64,000 nt of DNA from the NCBI GenBank assembly GCA_031556075.1, contig JAVBTS010000002.1, positions 14,016 to 78,015 on the forward strand. Direction: 5' to 3'. Source of the DNA: Alistipes sp. Lineage in GTDB: Bacteria > Bacteroidota > Bacteroidia > Bacteroidales > Rikenellaceae. How positions within the stretch are numbered: position 1 is the first letter of the stretch; every line of letters begins with the position of its first letter. Below the pieces are notes generated by a model that was not told the origin of the DNA, did not search any database, and worked only from the letters and a program-made list of their open reading frames with translations. Positions 1 through 64,000 of this stretch are shown here, one piece after another. The translations under genes were made by a program, and so were the position numbers.

Positions 1-1514
1 CGGTCGAGCAGGCCGCCGCAAATATGGACGACAGCATCACGGCGCAGGAGATAGCCCGCCGGCGCGATTTTCGCAACGTCACGACTTTCACCGTCGACCC
101 CGCCGACGCCAAGGACTTCGACGACGCGCTTTCGGTGCGCCGGGTGAAAGACGGGGTGTGGGAGATAGGCGTACATATCGCCGACGTGACGCACTACGTA
201 CGTCCGCAGTCGACCGTCGACGAGGAGGCCGTGGAACGCGGAACGTCGGTATACCTGGTAGACCGCACGGTGCCGATGCTGCCCGAGCATCTGTCGAACG
301 AGCTCTGCTCGCTGCGACCCAATGAGTCGAGCCTCTGCTTCTCGGCTGTTTTCACGCTCAACGAAAACCTCGATATACTCGACGAGTGGTTCGGCCGTAC
401 CGTGATCTACTCCGACCGCCGCTTCACCTACGCCGAGGCGCAGGAGATCATCGACGGCAAACCCGGCGACTACGCCGAGGAGGTGCGCACGCTCGACCGC
501 CTGGCGCAGGAGCTGCGCCGCCAGCGATTCCGCAACGGATCGATAAGTTTCGAGCGCGAAGAGGTGAAGTTCAAGCTGGACGAGGCGGGACGTCCGCTGG
601 GCGTCTATTTCAAGGAGCAGACCGCTGCCAACCAGATGATCGAGGAGTTCATGCTGCTGGCCAACCGCCGCGTGGCCGAATTCTGCGGCAAACGCAAGAA
701 CGAGAAGGGCGCAACCGTCGAACGAACGATGGTCTACCGCGTCCACGACTCCCCCAGCGAGGAAAAGCTGGAGCGTTTCCGTCAGTTCATACTGCGTTTC
801 GGACATATTTTCAAGGCTTCGAAAGGCCGCGCCATAGCCAAGGAAATGAACAAGCTCTTCACCGAGATCAAGGGCACGAGCGAGGAGAACGCCGTGTCGA
901 CCATGGCGATCCGTTCGATGGCGAAGGCTTATTACACCACCGACAATATCGGCCACTATGGCCTTGCATTCCCCTACTACACTCACTTCACCTCGCCCAT
1001 TCGCCGCTACCCCGACATGATGGTCCACCGCCTGCTGGCGCGCTATCTGGAGGGTGGAAAGTCGGCCGACAAGGCGGAGCTGGAGGCGCTCTGCGCGCAC
1101 TCCTCGGAGCGCGAAGTCGTGGCTGCCGAGGCCGAACGCGCATCGATAAAATACAAGATGGTGGAGTTTATGAAGGAGCATATCGGCGAGGAGTTCGACG
1201 GCCATGTTTCGGGGATGTCCGACTGGGGCGTCTATGTCGAGCTGGACGAGACCCACATCGAGGGCATGTCGTTCCTGCGAGATATCGAGGGTGACTTCTT
1301 CAGTTTCTACGAGCCCAACTACGAGATCGTAGGGCGCTCGACGGGCATAAAGTTCACCATGGGCACGCCGGTGCGCATACGCGTCAAGCGCGCGGATTTG
1401 CAGCGTCGGCAGCTCGATTTCGAGATACTTCTCGATGGGCTGCCGCGCGGAGAGCGCAAAGGCTCATCAGGCTATCCGGAGGTACGCACGAGCAGTCGCC
1501 GCAGAGGCAGATAA
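1..1514 (+). CDS. rnr: Ribonuclease R (5'-partial; frame is open from the window edge)
   Basis: RNB motifs DPADAKDFDDA, HIADV, HFTSPIRRYPD and a C-terminal S1 domain. Confidence 0.95.
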   Translation, partial: VEQAAANMDDSITAQEIARRRDFRNVTTFTVDPADAKDFDDALSVRRVKDGVWEIGVHIADVTHYVRPQSTVDEEAVERGTSVYLVDRTVPMLPEHLSNELCSLRPNESSLCFSAVFTLNENLDILDEWFGRTVIYSDRRFTYAEAQEIIDGKPGDYAEEVRTLDRLAQELRRQRFRNGSISFEREEVKFKLDEAGRPLGVYFKEQTAANQMIEEFMLLANRRVAEFCGKRKNEKGATVERTMVYRVHDSPSEEKLERFRQFILRFGHIFKASKGRAIAKEMNKLFTEIKGTSEENAVSTMAIRSMAKAYYTTDNIGHYGLAFPYYTHFTSPIRRYPDMMVHRLLARYLEGGKSADKAELEALCAHSSEREVVAAEAERASIKYKMVEFMKEHIGEEFDGHVSGMSDWGVYVELDETHIEGMSFLRDIEGDFFSFYEPNYEIVGRSTGIKFTMGTPVRIRVKRADLQRRQLDFEILLDGLPRGERKGSSGYPEVRTSSRRRGR

Positions 1515-1515
1515 T

Positions 1516-2601
1516 ATGCAGACGATCTACGATAAATGCCGCCGGCGCGAACCGCTGACCCGCGAGGAGGCCTACCGTCTCTACGACGAAGCTCCCTTGC
1601 AGGAGCTTGCACGCGTGGCCGACGAGGTGCGCCGCGCCGTGGCTCCCGCCCCCGAAGTAGTAACGTGGCAGATCGACCGCAATGTCAACATCACCAACGT
1701 CTGCATTTCGGGCTGCCGTTTCTGCAATTTTCACTGCAAGCCTCATCAGACCGACCGGGCGTTTATCACCACCATCGACGAATACCGCGCCAAAATCGAC
1801 CGCACGCTGGAGCTCGGCGGCGACCAGCTGCTGCTGCAGGGCGGTCTGCATCCCGCACTCGGAATAGATTATTACGAAGGGCTGTTCGCAGAGCTCAAAT
1901 CGCTCTACCCCACTCTCAAACTCCACGCCCTCGGTGCGCCCGAAGTGGCACATATCGCGCGCGTGAGCGGTCTATCGACCCTCGACACCCTACGCCGGTT
2001 GATGGCCGCGGGACTGGATTCGCTGCCCGGAGCCGGCGCCGAGATTCTCGATCCCGGGGTTCGCCGCACCATCTCTCCGGCCAAGCCCTCGGTCGAACAG
2101 TGGCTGGAGGTGATGCACGAGGCCCACACCCTCGATCTGCCGACCTCGGCGACGATGATGTACGGCCATATCGAGACCCCGCACCAGCGCATAGACCACC
2201 TACTGCGCATCCGCGACCTGCAGGCCCGCTGTCCCGAAGGAAACCACGGGTTCGTGGCCTTCATTCCGTGGATTTTTCACTCGGCAGGAACAGAACTCGA
2301 GAAACAAGGCGTCACGACGCACTTTTCACCGCTCGAATATATCCGCATCATTGCCGTCAGCCGTCTGGTATTGAATAATATACGCAATATTCAGGCTTCG
2401 TGGCTCACCGTTGGCAAAGCCACGGCCCAAGTTGCGCTTCACAGCGGCGCCAATGACATGGGTTCGATAATGATCGAGGAAAATGTCGTCTCATCGGCCG
2501 GGGCGGATAACCGTTTCGATGCCGCGGGGATTCAGGCCACGATCCGCGAGGCGGGATTTACACCCCGCCTGCGCGATCAGCTCTACCGTCTGCGCGATTA
2601 A
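1516..2601 (+). CDS. mqnC: Cyclic dehypoxanthinyl futalosine synthase (radical SAM, CofH/MqnC family)
   Basis: RNVNITNVCISGCRFCNF CxxxCxxC motif, LLLQGG, PGAGAEIL, GANDMGSIMIEENVV; ATG 1516 directly follows the rnr stop. Confidence 0.85.
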   Translation: MQTIYDKCRRREPLTREEAYRLYDEAPLQELARVADEVRRAVAPAPEVVTWQIDRNVNITNVCISGCRFCNFHCKPHQTDRAFITTIDEYRAKIDRTLELGGDQLLLQGGLHPALGIDYYEGLFAELKSLYPTLKLHALGAPEVAHIARVSGLSTLDTLRRLMAAGLDSLPGAGAEILDPGVRRTISPAKPSVEQWLEVMHEAHTLDLPTSATMMYGHIETPHQRIDHLLRIRDLQARCPEGNHGFVAFIPWIFHSAGTELEKQGVTTHFSPLEYIRIIAVSRLVLNNIRNIQASWLTVGKATAQVALHSGANDMGSIMIEENVVSSAGADNRFDAAGIQATIREAGFTPRLRDQLYRLRD

Positions 2602-2615
2602 CCGACGACACATAA

Positions 2616-2648
2616 AAAACACCCGTTCGGCAACCGAACGGGTGTTTT
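2616..2648. terminator. Bidirectional intrinsic terminator between mqnC and atpG
   Basis: AAAACACCCGTTCGG-CAA-CCGAACGGGTGTTTT between convergent genes. Confidence 0.85.
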
Positions 2649-2666
2649 AATTAACGCAGCCTTCGT

Positions 2667-3581
2667 CTACTTCGCGGCAGCAGCGCCGATGATATCCAGA
2701 AGTTCCGAAGTAATGGTCTGCTGACGGCTCTTGTTGTACTGCAGCGTGAGTTCCTGCAGCAGATCGTCGGCGTTGTCCGTGGCGACCTGCATGGCGACCG
2801 TGCGGGCCGCATGTTCGGCGGCAGCGGAGTCGAGAAGCACCGTATATATCTTGAATTCGAGGACCTTGGGCAGCAACTCGTTGAGCAGTTCGCGACGCGA
2901 GGGCTCGAGGATAAGATCGGGCGTGACACGGTATTTCTCCGCAGCTATTTTCTCGGAACCGAAACCAGCGCCAACCCCGGATGCAGCCTCGGCCTCCTGA
3001 ACGATCGGAAGATAAGTTTCCCCGGTCGGAACCTGCGAGGCCATATTGCGGAAATGGTTGTAAACCAGCTCCACCCGGTCGACCTCACCCTTGCGGAAGA
3101 GTTCTATAAGCTGCTCGGCAAGCATACGCGCGCCGGCGTAATCGGGTTTGTCAGCCAATTCGCGGTAATCGCCCTCGGGTGTGTAACCCATCTTCGAAAC
3201 CGCATCGTGGATCTTGCGGCCCACGGGGTAGATGCGGATATTCTCCTTGGGGAGATTGCCGTACCGCTCCGAGATTAGCGACTGAAACTTGCGGATGATG
3301 TTGGCGTTGAACGCACCGGCAAGCGAGGAGTTCGAAGAGAATGCAACGATAGCCACACGCCGGACCTCGCCCGTGCGCATGAAAGGAGACGGCGTGGCGT
3401 CGTCCGACGCAAGGAGCGTCTGGAGCATGCCGTGGAGCTTATGCTCGTAGGGCAGCGTACCGCCAATGGCAAGCTGCGCGCGGTGCAACTTGGCCGACGC
3501 GATCATGCGCATCGCAGAAGTGATCTTCTGGATGCTGGTGACCGAGACAATTCGCCCTTTGACCTCTTTTAAAGCTGCCAT
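2667..3581 (-). CDS. atpG: ATP synthase F1 gamma subunit
   Basis: KITSAMRMIASAKL at the N-terminus; EHAARTVAMQVATDNA...YNKSRQQTITSEL at the C-terminus. Confidence 0.97.
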   Translation of the reverse strand: MAALKEVKGRIVSVTSIQKITSAMRMIASAKLHRAQLAIGGTLPYEHKLHGMLQTLLASDDATPSPFMRTGEVRRVAIVAFSSNSSLAGAFNANIIRKFQSLISERYGNLPKENIRIYPVGRKIHDAVSKMGYTPEGDYRELADKPDYAGARMLAEQLIELFRKGEVDRVELVYNHFRNMASQVPTGETYLPIVQEAEAASGVGAGFGSEKIAAEKYRVTPDLILEPSRRELLNELLPKVLEFKIYTVLLDSAAAEHAARTVAMQVATDNADDLLQELTLQYNKSRQQTITSELLDIIGAAAAK

Positions 3582-3589
3582 ATCGTCTT

Positions 3590-5176
3590 TTAATTCTTAT
3601 GCTGTTTCAGAGCGGCCGACACCGAAGCGGCGATCTGCTCGATCTTCTTCGTAACCTCCTCGGGCAGCGCCTTGTTGCCGATCATGGCGAACTCGGGAGC
3701 CTGGACGAAAGCGTTCAGGAATTGCTGCTCGAACTCGGGTATCTGGTCCACGGCGACGTCCTTGAGCAGGCCGCGCGTTCCGCAATAGAGCACCGCGATC
3801 TGCTGTGCCACCGGCATCGGCTGATACTGGGGCTGCACCAGAAGGCGTGTATTTTTGCGTCCGCGGTCGATCGTCGAGGCTGTAACGGCGTCCATATCGC
3901 CGCCGAATTTGGTGAAGGCCTCCAGTTCGCGGTACTGCGCCTGGTCGATCTTCAACATACCCGCCACCTGCTTCATGGGCTTGATCTGGGCGTTGCCACC
4001 CACACGCGATACGGAGATACCCACGTTGATAGCGGGACGGTTGCCCTGGTTGAAGAGGTCGGTATCGAGGAATATCTGACCGTCGGTGATCGAGATCACG
4101 TTGGTTGGGATATAGGCCGAGACGTCGCCCGCCTGGGTTTCGATGATAGGAAGCGCCGTGAGCGAACCCCCGCCCTTCACCTTGCCGCGAAGGCTTTCGG
4201 GAAGGTCGTTCATCTGCTCGGCGACCTCCTGCTGACCAATGATCTTGGCCGCTCTCTCCAAAAGGCGCGAGTGGAGGTAGAAAATATCGCCCGGATATGC
4301 CTCACGGCCCGAGGGGCGGCGGAGGATAAGCGACAGCTCGCGGTAGGCCACAGCCTGCTTCGAGAGGTCATCATACACGACAAGGGCCGGACGGCCTGTG
4401 TCGCGGAAATATTCGCCGATGGCGGCACCCGCAAAAGGTGCGAAATATTGCATTGCGGCAGGGTCCGAAGCCGTGGCGGCGAGGACTACCGTGTAATCCA
4501 TAGCGCCCTTTTCGCGCAGAAGGTCCACCAACGACGCAACCGTCGACCCCTTCTGACCGATAGCAACGTAGATGCAGTAGACCGGGTTGCCGGCCTCGAA
4601 GTTGCCCCTCTGGTTCAAAATTGCGTCGACGGCGATCGAGGTTTTACCCGTCTGGCGGTCGCCGATGATAAGTTCGCGCTGTCCGCGGCCGATGGGAATC
4701 ATGGCGTCGACTGCCTTCAATCCCGTCTGCAGCGGCTGGTTGACCGGCTCGCGGAAGATAACGCCGGGGGCTTTACGCTCCAGCGGCATCTCGACCTTCT
4801 CGCCACCGATGGGGCCCAGTCCGTCGATCGGATTGCCCAGCGGGTCGATAACGCGGCCCAGCATGCCCTCGCCCACCTGGATCGAGGCGATGCGACCCGT
4901 ACGTTTTACGCCGTCGCCCTCCTTGATGTCGTCCGTGGGGCCCAGAAGGACTGCACCGACGTTATCCTCTTCGAGGTTCATCACAACGGCCTTTTCGCCG
5001 TTCTCGAATTCGAGAAGTTCGTTGGCCTCGGCGTTCTGGACACCGTAGATACGGGCAACGCCGTCGCTGACCTGCAGAACCGTGCCTACTTCTTCGAGCT
5101 GCAGCTTGGATTCGATACCCTCCAGCTGGCTCAAAAGCACCTGCGATACCTCGCTCGGTTTGATCTGTTCGCTCAT
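3590..5176 (-). CDS. atpA: ATP synthase F1 alpha subunit
   Basis: [39 protein letters not shown]. Confidence 0.98.
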
Positions 5177-5209
5177 ATTGATAGTATAAGTCTTCCGGCC
5201 CGCGCGCGA

Positions 5210-5764
5210 TTAACGCGACGGCCGGCTGTCGTCTGTAAATTGTTTTTTGATATCTTTCAGCTGCCGGGCAACCGAAGCGTCCATTTCCTGGAAATCCATG
5301 CGGAAAACGAATCCGCCGATAAGCGACTCGTCGACATGGAGGTCCAGCTCTACGGTGCCTTTTGCAAGGTCGCCGATATATTTCTTCAGGCGACTCTGCG
5401 TTTCGGCAGGAAGCGCCACGGCCGTCTCGAGATACACGCGGTGGATATTATGCGCTTTGCGGTAGAGGTCCCCGAACCCGAGAGCGATGCTTTGCAGCAG
5501 GTTCTCGCGGTGGTGGCTCATCACGAGCTCCAGAAACCGGTCGGTCTGCGAACTAATCTTTTCGCCTATTGCAGCGCGCAGCAGAGACAGCCGGTCAGCG
5601 CGGCCGAGAACCGGGTTGAGCAGCACGATGCGCAGGCGCGGTTCGCCCGCGAAACTTGCCGCAAGCGACTGCATCTGTCCGTATACGTCCGCAGACACGC
5701 CCTCCTTCTCGCTATATTCGAGCAGAGCTTCGGCGTACCGGGAAGCTATAATACCGTCGTTCAT
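5210..5764 (-). CDS. atpH: ATP synthase F1 delta subunit
   Basis: IASRYAEAL N-terminus, VDESLIGGF...DASV C-terminus; operon position. Confidence 0.93.
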   Translation of the reverse strand: MNDGIIASRYAEALLEYSEKEGVSADVYGQMQSLAASFAGEPRLRIVLLNPVLGRADRLSLLRAAIGEKISSQTDRFLELVMSHHRENLLQSIALGFGDLYRKAHNIHRVYLETAVALPAETQSRLKKYIGDLAKGTVELDLHVDESLIGGFVFRMDFQEMDASVARQLKDIKKQFTDDSRPSR

Positions 5765-5779
5765 GTTCCTGCGTGTTGA

Positions 5780-6289
5780 TTACGATTTAGGCTGCTCCGA
5801 AGACTGCGCCTCGTCGATCAGACGGTTCACAAGCTCCAGTTGCGGGGCCTTATCCTTGAGTTCGTTGCGAAGGACCTTCTCGGCGATATCCACAGCCAGT
5901 ACTGCGACCTGACTGCGGATCTCGGTCAGTGCGGCGTCCTTTTCGCGGCGGATCTGCTTCTGGGCGTCCTCGAGCAACTTCTGCGCCTCTTTGCGGGCGC
6001 TGTCCTTGGCCTCGGCGACGATCTTGTCCTTGGTCTGCGCGGCCTCGCGGAGAATGGCAAGCTGCTCGGCACGCGCGGTATCGAGCAGGGCCTGACCCTC
6101 GGCCTGCAGATTCGCAAGGCGTTCGTTGGCCTGTTCGGCGGCGGCAAGCGAGCTGTCGATGAAGTTTTTACGCTCCTCGACGCTGCGGACGATAACCGGA
6201 AAACCGAATTTTGCTACGATAAAGAAGACGATGCCGAACGACAGCGCCATCCAGAAGAGCAAACCGAATTCAGGCAATACTAATGACAT
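5780..6289 (-). CDS. atpF: ATP synthase Fo b subunit
   Basis: N-terminal TM helix followed by a long charged coiled coil; AEKVL motif; operon position. Confidence 0.93.
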   Translation of the reverse strand: MSLVLPEFGLLFWMALSFGIVFFIVAKFGFPVIVRSVEERKNFIDSSLAAAEQANERLANLQAEGQALLDTARAEQLAILREAAQTKDKIVAEAKDSARKEAQKLLEDAQKQIRREKDAALTEIRSQVAVLAVDIAEKVLRNELKDKAPQLELVNRLIDEAQSSEQPKS

Positions 6290-6301
6290 CCTCGCGCAGA
6301 A

Positions 6302-6568
<267 letters not shown>

Positions 6569-6583
6569 TTAAATTATTATTGA

Positions 6584-7675
6584 TTATTTATTGGTTTCAA
6601 CTTTTTCGTGTTTGTGGTGCGGCTCGGCCTGTGAGAGTCCTATGAACACCGCCGACATCATCGTGAAGACATAGGCCTGGATGTAGGCAACCAGAAGTTC
6701 CAGGCAACCCATGAATATATTCATAAGGACCGAGACGAAGGTCATGCTTCCGCTGATCGCTGGACTCATTTTAGCCGTCAGGAAGACCATGCACACAAGG
6801 CCCAGCACGATGGCGTGTCCGGCCATGATGTTGGCGAAAAGACGGATCATAAGGGCGAACGGCTTGGTGAAGACGCCGAAGAGCTCGATGGCGGGCATGA
6901 GCGGCACGGGGAATTTCATCCACACCGGAACGTCGGGCCAAAAGACCTCTTTCCAGTACTCCTTCGTTCCCCAGAAGTTCACTGCGAAGAACGTACACAG
7001 CGCCAGGACCATCGTCACGGCGATATTACCTGTGGTCGAAGCACCGCCCGGGAAGAACGGGACCAGACCCATGAGGTTGTTGATGAAGATGAAGAAGAAC
7101 GCCGTCAAAAGATAGGGCACATAGCGCTTGAAGTTCGGACCGACGCAAGGGCAGATCAGATCGTCGTGGATGCTCATGACGAACATTTCGACGGCACCCA
7201 CGAAGCCCTTCGGGACGCTGTGGGCCGGACGGCGGCTGTACCACCGGGCGACGCCCACGAAGATAAGGCACATGATAAGGCCGTTGATGACCAGCGCCGC
7301 GGCGTTCTTGGTGAACGACATATCCAGCGGCCGGACCTCCTCGCCCGCGGAGTTCATCTCCACGATCTTGCCCTTATGGGGGCTGTCGGCGCCGGCCAGG
7401 TAGAATCCCTCATAGGCTCCGTGGTGCAGGTGCGACGACGAGAAGACATACCAGCCCCTCTCGCTGCTGCGCACGATAACAGGCAGCGGCACCGTGATGT
7501 GGTGTTCGCCGATGGTCGTGACGTGCCACTCGTAGGAGTCCTGGATGTGCGAAAAGATGATCTCCTGGACGTCGACGGTCTCCGCCTCCGCGGACTGGGA
7601 CGACGCCAGAGCCGGAGTCGAAAATCCTGCGAGCAGCAGCGTGCTGAATAGATATAGTATATGGCGTCGCATCAT
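6584..7675 (-). CDS. atpB: ATP synthase Fo a subunit (Bacteroidota long N-terminus)
   Basis: KPFALMIRLFANIMAGH and IQAYVF motifs. Confidence 0.95.
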   Translation of the reverse strand: MMRRHILYLFSTLLLAGFSTPALASSQSAEAETVDVQEIIFSHIQDSYEWHVTTIGEHHITVPLPVIVRSSERGWYVFSSSHLHHGAYEGFYLAGADSPHKGKIVEMNSAGEEVRPLDMSFTKNAAALVINGLIMCLIFVGVARWYSRRPAHSVPKGFVGAVEMFVMSIHDDLICPCVGPNFKRYVPYLLTAFFFIFINNLMGLVPFFPGGASTTGNIAVTMVLALCTFFAVNFWGTKEYWKEVFWPDVPVWMKFPVPLMPAIELFGVFTKPFALMIRLFANIMAGHAIVLGLVCMVFLTAKMSPAISGSMTFVSVLMNIFMGCLELLVAYIQAYVFTMMSAVFIGLSQAEPHHKHEKVETNK

Positions 7676-8085
7676 TCGGTAATTTTATTGGCTTTTTCGC
7701 TGTGGCCGCGTAACTGCATGATCTCCACAACGAAGCTTATCTCATAGAAAACAAAGGCGGTAATCGCAAAAGGCATCATCTGCTCGCGGACAAAGCCGAA
7801 GTAGAGAAGTATGGCGATGATCGTCAGCACCAGCTTAAGGCTTCGCATCCCCAGGTAGGTAATGGTAAACCTTCCTGGATTTTCCCGCCGTGCACGCACC
7901 GCCCAGACTAACAACAGCAGGCCTGTGACGGCAAAGAACACCGGAATGGCCGGATACCACCCGAAATAGTACTGCGGGAGTCCGTAGCGAAGCAGCGCGA
8001 AGCCCGCAAGGCCCGCCGCGGCGAGGATCGCAAGCATAACGGCCGACTGTCTGCCCAAAGACGCTATTTCGTTATTCGAAGCCAT
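7672..8085 (-). CDS. Four-TM membrane protein in the atp operon (AtpI-like position)
   Basis: 137 aa with four hydrophobic segments, between atpC and atpB; start taken at MASNNE. Confidence 0.7.
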   Translation of the reverse strand: MASNNEIASLGRQSAVMLAILAAAGLAGFALLRYGLPQYYFGWYPAIPVFFAVTGLLLLVWAVRARRENPGRFTITYLGMRSLKLVLTIIAILLYFGFVREQMMPFAITAFVFYEISFVVEIMQLRGHSEKANKITE

Positions 8086-8093
8086 CGTTTCGA

Positions 8094-8363
8094 TTATTCG
8101 CCGGCGGGCGCGGCCTGTCCGGAGACGACCTCCGCGCACACCGTCACCACGTTATTGAGCACCTCGACAAAACCTCCGGCGATCGTAACCGAGCTCCGGT
8201 GTTCGCCCTGGGCGTAGGTCACCACGCCGCCCTCACGCAGCGACGAGAGCAGCGGAGCATGGTTGGTGAGGACCGTGAACATACCCACGGTGCCCGGCAG
8301 CGAAACGCTGTCGACTTCGCCGCTGAAAAGCGTCTTCTCGGGTGTCAGGATATCCAACTGCAT
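8094..8363 (-). CDS. atpC: ATP synthase F1 epsilon subunit (short, beta-domain only)
   Basis: LDILTPEK...PGTVGMFTVLTNHAPL...GGFVEV. Confidence 0.93.
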   Translation of the reverse strand: MQLDILTPEKTLFSGEVDSVSLPGTVGMFTVLTNHAPLLSSLREGGVVTYAQGEHRSSVTIAGGFVEVLNNVVTVCAEVVSGQAAPAGE

Positions 8364-8381
8364 AGTCCGGTCGTGTTAATG

Positions 8382-9986
<1,605 letters not shown>

Positions 9987-10035
9987 CTATCCGCAAATTC
10001 CGTCTCCGGAGGGGCCGGTTCAGAAAAAAACCTTA

Positions 10036-10067
10036 CAAATGTAAGTATTAGATTATACAATTGCAAA
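10036..10067 (-). promoter_or_regulatory. Bacteroidota sigma-A promoter of the atp operon
   Basis: Minus strand TACATTTG (-7, 10036-10043) and TTTG (-33, 10064-10067). Confidence 0.6.
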
Positions 10068-10211
10068 TAAAAGTACCGGGCACGGTGCCTATTTATCCCA
10101 TTTTGAAAAGTTTCCCACACAAAAGGAATAATAACTTGTTTTCCAACCGCGAGGCCGGAAACAGGTTGTTATCGGCACCGGGGGAGGGTGCCGAACCGAG
10201 AGCCGGTCGTC

Positions 10212-11645
10212 CTATTGGTGTTGCGGACGCAGCAGGTCCTGCACGACCTTCACCGGCGAGAACGTCGAGACGGGCACGTCGACGAAGACCGTGTTCCACC
10301 GCGCCATAGCACCGTTCCACAAACCCGGGAGCTCCTGGGCGCGCAACTCCCGGCCGCCGCTCGATTTAGAGGAGATGAATCCGGTCGAGGGGTCGGTATA
10401 TTTTCGCAGGTCGAACTTCGCACCCTTCGAATCGCGCACGCCGCACACCAGGTCCACCGGATTGAAGTGCGTGGCCGACTTCATCAGCGGCATATCTTCA
10501 GGGGCTATCTGGCTCGACTCGGCGATCTGGAGCGACTGCGTGCCGTCGGGGTTGGCGACCCAGAACGGACCTCCGCCCGGCTCGCCCTCGTTGCGTACCA
10601 TGCCGCAGACGCGGACCGGGCGGTCGAGCACCTCGCGCAGCAGCGCCGTGTTGTAGTCGGCGGGAAGCTTCACGCAGAGTTCCTTTTCTATGAAGCGCGC
10701 GATGGGTTCCAGCTCGGCGCCTCCGACCTCCAGCGCGCGGAGGTATTCGAAAGCGCGCTCCTGCAGGTCGAGCAAAATGCCCGCCAGCACCTTTTTATAG
10801 CGCACCGTATCGCCGCGCAGCGCATCGGTCGTTACATTGTCTATATTTTTTATGAAAACGATATCCGCCTCTATTTCATTGAGGTTTTCGATAAGAGCGC
10901 CGTGGCCCGCGGGGCGGAACAGCAGCCCCCCGTCGTCCTGGCGGAAAGGCGTGTTGTCGGGGTTGACGGCGATGGTGTCGGTCGAGGTTTTCTGCACCGA
11001 GAACGTGATATCGTAGCGGATGCCGAAGTGCTTTTCGAAGAGGCGGACCTTCTCCGCCAGCAGCTCTTCGAAACCTGCCATATGTTCGGGCGAAACGGTG
11101 AAATGGATCTTTGCAACGCCGTCGGAAACGGCATATGTCGCGCCCTCGACGAGGTGCTCTTCGACGGCCTTGCGGGCGCCCTCGGAATAGGCGTGGAACG
11201 TCACCAGCCCCTTGGGCTTCTGGCCGTAGCCCAGTCCCTTGCCGACGATTGCCGATACGATCGCTTTATCGTCGGCGCCTGCCGGAAGCACGGCTTTCAA
11301 CTCGGGCCAGAAGGCGAATTTCTCGATATTGTCAAGCAGAAGGTCGATGCCTTTGCCGCGCTTGTCCTCGTTCACAAACTCGAACAACTCCTTAAACATG
11401 CGCGTCGCGGCACCCGAGGCAGGCACGAACTTCACAATGCCAAGCCCTGCCGCAGCCTTTTCGTAGCGCGCGACAGCTTCGTCGGCCTGCTTCTCGGCCA
11501 CCATCGTCACGCCGTCGGCCGGCGATGCCGCGCGCACGACCTGCAGAAACGGGAATCCGCGGCGGAAATCCGCCAATTGACGCTCCACGCTCGCGATCGA
11601 GAGCCCGTGGCGCTCGATTTGCTGTAAATCTTTTTCAGAAAACAT
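10212..11645 (-). CDS. DUF4301 family protein (nucleotidyltransferase-like)
   Basis: KFVPASGAATRMFK, FRPAGHGALIENL, THFNPVDLVCG, ELPGLWNGAMA. Confidence 0.85.
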   Translation of the reverse strand: MFSEKDLQQIERHGLSIASVERQLADFRRGFPFLQVVRAASPADGVTMVAEKQADEAVARYEKAAAGLGIVKFVPASGAATRMFKELFEFVNEDKRGKGIDLLLDNIEKFAFWPELKAVLPAGADDKAIVSAIVGKGLGYGQKPKGLVTFHAYSEGARKAVEEHLVEGATYAVSDGVAKIHFTVSPEHMAGFEELLAEKVRLFEKHFGIRYDITFSVQKTSTDTIAVNPDNTPFRQDDGGLLFRPAGHGALIENLNEIEADIVFIKNIDNVTTDALRGDTVRYKKVLAGILLDLQERAFEYLRALEVGGAELEPIARFIEKELCVKLPADYNTALLREVLDRPVRVCGMVRNEGEPGGGPFWVANPDGTQSLQIAESSQIAPEDMPLMKSATHFNPVDLVCGVRDSKGAKFDLRKYTDPSTGFISSKSSGGRELRAQELPGLWNGAMARWNTVFVDVPVSTFSPVKVVQDLLRPQHQ

Positions 11646-11686
11646 ATTTTATATTTTTTAGGTTTCGGCTTGACACAAACATTCTT

Positions 11687-11713
11687 CAAATATAATAAAA
11701 ATTCATAACTTTG
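11687..11713. promoter_or_regulatory. Divergent -7 boxes for the DUF4301 gene (-) and murB (+)
   Basis: CAAATATA at 11687-11694 (TATATTTG on minus) and TAACTTTG at 11706-11713. Confidence 0.6.
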
Positions 11714-11718
11714 CCACT

Positions 11719-12729
11719 ATGATTCGAGAATATAAGGATATAAGCCTGCGCGACCGCAACAGCTTCGGCGTGGAGCAGCGCGCGGCTCGGCTCGTAGAAT
11801 TCGAAAACGAGGAGGACCTGCGGGAGATCTTCGGCGGCGGGATACCCTACTGCTGGAATGTGCTCGCGGGCGGTAACAACATACTTTTCACGCAGGATTA
11901 CGAGGGGCTTCTCATTACGCCCGTCGCCAGAGAGATCACAACGCTTTCCGACGACGGCACCACCGCAAGCCTGCGCGTCGCCGCCGGTGTGGAGTGGGAC
12001 GACCTGGTCGAATGGACCGTCGAACGTGGACTCTGGGGCATCGAAAACCTTTCGCTCATTCCGGGCAAGGTCGGGGCTGCCCCGGTGCAGAATATCGGCG
12101 CCTATGGCGTCGAGGCCAAGGATGCCATCGAGCGCGTGCATATGTTCTGCGTCGACACGCTCAACTCTCTGACACTCGACGCCGCGCACTGCGGCTTCGG
12201 CTACCGCGAGAGCGTCTTTAAACATGAACTCAAAGGCCGCGTGATCATCACCGCCGTCGACATCCGCCTCTCGCGCACGGCCGCCCCCCGGCTGGGCTAC
12301 GGCGACGTGGAGCGCGAAGTCGAGGCCCGCGGCGGCGCCACGCTGCGCAATATCCGCGACGCGATCTGCGCCATTCGCTCCTCGAAGCTCCCCGACACCA
12401 AAGTTATGGGCAATGCGGGCAGCTTCTTCAAAAATCCGGTGGTCGACACCGCAGTCGCCGAGCGCCTGAAAGCCGAATACCCCGACATGCCGCTCTACCC
12501 CGCCGCCGAGCAGGGCAAAGCCAAGCTGGCAGCGGGCTGGCTTATCGACAAAGCGGGGTTGAAGGGTGATAAACAAGGTAACGTAGGCGTTCACGAGCAA
12601 CAGGCGCTGGTGCTGGTAAACCTGGGCGGCGCCACGGGCGGCGAGGTGATCGCTTTCGCACGCATGATTCAGGCCCGCGTGAAAGAGCGCTTCGGAATCG
12701 AGATAGACACAGAGGTAAATATATTATAG
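11719..12729 (+). CDS. murB: UDP-N-acetylenolpyruvoylglucosamine reductase
   Basis: ENLSLIPGKVGAAPVQNIGAYG, GNAGSFFKNP, AAGWLID. Confidence 0.96.
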   Translation: MIREYKDISLRDRNSFGVEQRAARLVEFENEEDLREIFGGGIPYCWNVLAGGNNILFTQDYEGLLITPVAREITTLSDDGTTASLRVAAGVEWDDLVEWTVERGLWGIENLSLIPGKVGAAPVQNIGAYGVEAKDAIERVHMFCVDTLNSLTLDAAHCGFGYRESVFKHELKGRVIITAVDIRLSRTAAPRLGYGDVEREVEARGGATLRNIRDAICAIRSSKLPDTKVMGNAGSFFKNPVVDTAVAERLKAEYPDMPLYPAAEQGKAKLAAGWLIDKAGLKGDKQGNVGVHEQQALVLVNLGGATGGEVIAFARMIQARVKERFGIEIDTEVNIL

Positions 12730-12730
12730 A

Positions 12731-12832
12731 CGTCATTGCGAGCGAGCAAAGCGAGCGTGGCAATCCGATTGCCTGCACCGCTTTGCAAATCATCGGATTG
12801 CCGCGTCGTCCTGCGGCTTCCTCGCAATGACG
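12731..12832. repeat. Palindromic intergenic element, family P, copy 1
   Basis: Terminal IR CGTCATTGCGAG/CTCGCAATGACG and inner IR GTGGCAATCCGAT/ATCGGATTGCCGC; homologous to 61565-61671. Confidence 0.85.
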
Positions 12833-12860
12833 CAGAGGACATTTTTTCAAAAACAGACAA

Positions 12861-14204
12861 ATGGCTCTTTTAAGCGCTTTTCAGAAATACATAACCGAAA
12901 ATGGCCTCGTCAAAAGCGACGACCGCATCCTGCTGACCGTCTCGGGCGGCGTGGATTCGATGGTCATGCTCTCGCTCTTCATCCAGAGCGGCTACACGGT
13001 AGGCGTCGCCCACTGCAACTTCCAGCTTCGCGGCGAGGAGAGCGACGAGGACGAAGTGCTGGTCGAGCAGGAGGCCGCCAGATACGGTGCCGCGTTCTAC
13101 AACAAACGCTTCGAAACCACCGCCGAGATGGAGCGCACCGGAGAGTCGATGGAGATGGCCGCGCGGCGCCTGCGCTACGCATGGTTCAACGAGTTGAGCC
13201 ATGAGCACGGCTACACCGTCGTCGCCACGGCCCATCATGCCGACGACTCGATCGAAACGTTCTTCATCAACCTGCTGCGCGGCACGGGACTTCGCGGCCT
13301 GACGGGTATCTCAACCCAGATCGAGCGCATCATCCGCCCGCTGATGTTCGCCTCGCGCAAGGAGATCCTCGAATACGCCGTGGCCAACCACATCCCGTTC
13401 CGCGAGGATTCGTCGAACCGCTCGACCAAATACCTGCGCAACAAGATCCGTCTGGGGCTCATCCCCCGCATCCGCGAGATAAACCCCAAATTCACCGACC
13501 TGATGCGCCGCAACATCTCGCGTCTGACCGATGCCCAACTCTTCATCACCCACGGTATCGAGCGCATACGCGCCGAGGCCGTGACAAGCCATGACGGCAT
13601 CGACACCATACACCTCGACCGCCTCGACCCGGCGTTTCCGCGCGAATTCGTGATCTACGAACTGCTCAATTCGGCCTACGGATTCAAGGGCGATGTGATC
13701 GACTCGCTGTGCCGCGCCATAAGCCAGGAGGCTACAGGCCGCAGGTTCTACTCGCGCGACCGCGTGGCGTTCGTCGACCGCGGAACGGTCGTCGTGACGC
13801 CCATAGCCCCCGAGGACAGCTGCACGACCACGGTCGAGCGCGGAGCCCTGCGCGCCTACGCCGGCAACTCGGTGCTCTACTTCGAATATGTCGACATCGA
13901 CCGCATCGACAACTTCGGCGTGCCCGAAAACATGGCCCAGCTCGACGCCGACAAGCTGCAATATCCGCTCACGCTGCGCCGCTGGCAGGAGGGCGATTCG
14001 TTCGTGCCGTTCGGCATGACGGGACGCAAGAAGGTGAGCGACTACCTGATCGACGCCAAGGTTTCGATGGCCGAAAAACAGCGCCAGTTCGTACTCGTGT
14101 CGGGCGAAGATATCGTGTGGCTCGCGGGACGCCGCATCGACGACCGCTACCGGCTGACCCCCGAAACCGAAAACGTGGTGCGCATAACAAAGGAGATAAT
14201 ATAG
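12861..14204 (+). CDS. tilS: tRNA(Ile)-lysidine synthetase
   Basis: SGGVDS PP-loop, HCNFQLRG, AARRLRY, AHHADDSIET, EDSSN...RNKIR. Confidence 0.96.
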   Translation: MALLSAFQKYITENGLVKSDDRILLTVSGGVDSMVMLSLFIQSGYTVGVAHCNFQLRGEESDEDEVLVEQEAARYGAAFYNKRFETTAEMERTGESMEMAARRLRYAWFNELSHEHGYTVVATAHHADDSIETFFINLLRGTGLRGLTGISTQIERIIRPLMFASRKEILEYAVANHIPFREDSSNRSTKYLRNKIRLGLIPRIREINPKFTDLMRRNISRLTDAQLFITHGIERIRAEAVTSHDGIDTIHLDRLDPAFPREFVIYELLNSAYGFKGDVIDSLCRAISQEATGRRFYSRDRVAFVDRGTVVVTPIAPEDSCTTTVERGALRAYAGNSVLYFEYVDIDRIDNFGVPENMAQLDADKLQYPLTLRRWQEGDSFVPFGMTGRKKVSDYLIDAKVSMAEKQRQFVLVSGEDIVWLAGRRIDDRYRLTPETENVVRITKEII

Positions 14205-14208
14205 TAAA

Positions 14209-14303
14209 TCGGCTCGCTTTGCGAGTCGGCAGGCCATAGCTCCGCCACGCGGTGGCCTGCTCTACACTTACGTTGCGAGCAGACCACCACAAGCTACGAC
14301 CTG
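14209..14303 (+). repeat. Structured intergenic repeat, family H, copy 1
   Basis: Aligns with 16161-16256, 38334-38432 (minus) and 61705-61777; long bulged hairpin. Confidence 0.75.
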
Positions 14304-14324
14304 AAAAAAAATAGCAATAGATCA

Positions 14325-15395
14325 ATGGCAAAGAGCGCTGTAAAGTTCAAAGACACGGTCGCCGACTGCGACCGTATAGCCGCCGACATCAAGGCACGCA
14401 AATTCGCACCCGTATATTTGCTTATGGGCGAGGAGAGCTACTTTATCGACACGCTCTCCGATCTGCTCGCCGCCACGATCCTCGACGAAGCAGAGAAGGC
14501 TTTCAATCAGATCACCGTCTACGGCAAGGATTCCGAGGCCGGCCAGGTCATCAACCTCTGCCGCCAGATGCCCATGATGGGCAAGTACCAGGTAGTAATT
14601 CTCAAGGAGGCGCAGCAGCTCAAAGGGCTCGACAAGCTCTCGCTCTACACCCAGAAGCCCTCGCCCACGACCATTCTGGTGATCTGCCACAAGGAGAAGA
14701 ACGCCGACAAGCGTCAGGCATTCTACAAAGGCTGTGCGGCCAACGGCGTGGTTCTGGAGTCGGTGCGTCCGCGCGACTACGAGATCACGGCATGGCTGCA
14801 GCAGTTCATCGGCGGCCGCGGAATGAGCATCGACCAGAAGGCCCTCTCGATGCTCACCGACCACCTCGGAACCGACATCTCGAAGATATCCAACGAACTG
14901 GGGAAACTCGCCGTATCGATGCCCGAGGGCACCAAACGCATCACCGACGCCGACATCGAGGCCAACATCGGCATCTCGAAGGATTTCAATAATTTCGAAC
15001 TTTGCAAAGCCGTAGCTACCAAAGATATGGCCCGCGCACTGATGATCGCCGAGCATTTTTCCCGAAATCCCAAAGAGAATCCCTTGCTGCTTACCGTCAT
15101 GGCGCTTTTCGGGCAGTTCCGCGACTACTTCGTCATAAACTACCTGCGCTGGCTGTCGAAGCACAAGGGCACGGCCTTCCCCGACGATATGGAGCTGATG
15201 CGCGTGCTGAAGAAGAACAACGTCTACGTTATCGGCGAGATCAAACAACTCTCGGCGGGCTGGGACAACCGCAAGGTTTTCTCGATCCTGGGCCTTCTGC
15301 GCGAATACGACGGCAAAAGCAAAGGCCTGAACTCGGGCGGCGCACCCGACGGAGAGCTTTTGCGCGAGCTGCTGCTCAAAATATTCCTGCTGTGA
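14325..15395 (+). CDS. holA: DNA polymerase III delta subunit
   Basis: PVYLLMGEESYFID, QMPMMGKYQVVILKEAQ, IGISKDFNNFEL. Confidence 0.92.
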   Translation: MAKSAVKFKDTVADCDRIAADIKARKFAPVYLLMGEESYFIDTLSDLLAATILDEAEKAFNQITVYGKDSEAGQVINLCRQMPMMGKYQVVILKEAQQLKGLDKLSLYTQKPSPTTILVICHKEKNADKRQAFYKGCAANGVVLESVRPRDYEITAWLQQFIGGRGMSIDQKALSMLTDHLGTDISKISNELGKLAVSMPEGTKRITDADIEANIGISKDFNNFELCKAVATKDMARALMIAEHFSRNPKENPLLLTVMALFGQFRDYFVINYLRWLSKHKGTAFPDDMELMRVLKKNNVYVIGEIKQLSAGWDNRKVFSILGLLREYDGKSKGLNSGGAPDGELLRELLLKIFLL

Positions 15396-16108
15396 TCGAC
15401 CTATATATATATCAGACAGTACACCTGGCCGGGGGGCGCGCACGGCTTGTCGCCGAGCATGCCGCGGTGCTCGATACCGCCGCCCGGGCCGTTTTCGGGA
15501 GTAGCTACAAGCCCGACATCCGCGCCCTCACCACCCGGATCGAAGTTGCGGCGGCTGCCGAGCGCTATTCGAAGGAGTGGTCGTGCTTCGTGCGCATAGA
15601 GCTGACAGCCGGGGGCGAAGAACGCTTTATTCCCGCAGGGACGTCGCTCTACGACGGCTATGCCCTGCGCAGTCTTACGCCCGACGCGGCCTGCGTGTTT
15701 TACGACCTGCCGTTCTCCGACGCCCACACCTCGGCGCGCGATGCCGCGGCACAGCTGGCGGCCGTGCAGGCCCTTCGCTGCGGGAACGACATCGCCGTGC
15801 GCTGCAGCAGCGAAGGCGTAGCGCTCACGGCCGACGATGCGCCGCTGTTTGCCATAAAAAATAAACTCGTAACAACCTCGCCGGCCGAGGCGTCGGTCGA
15901 GCGCGACCTCGCCGTGCGGGCTGCGCGCGCCGCGGGATTCGAGGTCGAGGAGCGGGCTATTATGTTCGAGGAGCTTTCGCGCTTCGACGAGCTTTTCTAC
16001 GCCGACCACCGGGGCATCACCTCGCTGGCCCATTGCGACTCCCTCGCCTATATGTCGCTCGCCGCCGAACGCATCGCCGCGGCGATGGAGGGGCTTTTCA
16101 GCAAATAA
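15392..16108 (+). CDS. Aminotransferase class IV / ADC-lyase-fold protein, degenerate
   Basis: GTG start overlaps the holA TGA; C-terminal VEERAIMFEELSRFDELFYADHRGI resembles class IV fold; catalytic Lys not evident. Confidence 0.6.
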   Translation: MIDLYIYQTVHLAGGRARLVAEHAAVLDTAARAVFGSSYKPDIRALTTRIEVAAAAERYSKEWSCFVRIELTAGGEERFIPAGTSLYDGYALRSLTPDAACVFYDLPFSDAHTSARDAAAQLAAVQALRCGNDIAVRCSSEGVALTADDAPLFAIKNKLVTTSPAEASVERDLAVRAARAAGFEVEERAIMFEELSRFDELFYADHRGITSLAHCDSLAYMSLAAERIAAAMEGLFSK

Positions 16109-16160
16109 ATCAATGCTTTTCGGGCCGCGATAAGGTTTTTGGCAGGCAGGGGCCGGGCTT

Positions 16161-16256
16161 TTGGCAGGCTTGTAAAGTCTGCCGGCGGGCCGCAGCTCCG
16201 CTCTGCGGAGGCCCGCATATATTAAGTATATGCAGTCCGTCGCGAGCCGCGGGCCG
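16161..16256 (+). repeat. Structured intergenic repeat, family H, copy 2
   Basis: GGCAGGCTTGTAAAGTCTGCC hairpin, then GGCCGCAGCTCCGCTCTGCGGAGGCCCGCATATATTAAGTATATGC...; homologous to the other copies. Confidence 0.8.
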
Positions 16257-16338
16257 AGAATGAAACCCCCGTTTTTCGCGAAGGTTTAGAAAACCAGCCC
16301 CGGCACTGCGTATTATCTTTGCGGAAATACCGCAAATC

Positions 16339-16932
16339 ATGAAAAAATACCTGTTTATCTACGCCGTCGCCGTGACGGCTTTGCTCGTTTGGGGCCCGCG
16401 CCATTACCGCACCGAAAACACCCGTCTGACCCAAAATCAGCACGCGCTGACCACCGACATCGAACACTACCGCACACGGCTCGGCCATGAAGCCGCATCG
16501 ACGCAGGCGCTGCGCCTGCGGTGCTCCGAATTCGAGGAGCTCCGGGCCGCCGACGCAGAGGCGATACGCGCGCTGGGACTGAAACTCCGCCGCATGGAAG
16601 CCGCCGCCAGGACCATTACCGCCACAACGCTGGATCTCGCCGCACCGCTCCGCGACACGATCGTCATAAGGCTCCGCGACACGACGATCGTCCGCGACAC
16701 CGTGCGCCTATTCCGCTGGCGCGACCCGTGGGTCACGGTCGAAGGTGAGGTACGCGCCGACTCTGTGGCATGCCGCGTCGGGAGCGCCGACACCCTGCGG
16801 CAGGTCGTGCACCGCATCCCGCGGCGCTTTCTGTTCATACGCTGGGGCACGAAGGCGCTGCGGCAGGAGGTCTGGTCGTCGAATCCGCACACGCGCATCG
16901 TTTATTCGGAGTATGTGAAAATCGAAAGGTAA
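16339..16932 (+). CDS. Membrane-anchored coiled-coil protein, DUF6549-like
   Basis: N-terminal TM, coiled coil, RDT repeats, C-terminal FLFIRWGTK...SNPHTRI; own TATCTTTG box at 16314-16321. Confidence 0.6.
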   Translation: MKKYLFIYAVAVTALLVWGPRHYRTENTRLTQNQHALTTDIEHYRTRLGHEAASTQALRLRCSEFEELRAADAEAIRALGLKLRRMEAAARTITATTLDLAAPLRDTIVIRLRDTTIVRDTVRLFRWRDPWVTVEGEVRADSVACRVGSADTLRQVVHRIPRRFLFIRWGTKALRQEVWSSNPHTRIVYSEYVKIER

Positions 16933-17002
16933 AAATCTGCCCGGCGAAACTTTTCACTTTTCACTTTTCAACTTTCGCCTTATTTTTCTATCTTTGTCCG
17001 AT

Positions 17003-17473
17003 ATGGAGCGTACAGCAATCTTCCCCGGGTCGTTCGACCCGTTCACGCGCGGTCACGCGGCACTTGTCGACGAGGCGCTATGCCTTTTCGATAAGGTCGT
17101 CATAGGCATCGGCAACAACTCGACAAAAAAGGGATTGTTGACCGTCGAGAACCGCAAACGCCTTATCGACGACCTCTATGCCGGTAATCCGCGCGTCGAA
17201 GCCCGCATCTACACGGGTCTCACGGGCGAATTCGCCGAGCAGGAGAGTGCATGTGCCATCATCCGCGGCGTGCGCAACACCACCGATTTCGAATACGAAC
17301 GCACGATGGAGGCCACCAACCACCGCCTCTACCGCGACATTATCACCGTCATGCTCTTCACCCCGGCCCCCGTCGCCGACATCTCGTCGTCGACCGTGCG
17401 CGAGGTGCTGTCGTTCGGCCGCACGGTCGAGGAGTTCATGCCCGAAGGAGTAGATATTAATAAATACATATAA
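17003..17473 (+). CDS. coaD: Phosphopantetheine adenylyltransferase
   Basis: FPGSFDPFTRGH, IIRGVRNTTDFEYE, ISSSTVRE. Confidence 0.96.
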   Translation: MERTAIFPGSFDPFTRGHAALVDEALCLFDKVVIGIGNNSTKKGLLTVENRKRLIDDLYAGNPRVEARIYTGLTGEFAEQESACAIIRGVRNTTDFEYERTMEATNHRLYRDIITVMLFTPAPVADISSSTVREVLSFGRTVEEFMPEGVDINKYI

Positions 17474-17477
17474 TTTT

Positions 17478-18512
17478 ATGATGGAATTCACAGCCGAAAT
17501 GATCGCCGGATTTCTCGGCGGCGAGGTCGTCGGCGACAAAAACACCAAGGTTCACACCATCTCCTCGATCGAGGAGGGCAAGGCGGGCTCTATGGCCTAT
17601 CTGACGAACCCCAAATACGAGGAGTTCGTCTACACCACCGGCGCGAGCATCGTTCTGGTCAACCGCTCGTTCGAGCCTTCGCAGAAGGTCGCCGCGACGC
17701 TCGTCAAAGTCGACGACGCCGGAGCCTGCGTGCTGAAGCTGCTCGAAATGTACAACGCCGCAAAACCCAAACGCACGGGCGTGAGCACGATGGCCTCCAT
17801 ATCGGAGAAGGCCGAGGTGGGCGAAGGTTGCTACGTGGGCGACTTCACGGTCGTCGAAGGCGGAGCGAAGGTCGGCAAAAACTGCCAGATATACCCCCAG
17901 GTCTACATAGGCGCAGGCTGCACCGTGGGCGAGGGAACCACCCTCTACCCCGGGGTTAAAATCTATGAGGGCTGCCATGTGGGCAACCACTGCATCCTCC
18001 ACGCGGGAGCCGTGATCGGAGCCGACGGATTCGGCTTCATGCCCAATGCCGAGGGCGGTTTCGACAAGATCCCCCAGTTGGGCAACGTCATCATCGAGGA
18101 CAATGTCGAGATCGGTGCCAACACCTGCATCGACCGCGCGAAGACCGACTCGACGATCGTACGGCGCGGCGTGAAGCTCGACAACCTCATTCAGCTGGGC
18201 CACAACGTCCAGGTGGGCGAGCACACCGTGATGTCGGCGCAGACCGGTATCGCCGGGACCTCGAAGGTCGGCCACAACTGCTTCCTCGCGGGGCAAGTCG
18301 GGGTCGCCGACCACATAACGATCGGCGACGGCGTCAAGATCGGCTCGCAGAGCGGCATCGACAAGAGCGTCGGCGACGGCGAGGTGCGTCTGGGCAGCCC
18401 TGCGCTCCCCGGCATGCAGTACCACCGTGCGACGGCTATATTCAAGAACCTCCCCGACCTGGCAAAGCGGGTCGGCGAACTCGAAAAACAACTCACCGCA
18501 CTTCAAAAATAG
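17478..18512 (+). CDS. lpxD: UDP-3-O-acyl-glucosamine N-acyltransferase
   Basis: Hexapeptide repeats, IGADGFGF, EIGANTCIDRA, KLDNLIQLGHNV. Confidence 0.96.
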   Translation: MMEFTAEMIAGFLGGEVVGDKNTKVHTISSIEEGKAGSMAYLTNPKYEEFVYTTGASIVLVNRSFEPSQKVAATLVKVDDAGACVLKLLEMYNAAKPKRTGVSTMASISEKAEVGEGCYVGDFTVVEGGAKVGKNCQIYPQVYIGAGCTVGEGTTLYPGVKIYEGCHVGNHCILHAGAVIGADGFGFMPNAEGGFDKIPQLGNVIIEDNVEIGANTCIDRAKTDSTIVRRGVKLDNLIQLGHNVQVGEHTVMSAQTGIAGTSKVGHNCFLAGQVGVADHITIGDGVKIGSQSGIDKSVGDGEVRLGSPALPGMQYHRATAIFKNLPDLAKRVGELEKQLTALQK

Positions 18513-18518
18513 AAAACT

Positions 18519-19568
18519 ATGAAAAAAACTCTCTTTATCGCACTCATCGCCACACTGCTCTGCAGCTGCGGCGGCAAGAAATTCATCGTTCAGGGCCAGA
18601 TCGAAGGCCTCGAGGGCACGGTCTACATGTTCCAGGGCGACAGCCTGATCGACTCGGCGGCCGTGGTCAACGGAGCCTTCGAACTCAAGGGCAAGGCCGA
18701 CGCCACGGTATTCCGCACGCTTCTCGACTCGCGCGAGGGTAATCCTCAGAACCTCGCCGTGCGCTTCATCCCCGAGGAGGGCACGATCATCGTCACCGCC
18801 GATGCCGAGCACCCCATACGTAAGATCGCGACCGGCACCCCGACCAACGACGCCAGCGCAGCCTACAACAAGGCCGCGCAGGCTCTGATGACAGAGTACC
18901 GCAATCCCGAAACTACCGACGAGCGCCGCGAGGCCATCGAGACGGAGTACGACCAGCTCACAGCCGATGCTGTCGACGCCAACCTGAACAACCTCTTCGG
19001 CGTGATGATGCTCCAGAGCTCGGTCTACGACCTCTCGGGTCAGGAGATCCTCGACAAGATCGCAGCCTTCACCCCCGAGATGCAGGCTTCGGAGATGATG
19101 ACCAAAATCAAAGAGATGGCCGAGGCCAAGAAGAACACCGAAGTAGGTCAACCCTACATCGAGATCGAGCAGCCAAATGCCGATGGCCAGATCGTAACCC
19201 TCACCTCTGTTGTCCGCCATCCCGCCACCAAATATGTCCTCGTCGACTTCTGGGCATCGTGGTGCAGTCCCTGTATGGGCGAGGTTCCGGTGATGCTCAA
19301 GACCTACAAAGAGTTCCACGACAAGGGCTTCGAGATCTACGGCGTGTCGTTCGACAACAACCGCGAGAAGTGGCTCGGCGCGATCGAGGCCAACGGCATG
19401 AACTGGATTCACGTCAGCGAGCTTAAGAGCTTCGATAACCAGGCTGCGCGCGACTACGCGATCCAGGGCATCCCCTCGAACTTCCTGATCAGCGCCGACG
19501 GCGACATTGTCGCCACGAACCTCCGCGGCGAGGCTCTCTACGAGAAGGTAGCCGAGTTGCTGAAGTAA
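18519..19568 (+). CDS. TlpA/AhpC-TSA thiol-disulfide oxidoreductase lipoprotein (DUF4369-type N-terminus)
   Basis: Lipobox LCSC; DFWASWCSPC; cis-Pro GIPSNFLI. Confidence 0.88.
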   Translation: MKKTLFIALIATLLCSCGGKKFIVQGQIEGLEGTVYMFQGDSLIDSAAVVNGAFELKGKADATVFRTLLDSREGNPQNLAVRFIPEEGTIIVTADAEHPIRKIATGTPTNDASAAYNKAAQALMTEYRNPETTDERREAIETEYDQLTADAVDANLNNLFGVMMLQSSVYDLSGQEILDKIAAFTPEMQASEMMTKIKEMAEAKKNTEVGQPYIEIEQPNADGQIVTLTSVVRHPATKYVLVDFWASWCSPCMGEVPVMLKTYKEFHDKGFEIYGVSFDNNREKWLGAIEANGMNWIHVSELKSFDNQAARDYAIQGIPSNFLISADGDIVATNLRGEALYEKVAELLK

Positions 19569-19569
19569 T

Positions 19570-20187
19570 ATGCCTTCGAAAGCGCCATACCGCATCATGG
19601 GCATCGACCCCGGCACCAACTACATGGGTTACGGTGTCCTGGAGGTCGAGGGCCGTACGGTCCGGTCGGTGGTGCTTGGCGATATCGATCTGCATAAGCT
19701 TGCGGATCCCTACTCAAAGTTGCGCTATATCTTCGAGCGCGTGGGAGCACTCATCGACGAGTACTCCCCGCGCGAAGTGGCGCTCGAATCGCCCTTCTTC
19801 AGCGAGAATGTGCAGTCGATGCTCAAACTCGGAAGGGCCCAGGGTGTGGCGATGGCCGCGGCGTTGAGCCGCGGCCTGCCCGTCTTCGAATACGCCCCCA
19901 CGCGCATTAAACAGAGCATCACGGGCCGCGGATCGGCCGGCAAGGATCAGGTGGCCGCGATCGTCTGCCGCACGCTCGCCGTCGACGCACCGCCCAAACG
20001 GCTCGACGCCACCGACGGCATGGCCGTAGCCCTCTGCCACCACTTCACGGTCTCCAATCCGATCAACGCCGCCATGGGCGACGAGCGCAAAAAAGGGCTC
20101 GGCGGCGGCAAGAAAGCCGCCTCGAAAAACGGTTCCCAAAGCTGGGAGAAGTTTCTCAAAAACAACCCCGACCGGGAGATCAAATAA
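19570..20187 (+). CDS. ruvC: Holliday junction resolvase RuvC
   Basis: IMGIDPG, ALESPFF, KLGRAQG, DATDGMAVALCH. Confidence 0.95.
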   Translation: MPSKAPYRIMGIDPGTNYMGYGVLEVEGRTVRSVVLGDIDLHKLADPYSKLRYIFERVGALIDEYSPREVALESPFFSENVQSMLKLGRAQGVAMAAALSRGLPVFEYAPTRIKQSITGRGSAGKDQVAAIVCRTLAVDAPPKRLDATDGMAVALCHHFTVSNPINAAMGDERKKGLGGGKKAASKNGSQSWEKFLKNNPDREIK

Positions 20188-20200
20188 TACTTATTATATA

Positions 20201-21244
20201 ATGAAACACTTGCCAGCTGCCGTAGCGGCCGTATTTCTGTGTTCGTGCGGACACGCCGACTACACCCTCACCGGCACGCTGCCCGATCTTATTCCGGGCG
20301 ACTCGGTGTTCCTGCTGGCGGCCGACTATTCCGAGCTGGCCTCGGGCATCGTACGCCCCGACAGCACCTTCACGATCCGCGGGCGTGCCGCGGAACCCGC
20401 TTTGGCATGGCTTGCCGACCAGGACCGTTATCCGATCGCCAATACGTATGTCATTCTCGAGCCGGGAGTTATCGCCGTCGCCCCAACCGGCGAATTTGTC
20501 GCCGACATCACGGGCACGCCGTTGAACGACCGCAAGGCGGCATTCCTCACCCAGTGGAAAAACTCTTTCGCAAAATTATACGATACGGACAACGAGGCGA
20601 CAGCCCGGGCCCGGCGCGCCGAACGGCAAGAGCTCGTCAAACAGACCATCGACGCCAATCTCGATAACATCTTCGGCGCGGAGTTGTTTGTCGAGCGGGA
20701 GTTCGACCCGGGCAACCCGCTGGCCTCGGAGGCCCACCTCACCCAATTTTCCGCCCGAATGCGCCAGTATCCCCCACTGCAACGCATTCAGCAACGCATA
20801 GATGCGGTGGTAAATACAGAGATCGGCCAGACCTATACAGATCTGTCGCTACCCTCTTCCGACGGTACGCCCATAGCCCTTTCGTCGCTCGCCAACGGCA
20901 GGCACTGGGTGCTGTTGCAATTCTGGGCCGCCTGGTGCTCCGACAGCCGCAGCTATATGGCGCGTCTGGGTGAAATGAACGAGGCACTACGGAATTGCGG
21001 CGTCGAGGTCTATGCCGTGTCGCTCGACAACGACGACGCGCGCTGGCGGGGCTATCTCTCTTCGCACAATATGCCCTGGACGAACGTTCTGGGCGTCGAC
21101 GGCCAAAAACAGAGCACGGCGGCAGAGCGCTACGGCGTCTATAGCATCCCCGCCAACTTCCTCATCGCGCCCGACGGCACCATCGCAGCCCGCAACCTCG
21201 CGCCCGAGGCCCTGCTGGCGTTGCCGGAGAGCTTCAGGCGGTAG
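20201..21244 (+). CDS. TlpA-like lipoprotein paralog with CxxS site
   Basis: Lipobox LCSC; FWAAWCSDS; shares GTPxND and ANLxNxFG with 18519-19568. Confidence 0.8.
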   Translation: MKHLPAAVAAVFLCSCGHADYTLTGTLPDLIPGDSVFLLAADYSELASGIVRPDSTFTIRGRAAEPALAWLADQDRYPIANTYVILEPGVIAVAPTGEFVADITGTPLNDRKAAFLTQWKNSFAKLYDTDNEATARARRAERQELVKQTIDANLDNIFGAELFVEREFDPGNPLASEAHLTQFSARMRQYPPLQRIQQRIDAVVNTEIGQTYTDLSLPSSDGTPIALSSLANGRHWVLLQFWAAWCSDSRSYMARLGEMNEALRNCGVEVYAVSLDNDDARWRGYLSSHNMPWTNVLGVDGQKQSTAAERYGVYSIPANFLIAPDGTIAARNLAPEALLALPESFRR

Positions 21245-21332
21245 GCCCTGGACCATCGCATACGACATAACATATTGATTTTACGTAAATTACCCACATA
21301 CGTCTTTTTTAATAAAATTTCTGCGTAATTTA

Positions 21333-21364
21333 TTTGCGTAATTCGGATTTTTGCCCTACATTTG
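21333..21364 (+). promoter_or_regulatory. Promoter of tRNA-Arg
   Basis: TTTG at 21333-21336 and TACATTTG at 21357-21364, 12 nt before the tRNA. Confidence 0.7.
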
Positions 21365-21376
21365 CACACGCAATTC

Positions 21377-21450
21377 GGCACCGTAGCTTAATTGAATAGA
21401 GCATCTGACTACGGATCAGAAGGTTATAGGTTTGAGTCCTATCGGTGTCA
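21377..21450 (+). tRNA. tRNA-Arg (anticodon ACG)
   Basis: Cloverleaf: acceptor GGCACCG/CGGTGTC, anticodon arm TCTGA-CTACGGA-TCAGA, T arm ATAGG-TTTGAGT-CCTAT; CCA not encoded. Confidence 0.95.
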
Positions 21451-21453
21451 CAA
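21407..21453 (+). repeat. Left att core (3' part of tRNA-Arg)
   Basis: GACTACGGATCAGAAGGTTATAGGTTTGAGTCCTATCGGTGTCACAA, identical to 33886-33932. Confidence 0.95.
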
Positions 21454-21457
21454 GTTG

Positions 21458-21500
21458 AAAATCAAAGGGTTACGAGTAAAATCGCAACCCTTTATTTTTT
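21458..21500 (+). terminator. Element-supplied terminator for the tRNA
   Basis: AAAGGGTTACGA...TCGCAACCCTTT hairpin followed by a T run. Confidence 0.6.
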
Positions 21501-21504
21501 GCCG

Positions 21505-21526
21505 TTTGCATACAATTTGCATACAA
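21505..21526 (+). repeat. Putative integrase arm-type sites (left)
   Basis: Tandem TTTGCATACAA x2; the same 11-mer recurs at 33719-33759. Confidence 0.75.
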
Positions 21527-21633
21527 CTTCGCCGATTCTCTATTTTGAGGGTGCTTCTTGTATACCATAATTTTTTCCCACATAGACTCATATACGCCTC
21601 GTAGTTATCCTCTAACTCGCAAGAAAAGAATAC

Positions 21634-21673
21634 AAACAAAATAGCCCCTGCAGTTGCAGGGGCTATTTTGTTT
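21634..21673. terminator. Strong inverted repeat / bidirectional terminator near the left end of the element
   Basis: AAACAAAATAGCCCCTGCA-GT-TGCAGGGGCTATTTTGTTT, 19-bp perfect arms. Confidence 0.8.
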
Positions 21674-22035
21674 AAGTAAAAAAGTGGGGTTAGGTTATGA
21701 TTTATTTACAGTAAAATACGCTTTTTATTTCAAAAAGTTTCATAAAACGCCCTAATTATCAAAATATAACGCAGCTTAACTATGGTCAAAGCTCCATTTT
21801 TGCCACTGTTAGCCCTAAATGGGCTTGTTGTGGTTGAATATTTCCAATATCTATCAGTCTTTTTACAAAAGAAATAAAGTGACCAATCCGCTTATGTTTA
21901 CTCTGTTCCCATTCAACAAAGATACCATCGGTCTATATAAAAAACAATACATTTTATTCAGAAAAGAAGAGACACATATTTTATATGGGTCGGCAAAAAA
22001 CATCCGGAGCGCTCACACCACCCCGGATTGCTCAA

Positions 22036-22389
22036 TCATTCCACCTCAATCCCGGCTTTCTTAATAGCCTCTTTCCAGATCTCCCGCGCACGCTGTATCC
22101 CTTCCTCAAACTCAAATAATTCCTTCATAAAAAATGTATCATCACACTCGTTACCCGGAATAAGATTATACATTGCCCGCAACTCCTTCAACACCTCCGC
22201 AGGGTCTTCATTTTCTTGGCGTTCAAGCCAACCCTCTCCATTCTGAATAGAGCTAACGATATCGATATATCTATGTCGATTTTCGATAAACCGCCTCAAA
22301 ATGCCAAAATCACCATATCCCAGCTTAAAATAAGCAAGAGCATTATATATATCTTTAGCAAACCCCTCTGAAATTGTAATTGTACTCAT
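22036..22389 (-). CDS. Hypothetical protein (117 aa, acidic, helical)
   Basis: Third gene of a tightly packed leftward operon; ATG 2 bp after the upstream stop. Confidence 0.7.
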   Translation of the reverse strand: MSTITISEGFAKDIYNALAYFKLGYGDFGILRRFIENRHRYIDIVSSIQNGEGWLERQENEDPAEVLKELRAMYNLIPGNECDDTFFMKELFEFEEGIQRAREIWKEAIKKAGIEVE

Positions 22390-22391
22390 AA

Positions 22392-22706
22392 TTAGTAAAT
22401 TGTTATAAGGTTTTCGATTCTGAACGACCGGAAGGCGTTGACCTCAACATCGAAATAGCGCACGGTTTTAGGCGATTCTGCGCCCGATCCCTTGACGAGC
22501 GCGGCAACGTCCCGCAATGTTCCTTTGGCGCGGCGTAACGTGCCATCTGTCTTCTCGTAGCAGAACAACACAATGCCTGTTCGCATCCGCTTTGTTAGCC
22601 GGTACAATGCCCACGCTTTAGCAAGACAGATAGCGAAGGTCTTGCCGGTGGTCCGGGCAAGCTCCCACGCCCGGCTCATAATGTTCGATAGATCTTTCCT
22701 TTTCAT
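22392..22706 (-). CDS. SH3 beta-barrel (WYL_2/DUF2693-like) protein
   Basis: FCYEKTDGTLRRAKGTL...YFDVEVNAFRSFR. Confidence 0.78.
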   Translation of the reverse strand: MKRKDLSNIMSRAWELARTTGKTFAICLAKAWALYRLTKRMRTGIVLFCYEKTDGTLRRAKGTLRDVAALVKGSGAESPKTVRYFDVEVNAFRSFRIENLITIY

Positions 22707-22726
22707 AGTTCTATGGTTTTTAATGG

Positions 22727-22984
22727 TTAGTCTCCTAAATACTGGCCGTTGCGAGCGCTTGCGTAATAATCAAGGCATCCGGCAACAAATGATGCGCTGC
22801 GGGCTGGCTCGTAATTCTTAACCTCATTGGTTTCTACACGTCCCTCAACTTTTGCACGAGCGACATTCATTTTTTCGTTGAACCAAGCCTTGCGCAGGCA
22901 AGCGGCGAAGCTCATAGTCTTGTTGAATCTCTTGAGAACCCAAGCGTTCTTCATTATCCGGCTTTTGTTGTAGGTGGTTTTCAT
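22727..22984 (-). CDS. Hypothetical protein with IMxxAW...FAxCLxKAW motif
   Basis: Motif shared with the N-terminus of 22392-22706; TATCTTTG promoter 33 bp upstream. Confidence 0.72.
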   Translation of the reverse strand: MKTTYNKSRIMKNAWVLKRFNKTMSFAACLRKAWFNEKMNVARAKVEGRVETNEVKNYEPARSASFVAGCLDYYASARNGQYLGD

Positions 22985-22994
22985 ATTTGTAGCG

Positions 22995-23116
22995 TTTTAT
23001 CCTTTTGTTTGTATTGCAAAGATAGGATAAAATATTTCATCTTCCAAATAAAAAGAAATGTTTTTTGCTTTTTTATTTCAATTTTGTATGGTTTTAACCT
23101 TTTATTTGTATATTTG
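22995..23116. promoter_or_regulatory. Divergent promoter pair with an operator-like inverted repeat
   Basis: TATCTTTG on minus (23017-23024), flanked by IR TTTTATCCT/AGGATAAAA; TATATTTG on plus (23109-23116). Confidence 0.62.
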
Positions 23117-23141
23117 CCGTGTAATATTAAATCATAACATT

Positions 23142-23387
23142 ATGGAATTACGAGTAAAAGAGGTTTGCAAAGAGAAGGGAGTGCAAATGCAAGAGCTTGC
23201 CGAGAAGCTCGGCATCAATAGAATAACGCTAACAGCATCCTTGAAGGGGAACCCCACAATAGGAACCCTTGAAAAAATAGCTATTGCCCTCGGCGTTGAA
23301 GTTTCAGAACTTTTCGCTCCCATCACCGGGGACACTATTGCCTGCCCACATTGTGGGAAAGCAATCAGATTGGAGAAGGCTGAATAA
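23142..23387 (+). CDS. XRE/Cro-C1 HTH regulator with C-terminal CPHCG
   Basis: LRVKEVCKEKG...ELAEKLGI...GNPTIGTLEKIAIALGVEVSELF. Confidence 0.88.
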   Translation: MELRVKEVCKEKGVQMQELAEKLGINRITLTASLKGNPTIGTLEKIAIALGVEVSELFAPITGDTIACPHCGKAIRLEKAE

Positions 23388-23407
23388 TAATTGAAAATTA
23401 TGTGAGT

Positions 23408-23716
23408 ATGAATGCTACTGACATCTTTAACTACATTGCAGGCCTTGAGGCTCAATGCGCAATGCTTTCTGAGCAAAGCAAGTTTAAAAAGGAGAATTTG
23501 GTAGATGTTACAAAATTCTATGCAGTTCCAATGACAACAGCAGAAGTTGCCAAACTTCATGGAGTCTCAATAAGTCGGGTTCGAGACTACGCATCGAGAG
23601 GCCTCATCGAATTACACCCCAATTCGACGGATGCAAGGATGCTGTTTCGCGCCAGCACCATACTTGCATTCGACTTCTCAGAATTGAGGAAAGCTAAGCT
23701 AAGGCTAAAGTGGTGA
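23408..23716 (+). CDS. MerR/excisionase-like HTH protein
   Basis: MTTAEVAKLHGVSISRVRDYASRGLI. Confidence 0.65.
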   Translation: MNATDIFNYIAGLEAQCAMLSEQSKFKKENLVDVTKFYAVPMTTAEVAKLHGVSISRVRDYASRGLIELHPNSTDARMLFRASTILAFDFSELRKAKLRLKW

Positions 23717-23815
23717 AGCACTCCACCTCTACATTCGGAAATATTGTTGACCTCTCATATTGCAATACACCAATTAGGTTGGAAAAAGCCGAATAATTTA
23801 TAACTTTGCGACACT

Positions 23816-24376
23816 ATGGAGATACAGGTAATTCAGAACAAAATCTATGAGATTCGCGGCGTGCGCGTGATGTTAGACCGTGACCTTGCCGAGTTGTATC
23901 AGGTCACGACCGGCGCGCTTAACCAGGCTGTAAAGCGTAATGCCAAGCGTTTCCCTAATGACTTTATGTTTCAACTCACGCTGGAGGAGTTTGCAAACTT
24001 GAAATCACAAATTGTGACATCAAGTTGGGGTGGTATCCGCAAAATGCCATACGCTTTTACCGAGCAGGGATTGGCGATGCTATCAGGCTTGTTGAATAGC
24101 GACGTCGCGGTAAATGCGAATATCGCCATTATGCGGGCTTTTGTCGCTATGCGCAACTACATAGCCACCACCTCAACAATAACGGCAGAGTTAGCCGAAA
24201 TACGGTCTAAATTGACACTATTGGAGCGTAATGACGAGGATAACGCGGAGGCGGTAAACGATTTATCCGAAGATATGCGCAAGGAACTCGATAACATCTA
24301 CAACGCCATCGCTGCTCTGTCGGTCAAAACGCCGGAATTGACAATGCCTCGCAAGCCGATCGGGTACAAAAAATAA
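23816..24376 (+). CDS. ORF6N-domain DNA-binding protein
   Basis: KIYEIRGVRVMLDRDLAELY...NQAVKRN..RFPNDFMFQL...PYAFTEQGLAMLS; C-terminal RKPIGY. Confidence 0.9.
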   Translation: MEIQVIQNKIYEIRGVRVMLDRDLAELYQVTTGALNQAVKRNAKRFPNDFMFQLTLEEFANLKSQIVTSSWGGIRKMPYAFTEQGLAMLSGLLNSDVAVNANIAIMRAFVAMRNYIATTSTITAELAEIRSKLTLLERNDEDNAEAVNDLSEDMRKELDNIYNAIAALSVKTPELTMPRKPIGYKK

Positions 24377-24478
24377 ACATCACAAATTGTGATGTTAGAA
24401 GCTAAAGCAGCGGCCGCCCAAGCCCCCCCCTGTGCCAGACAAATCGGATATCACAAATTGTGACACCCCCGATAATGA

Positions 24479-24504
24479 AGCAGCCACCTCAACGGGTGGC
24501 TGCT
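24479..24504. terminator. Hairpin between the convergent ORF6N and TMP-like genes
   Basis: AGCAGCCACC-TCAACG-GGTGGCTGCT. Confidence 0.65.
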
Positions 24505-24769
24505 CTATTGATATTCCATTTTCTCAATGATTAAACCTCGTTCCCTCCTTCGAAGATGTATGAGTGATTTTTTGAAAATGCGGAACTTTCATAGGGCCTT
24601 ATCTATTTCACACACCCATTAAACTCACTTGTATGCCAGGTTGCACCTTGTTTTGACAACAAAGTGCAACCAACAACACCTCAAAATGCTATGAATTCAT
24701 GTTGAAAATTGTCTAAAGTAGACGAAAATAGAGAAATAATTTAGGTTATATCAAGACCAATAGCAGCAT

Positions 24770-27739
24770 TTACCAACTCTGTTTCATTTCTGTTTTCTTC
24801 AAAAGTGCTTGCGCTTCGTTGACATCCTGCGTGAGTAGGTACACCTTGATCCGGTCTATGCGATCATTTGTCGCCCGCAAATGATCGTTCGTTGCCTGCA
24901 AATTTTCTAACAGCAACTGATGTACAGCATCCTGTTTAGACAACAGTCCCTCCTGCTCTTCCATCCGACGGTTATTCAGTTGGCTAACAGACACAGGGGC
25001 AGATACGCTGCTTGTCATATATCCGGTTTTTGGTGCAACAAGCCCTCCCTGTGCGAACTTGCGACCATTGACGCTATTGGCTGCCGAGAGTGCGCCGATG
25101 CGGGCTGTGTCGCGCTTATTCACGATCGCCAGCAGCTCATCGCCCTCTATCTCGCCAATGGGTCGACCATCAATGTAAATCTGATGCCCGCCCTGCGCGT
25201 GGCTGCGGCCTTTAACAACCCCCATCTTCTCGCCAATAGGAATAAGACCTCCCTGTGCGTATTTCTGGGAAGAGATAGTTGCAACCTGTATCGCTCCCTG
25301 CGCTGCTGCTATTGCGGCGAAAGGAATACCCATAGGCCAGCCCCATTCCGCAAATGTTTTGGCAATAGACAGCGCAGTATTCATCAGCGCCTGCTTTATG
25401 TTGAGTTTCTTCTCGCGCTCGAACGCGACGCGTTCTGCAGCCTCCTCCTTTTCGGCTTTATCGGCTTCGAGCTTTTCAAGTTCCTTTCTGTACTTTTTCT
25501 CGGAGATAAGTCCCTTTTCACGCTTTGAGTCGAGGAGCTTAGACTCGACGTTATATTGAGCCTCGATAGCTTTTTTCTCCGCATTCAGCCGCCGCTGCGA
25601 GGCTTGCTTCTGGGCATCGATCATCGCATTACCAAGCTGGGTTGCTAACTCCCACGCCTGCTGCTCCAGTTGCTCAATCTCTTCGGGTTTGAGTTCAAAG
25701 GTTCGCATTAGCCAGCCCTTAAAGCCGCCACCACTACCATCAGCATTCAGACCCTTTGCCAAATTTTCAACCTCATTCTGGACCTCAGCCAGATTTGCAA
25801 GCGTTTGACCAAAAAGAGCATCCCTCTCCAGTCCATTCTTGAGCATCCACTCAAGATCTTGCCGGTAAGTTTGCGCCTGCGCCTCGCGAAGCTCGATCTC
25901 GTTTTTTAACTTGGCGGCCTTGCGTTTGTTGTCTTTAGGATCTGCTCCAAGCGTAGCATCCGCTATCCCCTCATTTAGCAGATATTGTTGTTTTGCCTGT
26001 GCAAGACTTTCTTCTACAAGCTTCCGACGCTTATCTAACTCACGTTTTAGGGCCTCAGTTATCGCCGCTTCGGCTTCGGATGCCGCACCGGGGAGCTTCG
26101 CGTATTCCTTGAGTTCGTCCATTGTAGCATTGCGGAGAATATCTGTGTGTTTCTTTGTCCCGCTATCCCTAATGTCGGTTGCTTTCTGGTCGTATTTCTC
26201 GATAAGAGCCGTTTTATCAGCCTCGATAGCTGCCACCTTTTCGGCATCGTGCTTATTGGCTTCCTGCTGTTTATTAAGTTGCTCTATTTTGCCATCATGC
26301 TCTTTTTGAGCCGCAAACAAAGCCCTTTCCGTTGCAATATTGTTCAGTTGGATTTTCTTATTCAGACTATCCTCCAGCGCTTGCACCTCAGCCTCTTGGT
26401 GATCGAGGTCATATTGGACGATGTCCACGGCCTGTGCCTTGCGGTATGCTTCATAGGCCTCTAACAGCTTCTTTTCATCCGCGATCTTCTTTTTCGATGT
26501 AGCCGCCCATTTTTTAGCCGCATCGGTTCGATCCTGTTCCATTTGAACATCCGCATCATCGTTGAGCCTGTTGATCCGGGTCTGATAATCCTGTTCTATT
26601 TTCACAAGCTCATCAAGTTCGCGCTGTTTCTCTTTGAGTAGCTTACGATCTCCGCTGAACCACCATTTCCACTTCGACTGCAGCGCCTTCACTTCGGCGC
26701 TGATAACCTGTATACGTTGATAAGCCTGCTCTTGCGCCTCTCTCGTCATTCGACGTTCGTTGGCTATTACTGCAATCGCCGATGCTCCCTGCGCCTTCAA
26801 CATACGAGAATTGAGCTCGATTGCGTAGTTATTGTCTTCGATGGATTTGGTGAATTTATCGAACTCCTTGGCAGCCGCATCGGCCTTCACGTTTCCGAGC
26901 ATCGTGGATAGCGCCCGCGCTTTGTCAATGATCCACCCAATGGCGGGTGCAAGACCAAGCGTGAGTACCCCCATAAGCAGGTTGGCACTCGCAGCGCTGA
27001 TGTTGAAGGTCGTTGCGAGCCACGTATTGGCATTTCCCCACGCGCGGGTTAGGCTCGATAAGATCGGAACATTCTTGATACCCTCCTTTTCAAATTGCTG
27101 CTGCAACCGGAAGACAGCCGACAGCGATGTCATGCCCTGCCGCGTACCCGGTATAATCTGCCCCAGCCGTGTGAGCACGGTTCCGTATGCTCCAATGTTC
27201 CGCTGGTTATTTCCAATGGTAGCATCAAACTGCTTTAACGCCGGATCAGCCTGCTCGATTGCCGCGAGGGTCTGCACACCCATAGGAGAAGCCTTTTCCT
27301 CGTCGGTCATTTTTCGATAGCTGATCCGCAGGAGCTCGAGGTTTTTTGATAGCTCTTCCGCAGAACCTACCGGAGCTATCATCGCCTTTGCCTGTGCGGT
27401 AAGAATCTGATTTACATCCGCTGCGGCAACTTTTAGAGTTGCGTTCGATGTTGCGAGCCTTTCAATTTCTACGGCTGCTTTATCGGCCTGTTTTGCGCCT
27501 ATTCTTGCATACTCAGTCCACTCCTCCATAGACTTTGAGTTCTGCGCCATTTCCTGCTTATACGCAGCGAGTTGCTGGGAATTTTCACTGAACGTGCCTG
27601 TGAACTGCTCCGCTGCCTTTACCGCGGATGACACCTCAGCGCTGAGTTTGCCGATTGTTTGCGTAACCTTTTGGGTATCTTTCTCACTATTCCCGAGATC
27701 CATAATAAGCCTGAATATCTTTTCTACTACATTTGCCAT
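24770..27739 (-). CDS. Phage tail tape-measure-like protein (989 aa)
   Basis: Long Ala/Glu/Lys/Gln-rich helical protein; IGNNQRNIGAY motif; two hydrophobic segments; C-terminal KYAQGG...GRSHAQGG...EIEGDE..IVNKR...KFAQGG typical of Bacteroidota phage TMPs. Confidence 0.75.
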   Translation of the reverse strand: MANVVEKIFRLIMDLGNSEKDTQKVTQTIGKLSAEVSSAVKAAEQFTGTFSENSQQLAAYKQEMAQNSKSMEEWTEYARIGAKQADKAAVEIERLATSNATLKVAAADVNQILTAQAKAMIAPVGSAEELSKNLELLRISYRKMTDEEKASPMGVQTLAAIEQADPALKQFDATIGNNQRNIGAYGTVLTRLGQIIPGTRQGMTSLSAVFRLQQQFEKEGIKNVPILSSLTRAWGNANTWLATTFNISAASANLLMGVLTLGLAPAIGWIIDKARALSTMLGNVKADAAAKEFDKFTKSIEDNNYAIELNSRMLKAQGASAIAVIANERRMTREAQEQAYQRIQVISAEVKALQSKWKWWFSGDRKLLKEKQRELDELVKIEQDYQTRINRLNDDADVQMEQDRTDAAKKWAATSKKKIADEKKLLEAYEAYRKAQAVDIVQYDLDHQEAEVQALEDSLNKKIQLNNIATERALFAAQKEHDGKIEQLNKQQEANKHDAEKVAAIEADKTALIEKYDQKATDIRDSGTKKHTDILRNATMDELKEYAKLPGAASEAEAAITEALKRELDKRRKLVEESLAQAKQQYLLNEGIADATLGADPKDNKRKAAKLKNEIELREAQAQTYRQDLEWMLKNGLERDALFGQTLANLAEVQNEVENLAKGLNADGSGGGFKGWLMRTFELKPEEIEQLEQQAWELATQLGNAMIDAQKQASQRRLNAEKKAIEAQYNVESKLLDSKREKGLISEKKYRKELEKLEADKAEKEEAAERVAFEREKKLNIKQALMNTALSIAKTFAEWGWPMGIPFAAIAAAQGAIQVATISSQKYAQGGLIPIGEKMGVVKGRSHAQGGHQIYIDGRPIGEIEGDELLAIVNKRDTARIGALSAANSVNGRKFAQGGLVAPKTGYMTSSVSAPVSVSQLNNRRMEEQEGLLSKQDAVHQLLLENLQATNDHLRATNDRIDRIKVYLLTQDVNEAQALLKKTEMKQSW

Positions 27740-27771
27740 ATTATCAGTATTTTTCTTATATTTGTAATATT

Positions 27772-27864
27772 ATGATTGACATGATTGAAACATTTTTAAA
27801 GGCAGCCGGCAAGACGTTCGTCATTTGCCTCATCATCCTTGCATTAATGCTTATTTTTTCGTAG
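27772..27864 (+). CDS. Putative 30-aa single-TM peptide, not in the ORF track
   Basis: MIDMIETFLKAAGKTFVICLIILALMLIFS*, with TATATTTG at 27757-27764, 7 nt before the ATG. Confidence 0.45.
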   Translation: MIDMIETFLKAAGKTFVICLIILALMLIFS

Positions 27865-28132
27865 TCTTCACTTCATCTCCCAGTTCAATTTTAGCGATCT
27901 TACACATCAACGTTTCCCTATGCCGTAGAAAACGCTGACTATATTCACGGTCTATCTGCGTTGCCAACTCGGCAAGATCATCAGCTCCACGATCGCGTAG
28001 CATCTGAAGGGTTGCCGTCCAAACCTCTCTGGCCATTTTCATCTGCAGCACAATGATTCGCTGCTTGAGTTTGGCAATCTCAATTCGTTTTCCCTGATCC
28101 GTAGAAGGTATTTTATCTTCCATTGTATTCAT
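27851..28132 (-). CDS. Hypothetical helical protein upstream of the TMP-like gene
   Basis: 93 aa, A-rich translation-initiation region, co-oriented with the element's leftward operon. Confidence 0.65.
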   Translation of the reverse strand: MNTMEDKIPSTDQGKRIEIAKLKQRIIVLQMKMAREVWTATLQMLRDRGADDLAELATQIDREYSQRFLRHRETLMCKIAKIELGDEVKTTKK

Positions 28133-28142
28133 TGTTTTTGTC

Positions 28143-28318
28143 TTTTTTAATAATCTCGCAAAACTCGCTTTTTTATAAGAGTCAGAAAAGTCAGTTTTTT
28201 ATAGCGTCCAAAAAGTCTACTTTTTTTAATAGACTCCGGAAACTCCGTTTTTTATATGGCCTGCAAATTCTGCATTTTTTCGGTTTTTTTTTATGGACTC
28301 GGAAAACTCGGATTTTAT
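28143..28318. repeat. Tandem array of 26-27-bp units: T-tract plus a 5-4-5 direct repeat with a different core in each unit
   Basis: Cores CTCGC-aaaa-CTCGC, GTCAG-aaaa-GTCAG, GTCCA-aaaa-GTCTA, CTCCG-gaaa-CTCCG, CTGCA-aatt-CTGCA, CTCGG-aaaa-CTCGG, separated by T6-9 tracts. Confidence 0.8.
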
Positions 28319-28319
28319 A

Positions 28320-28868
28320 TCAAGAGGCTATCAGCCTCCCAATCCTGAAATCAACGCCACGTACTGCAGCAGTAATTATCAACAAAATGCGATTAAAAGT
28401 GTCGTAGAGAAACTTTTGACTTTCGGGACCCGGCCACTCCGAGAACGGATGGCCCTCGAAAAAACGCCACGTAAAGATCTGTTTAGAAATATCTGTTAAT
28501 TGCAACTCGTTAAAGGTTTGTAGAACGGTATCATACGCCTCTTTGTGGTTAAAATCCGCACTCTCGATAGTAATATAGCGCACCTGTTCACCGAGCCGGT
28601 CGGTGCAATGCTGTCCACGCTTATAACGGAACGGAGAGCGAGGCGAACAGATATTAGTCTTGATTATTCGCCGGATAAAGAAATCCAGCTCATTCTTATC
28701 AGCCAACTGTGTCAATCGCATACTATTACTCTCCAGCTGACCGCATAGCACATCATTTACTACCTCAGCAGGATCTATTTCCAAGCGTGATAACCTAATG
28801 TAGTAGGCAGCACACTCTACCCATTTCGGATAGCGAGCTGTGATATAGTCGTTTAATATGTTTGCCAT
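28320..28868 (-). CDS. Sigma-70/ECF-like phage transcription protein
   Basis: Region-2-like DPAEVVNDVL and region-4-like LTDISKQIFTWRFFEG; WPGPE motif recalled from Bacteroides prophage proteins. Confidence 0.55.
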   Translation of the reverse strand: MANILNDYITARYPKWVECAAYYIRLSRLEIDPAEVVNDVLCGQLESNSMRLTQLADKNELDFFIRRIIKTNICSPRSPFRYKRGQHCTDRLGEQVRYITIESADFNHKEAYDTVLQTFNELQLTDISKQIFTWRFFEGHPFSEWPGPESQKFLYDTFNRILLIITAAVRGVDFRIGRLIAS

Positions 28869-28893
28869 ACGCATTGAAGTATCTGCTAATATT

Positions 28894-30282
28894 TCAAAAT
28901 GCCTCTTCTTCGCTCATAATCTCCACACTTGCCGCCGGCACATTATAATCGGCTATTCGCGTAAGCCCCTGATTGTGCCTAAACATCACATATCCTGTCG
29001 GCCCATTGCGTTGCTTGGCGATGATGAGCCGCCCCAGTCCCTCGGTAGTAATCGTTCCATATTGGCGAGTATTGATCGTCTTAATACCGTTCATAGCCGG
29101 ACGGTCGATGAAAATTACAATATCGGCATCCTGCTCGATAGCCCCCGACTCACGAAGGTCGGAGAGTTGCGGGGTTTTCTCGGCCCGCTCCTCAACCTTG
29201 CGCGATAACTGCGACAGCAAAATAACCGGAACGTCCAAGTCTTTTGCAAGAATCTTGGCGGCGCGCGTAGCCTCGGCAACCTCTCGCTCACGGATGTTGT
29301 TTCGGCCCTCGGTGCGCGTATCGAGCAGTTGGAGATAGTCGATGATAACCACACCAAGCCGCCCACGCTTTTTCAATAGATGGCATTGCGCACGAATGGC
29401 CCGCATTGAAATACCTGCCGTCGGGTTTAGGTAGATCGGCAATATAGACAACTCCGAATTAGCGCGCTCGAGCTTCATCCAGCTATCCGCCAGTACATTC
29501 CCCTCCTTATATGCATCTTTATCCGTATCGCTGCACCCTATCAGCAGGCGATCGCACAACTCCTGCCCAGACATCTCCAGCGAATAGATAGCTACCGGCA
29601 CATTTTGTGAGGCCGCTGCCTTTGCAAAGTAGAGCATCACGGCGGACTTACCCATAGCCGGACGACCCGCAAGGATAACCAACTGCCCACCTTGCCAGCC
29701 GCCGGTCATTCGATCGAGATCCGCGAGGCCGGTAGTGATTCCGGTCGGTCGACCTTCATTGCGGGCTTTCTGGCGCGCTTCGGCTTCTCGCAAGGCATCA
29801 GACAGGGCGGACTTGAAATGTTGCGGCATATCGTTGCATACAGCGTTACCGGCAATAGCATCGAAACGCTGCCCAGCCCATTGGAGCAGACCGGCGACAT
29901 CTTCGCCGCGTTGTTGTGTCTTGGCCGACAGCTCCTGCCCCAGCGCAGATAGTTGCCGAGCAATTTGCAGGTCCTTCAGGCAGCGAGCGTGTTCGGCGAC
30001 GTTGACGCCGGAACCTATGCCGTTCGTAAGGCCGGCAAGGTAGGCCGCCTGTCCTTTCAGAGCCGGGCGCTGCGAGAGAGTGTAGAGATCAACAGGCTTG
30101 CCGGCATTAAACATCGCCAACATCTCGAAGTAAATCCGCGCATTGACGGCATCATCGAAGGTTTCCGGCGTAATAATACCCGCAACCTCCGGCAGATAGT
30201 CTGCTTCGAGGATCAGCGCTCCCAGTACACTGCACTCCAGCTCGGGGGCATTAATCCCATTTGATTGTACCTGCTGCTTCAT
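28894..30282 (-). CDS. dnaB: Replicative DNA helicase, DnaB family (element-encoded)
   Basis: AGRPAMGKS Walker A, SLEM, IIDYLQL, LSQLSR, PQLSDLRESGAIEQDAD, KQRNGPTG. Confidence 0.95.
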   Translation of the reverse strand: MKQQVQSNGINAPELECSVLGALILEADYLPEVAGIITPETFDDAVNARIYFEMLAMFNAGKPVDLYTLSQRPALKGQAAYLAGLTNGIGSGVNVAEHARCLKDLQIARQLSALGQELSAKTQQRGEDVAGLLQWAGQRFDAIAGNAVCNDMPQHFKSALSDALREAEARQKARNEGRPTGITTGLADLDRMTGGWQGGQLVILAGRPAMGKSAVMLYFAKAAASQNVPVAIYSLEMSGQELCDRLLIGCSDTDKDAYKEGNVLADSWMKLERANSELSILPIYLNPTAGISMRAIRAQCHLLKKRGRLGVVIIDYLQLLDTRTEGRNNIREREVAEATRAAKILAKDLDVPVILLSQLSRKVEERAEKTPQLSDLRESGAIEQDADIVIFIDRPAMNGIKTINTRQYGTITTEGLGRLIIAKQRNGPTGYVMFRHNQGLTRIADYNVPAASVEIMSEEEAF

Positions 30283-30937
30283 GGTTTTCTCTATTTTGAG
30301 ATTGATCCGGGCGATGTACCCACGTCCTTACTGCCGCCTGCCAGTTCTTCATTTTGTTTTTACCGATCATCCAGCCTTTAGCCTCGTAGAAGTCGATGAA
30401 CCGTTGGGCATCTACAGCATAGCCTTTCCCAGTAATGAATGCTTGAACATCTTCAAAAGCAGGAGGGTAAAATGCGGGGCATTTTCTCTCTATACTCTCT
30501 CTTTTTACTTTACTTTTATTTACTTTACTTGCGATGCTTTGCGATTGCATCGATATCGCATTGTTATCGCAATGCGATAACCCCCACCTCACAGCATTGC
30601 CTAAACGCCCTGCTTCTGAACGTTTTGAACGTTTTTCGTCCAACACCAGCATTCGACGATTTAAGCTCTCAGAAAAGAAGATTTTATCGTCTTTTACGGT
30701 AAAAAGACCATAGTTACCTACAACTGATTTAACCTTTTCTGTAGAGGTATTGTAGCGGCGAGCGAGCGCGGGTATATTGGCAACAGGATAGGTATAGTCC
30801 GGCTGGTCGCGGAGAGTCTCGATTAGCATCCAAAAGATACCGTAAGCCTCCATCCCCAGTTGCTCGATCAACAGCACACACTTCGGATCATCCTTCGCAT
30901 TGCTATCGTGCGGAAAGTAATAGGCATCCTTACTCAT
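30251..30937 (-). CDS. Phage-type replication initiator (DUF4373/Lin1244-like N-terminus)
   Basis: YYFPHDSNAKDDPK...YGIFWMLIE; KRSEAGRLGNAVRW; C-terminal FIDFYEAKGW...MKNWQAAVRTW; overlaps dnaB. Confidence 0.8.
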   Translation of the reverse strand: MSKDAYYFPHDSNAKDDPKCVLLIEQLGMEAYGIFWMLIETLRDQPDYTYPVANIPALARRYNTSTEKVKSVVGNYGLFTVKDDKIFFSESLNRRMLVLDEKRSKRSEAGRLGNAVRWGLSHCDNNAISMQSQSIASKVNKSKVKRESIERKCPAFYPPAFEDVQAFITGKGYAVDAQRFIDFYEAKGWMIGKNKMKNWQAAVRTWVHRPDQSQNRENHEAAGTIKWD

Positions 30938-31224
30938 AAAACATCGTGGATAAAATAGCGCTTATAGCGCCCACCGTGTGTGCCCTTGCACCATATGTCC
31001 CCAATAGGTATATGCTTGTGCCTAAGAGTTCGAATTAAAGAGCGAGGATCGGATAGCTGTAAGTTTGTAGAAATATCCGCAACGGAATACTGGCCACCTT
31101 TTCGCAGCATATTGAATACCCTGCGCTGATGGTAGCCCAAAGATATTTGGGTGTTTTTGGCCTTGAGATCATTTGCCCCAGCGCACTCATTCCGAGTACC
31201 GGGGGCTTGCCTTTTGTCTGCCAT
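30934..31224 (-). CDS. Small winged-HTH protein
   Basis: YSVADISTNLQLSDPRSLIRTLR...RYKRYFI; 4-bp overlap with the initiator gene. Confidence 0.7.
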   Translation of the reverse strand: MADKRQAPGTRNECAGANDLKAKNTQISLGYHQRRVFNMLRKGGQYSVADISTNLQLSDPRSLIRTLRHKHIPIGDIWCKGTHGGRYKRYFIHDVL

Positions 31225-31229
31225 ACCCC

Positions 31230-31586
31230 TTACTTTTTACGGTTGGCACTTTCGGCAAGGCGTAATGCGGCATCGCCCTTCATTTCGGGGCGTGTCATAC
31301 GAGATTCAACCCACACAAGAAGCTCCTTTTTAGAGAAGATTGTGCGGCGGCCAAATTTACGATGCGGAATAGCATCTTTGTAGACGAGATTGTAAAGGGA
31401 GGCACGAGTCGCAGGAACACCCTGCTCCGTAAGGAATCGGGCAGCATCCTCAACGGTCAGCCCATCGGTTTCGACAGGCTCGTTCTTTCGTCGGAAGTCG
31501 GCGAGCTTCGGAATGATTGCACCTACTGCTTCACTAATGATAGTCTGCAGTTGTGCGGGAGTTGTTACAATTACGGTATTATCCAT
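31230..31586 (-). CDS. Excisionase-like HTH_17 protein
   Basis: LTVEDAARFL...SLYNLVYKDAIPHRKFGRRTIFSKKELLVWV. Confidence 0.85.
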   Translation of the reverse strand: MDNTVIVTTPAQLQTIISEAVGAIIPKLADFRRKNEPVETDGLTVEDAARFLTEQGVPATRASLYNLVYKDAIPHRKFGRRTIFSKKELLVWVESRMTRPEMKGDAALRLAESANRKK

Positions 31587-31697
31587 AGCCTTTGTACTAT
31601 TTCAGTTTGACATTACCGCTGATCAGGCGGGTAGTTCAACGTTGATAGTGCAAAGGTTCTAAATAAGAATTAGGGTTACTAAATGGGTTATATAACC

Positions 31698-32480
31698 TTA
31701 TTTATTTTTAGATGTCATCCCTATGATTTGCAGGAGATATTCGACATCTGCTGCGCCTCCCTGTTTATTTGATACTTTTGTATTTCGATGAGTATAGGCT
31801 TGGGCACCCTTAACTGACTTTAAATTTCGATTACCCCCGGTAACAAGATGTATAAACTCAGCCTTAGCTTGCCGTGTATAGCCGGCGCTATCGGGGAAAC
31901 ATTTATCCATTACTGCCCACATAGCTGCAATTCGACAATTCTTATTAAATTGTTCATAGGCCTCAACTTGAATGACACTATTGAGTAAATCTTCCTTCTC
32001 CCCCAAATAATCAAATATAGCTTTTGTAGCCGTTTCACTCACATCTAACCGGTCTGAACATAATTTATTGAAATCTATATTATGCCATTTACAGATACGT
32101 TTCATATTACCAACAACAACAATGCTCTTGATAACCAAAGAGCAGTATATCTCTGCAGGGCTATTTGGCTCTATCGAGAGATCAATTAACCGCCTAGTGT
32201 TGGCAATATGCCACGGTGCATTGCGGGTAAAGGAATATAGATCTCCTTCTAATATTCGACACGCCACATACTCAACTTGATCTCGCGAGTGCTCCTCTCC
32301 CCAAGAGGCAATACTATCGATGGCCGCGAGGCACGTATCTGAATTTAACACCTCATCACTTAAATTTACAGACCTAACTATCTCTAATACAGGTTTGCCA
32401 TCCGACAGACTTGTATGAAAGCATTTGTGTAATATTGAATCTAACTGCTTAATGTATTGTCTTGCCTCTTTGAATTCCAT
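31698..32480 (-). CDS. Hypothetical protein (260 aa), possible RteC-like C-terminal DNA-binding domain
   Basis: ATG 5 bp after the integrase stop; AT-rich; C-terminal KAEFIHLVTG...AY pattern. Confidence 0.6.
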   Translation of the reverse strand: MEFKEARQYIKQLDSILHKCFHTSLSDGKPVLEIVRSVNLSDEVLNSDTCLAAIDSIASWGEEHSRDQVEYVACRILEGDLYSFTRNAPWHIANTRRLIDLSIEPNSPAEIYCSLVIKSIVVVGNMKRICKWHNIDFNKLCSDRLDVSETATKAIFDYLGEKEDLLNSVIQVEAYEQFNKNCRIAAMWAVMDKCFPDSAGYTRQAKAEFIHLVTGGNRNLKSVKGAQAYTHRNTKVSNKQGGAADVEYLLQIIGMTSKNK

Positions 32481-32485
32481 ATCTC

Positions 32486-33709
32486 TCAAAATTTCGTTAA
32501 TAATTCTGCATTTTTCTGTCGCTCTTCGCGCTCGAAGGAGGCGAGGTAATTCTCGGTCGTTTTCAGATCCTGATGCCCCAGCGACTCGGAGATATAGGCG
32601 ATGTTCGCACCGGCACGCTTCAGCACCGTGGCAAACGAGTGGCGGGCCGTGTAGGTCGAGATATTGCCTATCTTCAGATTTTCGCCTACCTCTTTCATCC
32701 GCTTGTTGATCGCCCGCGTCAGATAGAGCGTCTTGAGCTTCTGCTGCATCGCGTCCTCGTGGCCGTTGAGGATCGGAAATATAAAAGCATTCGGGCTGGA
32801 AGGCGTTCCCCATCGGGCAATGATGCTCCGCATTCGATCGGTTACGACAACGCGGATCTCCTTGCGGGTCTTGGTGGTGTGCTCGGTCTTTTGCCGGACA
32901 AAACAGATCTCGCCATTGACAATATCCCGATGCCGCAGCTTCACAAAGTCGGCGACATTGATTCCGTTACATAGGTAGAGAAATAGCCAGTAATCGCGGT
33001 ATTTGGCAGTCGTGTCCGTGCCGTCTTCGTAGTTGGCTATCTGGCCGATCTGCTCCAGCGTAAGCGCCATTTTACGGCCTTCGCCGGATTGTATCTCATA
33101 GCGACCTTTACCGAACGGATATTGAGCTTCCTTGACAACACCCAGCCTGCGAGCCTCGTTCAGTATGGCCCGCAAATGCCGGAGGTGGATAGCGATTGTG
33201 GTTTGCGTCTTACCCTCGACGCGCAGGAATTCCGCATATTTACCCAGCCAGGCCATTGTGACAGACTCAAAGCGAATCCGCTCCCCGGCAAAGCGCGTCA
33301 GCCCCTTCAGCACGTTGTCATATACGAGCATACTGCCTATCCTGCCGCTTTGCTCCAGCTCGGCGATCTTCGCCTTAAACATCGTGTTGAGGGTATCGGA
33401 TGCAGCGCCCTTAAGTCGACTGTTGAGGGCATCGAACGAGAACCCTCCAGCCGAAGCGAGATCCTCAACGACATCGCGCACGATGTTATAGCTATTTTCG
33501 ATATCTTTGCGGATAGCGAGAAGGGCGCGGGCCTTCGTTGTAAGCAGCGCATCCCACTCCTCCGGCAATAGGGTTTTGCCGGTTGCGTAATATTTCTGCG
33601 TGCGCATAAATATCACTTGCACCTTGACCGGATACTTACCATCTTGTCGAGGCCGCCGGGCATCGAGAATCGTCAGTACCGTAATTCCGTCTTTTGAGTA
33701 TTTGAGCAT
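32486..33709 (-). CDS. Tyrosine recombinase / phage integrase
   Basis: Arm-binding N-terminus (LDARR...YPVKV), SAM-like domain, RQKT, YTARHSFAT, LGHQDLKTTENY; NGINVAD in place of the first Arg box, as in many Bacteroidota integrases; start at MLKYSK. Confidence 0.93.
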   Translation of the reverse strand: MLKYSKDGITVLTILDARRPRQDGKYPVKVQVIFMRTQKYYATGKTLLPEEWDALLTTKARALLAIRKDIENSYNIVRDVVEDLASAGGFSFDALNSRLKGAASDTLNTMFKAKIAELEQSGRIGSMLVYDNVLKGLTRFAGERIRFESVTMAWLGKYAEFLRVEGKTQTTIAIHLRHLRAILNEARRLGVVKEAQYPFGKGRYEIQSGEGRKMALTLEQIGQIANYEDGTDTTAKYRDYWLFLYLCNGINVADFVKLRHRDIVNGEICFVRQKTEHTTKTRKEIRVVVTDRMRSIIARWGTPSSPNAFIFPILNGHEDAMQQKLKTLYLTRAINKRMKEVGENLKIGNISTYTARHSFATVLKRAGANIAYISESLGHQDLKTTENYLASFEREERQKNAELLTKF

Positions 33710-33718
33710 CGCTGTACT

Positions 33719-33759
33719 TTGTATGCAAATTTTGAAATGTACATACAATTTGCATACAA
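33719..33759. repeat. Putative integrase arm-type sites (right)
   Basis: TTGTATGCAAA (inverted, 33719-33729), TGTACATACAA (33738-33748), TTTGCATACAA (33749-33759). Confidence 0.75.
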
Positions 33760-33885
33760 ATATACGAAATAAGGTGAAATAAACAAAACCAAAATGAAAT
33801 ATAATCACTATATTTACATCTGAAATACAGCCATTTACAAAGCAGAATAAAAATAACGTGAAACAACCAAAAATAGCCGAATTAC

Positions 33886-33932
33886 GACTACGGATCAGAA
33901 GGTTATAGGTTTGAGTCCTATCGGTGTCACAA
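33886..33932 (+). repeat. Right att core (displaced tRNA 3' end)
   Basis: 47-bp exact copy of 21407-21453. Confidence 0.95.
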
Positions 33933-33969
33933 AGAGGAGAGAGCGCAATGCTCACTCCTCTATTTTTTT
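33933..33969 (+). terminator. Probable original tRNA terminator
   Basis: AGAGGAGAGAGC-GCAAT-GCTCACTCCTCT followed by a T run, directly after the right att. Confidence 0.7.
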
Positions 33970-34143
33970 GTCCGTTTTCCAACAAGGGTAATTCCCTTAT
34001 CTACAGAGGTAGCCGCGCCCCGCGAGCCACAACCTAAAAACGAGGCGGACAAAAAAATAACAGAAAGACAATGATACCAGAATAAAAAAGCGAGGCCGCT
34101 ACCAATTGGGAACAGCCTCATTTCTATCTATTAAGCCACTTCG

Positions 34144-34848
34144 TTATTCGAGGAAGTGGTTCTCGTCGTTATTCGTCTCCGAAAACTCCTTGAGCGACTT
34201 GAGGTGGCGGCACAGCATAGCGGCGGCACCCTCCTCGTCCCTCTCGCGCACGAAGCGCAACAATTCACGGTGCTCGAAGTTCACATCCTCGGTGGGAACG
34301 GCACAGACACGGTAGCGCTGGTAATAGCGCAGTACGTCGGGCGTAATCACGAGCAGCAGCGATGCAATAACCGGATTGTGGGCTCCGCGGGCCAGTGCCT
34401 GGTGATAGGCGAAGTCCTTGGCCACGCGTTCGTCGGTGTAGAACTTATCCTCACACTCTTTGAGCGCTTCCTCGAGCACCTCGATATCCTCCTGGGTGCG
34501 GTTGCGGGCGCAGAGCTTCACCGCCTCGATCTCCAGCAGAATGCGCACATGAACCAGCGACGCGAAGTCGTACTGCTCGATCTTCAGCGCGTCGGTCATC
34601 ATGCTCTCCAACACCTGCATCTTCTCCTGCGCCACGACCGTGCCGCTCTGGGGGAATGTCTGCACGATGCCGTAGAATTCCAGTTTCTGGAACGCCGCAC
34701 GCACATGGGCGCGTCCCACGTCGAGCCGCTCGGCCAGTCGCCGTTCGGCGGGCAGGCGCTCGCCCGGTTGCAGGCGTCCCGTATACAACTGCTCCTTGAT
34801 ATACTTGAGAACAGTCTCTACCTGCGTTATATTCGGTGAATAATTCAT
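34144..34848 (-). CDS. GntR/FadR-family regulator of the PUL
   Basis: LQPGERLPAERRLAERLDVGR wHTH; FCD domain DFAYH...AHNP...EHRELL. Confidence 0.92.
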   Translation of the reverse strand: MNYSPNITQVETVLKYIKEQLYTGRLQPGERLPAERRLAERLDVGRAHVRAAFQKLEFYGIVQTFPQSGTVVAQEKMQVLESMMTDALKIEQYDFASLVHVRILLEIEAVKLCARNRTQEDIEVLEEALKECEDKFYTDERVAKDFAYHQALARGAHNPVIASLLLVITPDVLRYYQRYRVCAVPTEDVNFEHRELLRFVRERDEEGAAAMLCRHLKSLKEFSETNNDENHFLE

Positions 34849-34902
34849 CTTATTTTCGTTTACACTGCAAAGGTCGGTAAAAAACCAATCAAACCAAAAT
34901 TT

Positions 34903-35919
34903 TTAATCAACTTTTTCGACCGAAAAATCTGCATATTTCAGCATCTCGTCCCTCAAATCGGGTTTGAGCGACCCGTTTGCGCCGAAGTAGCGGTAGATCC
35001 CCCACTTGGGACGCATGCCCGTAGCACCCTCGCGCCACATATCGAGCGCCGTGGAGGCGATATTGACCAGCATCTTGCTGTCGCGGTTGCGGACGACTTT
35101 CACCTGATAGGTTCCCTGCTCGCCGAAGGTTATGCGCTCCTCGACGGTGACCCACTCTTCGAGAAAATCGGCGAGCTTCACCTTCGAAAGATACTCCGAG
35201 GGAGCTCCCTTGCCGCGTCCCACATAGATAACCTGGAACTGCTGGGTAGTCGTACCGCCCGAGGTTACCGAACGGCAGGTGAACGTGATCACGGGATTAC
35301 CGACGTCGGCCGTATTGGTCTTGTTGTCGATGCCCTTGATCTGGTGGATATGGCAGAAATTTTTGGTCGTAAGCATCCCCGCGGGCAGTTTGAACTTCCA
35401 CTTCACCACCAGCGTCTCGCCCTCCTGCTGCGCCCACATGCTCTTGGGCGACTTGTTGTCGGTCTTGATCTCGTTGCGTTGGCGGTCGGTTGTGGTCAGA
35501 ATGCCGCGGTCATCGTCGTTGTCGACATGGATGATGAAGTTGAAGACGTTCTTACCCAGCGCCTGGTCGAAACTCTGCGTTATATGGCGGAACGGGGCCG
35601 ACGCATGAGCACCCGAAGTGTCGGGCGTCTCGTAGTTGTAGCCCGAAGCGTCGATCAGCGCATAGGTTCCGGCGTCGTTGCCGTCGGCTACAAGCGATCC
35701 CGATACAGGCCCGACATCTCCACCACCGCCCTCATCTCCGCTGCCACCTTCGTCGCCGCCGCCGTCGTTCTCGCTGCCGGAGCCGTTCTCATCGTCGCCG
35801 TCATTGTCGTTATCACCCGGCTCCTCGGTGGGGTCAGGCTTGGTTTTGTCTTCGGGTATCTCCTTGCCGTCGCAGGCCAGAGCGAAAAGTAAAAACAGCG
35901 TGAAAATTAAATGTTTCAT
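34903..35919 (-). CDS. Lipoprotein polysaccharide lyase, beta-jelly-roll type, family uncertain
   Basis: Lipobox ALAC, acidic linker, DRQRNEIK, HIHQIK, PKWGIYR (R-x-E, Q/H and K-x-G-x-Y boxes of jelly-roll lyases). Confidence 0.65.
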   Translation of the reverse strand: MKHLIFTLFLLFALACDGKEIPEDKTKPDPTEEPGDNDNDGDDENGSGSENDGGGDEGGSGDEGGGGDVGPVSGSLVADGNDAGTYALIDASGYNYETPDTSGAHASAPFRHITQSFDQALGKNVFNFIIHVDNDDDRGILTTTDRQRNEIKTDNKSPKSMWAQQEGETLVVKWKFKLPAGMLTTKNFCHIHQIKGIDNKTNTADVGNPVITFTCRSVTSGGTTTQQFQVIYVGRGKGAPSEYLSKVKLADFLEEWVTVEERITFGEQGTYQVKVVRNRDSKMLVNIASTALDMWREGATGMRPKWGIYRYFGANGSLKPDLRDEMLKYADFSVEKVD

Positions 35920-35945
35920 CGTTTGGTTATATAGTTGGTTTCATT

Positions 35946-35999
35946 TATCTTTGCCTCGAACCAGTTTGGTGCACCAATTTGGTCGACCAAACAAATGTA
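35946..35999. promoter_or_regulatory. Face-to-face promoters with two FadR-type operators between them
   Basis: TATCTTTG (+, 35946-35953); TTGGTGCACCAA (35966-35977); TTTGGTCGACCAAA (35978-35991); TACATTTG (-, 35992-35999). Confidence 0.72.
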
Positions 36000-36030
36000 A
36001 GCAAAAAAACCGAACCAAAACCAAAAAACC

Positions 36031-37005
36031 ATGAAAAAATTACTGATCGCCGCACTACTTATTGCATCTGCCACGGCTTCCGCCCAGCAGGTGACCAACA
36101 AATATGCGATGAAGCTCACCGAGGGCGCCGACGGCACCTACACGCTTAACAACCAGGCGCGTTACGCCAAGATCCTCGACCTCTCCAAAGTTCCCGACCT
36201 GCTCGTTCCCTACACCCATCAGAACGACCGACTTTCAGGTAAGGATTACAAGAACGTCGAGGTCCGCGAGTTCGTCTACACCACCCATGAGGGTTACGAG
36301 CTCCAGATGGCCGTCGACATGGCCGTGAGCGACAAGCCCACACCCGTGGTAGTATATATCCACGGCGGAGGCTGGGCCCGCGGCGACAACGGCGCCAACC
36401 GTTCGCTCTCGCAGTATATGGCCAAGCAGAAGGGCGTGACGGGCGTACGCATCGCCTACACCCTCGCACCGCAGCCCGACGCCACGGTCGAGGTTTCGAT
36501 CGCCGACGTCAAAGCGGCCGTTCAGTATCTCTGCGACCACGCTGGGGAGCTGAACCTCGACATGAAACGCATCGGTTTCGTGGGTACCTCGGCCGGGGGA
36601 CACCTGGCGGCGGTAGGCGCGATGTCGATCCCCGGCGTCAAGGCATTGGTGGGTTATTCGGGCATCTACAACCTCGAAGTGGCCAACATCGTGCAGAAGA
36701 CCAAGGACGACCAGCGCATCGAGTATTTCTGCGACCGCAGCCCCAAGGTGTTGCGCGAGGCGTCGCCCATAAGCCTTATCCCCAAGAAAAACATCCCCGC
36801 CGTGCAGCTCTTCGCCGGCACGGGCGACACGACGGTCGAATACAGCCAGGCCGAGGCATTTGCCGCGGCACTGAAGAAAGCCGGCGCCAAGGTTGTCGAT
36901 CTGGAGATCTATCCCCTCTACGACCATGGGCTGAACACCAAATCGTCGGACAAAATGGAGGAGATTTTCTTCAAGACCGTCGATTTCCTCTCGGCGAATC
37001 TGTAA
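36031..37005 (+). CDS. Secreted alpha/beta-hydrolase (esterase)
   Basis: Signal peptide ...ASA-Q, HGGGW oxyanion motif, GTSAGG nucleophile, GTGD Asp, DHG His. Confidence 0.88.
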   Translation: MKKLLIAALLIASATASAQQVTNKYAMKLTEGADGTYTLNNQARYAKILDLSKVPDLLVPYTHQNDRLSGKDYKNVEVREFVYTTHEGYELQMAVDMAVSDKPTPVVVYIHGGGWARGDNGANRSLSQYMAKQKGVTGVRIAYTLAPQPDATVEVSIADVKAAVQYLCDHAGELNLDMKRIGFVGTSAGGHLAAVGAMSIPGVKALVGYSGIYNLEVANIVQKTKDDQRIEYFCDRSPKVLREASPISLIPKKNIPAVQLFAGTGDTTVEYSQAEAFAAALKKAGAKVVDLEIYPLYDHGLNTKSSDKMEEIFFKTVDFLSANL

Positions 37006-37017
37006 CTGCTTTGCATC

Positions 37018-37057
37018 ACAGAGAGACCCCGGCCACTACTGGTCGGGGTCTCTCTGT
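37018..37057. terminator. Bidirectional terminator
   Basis: ACAGAGAGACCCCGGCCA-CTAC-TGGTCGGGGTCTCTCTGT between convergent genes. Confidence 0.85.
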
Positions 37058-37106
37058 TTATGTCAATTGCCAAGAGGACTCGAAGTCCGGCGCAATAATA
37101 TGAACA

Positions 37107-38282
37107 CTATTCCAGCTCATAGAATATCAGGGAGTCGAACTCCGCCTTGCCGCCCTTATAGCAGATGCGGCGTGCGGCCTCGACCCAGTCGGTGCGGCCC
37201 AGAGCAAGGCCCGCTTCATACAGCAGGGCGGCTCCGCGACGCTCGGCGAAAGGCGCGATCTGGGGATAGGTCCAAGTTTCGGGGTGCTCGTAGTAGGGAA
37301 CGAGGTATTCCAGCGCGCGCTGCGCCTCGGGCAACTTCCAGAGGTCATAGCCGGTATCAAGGGCCATATTGCGGGCGACCGAGAACGCCTCGAGCGTGAA
37401 TGTCGAATAATGGAGTGCAAGAGTGCGTTTCAGCTCTTCGGGCAGGGTTCCGTTGTCGGCGACCTGGCCCGCGAACCGCGGAGCCACCGACTTTTCGGCC
37501 AGCTCGCGGACATAGTCTTTCTGGCCTGCGGCGCGCGCCGTCATCAGGCGTATCGCGTCGTACCACACACCGTGGTTGTTATCGGCAGCCATCTCCTTGC
37601 GGCCGTTGGTGCTGTGCTCAAGCCAGTAGAGGAATGCCGTCGCCCATTTGGAGAGTTCCGCGCGGTCCTCGGCCGTCCACGCCTTCGAGGGCTCCAAGAG
37701 TGCCGCCGCATTGAGCGCATAGCCCAGGTGGCGGGCGTCGATAACACCTGCACCGCGGCCTATGTTGTGCCCTGGGATGAACTGCGCGAAATTCACATTG
37801 GGGTTCATACCTTTCTTGGCATCGAGGAACCACGCGCGCAGCAGTTCGGCACATTTCTCGGCATAGGCCTCCCTGCCCGTGATGTAGTAGAGCAGCGACA
37901 GCGCACGCGTGGCGTTCGAGAGCTTGCCGACATTTTCGCGCTCGGGATAGTCATAAACCTCGGGGTTACGCTCTCCGTCGCGGCGGATATAGGGCATGCC
38001 GTCGGTCTTCGCGGGGTCGGGCCACCAGTAGGGAGCCTGTGTCTGGTAATCGCGCTTGTCGCCGCTGGGTGGAACGCGTTTTTTTGCCGTGACGGTCAGA
38101 GGCTTCAATGCGAGATACTTCGCGGTGGCCTTTTCGGCGCGTTCGACGGCGGCCACAGCCGGTGCGTTGCCCGCGCGGTACTCCTTGCGGAGGTTATCGA
38201 CCAGCACGGGGTTGAAGCTGTACTGCGCCGAAGCGCTTGCGGCGAAGGCCGTGAACAACACAATAAGTAGGGTTCGTTTCAT
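37107..38282 (-). CDS. Alginate/glucuronan lyase, alpha/alpha-barrel, PL38-like
   Basis: Signal peptide; PPSGDKRDY...PYWWPDP...PYIRRDGERNPE; NNHGVWY; ELKRT..HYSTF. Confidence 0.82.
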   Translation of the reverse strand: MKRTLLIVLFTAFAASASAQYSFNPVLVDNLRKEYRAGNAPAVAAVERAEKATAKYLALKPLTVTAKKRVPPSGDKRDYQTQAPYWWPDPAKTDGMPYIRRDGERNPEVYDYPERENVGKLSNATRALSLLYYITGREAYAEKCAELLRAWFLDAKKGMNPNVNFAQFIPGHNIGRGAGVIDARHLGYALNAAALLEPSKAWTAEDRAELSKWATAFLYWLEHSTNGRKEMAADNNHGVWYDAIRLMTARAAGQKDYVRELAEKSVAPRFAGQVADNGTLPEELKRTLALHYSTFTLEAFSVARNMALDTGYDLWKLPEAQRALEYLVPYYEHPETWTYPQIAPFAERRGAALLYEAGLALGRTDWVEAARRICYKGGKAEFDSLIFYELE

Positions 38283-38333
38283 GGTTGGTTGAAGTTATGA
38301 AAGAGATGGTATCGTTGAATGGTTTGTCGTCTT

Positions 38334-38432
38334 CAGGCCGGAGTTCGCGGTGGTCTGATATGAGTAACGCGAATAGCAGGCCTCCGCGGGGCGGAGCTTC
38401 GGCCTGCCGACAGTCTTTTACAAGCCTGCCGA
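38334..38432 (-). repeat. Structured intergenic repeat, family H, copy 3
   Basis: Reverse complement GGCAGGCTTGTAAAAGACTGTCGGCAGGCCGAAGCTCCGCCCCGCGGAGGCCTGC...ACCGCGAACTCCGGCCTG aligns with copy 2. Confidence 0.8.
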
Positions 38433-38461
38433 AGAACAAAACTCCAAACTTCCTGTCATAT

Positions 38462-38506
38462 AAAAAAGGGCGGACTGCACCCATCAATGAATGTTCAGTC
38501 CGCCCT
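38462..38506 (-). terminator. Intrinsic terminator after the SDR gene
   Basis: AGGGCGGACTG...CAGTCCGCCCT with an A6 tract (U-tail on minus). Confidence 0.75.
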
Positions 38507-38527
38507 CGGTCTATCGGTTTGCGAGCC

Positions 38528-39280
38528 CTACGAGAAGAGCATACCGCCGTTGATGTCGATATTCGTGCCGGTGATGTAGCTCGACTCGCTGCAGGCGAGG
38601 AAGCATACCAGGTCGGCAACCTCCATCGCCTCACCCTCGCGACGCAGCGGAGCGGTGTTGTGGAGATTCTCGCGAGCCGCGGGAGCGGTGAAGCGGTCGT
38701 GGAACGAGGTGTTGATCATACCCGGAGCCAGCGCGTTGACGCGGATACCCTTGGGGCCGAGTTCCTTGGCCATCGAACGCGTGTGGCACATAACGGCAGC
38801 CTTGGCCGTGGCATACATCGAAGCGCCGGGGCCGCCGCCGTCGCGAGCAGCCTGCGACGAGAAGTTCACGATCGCACCGCCCTCGGTCATCATCGGAACG
38901 ACCTCGCGGGTGCACAGGAATACCGAACGCATGTTGACGTCCATCAGGAAGTCATACCAGGCCTCGTCCTGCTCGGTGATCTGTTTGCGGCCTACGATAC
39001 CGCCTACGACGTTCACCAGAACGTCCACGCGGCCGCCGAACGCAGCGCCTGCCTCGGCGAAGAGCTTCTTCACATCGGCAGCCTTGGTCATATCGCCCTG
39101 AACGGCGATCGCCTGACCGCCGTCGGCCTTGATCATGTCGAGCGTAGCCTGCGCATCGTCGGCATTGTCGAAATAGTTGAGGCATACTTTTGCACCCTCG
39201 GCAGCAAGTTTAACGGAGATTGCACGGCCCAAATCGCGTGCGCCGCCCGTTACAACGGCAACTTTTCCAGTCAATTTCAT
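38528..39280 (-). CDS. SDR oxidoreductase, probable DEH (4-deoxy-L-erythro-5-hexoseulose uronate) reductase
   Basis: TGGARDLG, SSQAARDGGGPGASMYATAK; position in an alginate PUL. Confidence 0.82.
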   Translation of the reverse strand: MKLTGKVAVVTGGARDLGRAISVKLAAEGAKVCLNYFDNADDAQATLDMIKADGGQAIAVQGDMTKAADVKKLFAEAGAAFGGRVDVLVNVVGGIVGRKQITEQDEAWYDFLMDVNMRSVFLCTREVVPMMTEGGAIVNFSSQAARDGGGPGASMYATAKAAVMCHTRSMAKELGPKGIRVNALAPGMINTSFHDRFTAPAARENLHNTAPLRREGEAMEVADLVCFLACSESSYITGTNIDINGGMLFS

Positions 39281-39354
39281 TTCTTTATATGTATTAAAAA
39301 AGGTTATTTGTCTTTCATCTCGCCCTCGTCAAAGTCCCTTGTCAAAGGGGAGGG

Positions 39355-40800
39355 TTATTTGTTTTGTTGTTCGATTCTGCCTCCGAAAAGGAATACGCAA
39401 AGCAGGCTTGCGGGAACCAGCGCGGCACCCAGCACGAAGAAGAGCGTCCAGTCGCCGCCCTTGGTGATCACAGGTACGCAGAGCATCGAGATGATCGTGC
39501 CCAGCACAGCCGCCGCGCCGCCGATTCCGGCCAGCGAGCCCACGGTCTTACCCGTCTGCAGGTCGCTCACGAGGGTCTGGATATTGGTCATCACGAACTG
39601 GTATCCGCCCAGGATGAATGCCATCATCACGACGGCGAACATGGCCGTCGGCGCCGTAGCAGCGAAGAACATCCCCGGGAGGATGACACATGCACCGACG
39701 ATCATCGCCGTCTTGCGCGCGAAGTTGACGCTCTTGCCGCGGCTCATCAGCAGGCCCGAGAACCAGCCTCCGGCAATCGAGCCGACAGCTGCGCCCACGA
39801 AGGGAACCCATGCCGACATCGCGACCTCTTTCAGGTCGAGGTTATGCACCTCCACCAGATAGATCGGCAGCCAGGTCACGAACATCCACCAGATAGGATC
39901 GAGGAAAAAGCGACCCAGAATCACCGAATAGTTCTTCTTCTCGCCGAGCAGCTTGCCCCACGATTTGGCCTTATCGTTCGAAACGCGGGCCTCGGGTTGT
40001 CCCGAGAGGATATATTCGCGCTCCTCTTCGGTCATCCAGGGGTGTTCCTTGGGACCTTTCTTGTTGATCAGCAGCCACGGAATAACCCAGATAACACCCA
40101 GCGAACCCACCACGACGAGCGTCGTGCGCCATCCGAATGCAAGGAACAGCAGCGGAATCAAGATCGGAGCGATCACCGAACCCGCCGAAGCCGCCGCGCC
40201 GAAGATACCCTGCGCCAGCGCGCGCTCCTTCTGCGGGAACCATTCGGCGTTGGATTTGGTCGTTCCGGGCCAGGGACCCGCCTCGCCCAGTCCGAGCATC
40301 ATGCGAAAAAATGTCAGCGACTTCAGTCCCGACGACAGCGAAGCAAGCGCGTCGGCGCTACCCCACACGATCGCCGAGAGGGTGAATCCCTTGCGCGTGC
40401 CGATCTTGTCGTAGATCTTGCCCGAGACCAGCTGGCTGATGCCGTAGGCGATCATGAAGAATATCGTTATCAGTGCCAACAACTCTTTGGTCTGCTGTTT
40501 CTGGCTCTCGACCGTGTCGTTAGGATCGACCAGTCCGAGCTTCACGGCGATACCGCCGCGGTTGATGAAGGCTATCGTGCCGCTGGGCTCCAGCGTAACG
40601 GTCGCCGCGGGCAAGACAAGCTCTCCTTCGGAGGTCATAACCGTATAGGTATCCGCCCCGGCATCGTATACATACTCGCTCTGTGCACACTTTGTGTTGG
40701 GTGCCCACATGTAGTTGAGCGTACCGCGGTCGAGGTAGTTGACGATCGTCACGATGACTATAAGCCCCAGGACGACCCAACGCATTCCTTTGATTTTCAT
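39355..40800 (-). CDS. MFS hexuronate transporter (ExuT-like)
   Basis: NYLDR, GLGEAGPWPG, EWFPQKERA, RFFLDPIWW; ~12 TM segments. Confidence 0.9.
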   Translation of the reverse strand: MKIKGMRWVVLGLIVIVTIVNYLDRGTLNYMWAPNTKCAQSEYVYDAGADTYTVMTSEGELVLPAATVTLEPSGTIAFINRGGIAVKLGLVDPNDTVESQKQQTKELLALITIFFMIAYGISQLVSGKIYDKIGTRKGFTLSAIVWGSADALASLSSGLKSLTFFRMMLGLGEAGPWPGTTKSNAEWFPQKERALAQGIFGAAASAGSVIAPILIPLLFLAFGWRTTLVVVGSLGVIWVIPWLLINKKGPKEHPWMTEEEREYILSGQPEARVSNDKAKSWGKLLGEKKNYSVILGRFFLDPIWWMFVTWLPIYLVEVHNLDLKEVAMSAWVPFVGAAVGSIAGGWFSGLLMSRGKSVNFARKTAMIVGACVILPGMFFAATAPTAMFAVVMMAFILGGYQFVMTNIQTLVSDLQTGKTVGSLAGIGGAAAVLGTIISMLCVPVITKGGDWTLFFVLGAALVPASLLCVFLFGGRIEQQNK

Positions 40801-40812
40801 TCGCGCCGAGGA

Positions 40813-41157
40813 TTAGAGTTTCAGAAAGTCTGCGCGAACGGGCGAGAAGGTGTCGATCAACACGCCCGCCTCGAGGCATACGCATCCGTGGAGCTCGTCG
40901 GGAGCCACGTAGTAGCCGTCACCCTCTTCGAGTATCTGCACTTTGCCGCCGATATTGAGTTCAAACTTACCGCTGGCGACGTAGGTCGCCTGGCTGTGGT
41001 AGTGCTCGTGCTGCGAGCCCACGGCTCCCTTGTCGAATTTGACCTTCACGATCATCAGTTGGCCGTCGTAGCCCATGATCTGACGGTTCACGCCCGGCGC
41101 GGGGTTTTCCCATTTGATGTCTTTTGCAAGCTGATACGTTCCATTCCAAGTTTTCAT
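40813..41157 (-). CDS. kdgF: Cupin, KdgF-like
   Basis: GVNRQIMG...HEHYHSQ...HG...LIDTFSPVRADFL. Confidence 0.85.
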   Translation of the reverse strand: MKTWNGTYQLAKDIKWENPAPGVNRQIMGYDGQLMIVKVKFDKGAVGSQHEHYHSQATYVASGKFELNIGGKVQILEEGDGYYVAPDELHGCVCLEAGVLIDTFSPVRADFLKL

Positions 41158-41179
41158 ATTTCTATAGTTTTTAGATTAG

Positions 41180-43387
41180 TTATTTCATGATTACGTCATA
41201 GGCGCCGGTCCACGCGAAGGCACCCTCGGCGGTCTTGACCTTGTGTTTTGCTTTGGCATCGGCCGTAGCGTTGGCCACGCAGAGCACGACCGAATGTCCG
41301 CCTGCATACTCGGCACGGGCAACGGTGTAGTCGGCCGTATCGGCGAGCAGCTTCACGCCCGTGCACGACGAGGTGAGGTTGTCCGACTGTTCGACCTGCA
41401 GGTCATAGGTTCCGTGGCTCTCTATCGACGAGAAGAACGTGTGGTTCGTCTTGCCCTGCTCGCGGATCATATAGCCGCGCGCGGGACGCAGGTTGAAGTC
41501 GGGGTCGTTGGCGCCCACTTCGACCATGACCATTTCGCTCTGGGGCGTGGTCGCCGTATTGACGCTGTAGAAACGGTCGCCCGCGATCCATGTGAAGCAG
41601 GTCATGGGGCTCTCGGTATTGCGCCCCGAAGCCATTTTCCACAGATGCCTGTACCCTTCGGCCTCGCCCAGAACCGACATAGACGTCAGCGCCTTCTCAT
41701 AAGGGAAATTGAGGCTTACCATATGGCCGCCGTACCAGACGGGATAGTCGTACTTATGAGCCGATGCGCTCTCGGCGCGAAGAACGTCGAGGATAAGCGG
41801 ATACTGCAGGAACGGAGTGGTGATATAGGCCACCGTGCGCTGCATCTTAACGCCTGTATAGGCGGCGGCATCCTTGGCCGACATGATCTGGATGCCGGGC
41901 TTTGCGAAATCCGTGAACCAGATATCGGCGTGGTGCTTCATCGCCTCGTCGTACTTGCCGCCGAAGTGCGAACCCTCGTCCACGACAAGCGTGTTGTGGG
42001 CCACGGTCGACATGGCGAACGACTTGTTTTCGAGCGTATAATGGCCCTTGTATTTGGCTTCGATATTGAGCCAGCGGGCGGCGCCATAATCTACCAGCAC
42101 CTCGTTGTCATTATCGTAGTATGCGATCGTGAGTTTGTCGTAGTGGCCGTGGCTCAAACCGTGGGCCGTGGCTTTGAGGGTCACGGCACTGTTGAGCGCC
42201 GGATCGGTCGAGCGGATAACGGCCACACCACCCTCGGTGCCGTCGCGACCGTCGCGATAGAGCGCGCTCACGAATTTCAGCGGCCGGGCCTCGCCATGGT
42301 GGATAGCGCGCGACACGGCGTAACCGGCATCGGTGGGCAGCACCCAGCCCTGATAGCGCTGGGCGACATCCAGAAGTTGCTTGTTCGACTTATCGGCATT
42401 GTAGGCGATATTCACGGCATAGACCAGCTCCTGGGCATCGTAGCCTTTCACCAGCGCGTCGTTGAAACGCATAAAACGCCCGTCATAGGCCAGCTGCAGC
42501 AGCGTATCGACCGCCTTGAGCAAAATACCGTCGCGGTACCGGAAGATATTCAGTTCGGGCATCGTATGGTCGATGCACTGGGCGAAGACCATGAACGGCC
42601 AGATGGCGTAGCGCTGATAATAGGCACCCTCTGTGAAATAGCCGTCAGGCGAGAAGAGATAATCCAGCTGCCGGATGAAACCACCCTTTTTGCCGGTGCC
42701 GTCGGTACCGTACAAAGCCTTGTTCACCAATGCTTCGTCTCCCATGGCCATGCCGATCATACCTACGGCCGAAGTGGCCCATGTGGCGTGGTTGTGCATA
42801 CGGTTGAAGACCTTGTTATTCTGTCGGTTACCCTCCATGCCGTACATCAGGAAGTCGGCCATGGGACGGAACAGATTCGCCTCGACGTTCGACCGCTCGG
42901 CAGGGGTCATATAATCATACACGCAGTCGTAAGCCATGGCGGTATGCACCAGCCACACGCTTTCGTTCAACGTCTGCCAGAAGATGCGGCCCGGCGCCGG
43001 CGACAAGGTCATGGGGTGGAATCCCAGCGTGGGATAGAGCTTGGCGTAGGCAGCGAGCATATCGGCCACGCGGCGGGCGTATTTCGCCTCGCCCGTAAGC
43101 TGATAGGCGATGCCGCAGTCGACCATTTCGTAGTAGTTGAGCTTGTGGCGCTCGTGGGTGTAGCCGCCGCCGCCGTCCTTGGGCTGCGGAACAACGATAG
43201 GTGCCGCCACGGCGGCATTGGCGCCGGCCATCGTGCGCTCGAGCGAGAGGAAGAACGACGGTGCGCACTCTTTATCGCCGCACATCTCGGCCACGCCCGC
43301 CTTGGTGAGCATCAGCGAGGGGTGGTCGCCGGCAAGTGCGGCAACAGCCGCCAGGGAAAAGGCTATCGTGAGAATGGTCTTTTTCAT
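41180..43387 (-). CDS. Oligoalginate lyase, PL17 (alginate lyase plus heparinase II/III domains)
   Basis: PKDGGGGYTHERHKLNY, FWQTLNESVW, HNHATW, PDGYFTEGAYYQRY, HGHYDKL. Confidence 0.92.
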   Translation of the reverse strand: MKKTILTIAFSLAAVAALAGDHPSLMLTKAGVAEMCGDKECAPSFFLSLERTMAGANAAVAAPIVVPQPKDGGGGYTHERHKLNYYEMVDCGIAYQLTGEAKYARRVADMLAAYAKLYPTLGFHPMTLSPAPGRIFWQTLNESVWLVHTAMAYDCVYDYMTPAERSNVEANLFRPMADFLMYGMEGNRQNNKVFNRMHNHATWATSAVGMIGMAMGDEALVNKALYGTDGTGKKGGFIRQLDYLFSPDGYFTEGAYYQRYAIWPFMVFAQCIDHTMPELNIFRYRDGILLKAVDTLLQLAYDGRFMRFNDALVKGYDAQELVYAVNIAYNADKSNKQLLDVAQRYQGWVLPTDAGYAVSRAIHHGEARPLKFVSALYRDGRDGTEGGVAVIRSTDPALNSAVTLKATAHGLSHGHYDKLTIAYYDNDNEVLVDYGAARWLNIEAKYKGHYTLENKSFAMSTVAHNTLVVDEGSHFGGKYDEAMKHHADIWFTDFAKPGIQIMSAKDAAAYTGVKMQRTVAYITTPFLQYPLILDVLRAESASAHKYDYPVWYGGHMVSLNFPYEKALTSMSVLGEAEGYRHLWKMASGRNTESPMTCFTWIAGDRFYSVNTATTPQSEMVMVEVGANDPDFNLRPARGYMIREQGKTNHTFFSSIESHGTYDLQVEQSDNLTSSCTGVKLLADTADYTVARAEYAGGHSVVLCVANATADAKAKHKVKTAEGAFAWTGAYDVIMK

Positions 43388-43393
43388 TGTCGC

Positions 43394-45661
43394 TTATTTT
43401 TTCACGCCAATGCCCATTTCGGCAAGACGAGAGCCCGCCTTCTGCGAGAAATCGAATGCCGCGGCATCGGTGTATGTGGGTTCAATATTGTAGCTCTCGC
43501 CTTTGACGACCGTGCCGGTCATCGAGAGCACGTGGCCCGAATTCCAGAAGTTACAGTCGGCAACCGAGACCTTTTCCCAGGTCGCTTCGTCGAGGCGCAC
43601 AGTAACGCCGCCGCGTCCGCTGTTGGAGAACGCGCAGCGAGTGACTTCCAAGACCTGGGGACCGATCAGACGGATCACCGAACCGCGCTCCTTGTTGCAG
43701 CAATCCTCGAAGTTGCAGTTGCGAACGGCAACATACGGTCCTGCGGTCGATTCATCGCTGCCGCCGCGGTAGATGTCGATCGGCAGGCCGAGCAGGCGGA
43801 AAAACGAGCAGTTTTCGATGATGACGTCCTCGGCGTTATAACGGCCCTGGTCGTCCCGCTCGGCGGCATAGCTTATGGCATTGCCCGAGAGGTTGCGGAA
43901 AACGGAGTTGCGGATCTCTACGCGCTCGGCGAATGTCGCCGAAGTGCCTTTTATGGCGAAGAAACCGCCCTCGCCAAAGTTCCAGAACTCGCAATTATTC
44001 ACATAGAGGTTGTAGGGACGGATCATATTGGCATCGGTCGAGATACCGGCCTTGGCCAGCGCCATGCCGTCGGCCGGATCGCCGCAGAACGAGATGCCCT
44101 CGATGCGCAGATCGCCGCCGTCGGCTATCGTGATCATATTATCGCCCTTGCGGCTACTGAAGCGGACAATGGGGCGCTCGCCGCCCTTGGCGCCGCGGAT
44201 CGTCAGCGGAACTTTCACGACCATGGCGCGCGATATGGCATAGTCGCCGCCCGCGTCGACGAGCTCGATGACGTCGCCGGCCACGGCCTTCTCGACAATG
44301 GCAGGAAGGTCGTCGCCCGCCTTAACAAGATAGGCTACGGCGGTCTTTAAACGGTCGAAATCGGAAGTTATCGTAATCGGCCCGAGCCACGACACACCCT
44401 TGCCCTTGCGCGCGACCTCTTCCGAGGGCGCTCCGGCAACCTTTACCATCACGTTTTTGAAACCCGCGATGTCGGTCTTAACGCCAAGGTTCACCATGTT
44501 GTCGCGGAATGTAAAACCGTCCACTTTGTCGATCGCCATAAAGGGCGCGTCGACGTTTTTATTGCTTATCGTATTATTTGCAAAGAGCACTCTTTCGGGC
44601 GCCAGCGTGCGCTCCATATCCTTACCCGTGCCGAACTCGATGTTGGAGCAATCGACAAAGAGGTTGTTCGTGATCTCGACGTTCTCGACCAGGCAGTAGC
44701 GGTTGGGCAGCGAGTTGGGCACGGCGTCCATCACGGCCAGCGCCGAGAAGAAGCGCGTTCCCGCGATGCCATAGAGCTTGTTGCCCGTCACCTTGTGGCC
44801 CGCGTTGACGATACGGATACCGCCCGTATTGCGGATACCATTGCCGACGAAGATATTATCCTGGACGAGGTTGCGGTCGCCATGGCGCAATGCCAACACG
44901 CCCTGCGACTCCCAGAAATAGTTGCGGCGGATGATGTTATCGCTCGATTTGACCGACACCACCTCGACCTCGCCGTTGCACCGGTCGAAGAGATTGTCCT
45001 CGACGATGGTGTTCGACGAGCTATAGGCCTGCTGCGAGGTTCCGATGCGAATGGTCTCGGCGCCGTTCGATCCGTAGACCGGACGCGGACCGAAATGGTT
45101 GTGGTCGATGCGGTGAAAATTCTGAAGACCGCGCTCCTCGTTCAGCTGCACGATAAGGGTCACGCCGAGGCTCAACTTGCCCGTCAAAGAGCAGTGGTCG
45201 ATGCGGTTGCGCTTGCCGTAGAGTATCACGTAGCTGTAGGCCGTATTGCGGCGTGCAGGGTTGTAGTTGTCGATCGCACACTCCGTCATGCGGCAGTCGT
45301 TGGCCACATCCTGACCGCAGCGGAACTCCACGACCGAGCCCGAAAGGGCGTCGCCGTTACGGAAATTCAGCCCCCGGATCTCGAGCCACTCGCCGGCAAA
45401 ACGCAGCGAGGAGCGGCCCTCGACGACCACTGCGCCCGGAGTTGCAGCCTCGATCGTGATCGGTTTTTTCTCTGTGCCGTTGCCGCGCCACTTGAGTTCC
45501 ATGTTGCTGTAGGTGCCGTCTGTTACGACGATGCGGTCGCCGGGCTGTGCCGTTCGGAGCGTCGCGGCGACCTCACCCAGCGCCACGCGGTATTCACGCG
45601 CCGCGAGCGGAGAGGTCGACAAGAGCAGAAATGCAAAAAGTATCGGTTTCAGGTTCTTCAT
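43394..45661 (-). CDS. PL6 alginate lyase (two beta-helix domains)
   Basis: SNGAETIRIGTS, CNGEVEVVSVKS, LRHG; second domain YRGGSDESTAGP. Confidence 0.9.
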   Translation of the reverse strand: MKNLKPILFAFLLLSTSPLAAREYRVALGEVAATLRTAQPGDRIVVTDGTYSNMELKWRGNGTEKKPITIEAATPGAVVVEGRSSLRFAGEWLEIRGLNFRNGDALSGSVVEFRCGQDVANDCRMTECAIDNYNPARRNTAYSYVILYGKRNRIDHCSLTGKLSLGVTLIVQLNEERGLQNFHRIDHNHFGPRPVYGSNGAETIRIGTSQQAYSSSNTIVEDNLFDRCNGEVEVVSVKSSDNIIRRNYFWESQGVLALRHGDRNLVQDNIFVGNGIRNTGGIRIVNAGHKVTGNKLYGIAGTRFFSALAVMDAVPNSLPNRYCLVENVEITNNLFVDCSNIEFGTGKDMERTLAPERVLFANNTISNKNVDAPFMAIDKVDGFTFRDNMVNLGVKTDIAGFKNVMVKVAGAPSEEVARKGKGVSWLGPITITSDFDRLKTAVAYLVKAGDDLPAIVEKAVAGDVIELVDAGGDYAISRAMVVKVPLTIRGAKGGERPIVRFSSRKGDNMITIADGGDLRIEGISFCGDPADGMALAKAGISTDANMIRPYNLYVNNCEFWNFGEGGFFAIKGTSATFAERVEIRNSVFRNLSGNAISYAAERDDQGRYNAEDVIIENCSFFRLLGLPIDIYRGGSDESTAGPYVAVRNCNFEDCCNKERGSVIRLIGPQVLEVTRCAFSNSGRGGVTVRLDEATWEKVSVADCNFWNSGHVLSMTGTVVKGESYNIEPTYTDAAAFDFSQKAGSRLAEMGIGVKK

Positions 45662-45671
45662 TATAGGTTGG

Positions 45672-47135
45672 TTATTTTATTTTCCACGAGCATCCCGCCG
45701 CGTCGCTGATGAGTTTGGCGGCAGCCTTCGCGGCATCCTTCGTCGCCTTCACGACCGGGTCGGAAGCGGTCGTCTGAAAGGCGGTTATGTTTTTGAATTT
45801 GCCGTTATAGAATGCGTTGCCTATCCACGTAACGTCGGGCGCAGGCGAAGCCACGTAGTCGACGATATAGTAATTCTTGTCGGACGTCGAGACCGTATTG
45901 TCTTCGATGCGGGTCGTTACGACCGGCAGGGTCTGGGTCGTGCGGCTGCCGTAGTTGACGCTGAAGGCCGTTTTGCAGTCGACGATGGTGTTGTTGCGCA
46001 CCACGGAGTTTTTGACCTGCCAGTAGCCGTTCAGCGCGGCATCCTTCTCGCCGCGCACCAGGCATATCGCCGTGCGGTAGCCCGAACCCACAAGACCCTC
46101 GAGGTAGTTGTTCTCGACCGTGTGGTTCTCACCGATAAGGCGTATGCCGCCCGTGCCCTCCAACTTGTTGCCGAAGATGTAGTTGCCCGAAGCGACGCAG
46201 TTGTTGCCGTGCCGCATTGTGAGCGTTCCCTGGTTCTCGGTGAAGACGTTGCCGCGGTAGACGTTGCCGCACGATTTGTTGGAGATATTCTCGCCCTGCT
46301 CGCCGTGGCAATGGTAGAAATAGTTGCCCTCGACCACACATTCGGCGGCTTGCATCGAATAGTCGCTCGTGCCGATGCGGATCGTCTCCTGGCCGTTGAG
46401 CGCCTTGTCGTCGGAGCCGTAGAGCGAGGTCGGACGCGTGAAGCTGTTGCCCGAGATCGTATGCTTGTAAGGCTTGGCAGGGTTGGCTTCGAGCCATACC
46501 ACCAGCAGTGTTCCGATGTTGCGTTTGTCGTGCAGCGTACAGCCGACGACGCTGTTTTCGGAGCCGTAGACCGACACCCACTTGGTGTCGATGGCGACCG
46601 ACTCCTCGGTGCCGTAACCCGTTATCGCGCAGTCTTTCAGGACGCAGCCTTCGGTACCTTTGTTGATCGTGACCACCGACTTGCCGCTGACCGGCTCGGG
46701 GTCCTGCCACCACATTCCGCTCACCTCGACCGACGAGCCCGAGATGGTCAGGCGCGAAGTGCCGGTGAAGACGACTCCGCCCGGGGTCTCGGCGCGCAGC
46801 ACAACGGGATTTCCGGCCGTTCCCGCGCCTTTGATCTCGGCCACGACATCGGCGTAGGTGCCGTCACGCCATATGATCACGCTGCCTGCGGCGACCGTTC
46901 CCAGCGCTTTGAGTTCAGCGGCCGACGAGACGTATGTAGTACCCACCGAGATCGGATCGTCGTCCTCTTCGTCGGGATCGGGATCGTCGAGATCTTCCTC
47001 CTCCTCGGAGTCGTTGGTGTTGTCGGGGTCGGTCTGCTCCTCTTTATCGTTGTCGCGATCGTCTGTTGCGGATTCGCTGCAAGAGCAGCCCAGCATCAGA
47101 GCCAGCACGGCGGTTATCCAGAATATTCTGCGCAT
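45672..47135 (-). CDS. PL6 alginate lyase, surface lipoprotein
   Basis: Lipobox, acidic linker, NGQETIRIGTS, GENISNKS, TLTMRHG. Confidence 0.88.
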   Translation of the reverse strand: MRRIFWITAVLALMLGCSCSESATDDRDNDKEEQTDPDNTNDSEEEEDLDDPDPDEEDDDPISVGTTYVSSAAELKALGTVAAGSVIIWRDGTYADVVAEIKGAGTAGNPVVLRAETPGGVVFTGTSRLTISGSSVEVSGMWWQDPEPVSGKSVVTINKGTEGCVLKDCAITGYGTEESVAIDTKWVSVYGSENSVVGCTLHDKRNIGTLLVVWLEANPAKPYKHTISGNSFTRPTSLYGSDDKALNGQETIRIGTSDYSMQAAECVVEGNYFYHCHGEQGENISNKSCGNVYRGNVFTENQGTLTMRHGNNCVASGNYIFGNKLEGTGGIRLIGENHTVENNYLEGLVGSGYRTAICLVRGEKDAALNGYWQVKNSVVRNNTIVDCKTAFSVNYGSRTTQTLPVVTTRIEDNTVSTSDKNYYIVDYVASPAPDVTWIGNAFYNGKFKNITAFQTTASDPVVKATKDAAKAAAKLISDAAGCSWKIK

Positions 47136-47157
47136 AGTTTTGTGTTTTTAAGCGTTA

Positions 47158-47192
47158 CCGGAACACTCCGCCTCTCTGACGGAATGTTCCGG
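47158..47192. other. Intergenic hairpin inside the PUL operon
   Basis: CCGGAACACTCCG...CGGAATGTTCCGG; no clear U-tail on minus. Confidence 0.5.
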
Positions 47193-47232
47193 CTTGCGCT
47201 TCCCAAAAATATTTATAAAAACCTGTAAATCC

Positions 47233-49794
47233 TTATTTGTTCATCTCCTTCGACCAGTACAGGTCGAACTCTACATAACCTATACGGTCGTCGTTTGCAA
47301 GTCCTGTCGTAGAATCAGCACAGGTAACGGTCTTGATATACATATAGCCCTGCTTGTAGATATCGGTTGTAGCAGCAGGCTTACCTACCGCTCCCGTACA
47401 CTTCGCGGCATTGATATATTGAATTACGATTACACTGCCTTCAACCCACGCACTCGACCCTTCTGCCGTAGCAAATGCCGGCGCACCGGAACCGCCAAGT
47501 TTCGCATAGCTTTCAACGCTCTCCACCGTACCGGCAACAATCGATGCTTTGAGCGTTGCATCGTCGTTTATCACGCGGAAATAGATAACCGGCGTACCGA
47601 AAAGACCCGGTAATGCTGTTTTTGTACCGTAGCAATGAGTCTTCAGCTGACCATTAGAGTTGGCTGGGCCATTAATCGCAAACTTGTTAGGTGACGCACC
47701 CGTGGGCGATGCCGCCGAGAAAAAGACATAGGGTTTTACGCTGTAATACATTGCGGGCAGAGTACCTGCTGCCACAGTATTCGCCACAGTAACAAGCGGA
47801 GTGTTGTTTTTCACAGGTGAATCGACGCTGTCACTCCACCAATCATCAGCCGAAATTACCGACCCGCTATCGAGCATCAGGAACGCATTCTGCTGATTAT
47901 ATGCGGGATATGTGCTCGAAGAATTCGAACCCGTACCCATACGCAGACCCTTGGTTACATAGAACGGATATATCTTGACTTTGGCATCGGCAGTAGCCTT
48001 GACATTGTCGGTGGTGTTGTAGATAAGGTGTACGTCAACGTCGGTAGCCGTCGAGAAGGTAACATCCTCGGGGACGGTGAATGTAAGCGAGCCATAGGTA
48101 GTCGTGCCCTTGATCGTCGCGGCGGTCTTCTGGTCGGTCGTGCCGTCGTTATACCACAGCTGAACAGCCGAAACCTCGGTCAGATCAGTACCTGCGATCA
48201 CGATCTCCTTGCCGAGGTAGTAGCCGTCGGCGGCGGTCATCGAGGTAACCGTCGGAATGGTGACGCCCACCGGAACTGCGGTGTTGAGCTTCCATGCCGA
48301 AACGATGGTCGCGGTCTGCTCGGGAGTGCCCCAGAGAGCCGTAATGGCCTTGGTCTGCACGGCAGGCGTAGCCTCGGTGATCGACGAGGGGAACTTGACG
48401 GTAATAGAGGTTTCGAGTTTCTCGGTGATGACCAGTTCGAAAGTGTCCCACTTGACCGCAGTCACGAGGTCGAGGTTCTGACCCGTGATCGTGAGATCGT
48501 CGCCCAGTTCCGACTGCGTACCGGCCTCCTGAGTCGGAGTAGTGAACTTCGGGGTCTTCATGGCGAAGAGGGTCGTAGTGACGTCGATCGATTTCGCGCC
48601 GTAGACGCCCTTGATAGCGATGTCGCTGTTGCCGGCGGTGTAGGTGCCTGCGGGAACCGCGAACTTAACCTCGGTTTCGCTCTGCGATTTGAAGCTCGCG
48701 GCCGGAACATCGACCGTGCCGAACGTAACGGCGGTCAGACGGTGCAGGTCGACACCCGTGATGGTGATCTCGGTGCCGATAGTACCGGTTGCAGGCGTGT
48801 AGCCCGAGGCGACCGGGGGCAACTGCGTGGTGTCGAGCGCCCAGGTCTCGGCGACGGTCGTAGTCTGTTCGGGAGTGCCCCACAGCGCCGTGATAGCCTT
48901 GGTCTGGGTTGCGGGAGCGGCCTCAACGATCGTCTTCGGGAATTCGATGGTAACGGAGGTCGCCGACTTATCGGAGAGCGTGAGCTCATAGGTATCCCAC
49001 TTGATCTTGGTCACCAGATCGAGGTTTTCACCCGTCAGCGTGATCTTATCGCCGATAATATTGGTGTAGTCGACAGTGGGCTGGGGAACGTCGAACTTCG
49101 GGGTCTTCATGGCGAAGAGGCCCTGGCCGTCGATGCCCGTGACGTCGATCTGCTTGGTGCTCCAGTCGGCCTTGATCTCCACGTCGCTGTTGCCCTGGGC
49201 GTAGGTACCGCCCGGAACCTTGAATTTGAGGGTCGTGGCCTTCGCTTCCGGAGTGAACGTGCAGTCGGCAGCCTCGACGGTCGAGCCTGCGAAGTGAACG
49301 CGCGTCACCTGCTCGAGGTTGCGCCCCGTGATCGTAATTTCATCACCTACCGAGCCGGTCTTCGGCGCATAGGACGAGATAATAACGTCGACAATGGGAA
49401 TATTGACGTAATAAGGCATATTGAAGATGCAGGTCACACCGTCGGCGGCATAGACACGCCACTCGGTCTGCTGCGTCTCGTCCATCTGCGGCAGGTCGAG
49501 AGCCGGGATCTGGAACTTGAGGGTCTCGATGTCCTGCATCGTGATCAGGGCGTCGACGTCGTTGATCGTAACGCGGCCCACCTGGTCGAGATTATAGCCC
49601 ACGCAGGTCACCTCCGTGCCGACAAAGGCGCGGGTTCCGGTATTAGACGAATTAGGATAGGGGTTGATTTTGCTGGTGGTGGAATTGACCGCCGGCACAT
49701 GCTCGCCCCGGATCTCGTCGATAGACGCACCGCACGATGCGAACATCAGTGCGCCCGACAACAAAGTGGCGATATATTTTATGGTATTTTTCAT
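47233..49794 (-). CDS. Surface lipoprotein with multiple IPT/TIG domains (SGBP-like)
   Basis: Lipobox FASC; repeated G..ITITG.NL motifs; 183-aa internal duplication. Confidence 0.8.
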   Translation of the reverse strand: MKNTIKYIATLLSGALMFASCGASIDEIRGEHVPAVNSTTSKINPYPNSSNTGTRAFVGTEVTCVGYNLDQVGRVTINDVDALITMQDIETLKFQIPALDLPQMDETQQTEWRVYAADGVTCIFNMPYYVNIPIVDVIISSYAPKTGSVGDEITITGRNLEQVTRVHFAGSTVEAADCTFTPEAKATTLKFKVPGGTYAQGNSDVEIKADWSTKQIDVTGIDGQGLFAMKTPKFDVPQPTVDYTNIIGDKITLTGENLDLVTKIKWDTYELTLSDKSATSVTIEFPKTIVEAAPATQTKAITALWGTPEQTTTVAETWALDTTQLPPVASGYTPATGTIGTEITITGVDLHRLTAVTFGTVDVPAASFKSQSETEVKFAVPAGTYTAGNSDIAIKGVYGAKSIDVTTTLFAMKTPKFTTPTQEAGTQSELGDDLTITGQNLDLVTAVKWDTFELVITEKLETSITVKFPSSITEATPAVQTKAITALWGTPEQTATIVSAWKLNTAVPVGVTIPTVTSMTAADGYYLGKEIVIAGTDLTEVSAVQLWYNDGTTDQKTAATIKGTTTYGSLTFTVPEDVTFSTATDVDVHLIYNTTDNVKATADAKVKIYPFYVTKGLRMGTGSNSSSTYPAYNQQNAFLMLDSGSVISADDWWSDSVDSPVKNNTPLVTVANTVAAGTLPAMYYSVKPYVFFSAASPTGASPNKFAINGPANSNGQLKTHCYGTKTALPGLFGTPVIYFRVINDDATLKASIVAGTVESVESYAKLGGSGAPAFATAEGSSAWVEGSVIVIQYINAAKCTGAVGKPAATTDIYKQGYMYIKTVTCADSTTGLANDDRIGYVEFDLYWSKEMNK

Positions 49795-49812
49795 TGCTGT
49801 TGAGTTTTTAGT

Positions 49813-51558
49813 CTATTTAGGGATCTTCGTGTAGTCGTAGTCGTACTTCTGCCAGTAGCAATTGAACAGGTAGTCGCTGGCCGAGGGTTCCGTTCCGGAG
49901 CCGTTCAGCATCTTGAAGTTGACGGTGCGGATATGAACGAAGCCTATGCGGAGAATGTTTTCACCGAAGTTCGAATTGGTATCGGGCGAGCCGTTGTAGT
50001 TGTAGTAAAGCACCATCAGCACTGCATCGACATTGACATTGAGCATCACGGTACCGGCTGTATTGAAAAGACCTGCCGCCCAGACGTTGCTGCTCAAAGC
50101 ACCTTTTGCATCGGTGATGTTGATTCCGGCGATCGATGCCGTCGTCCTGTTGCTGGCGTCGATGGGGAACTCCTCTTCGGTGATCTTTTCGAGTTCCTGA
50201 TTTCGCACCTTATCGGCAAGGGCCTGATGAGCCGGGTTTGCCGGATCGAGATATATGAATCTCAAGACGGGCGTACCGTACCATGAACCGGCGGCACCGG
50301 TAACGCGCGCGGCATCGCCGCCGCCCGAAGGTGTCATATAGAAGTTGCGCAGTTGGCTGTCCGAATTGGCGGGACCATTGATCTGCAAATCACCGTTCGA
50401 GGTTCCCGATATGAAGAAATAGGGATTGACCGAGAGATACTGTTCCTCTGTGATGGCACTCTTATTAGGCACGTTCTTCGCGCTGCAAATAGCCACCGCA
50501 GGCGTACCGGTAGGTTTGTTGAAATTATAAGAAATGGGGTCTACTTCGGTGCGCCACAGGTTGTTGTGATATACCAGACCTGTTTCGGGCGAGAAGAACG
50601 ACGACTGCGACGCCACGGTGGCACGGTCGCGGCCATAGGTCTTCATACCCTCCCAAAATTTGAGGTTGGGAACGAAGATGTCGAATGCATTACTCAATTC
50701 CAGGGTCTCCATACCGTCGAAATACTCGGCTTTGAGCGTCACTACGTGATCGCCGTCGGCAAAATCGCCCGGGGGAACCGAGAACGTAAGCTCACCGTAT
50801 TTCTTCTGTATCACGGCCTCGAAACCGTTGACCAGAATCTTCTCCACTTTGTCGAGGCGGGTGCCCGTGAGGGTCACGGTACGGCCCACTGCCGTACGCA
50901 CCAGCACATAGGGATCGAATTCGGGCTTGTAGCGGTTGACGATGATAGGAGCCGAATCGGCAGGGGTGGAAACCATCTGCGTACCGTCGAAGTAGGTCAG
51001 CGTGATATTAACGTTGGAATTCTCGACATAGGGCACGCGGATCTGGATCTCGGAGCCCGTGCGCTGCATGATCACAGCCTTGTGGCCTTCGTCCTCGCCC
51101 TCGGCTGTAAAGATCACGTCGCTCACGACCGAGAGGTTCTCTCCGGCCAGCAGCAGCGTGGCGCCCAGGTCGATGTCGGCCGGCAGAAGCGACAGGCGCA
51201 GCGAGGGAACGGCGTGCATGTAGGAGAAAGTCTGCGCCGAAACGCCCTCGCCATAGTGGTTCTTGAGTTTGATCTTGCCGTCGCGGCCATCGATGCCTGC
51301 GATGATCGAGATGCGGGTGTCGGAGATCTTCTCCTTGATGGTCATTTTGACAGCGCCGATATAAGCCTCGTCGACATTGTTGAGGTACTGTCCCGTGATG
51401 ACGATCTCGGCGCCGGCGGGAGCCGCGGCGGGAGTGAACGACTCGATGATCGGGGCGTCCTCCGGGATCGGCGTGTAGTACGGGTCGTCGCAAGCGGCGA
51501 ATGCCAGAAGCACGAGACCGGTCGCAACAGCACATATATGATTGAATATTCTTTTCAT
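49813..51558 (-). CDS. Surface lipoprotein with IPT/TIG domains (SusE-positioned SGBP)
   Basis: Start MKRIFNH, lipobox FAAC-DD, PIIESFTP..GAEIVITGQYL; directly follows susD. Confidence 0.8.
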   Translation of the reverse strand: MKRIFNHICAVATGLVLLAFAACDDPYYTPIPEDAPIIESFTPAAAPAGAEIVITGQYLNNVDEAYIGAVKMTIKEKISDTRISIIAGIDGRDGKIKLKNHYGEGVSAQTFSYMHAVPSLRLSLLPADIDLGATLLLAGENLSVVSDVIFTAEGEDEGHKAVIMQRTGSEIQIRVPYVENSNVNITLTYFDGTQMVSTPADSAPIIVNRYKPEFDPYVLVRTAVGRTVTLTGTRLDKVEKILVNGFEAVIQKKYGELTFSVPPGDFADGDHVVTLKAEYFDGMETLELSNAFDIFVPNLKFWEGMKTYGRDRATVASQSSFFSPETGLVYHNNLWRTEVDPISYNFNKPTGTPAVAICSAKNVPNKSAITEEQYLSVNPYFFISGTSNGDLQINGPANSDSQLRNFYMTPSGGGDAARVTGAAGSWYGTPVLRFIYLDPANPAHQALADKVRNQELEKITEEEFPIDASNRTTASIAGINITDAKGALSSNVWAAGLFNTAGTVMLNVNVDAVLMVLYYNYNGSPDTNSNFGENILRIGFVHIRTVNFKMLNGSGTEPSASDYLFNCYWQKYDYDYTKIPK

Positions 51559-51578
51559 AGGTCGAATCTTTTTATCTG

Positions 51579-53102
51579 TTAGTAACCGGGATTTTGAGCC
51601 ACGCGCGGGTTGATAACGGTGATGCTCATAGGTATGGGCAGCATGGTCTGCCACTGCTCGATATGGGTCACGGTGTAGCTGTATCCGCCGTAGAAGTTTT
51701 CCGAGTCGATGTAGTCGTTGACCGTCTGCACGGCGGTGCCCCAGCGCAGGAGGTCGAACCAGTGCTGGTTCTCGTAGGCGAGTTCCAGACGGCGCTCCTG
51801 GCGGACAGCCATGCGGAAGTCAAATTTCGACGCGAGGTCGGTGGTCTGGTAAGGCTCCAGGCCGGCGCGCTCGCGGACCATGTTGAGGTAGGTGAACGCC
51901 TCGTCGGTCGGACCCGCCATCTCATTGGCCCATTCCGAAAGCAGCAGGGCTACGTCGCCCACGCGGATTACCGGCCAGTCGTTTTCGCCGTCGTATTCGG
52001 CCTTGACTTTGTACAGATACTTATCGCACCAGCGGGCAATATCGACCTTGGTGATCCACTTCTTGGTGGTGCTGTTGTAGTAGGTCTCCTTGATATTCAC
52101 GTTCTTGCGCAGGTCGGGATTTTCGTCCGTACCGCTGTTCTTATAGGCGGCCAGCACGTTATCCGACGGGTAGTTGTAGTGCTTGGGCGAGCCCAGGATA
52201 ACGTTGTTGCCGTTGTTGTTGGGGCCAAAGAGCGTTCCGAACGGCGAACCAAGGGCAACGTTGCCCGATTTGTAGCGTACGGTGAAGATGATCTCCTTGT
52301 TCATCTCGTTGTCGATAGCGAAAATCCTGTCGTAAGGCACGAGATCGGCGCCCGACAGGGGGTCTCCGGCCTGCACCAGCATGTCGCGCAACAGATCGCC
52401 GGCGAGCATATACTTACCTATGCCGGGTTCGTAATTGGTCATGTAGACCTTGGCGAGCAGCGCCTTGGCGGCGCGCAGGTCGGCGCGGCCGATATTGCTG
52501 CCGGTCATCACCTCGGGCAGCATCTGGTTGTCGATAATCGCTTCGAGGTCGGTTTCGATAAGTGTATAGACATCGCTGGTAGACGAACGCTGCATATAGC
52601 GGTCCTCGTTGCCAAGCTCCTTGGTCACGATGAACACAGGACCCCAGAGGCGCACGATATTGAAATAGATGTGCGCGCGGAGGAATTTCGCCTCGGCCTC
52701 ATACTGGGCGCGCAGGTCGGCGTCGTCGACAACGTCGAGATTATTGAGCACCTTGTTGGCGAGGCGGATCACGCGGTAGCTCTGCTCCCAGTAATCTCTC
52801 ACCCATGCGTGGGCCGTGCCTATGGTTCCCTGGTCGAGCTGTTCGACAAGTTTGGTCTCTGCGGACTTCGAATTGTTGACACGCATGCGGGCATTATCCG
52901 AACGAAGTTCCGTAACAGCCCATTCGTAGTACATAACGCCATGCAGGCCGTTGTAGGTGGCGAGCACGAACTGATCGACATCCGCTGCGCTTTTGGCATA
53001 TCCGTCATTGGGGTATTCGGAATAGAGCCCTTGGTCGAGGTTGCAGGCTCCGAATACGAACGCGGCGGCGATGCAGCATATATATATTGTGATATTTTTC
53101 AT
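51579..53102 (-). CDS. SusD/RagB nutrient-binding lipoprotein
   Basis: Lipobox FGAC, AEAKFLRAHIYF, AKALLAKVY, ERRLELAYE..WFDLLRWG, QNPGY. Confidence 0.95.
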   Translation of the reverse strand: MKNITIYICCIAAAFVFGACNLDQGLYSEYPNDGYAKSAADVDQFVLATYNGLHGVMYYEWAVTELRSDNARMRVNNSKSAETKLVEQLDQGTIGTAHAWVRDYWEQSYRVIRLANKVLNNLDVVDDADLRAQYEAEAKFLRAHIYFNIVRLWGPVFIVTKELGNEDRYMQRSSTSDVYTLIETDLEAIIDNQMLPEVMTGSNIGRADLRAAKALLAKVYMTNYEPGIGKYMLAGDLLRDMLVQAGDPLSGADLVPYDRIFAIDNEMNKEIIFTVRYKSGNVALGSPFGTLFGPNNNGNNVILGSPKHYNYPSDNVLAAYKNSGTDENPDLRKNVNIKETYYNSTTKKWITKVDIARWCDKYLYKVKAEYDGENDWPVIRVGDVALLLSEWANEMAGPTDEAFTYLNMVRERAGLEPYQTTDLASKFDFRMAVRQERRLELAYENQHWFDLLRWGTAVQTVNDYIDSENFYGGYSYTVTHIEQWQTMLPIPMSITVINPRVAQNPGY

Positions 53103-53115
53103 CTTTGTCGTAGTA

Positions 53116-56100
53116 TTAGAAGTTAAGGTCGATACCCAGTGTCACGGTCGAGGTCAGCGGGAATCCGCCGCGCTGGTAACCGCCGATCAGAGGACTCGAA
53201 TACTCGCCCGAAGTGAAGCGCGACTCGGGATTGACGCCCTTGTACTCCTTGCTCCACAGATAGAAGAGGTTGTTGCCCGTCAGGTAGAAGCGCAGGCCGC
53301 TCAAACCGATCTTGGCGGCGGTCTTTTTTGGCATCGTATAACCGACGGTCAGGTTGCGCAGGCAGAGGTACGAAGCGTTCTGCAGCGGCAGATCGGTAAA
53401 CATGATATCGCAGCCGTCGTTGCCGTGGGGCGTCTTGCCGTCGCCGGGATAAGCGGGGCTGACCCAGCGGCCCTTGACGTATGCACGGTTATACTTATGG
53501 GTTTCGCCGTAGAAAATATCACCGTTGTAGACCGTGATATCCTGCTCACCCTGCAGCAGGAACGAGATATCGAAGTTGCCGATCTTGAAGTTGTTGGTCA
53601 TACCCCAGGTGAACGCGGGATAGGGATTGCCCAGCGGCACGCGGTCCTCGTCGTTGAGTTTGCCGTCGTGGTTAGTGTCGGCAACGCGGATACCGCCCGG
53701 TTTATCGTCGGGGAGATGGGGGTTGTTCATGATCTCCTCGTCGGTATTCCATATGCCGGCGGTTCTAAAACCGTAATACTGGATAAGCGGATCGCCCACG
53801 CGCGCTATATAGCTCTCCGAGCGTTCGCCCAGCGTGACGAGATACTGTTCGCCGCCCAGCTCGAGAAGTTTGTTGCGCGAGAGCGAGAAGTTGATGTTGG
53901 TCGACCACTTGAAGTTCTTGTGGTTGATCTGATAGGTGTCGAGCTGGATTTCGATACCCTTGTTGCTCACCTTACCTATATTATTCCAGTAGGCGTTGTA
54001 ACCAGTGTACGACTGCATGGGCTGCTGGAAGAGCAGCGCGCGGGTCACGGAGTAGTATGCGTCGACCGTAAGCGCGATCTTGTTGTCGATGAAGCCCGCG
54101 TCGAGACCGAGGTTGAACTCGTCGGTCTGCTCCCATGTGATGTTGGAGTTGGAGAGCGTCATGTAGGGATCGGCCGTACCCCATGCGAGCGAACCATTGC
54201 CCTCGCCGGTGGGATAGTGAGCCGAGGAGAGCACCTGGGTGGCAGCGTAGTAAGGCACGCGGTTGTTACCGGTCACACCGTACGAAGCGCGAAGCTTGAG
54301 GTTCGAGACGGCGCGCTGATCCTTCATGAACTGCTCCTCCGAGATGCGCCATCCTGCCGAAACCGACGGGAAGAAGGCGTTGCGGTTACCCTCGGTGAAG
54401 AGCGACGAGCGGTCGAGACGCACGGCTGCCGAGAGGAGGTAGCGACCGTCGTAGTTGTACTGAACACGTCCCAGATACGACTCGAGGATCTCATCGGGAT
54501 TGCGGAAGGTGCCGGTACCCGAGCCCTTGCCGTTGTTCTGCGACGCCAGTTTGAACACCGTCGCGGCGTTGAGCGTATGAACACGGTCGGTCGGGAAGCC
54601 CGTAGCCGCCATGGCCACATAGTCGTAGCGCTTCGACTCGGCGGTGTAGCCGGCCAGAAGGTCCAGACCGTGGCGTCCGAAGGTGCGGTTGTAGGTAAGG
54701 GTATTCTCGGTCAGCAGGTCGATGAAGAGCGTGCTGTTGAATACCGCTTCGGCGGGCTCGCCGTCTTTGGTGGCGTCCTCGTTGTTATAGCTGTAAGAGG
54801 GGGTGTAGCGCATATTGACACCGTTTGAAGTCTTGAACTGCAGACCCTTCGCGATGTCGATCGTAAGGTAGGCGTTGATAAGTCCGCCGAACATCTCGCT
54901 CCAGCGCGTGGAGTTGGCCATCACGCTCTTGGGGTTGTTGTTGGCCGAGCTGAACGGCGAAGCGGAACTGGTGTTGAACTTGGGGTTACCGTATTCGTCG
55001 TAGCCGTTGATCGGGCCGTAGATCTCGTTGAAATGGCTTCCGCGGGCAAAGCCGGTATATCCGTCAGTCAAATCCGTTGTCCAGGCGTTGTGGTAAACGG
55101 GCAGGAACGAAGGCATGCGGTAGAAGTCGATGAAGTTGTTGCGCGGACGCTCCGACTTGGAGTAGTTGGCCGACATATTCACGCCCAGCTTCACACGCTT
55201 CGACAGGTCGGCGTCGACCTTGGTGCGGAACGTGGCTTTCTGCACCTGGTTCTGCAGCATGATACCCTGGTCGCGGGTCCACGAAGCCGAGGTGTAGTAG
55301 CGAATGGCGCTCTTGCCGCCCTGAACCGTGAACTGCACGTTGGTTACCGACGCCGCGTCACGCAGAGCCTCGCGCTGCCAGTCGGTCGAGCCGATATTGC
55401 TCTCGATCCATGCAGCGATTTTATTATTATTGACGCCAGTCACATTGTAGCCCTGGGCAGCCTCGCGGTCCATTAGCTCGGCATACTGCGTGGCCGTCAT
55501 CAGGTCGTGGAGCTGGTAGGCATATTTCACGCCCTGGTAGAACTTGACCGAGTATTTGGGTTTGTCGGCCTGACCGCTGCGGGTCGTGACCATGATCACG
55601 CCGTTGGCGGCGCGGGAACCGTAGATCGCAGCCGAAGCGGCGTCCTTGAGGACCTCGATGGATTTGATATCCGAGGGGTTGAGGGTCTGCAGACCGTCCG
55701 ACACGGGATATCCGTCGACGATAATCAGCGGCGAACTGTCGGCCGAGACCGAACCCGTACCGCGCACGCGGATAGCGGGCGCCACGCCCACCTCGGAGGT
55801 GGTGTTGCCGATCGTCAGACCGGCGATCTGTCCCTGGAGCGCCGTTGCGACGTCGGAAACGGGACGGTCGGCGAGCACATCGCCGTCGAATTTGGCGATC
55901 GAACCCGTGAGGTGCGATTTGGCCTGCGTACCGTAGCCGATCACGACGACCTCGTCGAGAAGTTCGGTATCGGGCTCAAGTTTGACGTTGATAGTAGTCT
56001 GCTTTCCGACCTTTACCTCGACCTTGCGGTAGCCAATGTAGGTGAAAACCAGAACTGTACCTTCGCCTGCAACAGACAGCGAATACGATCCGTCAATACC

Positions 56101-56274
56101 GGTCGACGCTCCGGCGTGGGGGGGGGTCTGCTCGACCACCGAGACGCCGATCAGCGGTCCCTGGTCATCAGAAACGACACCGCGGACGGTGACTTTCTGC
56201 GCAAAGGTGGTTGTCGACAGCGTCAGCAGAGCCAACAAAGCCAACAACGACTTCAGCTTGGAGAATTTTGCCAT
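53116..56274 (-). CDS. SusC/RagA TonB-dependent transporter
   Basis: LDEVVVIGYG, IEVLKDAASAAIYGSRAANGVIMVTT, C-terminal Phe. Confidence 0.96.
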   Translation of the reverse strand: MAKFSKLKSLLALLALLTLSTTTFAQKVTVRGVVSDDQGPLIGVSVVEQTPPHAGASTGIDGSYSLSVAGEGTVLVFTYIGYRKVEVKVGKQTTINVKLEPDTELLDEVVVIGYGTQAKSHLTGSIAKFDGDVLADRPVSDVATALQGQIAGLTIGNTTSEVGVAPAIRVRGTGSVSADSSPLIIVDGYPVSDGLQTLNPSDIKSIEVLKDAASAAIYGSRAANGVIMVTTRSGQADKPKYSVKFYQGVKYAYQLHDLMTATQYAELMDREAAQGYNVTGVNNNKIAAWIESNIGSTDWQREALRDAASVTNVQFTVQGGKSAIRYYTSASWTRDQGIMLQNQVQKATFRTKVDADLSKRVKLGVNMSANYSKSERPRNNFIDFYRMPSFLPVYHNAWTTDLTDGYTGFARGSHFNEIYGPINGYDEYGNPKFNTSSASPFSSANNNPKSVMANSTRWSEMFGGLINAYLTIDIAKGLQFKTSNGVNMRYTPSYSYNNEDATKDGEPAEAVFNSTLFIDLLTENTLTYNRTFGRHGLDLLAGYTAESKRYDYVAMAATGFPTDRVHTLNAATVFKLASQNNGKGSGTGTFRNPDEILESYLGRVQYNYDGRYLLSAAVRLDRSSLFTEGNRNAFFPSVSAGWRISEEQFMKDQRAVSNLKLRASYGVTGNNRVPYYAATQVLSSAHYPTGEGNGSLAWGTADPYMTLSNSNITWEQTDEFNLGLDAGFIDNKIALTVDAYYSVTRALLFQQPMQSYTGYNAYWNNIGKVSNKGIEIQLDTYQINHKNFKWSTNINFSLSRNKLLELGGEQYLVTLGERSESYIARVGDPLIQYYGFRTAGIWNTDEEIMNNPHLPDDKPGGIRVADTNHDGKLNDEDRVPLGNPYPAFTWGMTNNFKIGNFDISFLLQGEQDITVYNGDIFYGETHKYNRAYVKGRWVSPAYPGDGKTPHGNDGCDIMFTDLPLQNASYLCLRNLTVGYTMPKKTAAKIGLSGLRFYLTGNNLFYLWSKEYKGVNPESRFTSGEYSSPLIGGYQRGGFPLTSTVTLGIDLNF

Positions 56275-56343
56275 AAAAAGTTTTTAAGTTATTAGGTTTT
56301 AGTTCGGTTGTTTCGGGTTTTAAAGGCTCTGGAAGGGCTTTTT

Positions 56344-56402
56344 TGGGCGACCAATGTGGCTAACCAATCTGGTAAACCAATTTCAGAGTTTGCACAAAGA
56401 TA
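56344..56402 (-). promoter_or_regulatory. susC promoter with three FadR-type operator boxes downstream of it
   Basis: TATCTTTG on minus (56395-56402); TGGGCGACCAA, TGGCTAACCAA, TGGTAAACCAA at 56344, 56357, 56370 (13-bp period). Confidence 0.72.
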
Positions 56403-56702
56403 AAAAACAATTCGTGGATTTCGCAAATTATTAGAGAAATTTTTGTCCCGAGCGTGAAAAATTTCACACCGTTCGCTACGGAAGATTATGCGCCGGTCGG
56501 GGCGCAACGGCCGAAAAGCGGTGTAGGGTTAGATTTGCGGGCGCAGACCCGGCTTTGACATTTTTTCATTAAAACCGGCGTGCCGGCTATATTTTTCATT
56601 TTTTTTGTAGCAATATGATGATAATTCACTACTAAAACGTGATTTTTTATTAAAAATTTTATTAGATTTGTAAATCATAGCTTTTAGCATAAAACACACA
56701 TT

Positions 56703-58307
56703 ATGTCCAAACGCGAACTACTACTCGGAGACGAAGCCCTGGCATTGGGTGCGCTCCACGCCGGACTTTCGGGCGTCTACGCCTATCCCGGCACGCCCTC
56801 GACCGAGATCACGGAATATATTCAGGCGAGCCGCCTGGCCGCCGAGCGGGGTGTACACTGCACCTGGTCGGCCAACGAAAAAACCGCCATGGAGGAGGCG
56901 CTCGGCATGTCTTTCGCCGGCAAGCGGGCCCTGGTCTGCATGAAGCATGTGGGCCTGAACGTCGCGGCCGACGCATTTGTCAACTCGGCGATGACCGGGG
57001 CCAACGGAGGCCTTGTGGTCGTTTCGGCCGACGACCCCTCGATGCACTCGTCGCAAAACGAGCAGGACTCGCGCTTCTACGGCAAATTTGCCCTTATACC
57101 GACCTTCGAACCCTCCAACCAGCAGGAGACCTACGACATGGTGCAGGCGGCGTTCGATCTGTCGGAGAAGTACCATATTCCGGTTCTGATGCGCATCACG
57201 ACCCGCATGGCCCACTCCAGAGCCGTGGTCGAAACACGCGATCTTCGCGACCAGAACAAGCTCTCCTACCCCCTCGAGCCACGCCAGTGGGTGTTGATGC
57301 CCGGCAACTCGCGCGTGCGATATAAAACGGTATTGGCCGACTACGCGAAGCTCGAGGACGAGGCCGCCGCAAGCCGTTTCAACGGCTATGCCGATGCCGC
57401 CGATAAATCGGTGGGAATCATCGCCTGCGGAATCGCCTACAACTATCTCATGGAAAATTATCCCGACGGATGCCCGCATCCGGTGCTCAAGATAGCGCAA
57501 TACCCGCTTCCGGCGGCACTCGTGCGCCGCATGGCCGCCGAATGCAAGTCGCTGCTCGTTATGGAGGAGGGGCAGCCCGTGGTAGAGGAGGCTATTCGCG
57601 GCGTGCTGGCGACTCCGGTTCCGGTTCGCGGCCGCATGTCGGGCGAACTACCCCGCACGGGCGAGCTTACGCCCGACAACGTACGTCCGGCCCTGGGACT
57701 CCCTGCCCGCGAGGTTCTTGCCGCAAGCGCAGTCGTCGTTGCGCGTCCGCCCGCGCTGTGCCAGGGCTGCGGACACCGCGACATGTACACCGCACTGACG
57801 GAAGTCGCCGCCGAGCACAAGAACGCCAAGGTTTTCAGCGACATCGGCTGTTATACGCTGGGTTGGCTCGCGCCGTTCCACGCCATCGACTCGTGCGTCG
57901 ACATGGGCGCCTCGATCACCATGGCAAAGGGAGCCGCCGATGCGGGCCAGTTCCCCTCAGTGGCCGTTATCGGCGACTCGACGTTCACGCATTCGGGCAT
58001 GACGGGCCTGCTGGACGCCGTGAACGAGAACGCAAATATTTTAGTGATCATCTCCGACAACCTCACCACCGGTATGACCGGAGGTCAGGATTCGGCCGGC
58101 ACGGGACGCCTCGAGCAGATCTGCGCGGGACTGGGCGTCGAGCCCGAACATATCCGCGTGGTGGTGCCTCTGCCCAAAAACCGAGAGCAGATGAAGACCA
58201 TGATCCGCGAAGAGATAGCATACAACGGTGTTTCGGTGATCATTCCGCGCCGCGAATGCATCCAGACCATGAAGCGTCACAATGCAGAAAAATCGAAAAA
58301 TCAGTAG
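56703..58307 (+). CDS. iorA: Indolepyruvate ferredoxin oxidoreductase alpha subunit
   Basis: YPGTPSTEI, MKHVGLNVAAD, DDPSMHSSQNEQD, RPPALCQGCGHR, GDSTFTHSG. Confidence 0.93.
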   Translation: MSKRELLLGDEALALGALHAGLSGVYAYPGTPSTEITEYIQASRLAAERGVHCTWSANEKTAMEEALGMSFAGKRALVCMKHVGLNVAADAFVNSAMTGANGGLVVVSADDPSMHSSQNEQDSRFYGKFALIPTFEPSNQQETYDMVQAAFDLSEKYHIPVLMRITTRMAHSRAVVETRDLRDQNKLSYPLEPRQWVLMPGNSRVRYKTVLADYAKLEDEAAASRFNGYADAADKSVGIIACGIAYNYLMENYPDGCPHPVLKIAQYPLPAALVRRMAAECKSLLVMEEGQPVVEEAIRGVLATPVPVRGRMSGELPRTGELTPDNVRPALGLPAREVLAASAVVVARPPALCQGCGHRDMYTALTEVAAEHKNAKVFSDIGCYTLGWLAPFHAIDSCVDMGASITMAKGAADAGQFPSVAVIGDSTFTHSGMTGLLDAVNENANILVIISDNLTTGMTGGQDSAGTGRLEQICAGLGVEPEHIRVVVPLPKNREQMKTMIREEIAYNGVSVIIPRRECIQTMKRHNAEKSKNQ

Positions 58308-58310
58308 CAG

Positions 58311-58895
58311 ATGAAACGCGATATAATTCTTTCGGGCGTGGGAGGACAAGGCATCCTCTCGATCGCCACGGTCATAGGCAAAGCGGCCCTCAACGACTCT
58401 TTGCAGATCAAGCAGGCCGAAGTTCACGGCATGAGCCAGCGGGGCGGCGACGTGCAGTCGAACCTGCGCATCTCGTCTTCGGCCATCGCTTCCGACCTTA
58501 TTCCGCAGGGTGCGGCCGACATCGTGATCTCGCTCGAGCCTATGGAGGCACTGCGCTATCTGCCGTGGCTGGCCCCGGGCGGCTGGATCATCACCAACAC
58601 CGCGCCGTTCGTCAACATCCCCAACTATCCCGAGATGGAGGCCGTCGAGCGCGAGTTGAAGGCCCTGCCTCATGTCATCGCCCTCGACGTCGACGCCATA
58701 GCCAAAGAGCTCTCGTCGCCCCGCGCCGCCAATATCGTGCTGCTGGGTGCCGCGGCGCCGTTCTTGGGCATCGAGCCCGCAAAACTCGAGCAGGGAATAC
58801 GCGAAATTTTCGGCCGCAAGGGCGAAGAGGTCGTGGAGATGAACCTCGCGGCATTCCGCGCGGGATACGAATACGCACAAAAACAGGCGAAATAA
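58311..58895 (+). CDS. iorB: Indolepyruvate ferredoxin oxidoreductase beta subunit
   Basis: GVGGQGIL, EVHGMSQRGG, EPMEALR. Confidence 0.93.
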   Translation: MKRDIILSGVGGQGILSIATVIGKAALNDSLQIKQAEVHGMSQRGGDVQSNLRISSSAIASDLIPQGAADIVISLEPMEALRYLPWLAPGGWIITNTAPFVNIPNYPEMEAVERELKALPHVIALDVDAIAKELSSPRAANIVLLGAAAPFLGIEPAKLEQGIREIFGRKGEEVVEMNLAAFRAGYEYAQKQAK

Positions 58896-60205
58896 TGAAG
58901 CTGCCATTAGACCCCAAAGCCCTCTCCGACGCGTTGGAGAGCATGGATATCGCCGATATCGCCCAGGCCACGATCCGCCAGTCGGGCGACATTGCCCGCA
59001 TCATGGAGAAAGAGACGGGGCTGGAGTTTCTCCACCTCGAAATGGGCGTTCCGGGGCTGCCGCCCGCCGCGGTGGGCATCGCCGCCGAGTGCGAAGCGCT
59101 GCGCAACGGCATCGCCTCGCAGTATCCCAATATGAACGGCATCCCCGAGCTCAAGGAGCAGGCTTCGCGCTTCGTGAAAGCATTCCTCGATATCGAGATA
59201 TCGCCCAAAGGGTTTATCCCGACCGTGGGCTCGATGCAGGGCAGTTTTACGACGTTTCTGTTGTGCTCGCAACTCGACCCCGCGAAGAAAAAGATACTCT
59301 TCATCGACCCGGGATTTCCGGTACAGCGTAACCAGGTGCAGATTCTGGATATCCCGAGCGAATCGTTTGACATCTATGAATACCGTTCCGAGAAACTGGG
59401 CCCGAAACTTGAAAGCTATCTTTCGAAGGGCGACATCGCGGCCGTCGTCTACTCGAATCCCAACAACCCGGCGTGGATATGCATGACCGAGGAGGAGCTC
59501 CGCACCATCGGCGAGCTGGCTACGAAATACGACGCTATCGTGATCGAAGACCTCGCATACCTTTGCATGGACTTCCGCAAGCCGCTGGGCAAGCCTTTCG
59601 AGGCGCCGTTCCAGGCGTCGGTCGCACGCTATACCGATAATTATATACTGATGCTCTCGGGCTCGAAGATTTTCAGCTACGCCGGTCAGCGCATCGCCGT
59701 GGTCGCTATCTCCGACAAACTCTACAAGCGCGTCTACCCCTCCCTTCGCGAACGCTATGGCATGGCACGCCTCGGCGACGCTTATGTGCTGTCAATCCTC
59801 TACGCCGCATCGTCGGGCACAAGCCATTCGGCCCAGTACGCCCTTGCGGCGATGTTCCGCGCGGCGGCCGACGGCAAGCTCGACTTCGTGGGCGACGCGG
59901 CCGAATACGCACGCCGCGCGAAGATCACCAAAGAGTCGTTCCTGCGCCATGGTTTCCATATCGTCTACGACAAAGACCGCGACGAGGATGTGAGCGACGG
60001 ATTTTTCTACACCGTGGGCTACGGCCGGATGACGAGTTCGGAACTGTTGAGCGAACTGTTGCTTTACGGCGTCTGCGCCATCTCGCTTACCACCACCGGA
60101 AGCCAGCAGGCCGGAATCCGCGTCTGCATCTCGCAGATGAACCGCCCGGGGCAGTTCGACTTGCTCGAAGAGCGCCTCGCGGCATTTGATGCTAACCACA
60201 AATAA
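58895..60205 (+). CDS. PLP-dependent aminotransferase, class I/II
   Basis: ATG overlaps the iorB TAA; SNPNNP, EDLAY, SGSKIFSYAGQR. Confidence 0.9.
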   Translation: MKLPLDPKALSDALESMDIADIAQATIRQSGDIARIMEKETGLEFLHLEMGVPGLPPAAVGIAAECEALRNGIASQYPNMNGIPELKEQASRFVKAFLDIEISPKGFIPTVGSMQGSFTTFLLCSQLDPAKKKILFIDPGFPVQRNQVQILDIPSESFDIYEYRSEKLGPKLESYLSKGDIAAVVYSNPNNPAWICMTEEELRTIGELATKYDAIVIEDLAYLCMDFRKPLGKPFEAPFQASVARYTDNYILMLSGSKIFSYAGQRIAVVAISDKLYKRVYPSLRERYGMARLGDAYVLSILYAASSGTSHSAQYALAAMFRAAADGKLDFVGDAAEYARRAKITKESFLRHGFHIVYDKDRDEDVSDGFFYTVGYGRMTSSELLSELLLYGVCAISLTTTGSQQAGIRVCISQMNRPGQFDLLEERLAAFDANHK

Positions 60206-60214
60206 CAAAAACCT

Positions 60215-61510
60215 ATGAAGTACACCACCGCGGCCGAGGCCGTAAAGCTTATCAGGTCACACAGCAGCGTCTACATCCAGGGCAGCACCTCGATCCCCGA
60301 AGTGCTCGTGCAGGCGATGACCGACCGCGCGGAGGAACTTACCGACGTCACGCTCTACTCGGCATTCGCCGTCGGACGCGCCGATGCGCCCTACTGTAAA
60401 CCGGAATACAAAGAGACTTTCCTTGTCAACAGCCTTTTCGTGGCCAACAATATCCGCTCGTGGCTGGCCCAAGGCTATGGCCAGTCGACGCCCGCATTCC
60501 TGGGCGAGATCCCCGCGCTGTTCCGTGACGGCACGTTGCCCGTGGACGTCGCGATGCTCAACGTGTCATACCCCAACGAGGAGGGCTACTGCTCGTTCGG
60601 CGTTTCGGCCGACCTTGCCACGTCGGCCGTGGAGATGGCCAAGGTTGTTATTGCACAGGTAAATAAGGCCATGCCGTTCTCCTACGGCGACGCACTGATC
60701 CACGTTTCGAAGCTCGCCGCCGCGGTCGAGGTCGACGATCCGCTGGTCGAAGTGCCCACTGCCGCCCCCGACGAGGTCGAGACCAGGATCGGCAACTTCA
60801 TCGCCGAGATGATCCCCGACGGCGCGACGCTCCAGATCGGTGTGGGAGGTATTCCCAACGCCGTTTTAGGTGCGCTCAAAGGCCACAAGCACCTTGGCTT
60901 GCACACCGAAGCCATGACCGACGGCGTGCTGCCGCTGATCGAGGCCGGCATCATCGACAACTCGCGAAAGGTTGTGATGCCCGGCATAAATATCGGCTCG
61001 CTGGCCCTCGGCTCGCGCAAGCTCTACGACTACATGGACTATCAGAAGGAGCTGCTGATGAAAGACGTGGCGTGGACCAACGCGCCGTTCCGCATCGCCC
61101 AGAACCCCAAGGTCATGGCCATAAACTCGGCTGTAGAAGTCGACCTCACGGGCCAGGTCTGCGCCGATTCGGTGGGCATGCGTATCATCTCGGGCGTGGG
61201 CGGGCAGCACGACTTCATGTATGGCGGTTCGCTGTCGGAGGGCGGCAAAACCTTTATCGCCATCCCCTCGATGTCGGCCAAAGGCGAGTCGAAGATCAAG
61301 GCCATACTGACCGCGGGCGCCGGGGTCGTCACCACGCGCCATATGATTCAGCATATCGTCACCGAATACGGTGTAGCGCATCTGCGCGGCCGCAATCTCG
61401 CCGAACGCGCAAGGGCGCTGATAGCCATCGCTCACCCCTCGAAGCGCGAGGAGCTCGAAAGGGCCGCTTGCGAACGCTATGGGTATTCGTTCCTGCGGCT
61501 GAAAGCATAA
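60215..61510 (+). CDS. Acetyl-CoA hydrolase/CoA-transferase family protein (4-hydroxybutyrate CoA-transferase-like)
   Basis: GATLQIGVGGIP, HTEAM, SGVGGQHDF, VTEYGVA, LIAIAHP. Confidence 0.9.
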   Translation: MKYTTAAEAVKLIRSHSSVYIQGSTSIPEVLVQAMTDRAEELTDVTLYSAFAVGRADAPYCKPEYKETFLVNSLFVANNIRSWLAQGYGQSTPAFLGEIPALFRDGTLPVDVAMLNVSYPNEEGYCSFGVSADLATSAVEMAKVVIAQVNKAMPFSYGDALIHVSKLAAAVEVDDPLVEVPTAAPDEVETRIGNFIAEMIPDGATLQIGVGGIPNAVLGALKGHKHLGLHTEAMTDGVLPLIEAGIIDNSRKVVMPGINIGSLALGSRKLYDYMDYQKELLMKDVAWTNAPFRIAQNPKVMAINSAVEVDLTGQVCADSVGMRIISGVGGQHDFMYGGSLSEGGKTFIAIPSMSAKGESKIKAILTAGAGVVTTRHMIQHIVTEYGVAHLRGRNLAERARALIAIAHPSKREELERAACERYGYSFLRLKA

Positions 61511-61526
61511 AACACATATATAATAA

Positions 61527-61562
61527 AAGAGAGTGTCTGCGGATTTTCGCAGGCGCTCTTTT
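61527..61562 (+). terminator. Intrinsic terminator of the ior operon
   Basis: AGAGAGTGTCTGCG...CGCAGGCGCTCTTTT. Confidence 0.7.
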
Positions 61563-61564
61563 GC

Positions 61565-61671
61565 ATGTCATTGCAAGGAGAACTCGCCCGACGTGGCAAT
61601 CCGATTGCTTGCACGGCCTTGCATATCATCGGATTGCCACGTCAGTCCTGCGGACCTCCTTGCAATGATAT
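61565..61671. repeat. Palindromic intergenic element, family P, copy 2
   Basis: ATGTCATTGCAAGGAG/CTCCTTGCAATGATAT ends; core nearly identical to 12731-12832. Confidence 0.85.
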
Positions 61672-61704
61672 GACGACCAATTTTTTTGGATTGATTAGGG
61701 GGGG

Positions 61705-61777
61705 TAGGTCGCAGTTTCGCTCCGCAGAGGCCTGCCATATATTACGTACATAGCCGACCGCCGCGAACTGCGGCCTG
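61705..61777 (+). repeat. Structured intergenic repeat, family H, copy 4
   Basis: AGGTCGCAGTTTCGCTCCGCAGAGGCCTGCCATATATTACGTACATAGCCGACCGCCGCGAACTGCGGCCT. Confidence 0.78.
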
Positions 61778-62161
61778 GAAACGACATCTACTCCCAAAAA
61801 ATGCGCTCCCCGTTCTATCTTTTATAAAAACAGAACAATAATTACACAAAACATCCGTTGATACGGAAAATACCCTCCAAACATCGGCACATCAGCAAGA
61901 TACGCCCAATCCATATATTAGGTTCAAAATATTTGTTTGAAATTTACAGTACTATGTGTTGCAAAGTATAAATTTTTCTTTTATATTTGCAGCCATAGAG
62001 TTCCTATTTTATTGGAGATTAGTAATTTTTTATTGATTTTCGATAAAAATAAGTTGTTTCCCGGATATTATTTCTATATTTGCCGACGATAACGATCATC
62101 AGCGCCCGAGGGGCACGCTATAAATCTACACGACAAACCGCTTACAACGTATCGACAGACT

Positions 62162-62851
62162 ATGATAAAGCTGGAAAACATCAACAAAACCTACAACAAC
62201 GGATCGCCGCTGCACGTGCTCAAAGGCATCGATCTCTCGATCGAAAAAGGCGAGCTGGTTTCGATTATGGGCGCTTCGGGCTCGGGCAAATCGACCCTTC
62301 TGAACATCCTCGGAATCCTCGACGACTACGACACGGGCAGCTACTACCTGGCCGGCCGTCTGATTAAGGATCTGTCGGAGACCCAGGCCGCAGCGGCCCG
62401 CAACAACATGATAGGCTACATTTTCCAGTCTTTCAACCTCATCAACTATAAGAACGCCATGGAAAACGTCGCGCTTCCGCTCTACTACCAGGGCGTCACG
62501 CGGCGCAAACGTAACGCCATCGCATTGGAATACCTCGACATCCTGGGTCTCAAGGACTGGGCGACGCATATGCCCAACGAGATGTCGGGAGGTCAGAAGC
62601 AGCGTGTGGCCATTGCCCGCGCACTGATCAACAAGCCCGAGATCATCCTTGCCGACGAGCCCACGGGCGCACTGGACAGCGCCACGTCGCAGGAGGTGAT
62701 GAACCTTTTGCGCAAGGTCAACGTCGATATGAACATGACCATTATCTGCGTGACCCACGAGCAGTCGATCGCCGACCAGACCGATAAGGTCATCTACCTG
62801 CGCGACGGCATCATCGAAAGCATCACCGAAACCGGCATTCTGCAGCGATGA
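62162..62851 (+). CDS. ABC transporter ATP-binding protein (LolD/MacB type)
   Basis: GASGSGKS, MSGGQKQRVAIARAL, ADEPTGALD. Confidence 0.95.
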   Translation: MIKLENINKTYNNGSPLHVLKGIDLSIEKGELVSIMGASGSGKSTLLNILGILDDYDTGSYYLAGRLIKDLSETQAAAARNNMIGYIFQSFNLINYKNAMENVALPLYYQGVTRRKRNAIALEYLDILGLKDWATHMPNEMSGGQKQRVAIARALINKPEIILADEPTGALDSATSQEVMNLLRKVNVDMNMTIICVTHEQSIADQTDKVIYLRDGIIESITETGILQR

Positions 62852-64000
62852 GAGAACTCCTATTAGAGATTTGGACGTCGATACGCCGCAATAAGCTGCG
62901 TACGTTCCTCACGGGATTTTCCGTGGCGTGGGGCATCTTCATGCTCGTGATCCTGCTGGGTTCGGGCAACGGGCTCAAGAACGGCGTAACGTCGAACTTC
63001 GGCGACTACGCCACCAACTCGATCGACCTCTACGGCGGCCGCACCTCGAAGCCCTACGCCGGCTATCAGAAAGGGCGATCCATAGAACTCAAAAACAGCG
63101 ACCTCGATATCCTCAAGCGCGAATTCCCCGAAGTGGACGAAGTGGCGGCTAACCTCTGGCTGAGCGGGCAGACGGCAACCTACGGAAAGGAGTTTACGCG
63201 AGTATGGCTGCGCGGTTCGTTGCCCAAGATCGCGACGATCGAAGGCCGCAAGATCATAAAGGGACGTTTTATCAACGAAACGGACATCCGCGACTTCCGC
63301 AAATCGCTGGTGATCGACCAAACGGCCGAAGCGCTCTTCTTCAAGGGCGAAGACCCGATCGGAAAGGATATCAAACTGGGCGACAAGGTATTCACCGTCG
63401 TGGGTGTCTACAAGGCCGACGCGCAGCGCAGCAGCTCCCTGTTCTACATGCCGCTCTCGACCGGCCAGCTGCTCTACAAGGCCAACAGCCCCGTGATCGA
63501 CAATGCCATCATCACCGTCAACGGCATCCACACCACCGAACAGATGGAGGATTTCGAGAAGCGCATCGTGCGCCGCCTGGCCGCCGAACACTATTTCGCG
63601 CCCGACGACGAGAGCGCCATATGGATCGACAACACCATGGAGACCTTCAAGAACTTCGCGATGGTCTTCGCCGGAATCAATATGTTCGTGTGGATCATCG
63701 GCCTGGGTACGCTGCTGGCCGGTATCGTGGGCGTGAGCAACATCATGCTCGTGACGGTCACCGAGCGCACGTTCGAATTCGGCATCCGCAAGGCCCTCGG
63801 CGCCAAACCGTCGTCGATCATCCGCCTGATTCTCACCGAATCGGTGATGATCACAGCCTTGTTCGGATATATAGGCATGGTGCTGGGCACTACCGTCATG
63901 GAGGCCCTCAACTACTATATGGAGCATGCTCCCAAGAAGGAAGGCAGCATGGGAGGGACCATGTTCCTCAACCCCACGATCGACCTCGGGATAGCGATAA
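62848..64000 (+). CDS. ABC transporter permease (MacB/FtsX family), 3'-partial, absent from the ORF track
   Basis: ATGA overlap with the ATPase; MRELLLEIWTSIRRNKLRTFLTGFSVAWGIF...GVSNIMLVTVTERTFEFGIRKALGA; no stop before the window end. Confidence 0.92.
   Translation, partial: MRELLLEIWTSIRRNKLRTFLTGFSVAWGIFMLVILLGSGNGLKNGVTSNFGDYATNSIDLYGGRTSKPYAGYQKGRSIELKNSDLDILKREFPEVDEVAANLWLSGQTATYGKEFTRVWLRGSLPKIATIEGRKIIKGRFINETDIRDFRKSLVIDQTAEALFFKGEDPIGKDIKLGDKVFTVVGVYKADAQRSSSLFYMPLSTGQLLYKANSPVIDNAIITVNGIHTTEQMEDFEKRIVRRLAAEHYFAPDDESAIWIDNTMETFKNFAMVFAGINMFVWIIGLGTLLAGIVGVSNIMLVTVTERTFEFGIRKALGAKPSSIIRLILTESVMITALFGYIGMVLGTTVMEALNYYMEHAPKKEGSMGGTMFLNPTIDLGIAI

Follow-up and report, generated by a model that had tools for sequence, protein, structure and literature searches.

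The island lies within a 64-kb window, the whole stretch of DNA analysed, from the metagenome-assembled genome (MAG; 72% complete) of a Rikenellaceae (Alistipes-like) gut bacterium. It is bounded by exact 47-bp direct repeats at 21407-21453 and 33886-33932 (the latter, the right att repeat, on the forward strand), which are 12,479 bp apart. The integration target is a tRNA-Arg(ACG) gene detected by ARAGORN (21377..21451, forward strand), whose 3' part forms the left att repeat. Two tandem copies of an arm-type motif, TTTGCATACAA, occupy the left island end (21505..21526, forward strand, starting at 21505 and 21516) and two more the right end (33719..33759, one per strand, at 33719 on the reverse strand and at 33749). 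The motif has 4 matches in the window versus 0.68 expected by chance, all of them no more than about 120 bp inside the two island ends. Together with an integrase and an HTH_17 protein, these features delimit a discrete mobile element in which all genes are intact; the att repeats, arm sites, integrase and every other item listed for the island by the initial annotation were recovered in place. A search of the source sample for an excised circle or an empty site, covering the assembled contigs from one DNA run and two RNA runs, found no such joint. RNA contigs cover the integrase gene and the gene for a Cro/CI-type regulator.

The integration and replication genes are all on the reverse strand. 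The tyrosine integrase (407 aa, 32486..33709) shows the Pfam domains Arm-DNA-bind_5, SAM_5 and Phage_integrase; it is 66-80% identical across the element family described below and in two phage groups. It is followed by a variable protein of about 260 aa (31698..32480), initially seen as a 371-aa ORF overlapping the integrase, the upstream part of which is an alternative frame of int; a counterpart in the L042 element matches DUF6043. Next come an excisionase/AlpA-like HTH_17 protein (31230..31586; PF12728, E 1.5e-7), 44-80% identical within the family, and a 96-aa winged-HTH protein (30934..31224), which matches HTH_39 weakly and is kept across the family. A replication initiator (30251..30937; Lin1244_N, phrog_2562) contains a candidate origin at about 30500-30590, made of ATCGCA-type iterons and an A-rich tract, and sister elements likewise have iterons and an A-rich tract in the initiator gene. 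The DnaB-type replicative helicase (28894..30282; DnaB_C, E 1.6e-82) has 38% identity to the host's own dnaB, located on another contig. The initiator with its internal iterons and the DnaB protein form a predicted replication module belonging to the island itself.

At the opposite end, three genes on the reverse strand encode a 117-aa ORF with no family match (22036..22389), a WYL_2 (Sm-like SH3) protein (22392..22706; PF10902, E 3.6e-21), which is the conserved right-arm gene of the element family (64-66% identity in sister elements), and an 85-aa protein (22727..22984). The latter is 47% identical in L080-type elements and bears a weak resemblance to the AcrIIA3 family (NF033948, 29 bits, below the curated cut-off of 70). 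Divergent from it, on the forward strand, are a Cro/CI-type HTH regulator (23142..23387, in an ORF opening at 23058; HTH_26/HTH_3), 45-73% identical in sister elements, a MerR/HTH_17-like small regulator (23402..23716), and an ORF6N anti-repressor-like protein (23816..24376; PF10543, E 7.8e-37; phrog_4792), 85% identical in L077.

Between the ORF6N and dnaB genes, an intact gene (24770..27739, reverse strand) encodes a 989-aa homologue of phage tape-measure proteins (TMPs). It matches at E 3e-212 PF10145 proteins of 1,205-1,509 aa that are located in phage structural modules. Its residues 356-989 align at 57% identity with residues 855-1488 of the 1,488-aa PF10145 TMPs of full Alistipes phages, residues 600-900 reach 77% identity to phage TMP, and residues 1-300 are 24% identical to the N-terminus: both termini are collinear with the 1,488-aa proteins. 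What the island protein lacks is their central ~500 aa, PF10145 segment included, and Pfam accordingly finds no PF10145 match in it; full-phage orthologues of 1,083-1,100 aa likewise have none. Matches to TMP PHROGs are weak. In 5.8 billion proteins, nothing exceeds 62% identity to this singleton, and its N-terminal third is at best 24-28% identical to any protein. Since it is a singleton with a divergent N-terminus and no PF10145, the argument for its being functional comes from its intactness and from the sister elements. The initial annotation had taken the protein for a TMP while allowing that it might prove to have no such homology; the homology is clear.

An antisense membrane micro-gene of 30 aa (27772..27864, forward strand), preceded by TATATTTG and missing from the earlier gene list, lies between the TMP gene and a 93-aa ORF. 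It is conserved: a 31-aa homologue occurs at the same position in five phage loci, and the 'intergenic' DNA around it is 75-77% identical to these loci. Sequence comparison thus indicates that the micro-gene was captured together with the TMP. The 93-aa ORF (27851..28132, reverse strand) is an orphan with no homologue in 5.8 billion proteins; its AF2 model (pLDDT 83) has two long helices, a predicted helical hairpin. Beyond it is an array of about six repeats of 26-27 bp (28143..28320, no strand), in each of which an A/T tract leads into a 5-4-5 direct-repeat core that varies from unit to unit. About 330 related loci hold no comparable array.

The array is followed by the gene for a 184-aa ECF-sigma-like protein (28320..28874, reverse strand), so named on the basis of phage homology and predicted fold. 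It is 59-63% identical to the gene preceding the late/structural genes in Alistipes phages of about 38 kb. Pfam and NCBIfam give no match and Foldseek nothing below E 0.001. VIA-align aligns the model to sigma2 (Z 8.2, rmsd 3.1, 83 residues) and sigma4 (Z 7.8, rmsd 2.7, 69 residues), scores that are in the grey zone for helical proteins; the two domains occur in order and sigma factors dominate the top of the hit list. The sigma-like call made at the outset is therefore backed by a fold match, at grey-zone Z.

The sigma gene, micro-gene and TMP all have homologues, at 57-63% identity, in one lineage of temperate Alistipes phages (L001/L005 type, for example IMGVR_UViG_3300045988_085024, whose TMP bears the name 'phage tail tape measure protein [uncultured Alistipes sp.]'). 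Full phages, 35-44 kb long (~38 kb), they encode a terminase, a portal, a ClpP protease, a capsid, fibres and lysis functions, and they differ from the island in their early/replication region. From its homology, the 'TMP' of this lineage would measure a long tail. The best matches of the island's sigma gene and TMP are on one phage contig, 9.6 kb apart. Homology between island and phages takes in the antisense micro-gene and stops at gene boundaries, and the 10 kb that precede the phage sigma gene contain no homologue of the island backbone. The sigma gene, TMP and micro-gene thus appear to have been exchanged with this phage lineage at gene boundaries, and such module exchanges, instead of deletion scars, are what we find at the TMP junctions.

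No capsid, portal, terminase, tail-tube, baseplate, lysis, relaxase or T4SS gene was detected in the island by searches of Pfam, PHROGs, NCBIfam and PADLOC, and tblastx against related phages revealed no tail-gene relics beside the TMP; four HMM libraries and tblastx thus bear out the absences first reported, and the island has no autonomous virion genes. It shows neither a small terminase (TerS) or TerS remnant, as a PICI-style redirection of packaging would involve, nor a recognisable pac or cos site, nor a recognised tail assembly chaperone or baseplate hub, which are PLE traits.

At least 30 small elements (9.7-16 kb) in Rikenellaceae genomes and IMG/VR, inserted in tRNA genes, share the island backbone. 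They come from MAGs (L041, L042), from IMG/VR 'provirus' records of 11-19 kb and from a complete genome (G165), where the element spans 13,948 bp between 45-nt repeats in tRNA-Pro. Integration targets in the family are tRNA-Arg, Phe, Pro, Leu and Met. The gene order is int, variable ORF, xis, wHTH, rep, dnaB, cargo slot, (ORF6N), cro, (85-aa gene), wyl. No capsid, portal, large terminase or lysis gene was found in the sister elements examined: small integrative, self-replicating elements devoid of capsid, portal and large terminase, as was postulated for this island, are thus a recurrent feature of these data sets.

Of the 28 evaluable IMG/VR loci in one scan, 23 have a TMP in the slot that follows dnaB, and a small terminase often comes after it. 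By sequence, a phage TMP is the commonest cargo of the family. TMPs of sister elements bear bona fide signatures (PF10145, E 3e-30; phrog_28, E 2e-46; phrog_9959, E 1.5e-49). In two element groups a GP3_package small terminase follows the TMP. Most relatives carry TerS, which is 48-54% identical to a prophage TerS; L080-type elements have in its place p754, the product of a gene whose phage homologue (58% identity) immediately precedes the TMP gene, and a few relatives have neither. The small terminase is the classic gene by which PICI-type elements hijack packaging. That the TMP is the only virion-like gene, as initially proposed, therefore holds for this copy but is not typical of the family. 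In the L333 group, two overlapping small ORFs with no family match precede the TMP in a G/GT-like arrangement. Neutral evolution of the TMP had been named as an outcome that would refute the satellite proposal; among elements, dN/dS is 0.05-0.24 for the TMP and 0.09-0.25 for TerS, with unsaturated dS, values that point to purifying selection on both genes.

The anatomy, the homologies, the recurrence of the family and the purifying selection on its cargo were all observed or computed here. We consider that they are best explained, with a probability of about 0.6, if the island is a phage satellite that replicates by itself, supplies its own TMP and depends on a helper for its virion. Helper dependence, packaging and incorporation of the TMP are the parts that we infer. 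The helper would supply the capsid, packaging motor, remaining tail parts and lysis functions, and the cargo slot would hold parts acquired from temperate phages. This copy would have acquired from one phage lineage three parts of adjacent function: a late-gene sigma-like factor, a TMP and an antisense membrane gene. Upon helper induction or infection, the island would excise and replicate; its sigma-like factor may then drive the island's TMP operon, and perhaps late genes of the helper too. The shorter island TMP, helper-like in its C-terminal half, would be built into helper tails, probably giving satellite-specific chimeric tails, by analogy with the PLE precedent, in which the satellite TMP is incorporated in tails and needed for transduction (PMC12987554). 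Escape from superinfection exclusion and poisoning of helper tail assembly, the other uses that the initial annotation proposed for the TMP, are further possible roles. Homology to phages at this helper interface extends from the island's three genes, all related to one phage lineage, to the TerS of its relatives, related to that of a prophage. Counting against the satellite reading are the missing TerS and pac or cos site of this copy, the failure to find a complete matching helper in the incomplete MAG or an excised circle or empty site in the contigs, and the singleton status of the TMP.

Other explanations must be weighed against this satellite. A decaying prophage, from which structural genes were deleted on both sides of the TMP, would account for the closest TMP and sigma relatives residing in full 35-44-kb phages with ~9.6 kb of structural genes between them. 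We reject it as highly improbable: the int-xis-wHTH-rep-dnaB backbone and the cro-wyl arm are foreign to those phages and recur, with conserved size and order, in the small elements; every gene is intact, tblastx finds no relics of neighbouring phage genes, the junctions are gene boundaries, and the cargo of sister elements is under purifying selection. Alternatively, the island may be an integrative self-replicating element that is never packaged, its sigma factor, truncated TMP and micro-gene being anti-phage cargo that protects the host: phages of the matching lineage would have their tail assembly poisoned by a decoy TMP or their DNA entry blocked by the membrane peptide. Defence-like genes do replace virion genes in some sister-element slots (a pentapeptide-repeat protein and Fic/Doc in L042, HigB in L041, Doc-like proteins in L333), the ORF6N protein matches the PADLOC candidate PDC-S05 (E 6e-58), this copy lacks TerS, about 500 central residues present in the closest phage relatives are missing from its TMP, and satellites are known defence carriers, the Rta of PLE11 targeting the helper TMP (PMC12987554). 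However, TMP and small terminase are paired in most family members, which argues for packaging over pure defence. Moreover, a TMP about as short and without PF10145 also occurs naturally in full phages of that lineage, and PADLOC detects no known defence system on the TMP, sigma or 93-aa proteins. Defence alone is thus an unlikely explanation, and the two life styles are in any case compatible.

The remaining alternative concerns the identity of the helper. No complete helper of matching lineage was found in the 72%-complete MAG, the phage-related content of which consists of a TMP-less domesticated cluster (C2) and an unrelated prophage (C10). The helper could be the host's own domesticated, vertically inherited GTA-like particle loci, to which the satellite would supply the missing TMP, small terminase or sigma factor. 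The intact C2 cluster comprises gp410, gp826, an 86-aa ORF, ClpP, capsid protein, portal (69% identical to the phage lineage) and a DUF6712-like gene, and lacks a TMP where related phages carry one. Another 23 genomes, spread over 4 genera, have this TMP-less cluster, in many cases next to the same host genes. Of the family genomes, 336 of 371 carry the portal and 366 of 400 a matching TerL, at a separate locus without L001/L005-type TerS; TMP homologues of the island type are rare (16 of 401 genomes). Nevertheless, satellite cargo is closest to bona fide phage genes (57-63%) rather than to the domesticated loci, L080 p754 has its match in a phage protein and none on the host cluster, the host system may form short-tailed particles that need no TMP, and its complementarity with satellite cargo is circumstantial. 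We regard a domesticated helper as doubtful, and retain a satellite of temperate phages as the preferred reading.

Among known satellites, P4 offers a parallel for the sigma-like protein: a transcription factor that the satellite encodes before its late functions could switch on helper late genes, as in the trans-activation of P2 by P4 delta/epsilon. The island factor is unrelated to P4 delta; it is ECF-sigma-like and homologous to the factor of the putative helper lineage itself. PICIs/SaPIs resemble the island family in size (10-15 kb), in their integrase, Cro/repressor-type switch and own initiator/helicase with origin, and in a variable accessory slot for defence or toxin genes; like the island's relatives, they use a small terminase to redirect helper packaging. 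They are known for remodelling capsids or packaging, not for TMPs; this island copy has no TerS, and the two backbones have no sequence relationship.

cf-PICIs and EPIPs share with the island a TMP gene predicted in satellites outside Vibrio, but they encode capsid, scaffold and connector genes, of which the island family has none, and EPIPs use a serine integrase where the island has a tyrosine integrase. EPIPs encode a TMP and form particles with altered tail length (PMC12822802). The closest functional parallel is provided by PLEs, Vibrio cholerae satellites of phage ICP1: like the island, they are integrative, lack capsid genes and have a TMP partly similar to the helper's, and their own shorter TMP takes the place of the helper's in chimeric tails, efficient transduction requiring it (PMC12987554). 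PLEs belong to a different phylum, however, their helper is a virulent myovirus, and their gene set includes a tail assembly chaperone and a baseplate hub as well; by gene content the backbones appear to differ, the island having no RepA_N or TcaP. A sigma-like factor and a micro-gene accompany the island TMP, and a small terminase that of its relatives. The new satellite type announced by the initial annotation thus stands as a new family and variant, weakened as a type by the TMPs already published in PLEs (PMC12987554), EPIPs (PMC12822802) and, as predicted tmp genes, some cf-PICIs, with which the principle of a satellite-encoded TMP was known. An element family with a TMP as its usual phage-derived part is apparently undescribed, and may extend to Rikenellaceae a strategy whose only demonstration to date concerns satellites of a cholera phage.

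The island is sharply delimited by an exact 47-bp direct repeat (21407-21453 and 33886-33932), the left copy of which forms the 3' end of a tRNA-Arg(ACG) gene. Four copies of the motif TTTGCATACAA are present in the 64 kb, all of them just within the island ends. Read from the right end, the minus strand encodes a 407-aa tyrosine integrase, a variable ORF of ~260 aa, an excisionase-like HTH_17 protein, a small winged-HTH protein, an initiator (Lin1244_N/phrog_2562), DnaB and a 184-aa protein, followed by a repeat array, a 93-aa ORF and a 989-aa ORF; an 85-aa protein, a WYL_2 protein and a 117-aa ORF lie on the same strand at the left end. Opposed to these, on the plus strand, are genes for a Cro/CI-type HTH protein, a MerR-like protein and an ORF6N anti-repressor-like protein. 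The initiator gene contains internal iterons of the ATCGCA type followed by an A-rich tract, as do the initiator genes of the sister elements described below. Searches against Pfam, PHROGs, NCBIfam and PADLOC detected no capsid, portal, terminase, tube, baseplate, lysis, relaxase or T4SS gene in the island, and no remnant of a small terminase (TerS) gene was found 3' of the 989-aa ORF.

Contigs of the source DNA run contain neither an att-spanning joint nor an empty site, a result that, coming from contigs, cannot show absence. RNA contigs of one run cover the integrase and the adjacent variable ORF (31492-33741) and the cro, MerR and ORF6N genes (23177-24397), with carry-over of DNA being possible; the replication genes, the gene for the 184-aa protein and the 989-aa ORF have no RNA contig in the same run, which is not evidence of silence. 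The ORF6N protein (23816-24376, plus strand) has a match (E 6e-58) to PDC-S05, a candidate defence family of PADLOC, and its homologues occupy the same position in sister elements and adjoin the integrase in related phages. A palindrome-containing repeat with a ATCACAAATTGTGA core is found three times in or just after the ORF6N gene (23994-24019, 24369-24394 and 24440-24465) and one copy coincides with a branch point in the assembly graph of the source run. These three repeats may constitute a set of operators or terminators.

A search with the initiator retrieved Rikenellaceae/Alistipes MAG contigs and IMG/VR records with an identical gene order. Identity to the island is 66-80% for the integrase, 44-80% for the excisionase-like protein, 47-78% for the initiator and 47-57% for DnaB on one side, and 35-73% for Cro and 39-66% for the WYL_2 protein on the far side. 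Complete members include an element of about 9.7 kb in a tRNA-Phe gene (L042), one of 13,948 bp between 45-nt repeats in a tRNA-Pro gene of a complete genome of the same genus (G165), and larger forms of 15-16 kb. Several are recorded in IMG/VR as proviruses with a CheckV completeness of 29-40%. Our census draws on IMG/VR and on species-representative genomes found through sequence patterns, with mechanical ORF calls in the relatives. In the L001/L005-type phages, full temperate phages of Alistipes, no homologue of the island integrase, excisionase-like, winged-HTH, initiator or dnaB genes was found in the 10 kb upstream of the counterpart of the 184-aa gene. The island backbone belongs to this family of small elements and not to those phages. 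Members of the integrase family (70-78% identity) are also present in two groups of full phages (L268-L272 and L289-L332, IMG/VR), one of which additionally has ORF6N (73%), cro and wyl genes and the TerS type of one small element (L041). Modules for integration and regulation have evidently passed between small elements and phages.

[quoted passage not shown] One group of elements (2a) carries a ~150-220-aa protein, a TMP of 1,021-1,074 aa (PF10145, E 3e-30; phrog_28, E 2e-46) and a 165-aa TerS of the GP3_package family; another (2b) has the same layout with a TMP of 939-945 aa. A third group carries small ORFs, two of them overlapping, followed by a 1,421-aa TMP, which matches phrog_9959 (E 1.5e-49) as well as phrog_14295, the PHROG also matched by the N-terminus of the island protein. 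Other cargoes are a 732-aa TMP-like protein (L074), a TerS with a 754-aa protein that shares 58% identity with the product of the phage gene immediately preceding the TMP gene (L080-type), and HigB with a TerS-like protein that shares 73% identity with the TerS of an abundant phage group (L041). Three elements (L042, L257 and L273) have no virion gene, the first encoding a pentapeptide-repeat protein and Fic. The TMPs of these elements are mosaics relative to those of phages, and their TerS shares 48-54% identity with that of a prophage in which a homologue of the 184-aa protein is also encoded. In a comparison of six elements, dN/dS was 0.05-0.24 in TMP and 0.09-0.25 in TerS (dS 0.05-0.63); therefore, both genes are maintained within the elements. 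The complete genome G165 also has a second, decayed copy of such cargo (C1, 989207-990029; L194, L197 and L198), consisting of the last 110 TMP residues (88% identical) followed by a TerS in two frames (77-95% identical).

In the island, the slot holds the 989-aa protein, a TMP homologue whose best relatives (E about 1e-212) are proteins of 1,205-1,509 aa with a PF10145 domain, one of them bearing the name Alistipes phage tail tape measure protein. These relatives are encoded in complete phages of 35-44 kb, in the order TerS and large terminase (TerL), seven tail-side genes (the last of ~840 aa), TMP, ClpP protease, capsid protein, portal, fibres and lysis. Residues 356-989 of the island protein align with residues 855-1488 of the relatives at 57% identity, while its first 300 residues are only 24% identical to their N-terminus; compared with the best relatives, it lacks about 500 residues of the central part, PF10145 among them. 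In other full phages, versions of 1,083-1,100 aa without a PF10145 match hold the TMP position, so a short TMP lacking this domain is compatible with a working phage. No relative of the island cargo TMP exceeds 62% identity; for its N-terminal third, no short fragments were found and a metagenome scan returned only matches at 25-26%. The dN/dS ratio between the island and phage TMPs is unusable as a test of selection because dS is saturated. Contigs from one DNA run (X1) match the window at 95% identity or more up to 27314 and 27710 and then diverge, at points in or beside the 5' end of the TMP gene: a related element or phage with the same TMP start and adjacent micro-gene probably co-occurs in the source sample.

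Two further parts of the cargo come from the same phage lineage. The 184-aa protein is 59-63% identical to the product of a phage gene located 9.6 kb upstream of the TMP gene, just before the terminase and structural genes, and its best matches lie on the same IMG/VR contig as those of the TMP. No Pfam, NCBIfam, PHROG or PADLOC match was obtained for this protein, nor any significant Foldseek hit. An AlphaFold model (pLDDT 78), built on nine homologues, shows two helical domains that resemble, in this order, sigma regions 2 (Z 8.2, rmsd 3.1) and 4 (Z 7.8, rmsd 2.7). These are mid-range scores, and sigma factors dominate the list of structural matches. From this model the protein is likely, not proven, to be an ECF-sigma-like factor. 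BLAST detects no homology between it and the proteins of ~150-223 aa that precede the TMP in other groups.

The second part is an antisense micro-gene of 30 aa (27772-27864, plus strand), located between the TMP start and the 93-aa ORF. Its conservation explains why the ~95 bp preceding the TMP gene share 75-77% identity with phage DNA, more than the N-terminal coding region of the TMP itself does. Five phage loci have a 31-aa counterpart in this position; the product combines an amphipathic start with a hydrophobic tail, and a TATATTTG box (TAnnTTTG type) is located 7-8 nt upstream of the gene. This co-captured membrane micro-gene recalls the small exclusion morons beside TMP genes, such as HK97 gp15, and may be an exclusion-type moron travelling with the TMP. 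Homology to phages begins at the end of the micro-gene and finishes at the TMP stop codon; on the side of the sigma-like gene, it ends 12 codons short of the gene end. No relics of flanking phage genes are left beside the captured genes. No homologue was found for the 93-aa ORF, the AF2 model of which is a generic helical hairpin. The repeat array (28143-28320) comprises about six units of 26-27 bp, each with an A/T tract and a 5-nt word repeated after 4 nt, the word varying among units. An origin, a packaging site and a promoter array are possibilities; a search for the array as a common pac, ori or promoter element found nothing comparable in ~330 related satellite and phage loci.

Taken together, these comparisons point to a family of phage satellites. 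Small size is conserved, the elements have their own integration and replication genes and a Cro/anti-repressor switch, capsid, portal and TerL genes are absent, and the cargo consists of helper-lineage parts under selection, among them the classic TerS. The island is a variant of this family with a sigma-like factor, the micro-gene and the 989-aa TMP, and without TerS; its exact cargo combination is a singleton. In known siphophage TMPs, the C-terminal end docks at the tail tip. In the PLEs, satellites of the Vibrio cholerae phage ICP1, tails derived from the helper selectively incorporate a shorter TMP encoded by the satellite, and transduction depends on this protein (PMC12987554). By analogy, the island TMP would most likely be incorporated into helper-made tails in the same manner. 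Such a use fits the conservation of the C-terminal half with phages and the divergence or shortening of the N-terminal and length-determining parts. Alternatively, the TMP may serve to escape TMP-directed exclusion or to interfere with the helper.

We may also ask which particle genes such satellites could exploit in their own host. The source MAG (1.83 Mb, 72% complete, from an invertebrate gut metagenome) has no other TMP of the island type. A second TMP, of 1,412 aa and PF10145-type, lies in a complete-looking prophage of another lineage (contig C10, about 185-216 kb, L340; L202/L204/L206 type) and is unrelated to that of the island except for a hydrophobic segment. On contig C2, at about 53.2-62.8 kb (L338/L339), an intact phage-derived cluster is flanked by host genes, for CorA at one end and for a methyltransferase and BrkB at the other. 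It encodes, in order, gp140-like, gp410 and gp826 proteins, an 86-aa ORF, ClpP, a capsid protein, gp200, a portal and a DUF6712-like protein. The cluster is syntenic with the L001/L005-type phages (capsid protein 51-52% and portal 69% identical) except that the TMP is missing, the 86-aa ORF standing alone in its place. The same TMP-less cluster is present in 23 further genomes of four genera, with a gp826-ClpP gap of 45-841 nt and no TMP-profile match within 9 kb, and clusters of this type keep the same flanking genes throughout the genus. At the family level, 336 of 371 genomes have a single copy of the portal gene, and 366 of 400 have a matching TerL in a separate small locus. TMP homologues of the island type are rare in the family (16 of 401 genomes). 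In the 72%-complete source MAG, no profile match to L001/L005-type TerL or TerS was detected; a 446-aa ORF on C2, considered as a terminase, probably represents a spurious reading frame on the wrong strand of host genes.

The host particle loci, near-universal in the family and descended from the same phage lineage, lack a TMP and a TerS of the L001/L005 type, and both parts occur among the cargo of the satellites. The satellite cargo derives from viral relatives of these loci, a link that is new. Since the cargo complements the very parts missing from the host loci, the satellites might be tuned to the host's domesticated, GTA-like particle genes too, supplying TMP and TerS, and in this copy a late sigma factor, and so turning host-encoded particles into vehicles for their own transfer, as satellites of a gene transfer agent. 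We consider this extension possible but improbable; if true, it would represent a novel form of parasitism.

Much is known about the phage satellites of Proteobacteria and Bacillota. The literature we searched describes no satellite of Bacteroidota or Alistipes, although absence there is not proof. A phage-satellite family in this dominant gut phylum, with one copy in a complete genome, would offer a tractable system bearing on gut gene flow and on the evolution of tail length and DNA-entry specificity. It would also bear on why virus-prediction tools call 'proviruses' of 11-19 kb at about 30-40% completeness. The family is new in that it has no capsid genes and carries a TMP as its principal cargo, this copy having a sigma-like factor in place of TerS. 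Satellite TMPs were unknown until 2025; they are now shown for PLEs (PMC12987554), predicted for certain cf-PICIs and also reported from EPIPs, so the family is a variation on a known theme. Here the TMP is the main, and sometimes the sole, virion gene of the satellite, and tail piracy by a satellite TMP, shown only for the PLEs of cholera phage (2025-26), would be carried to an unrelated phylum.
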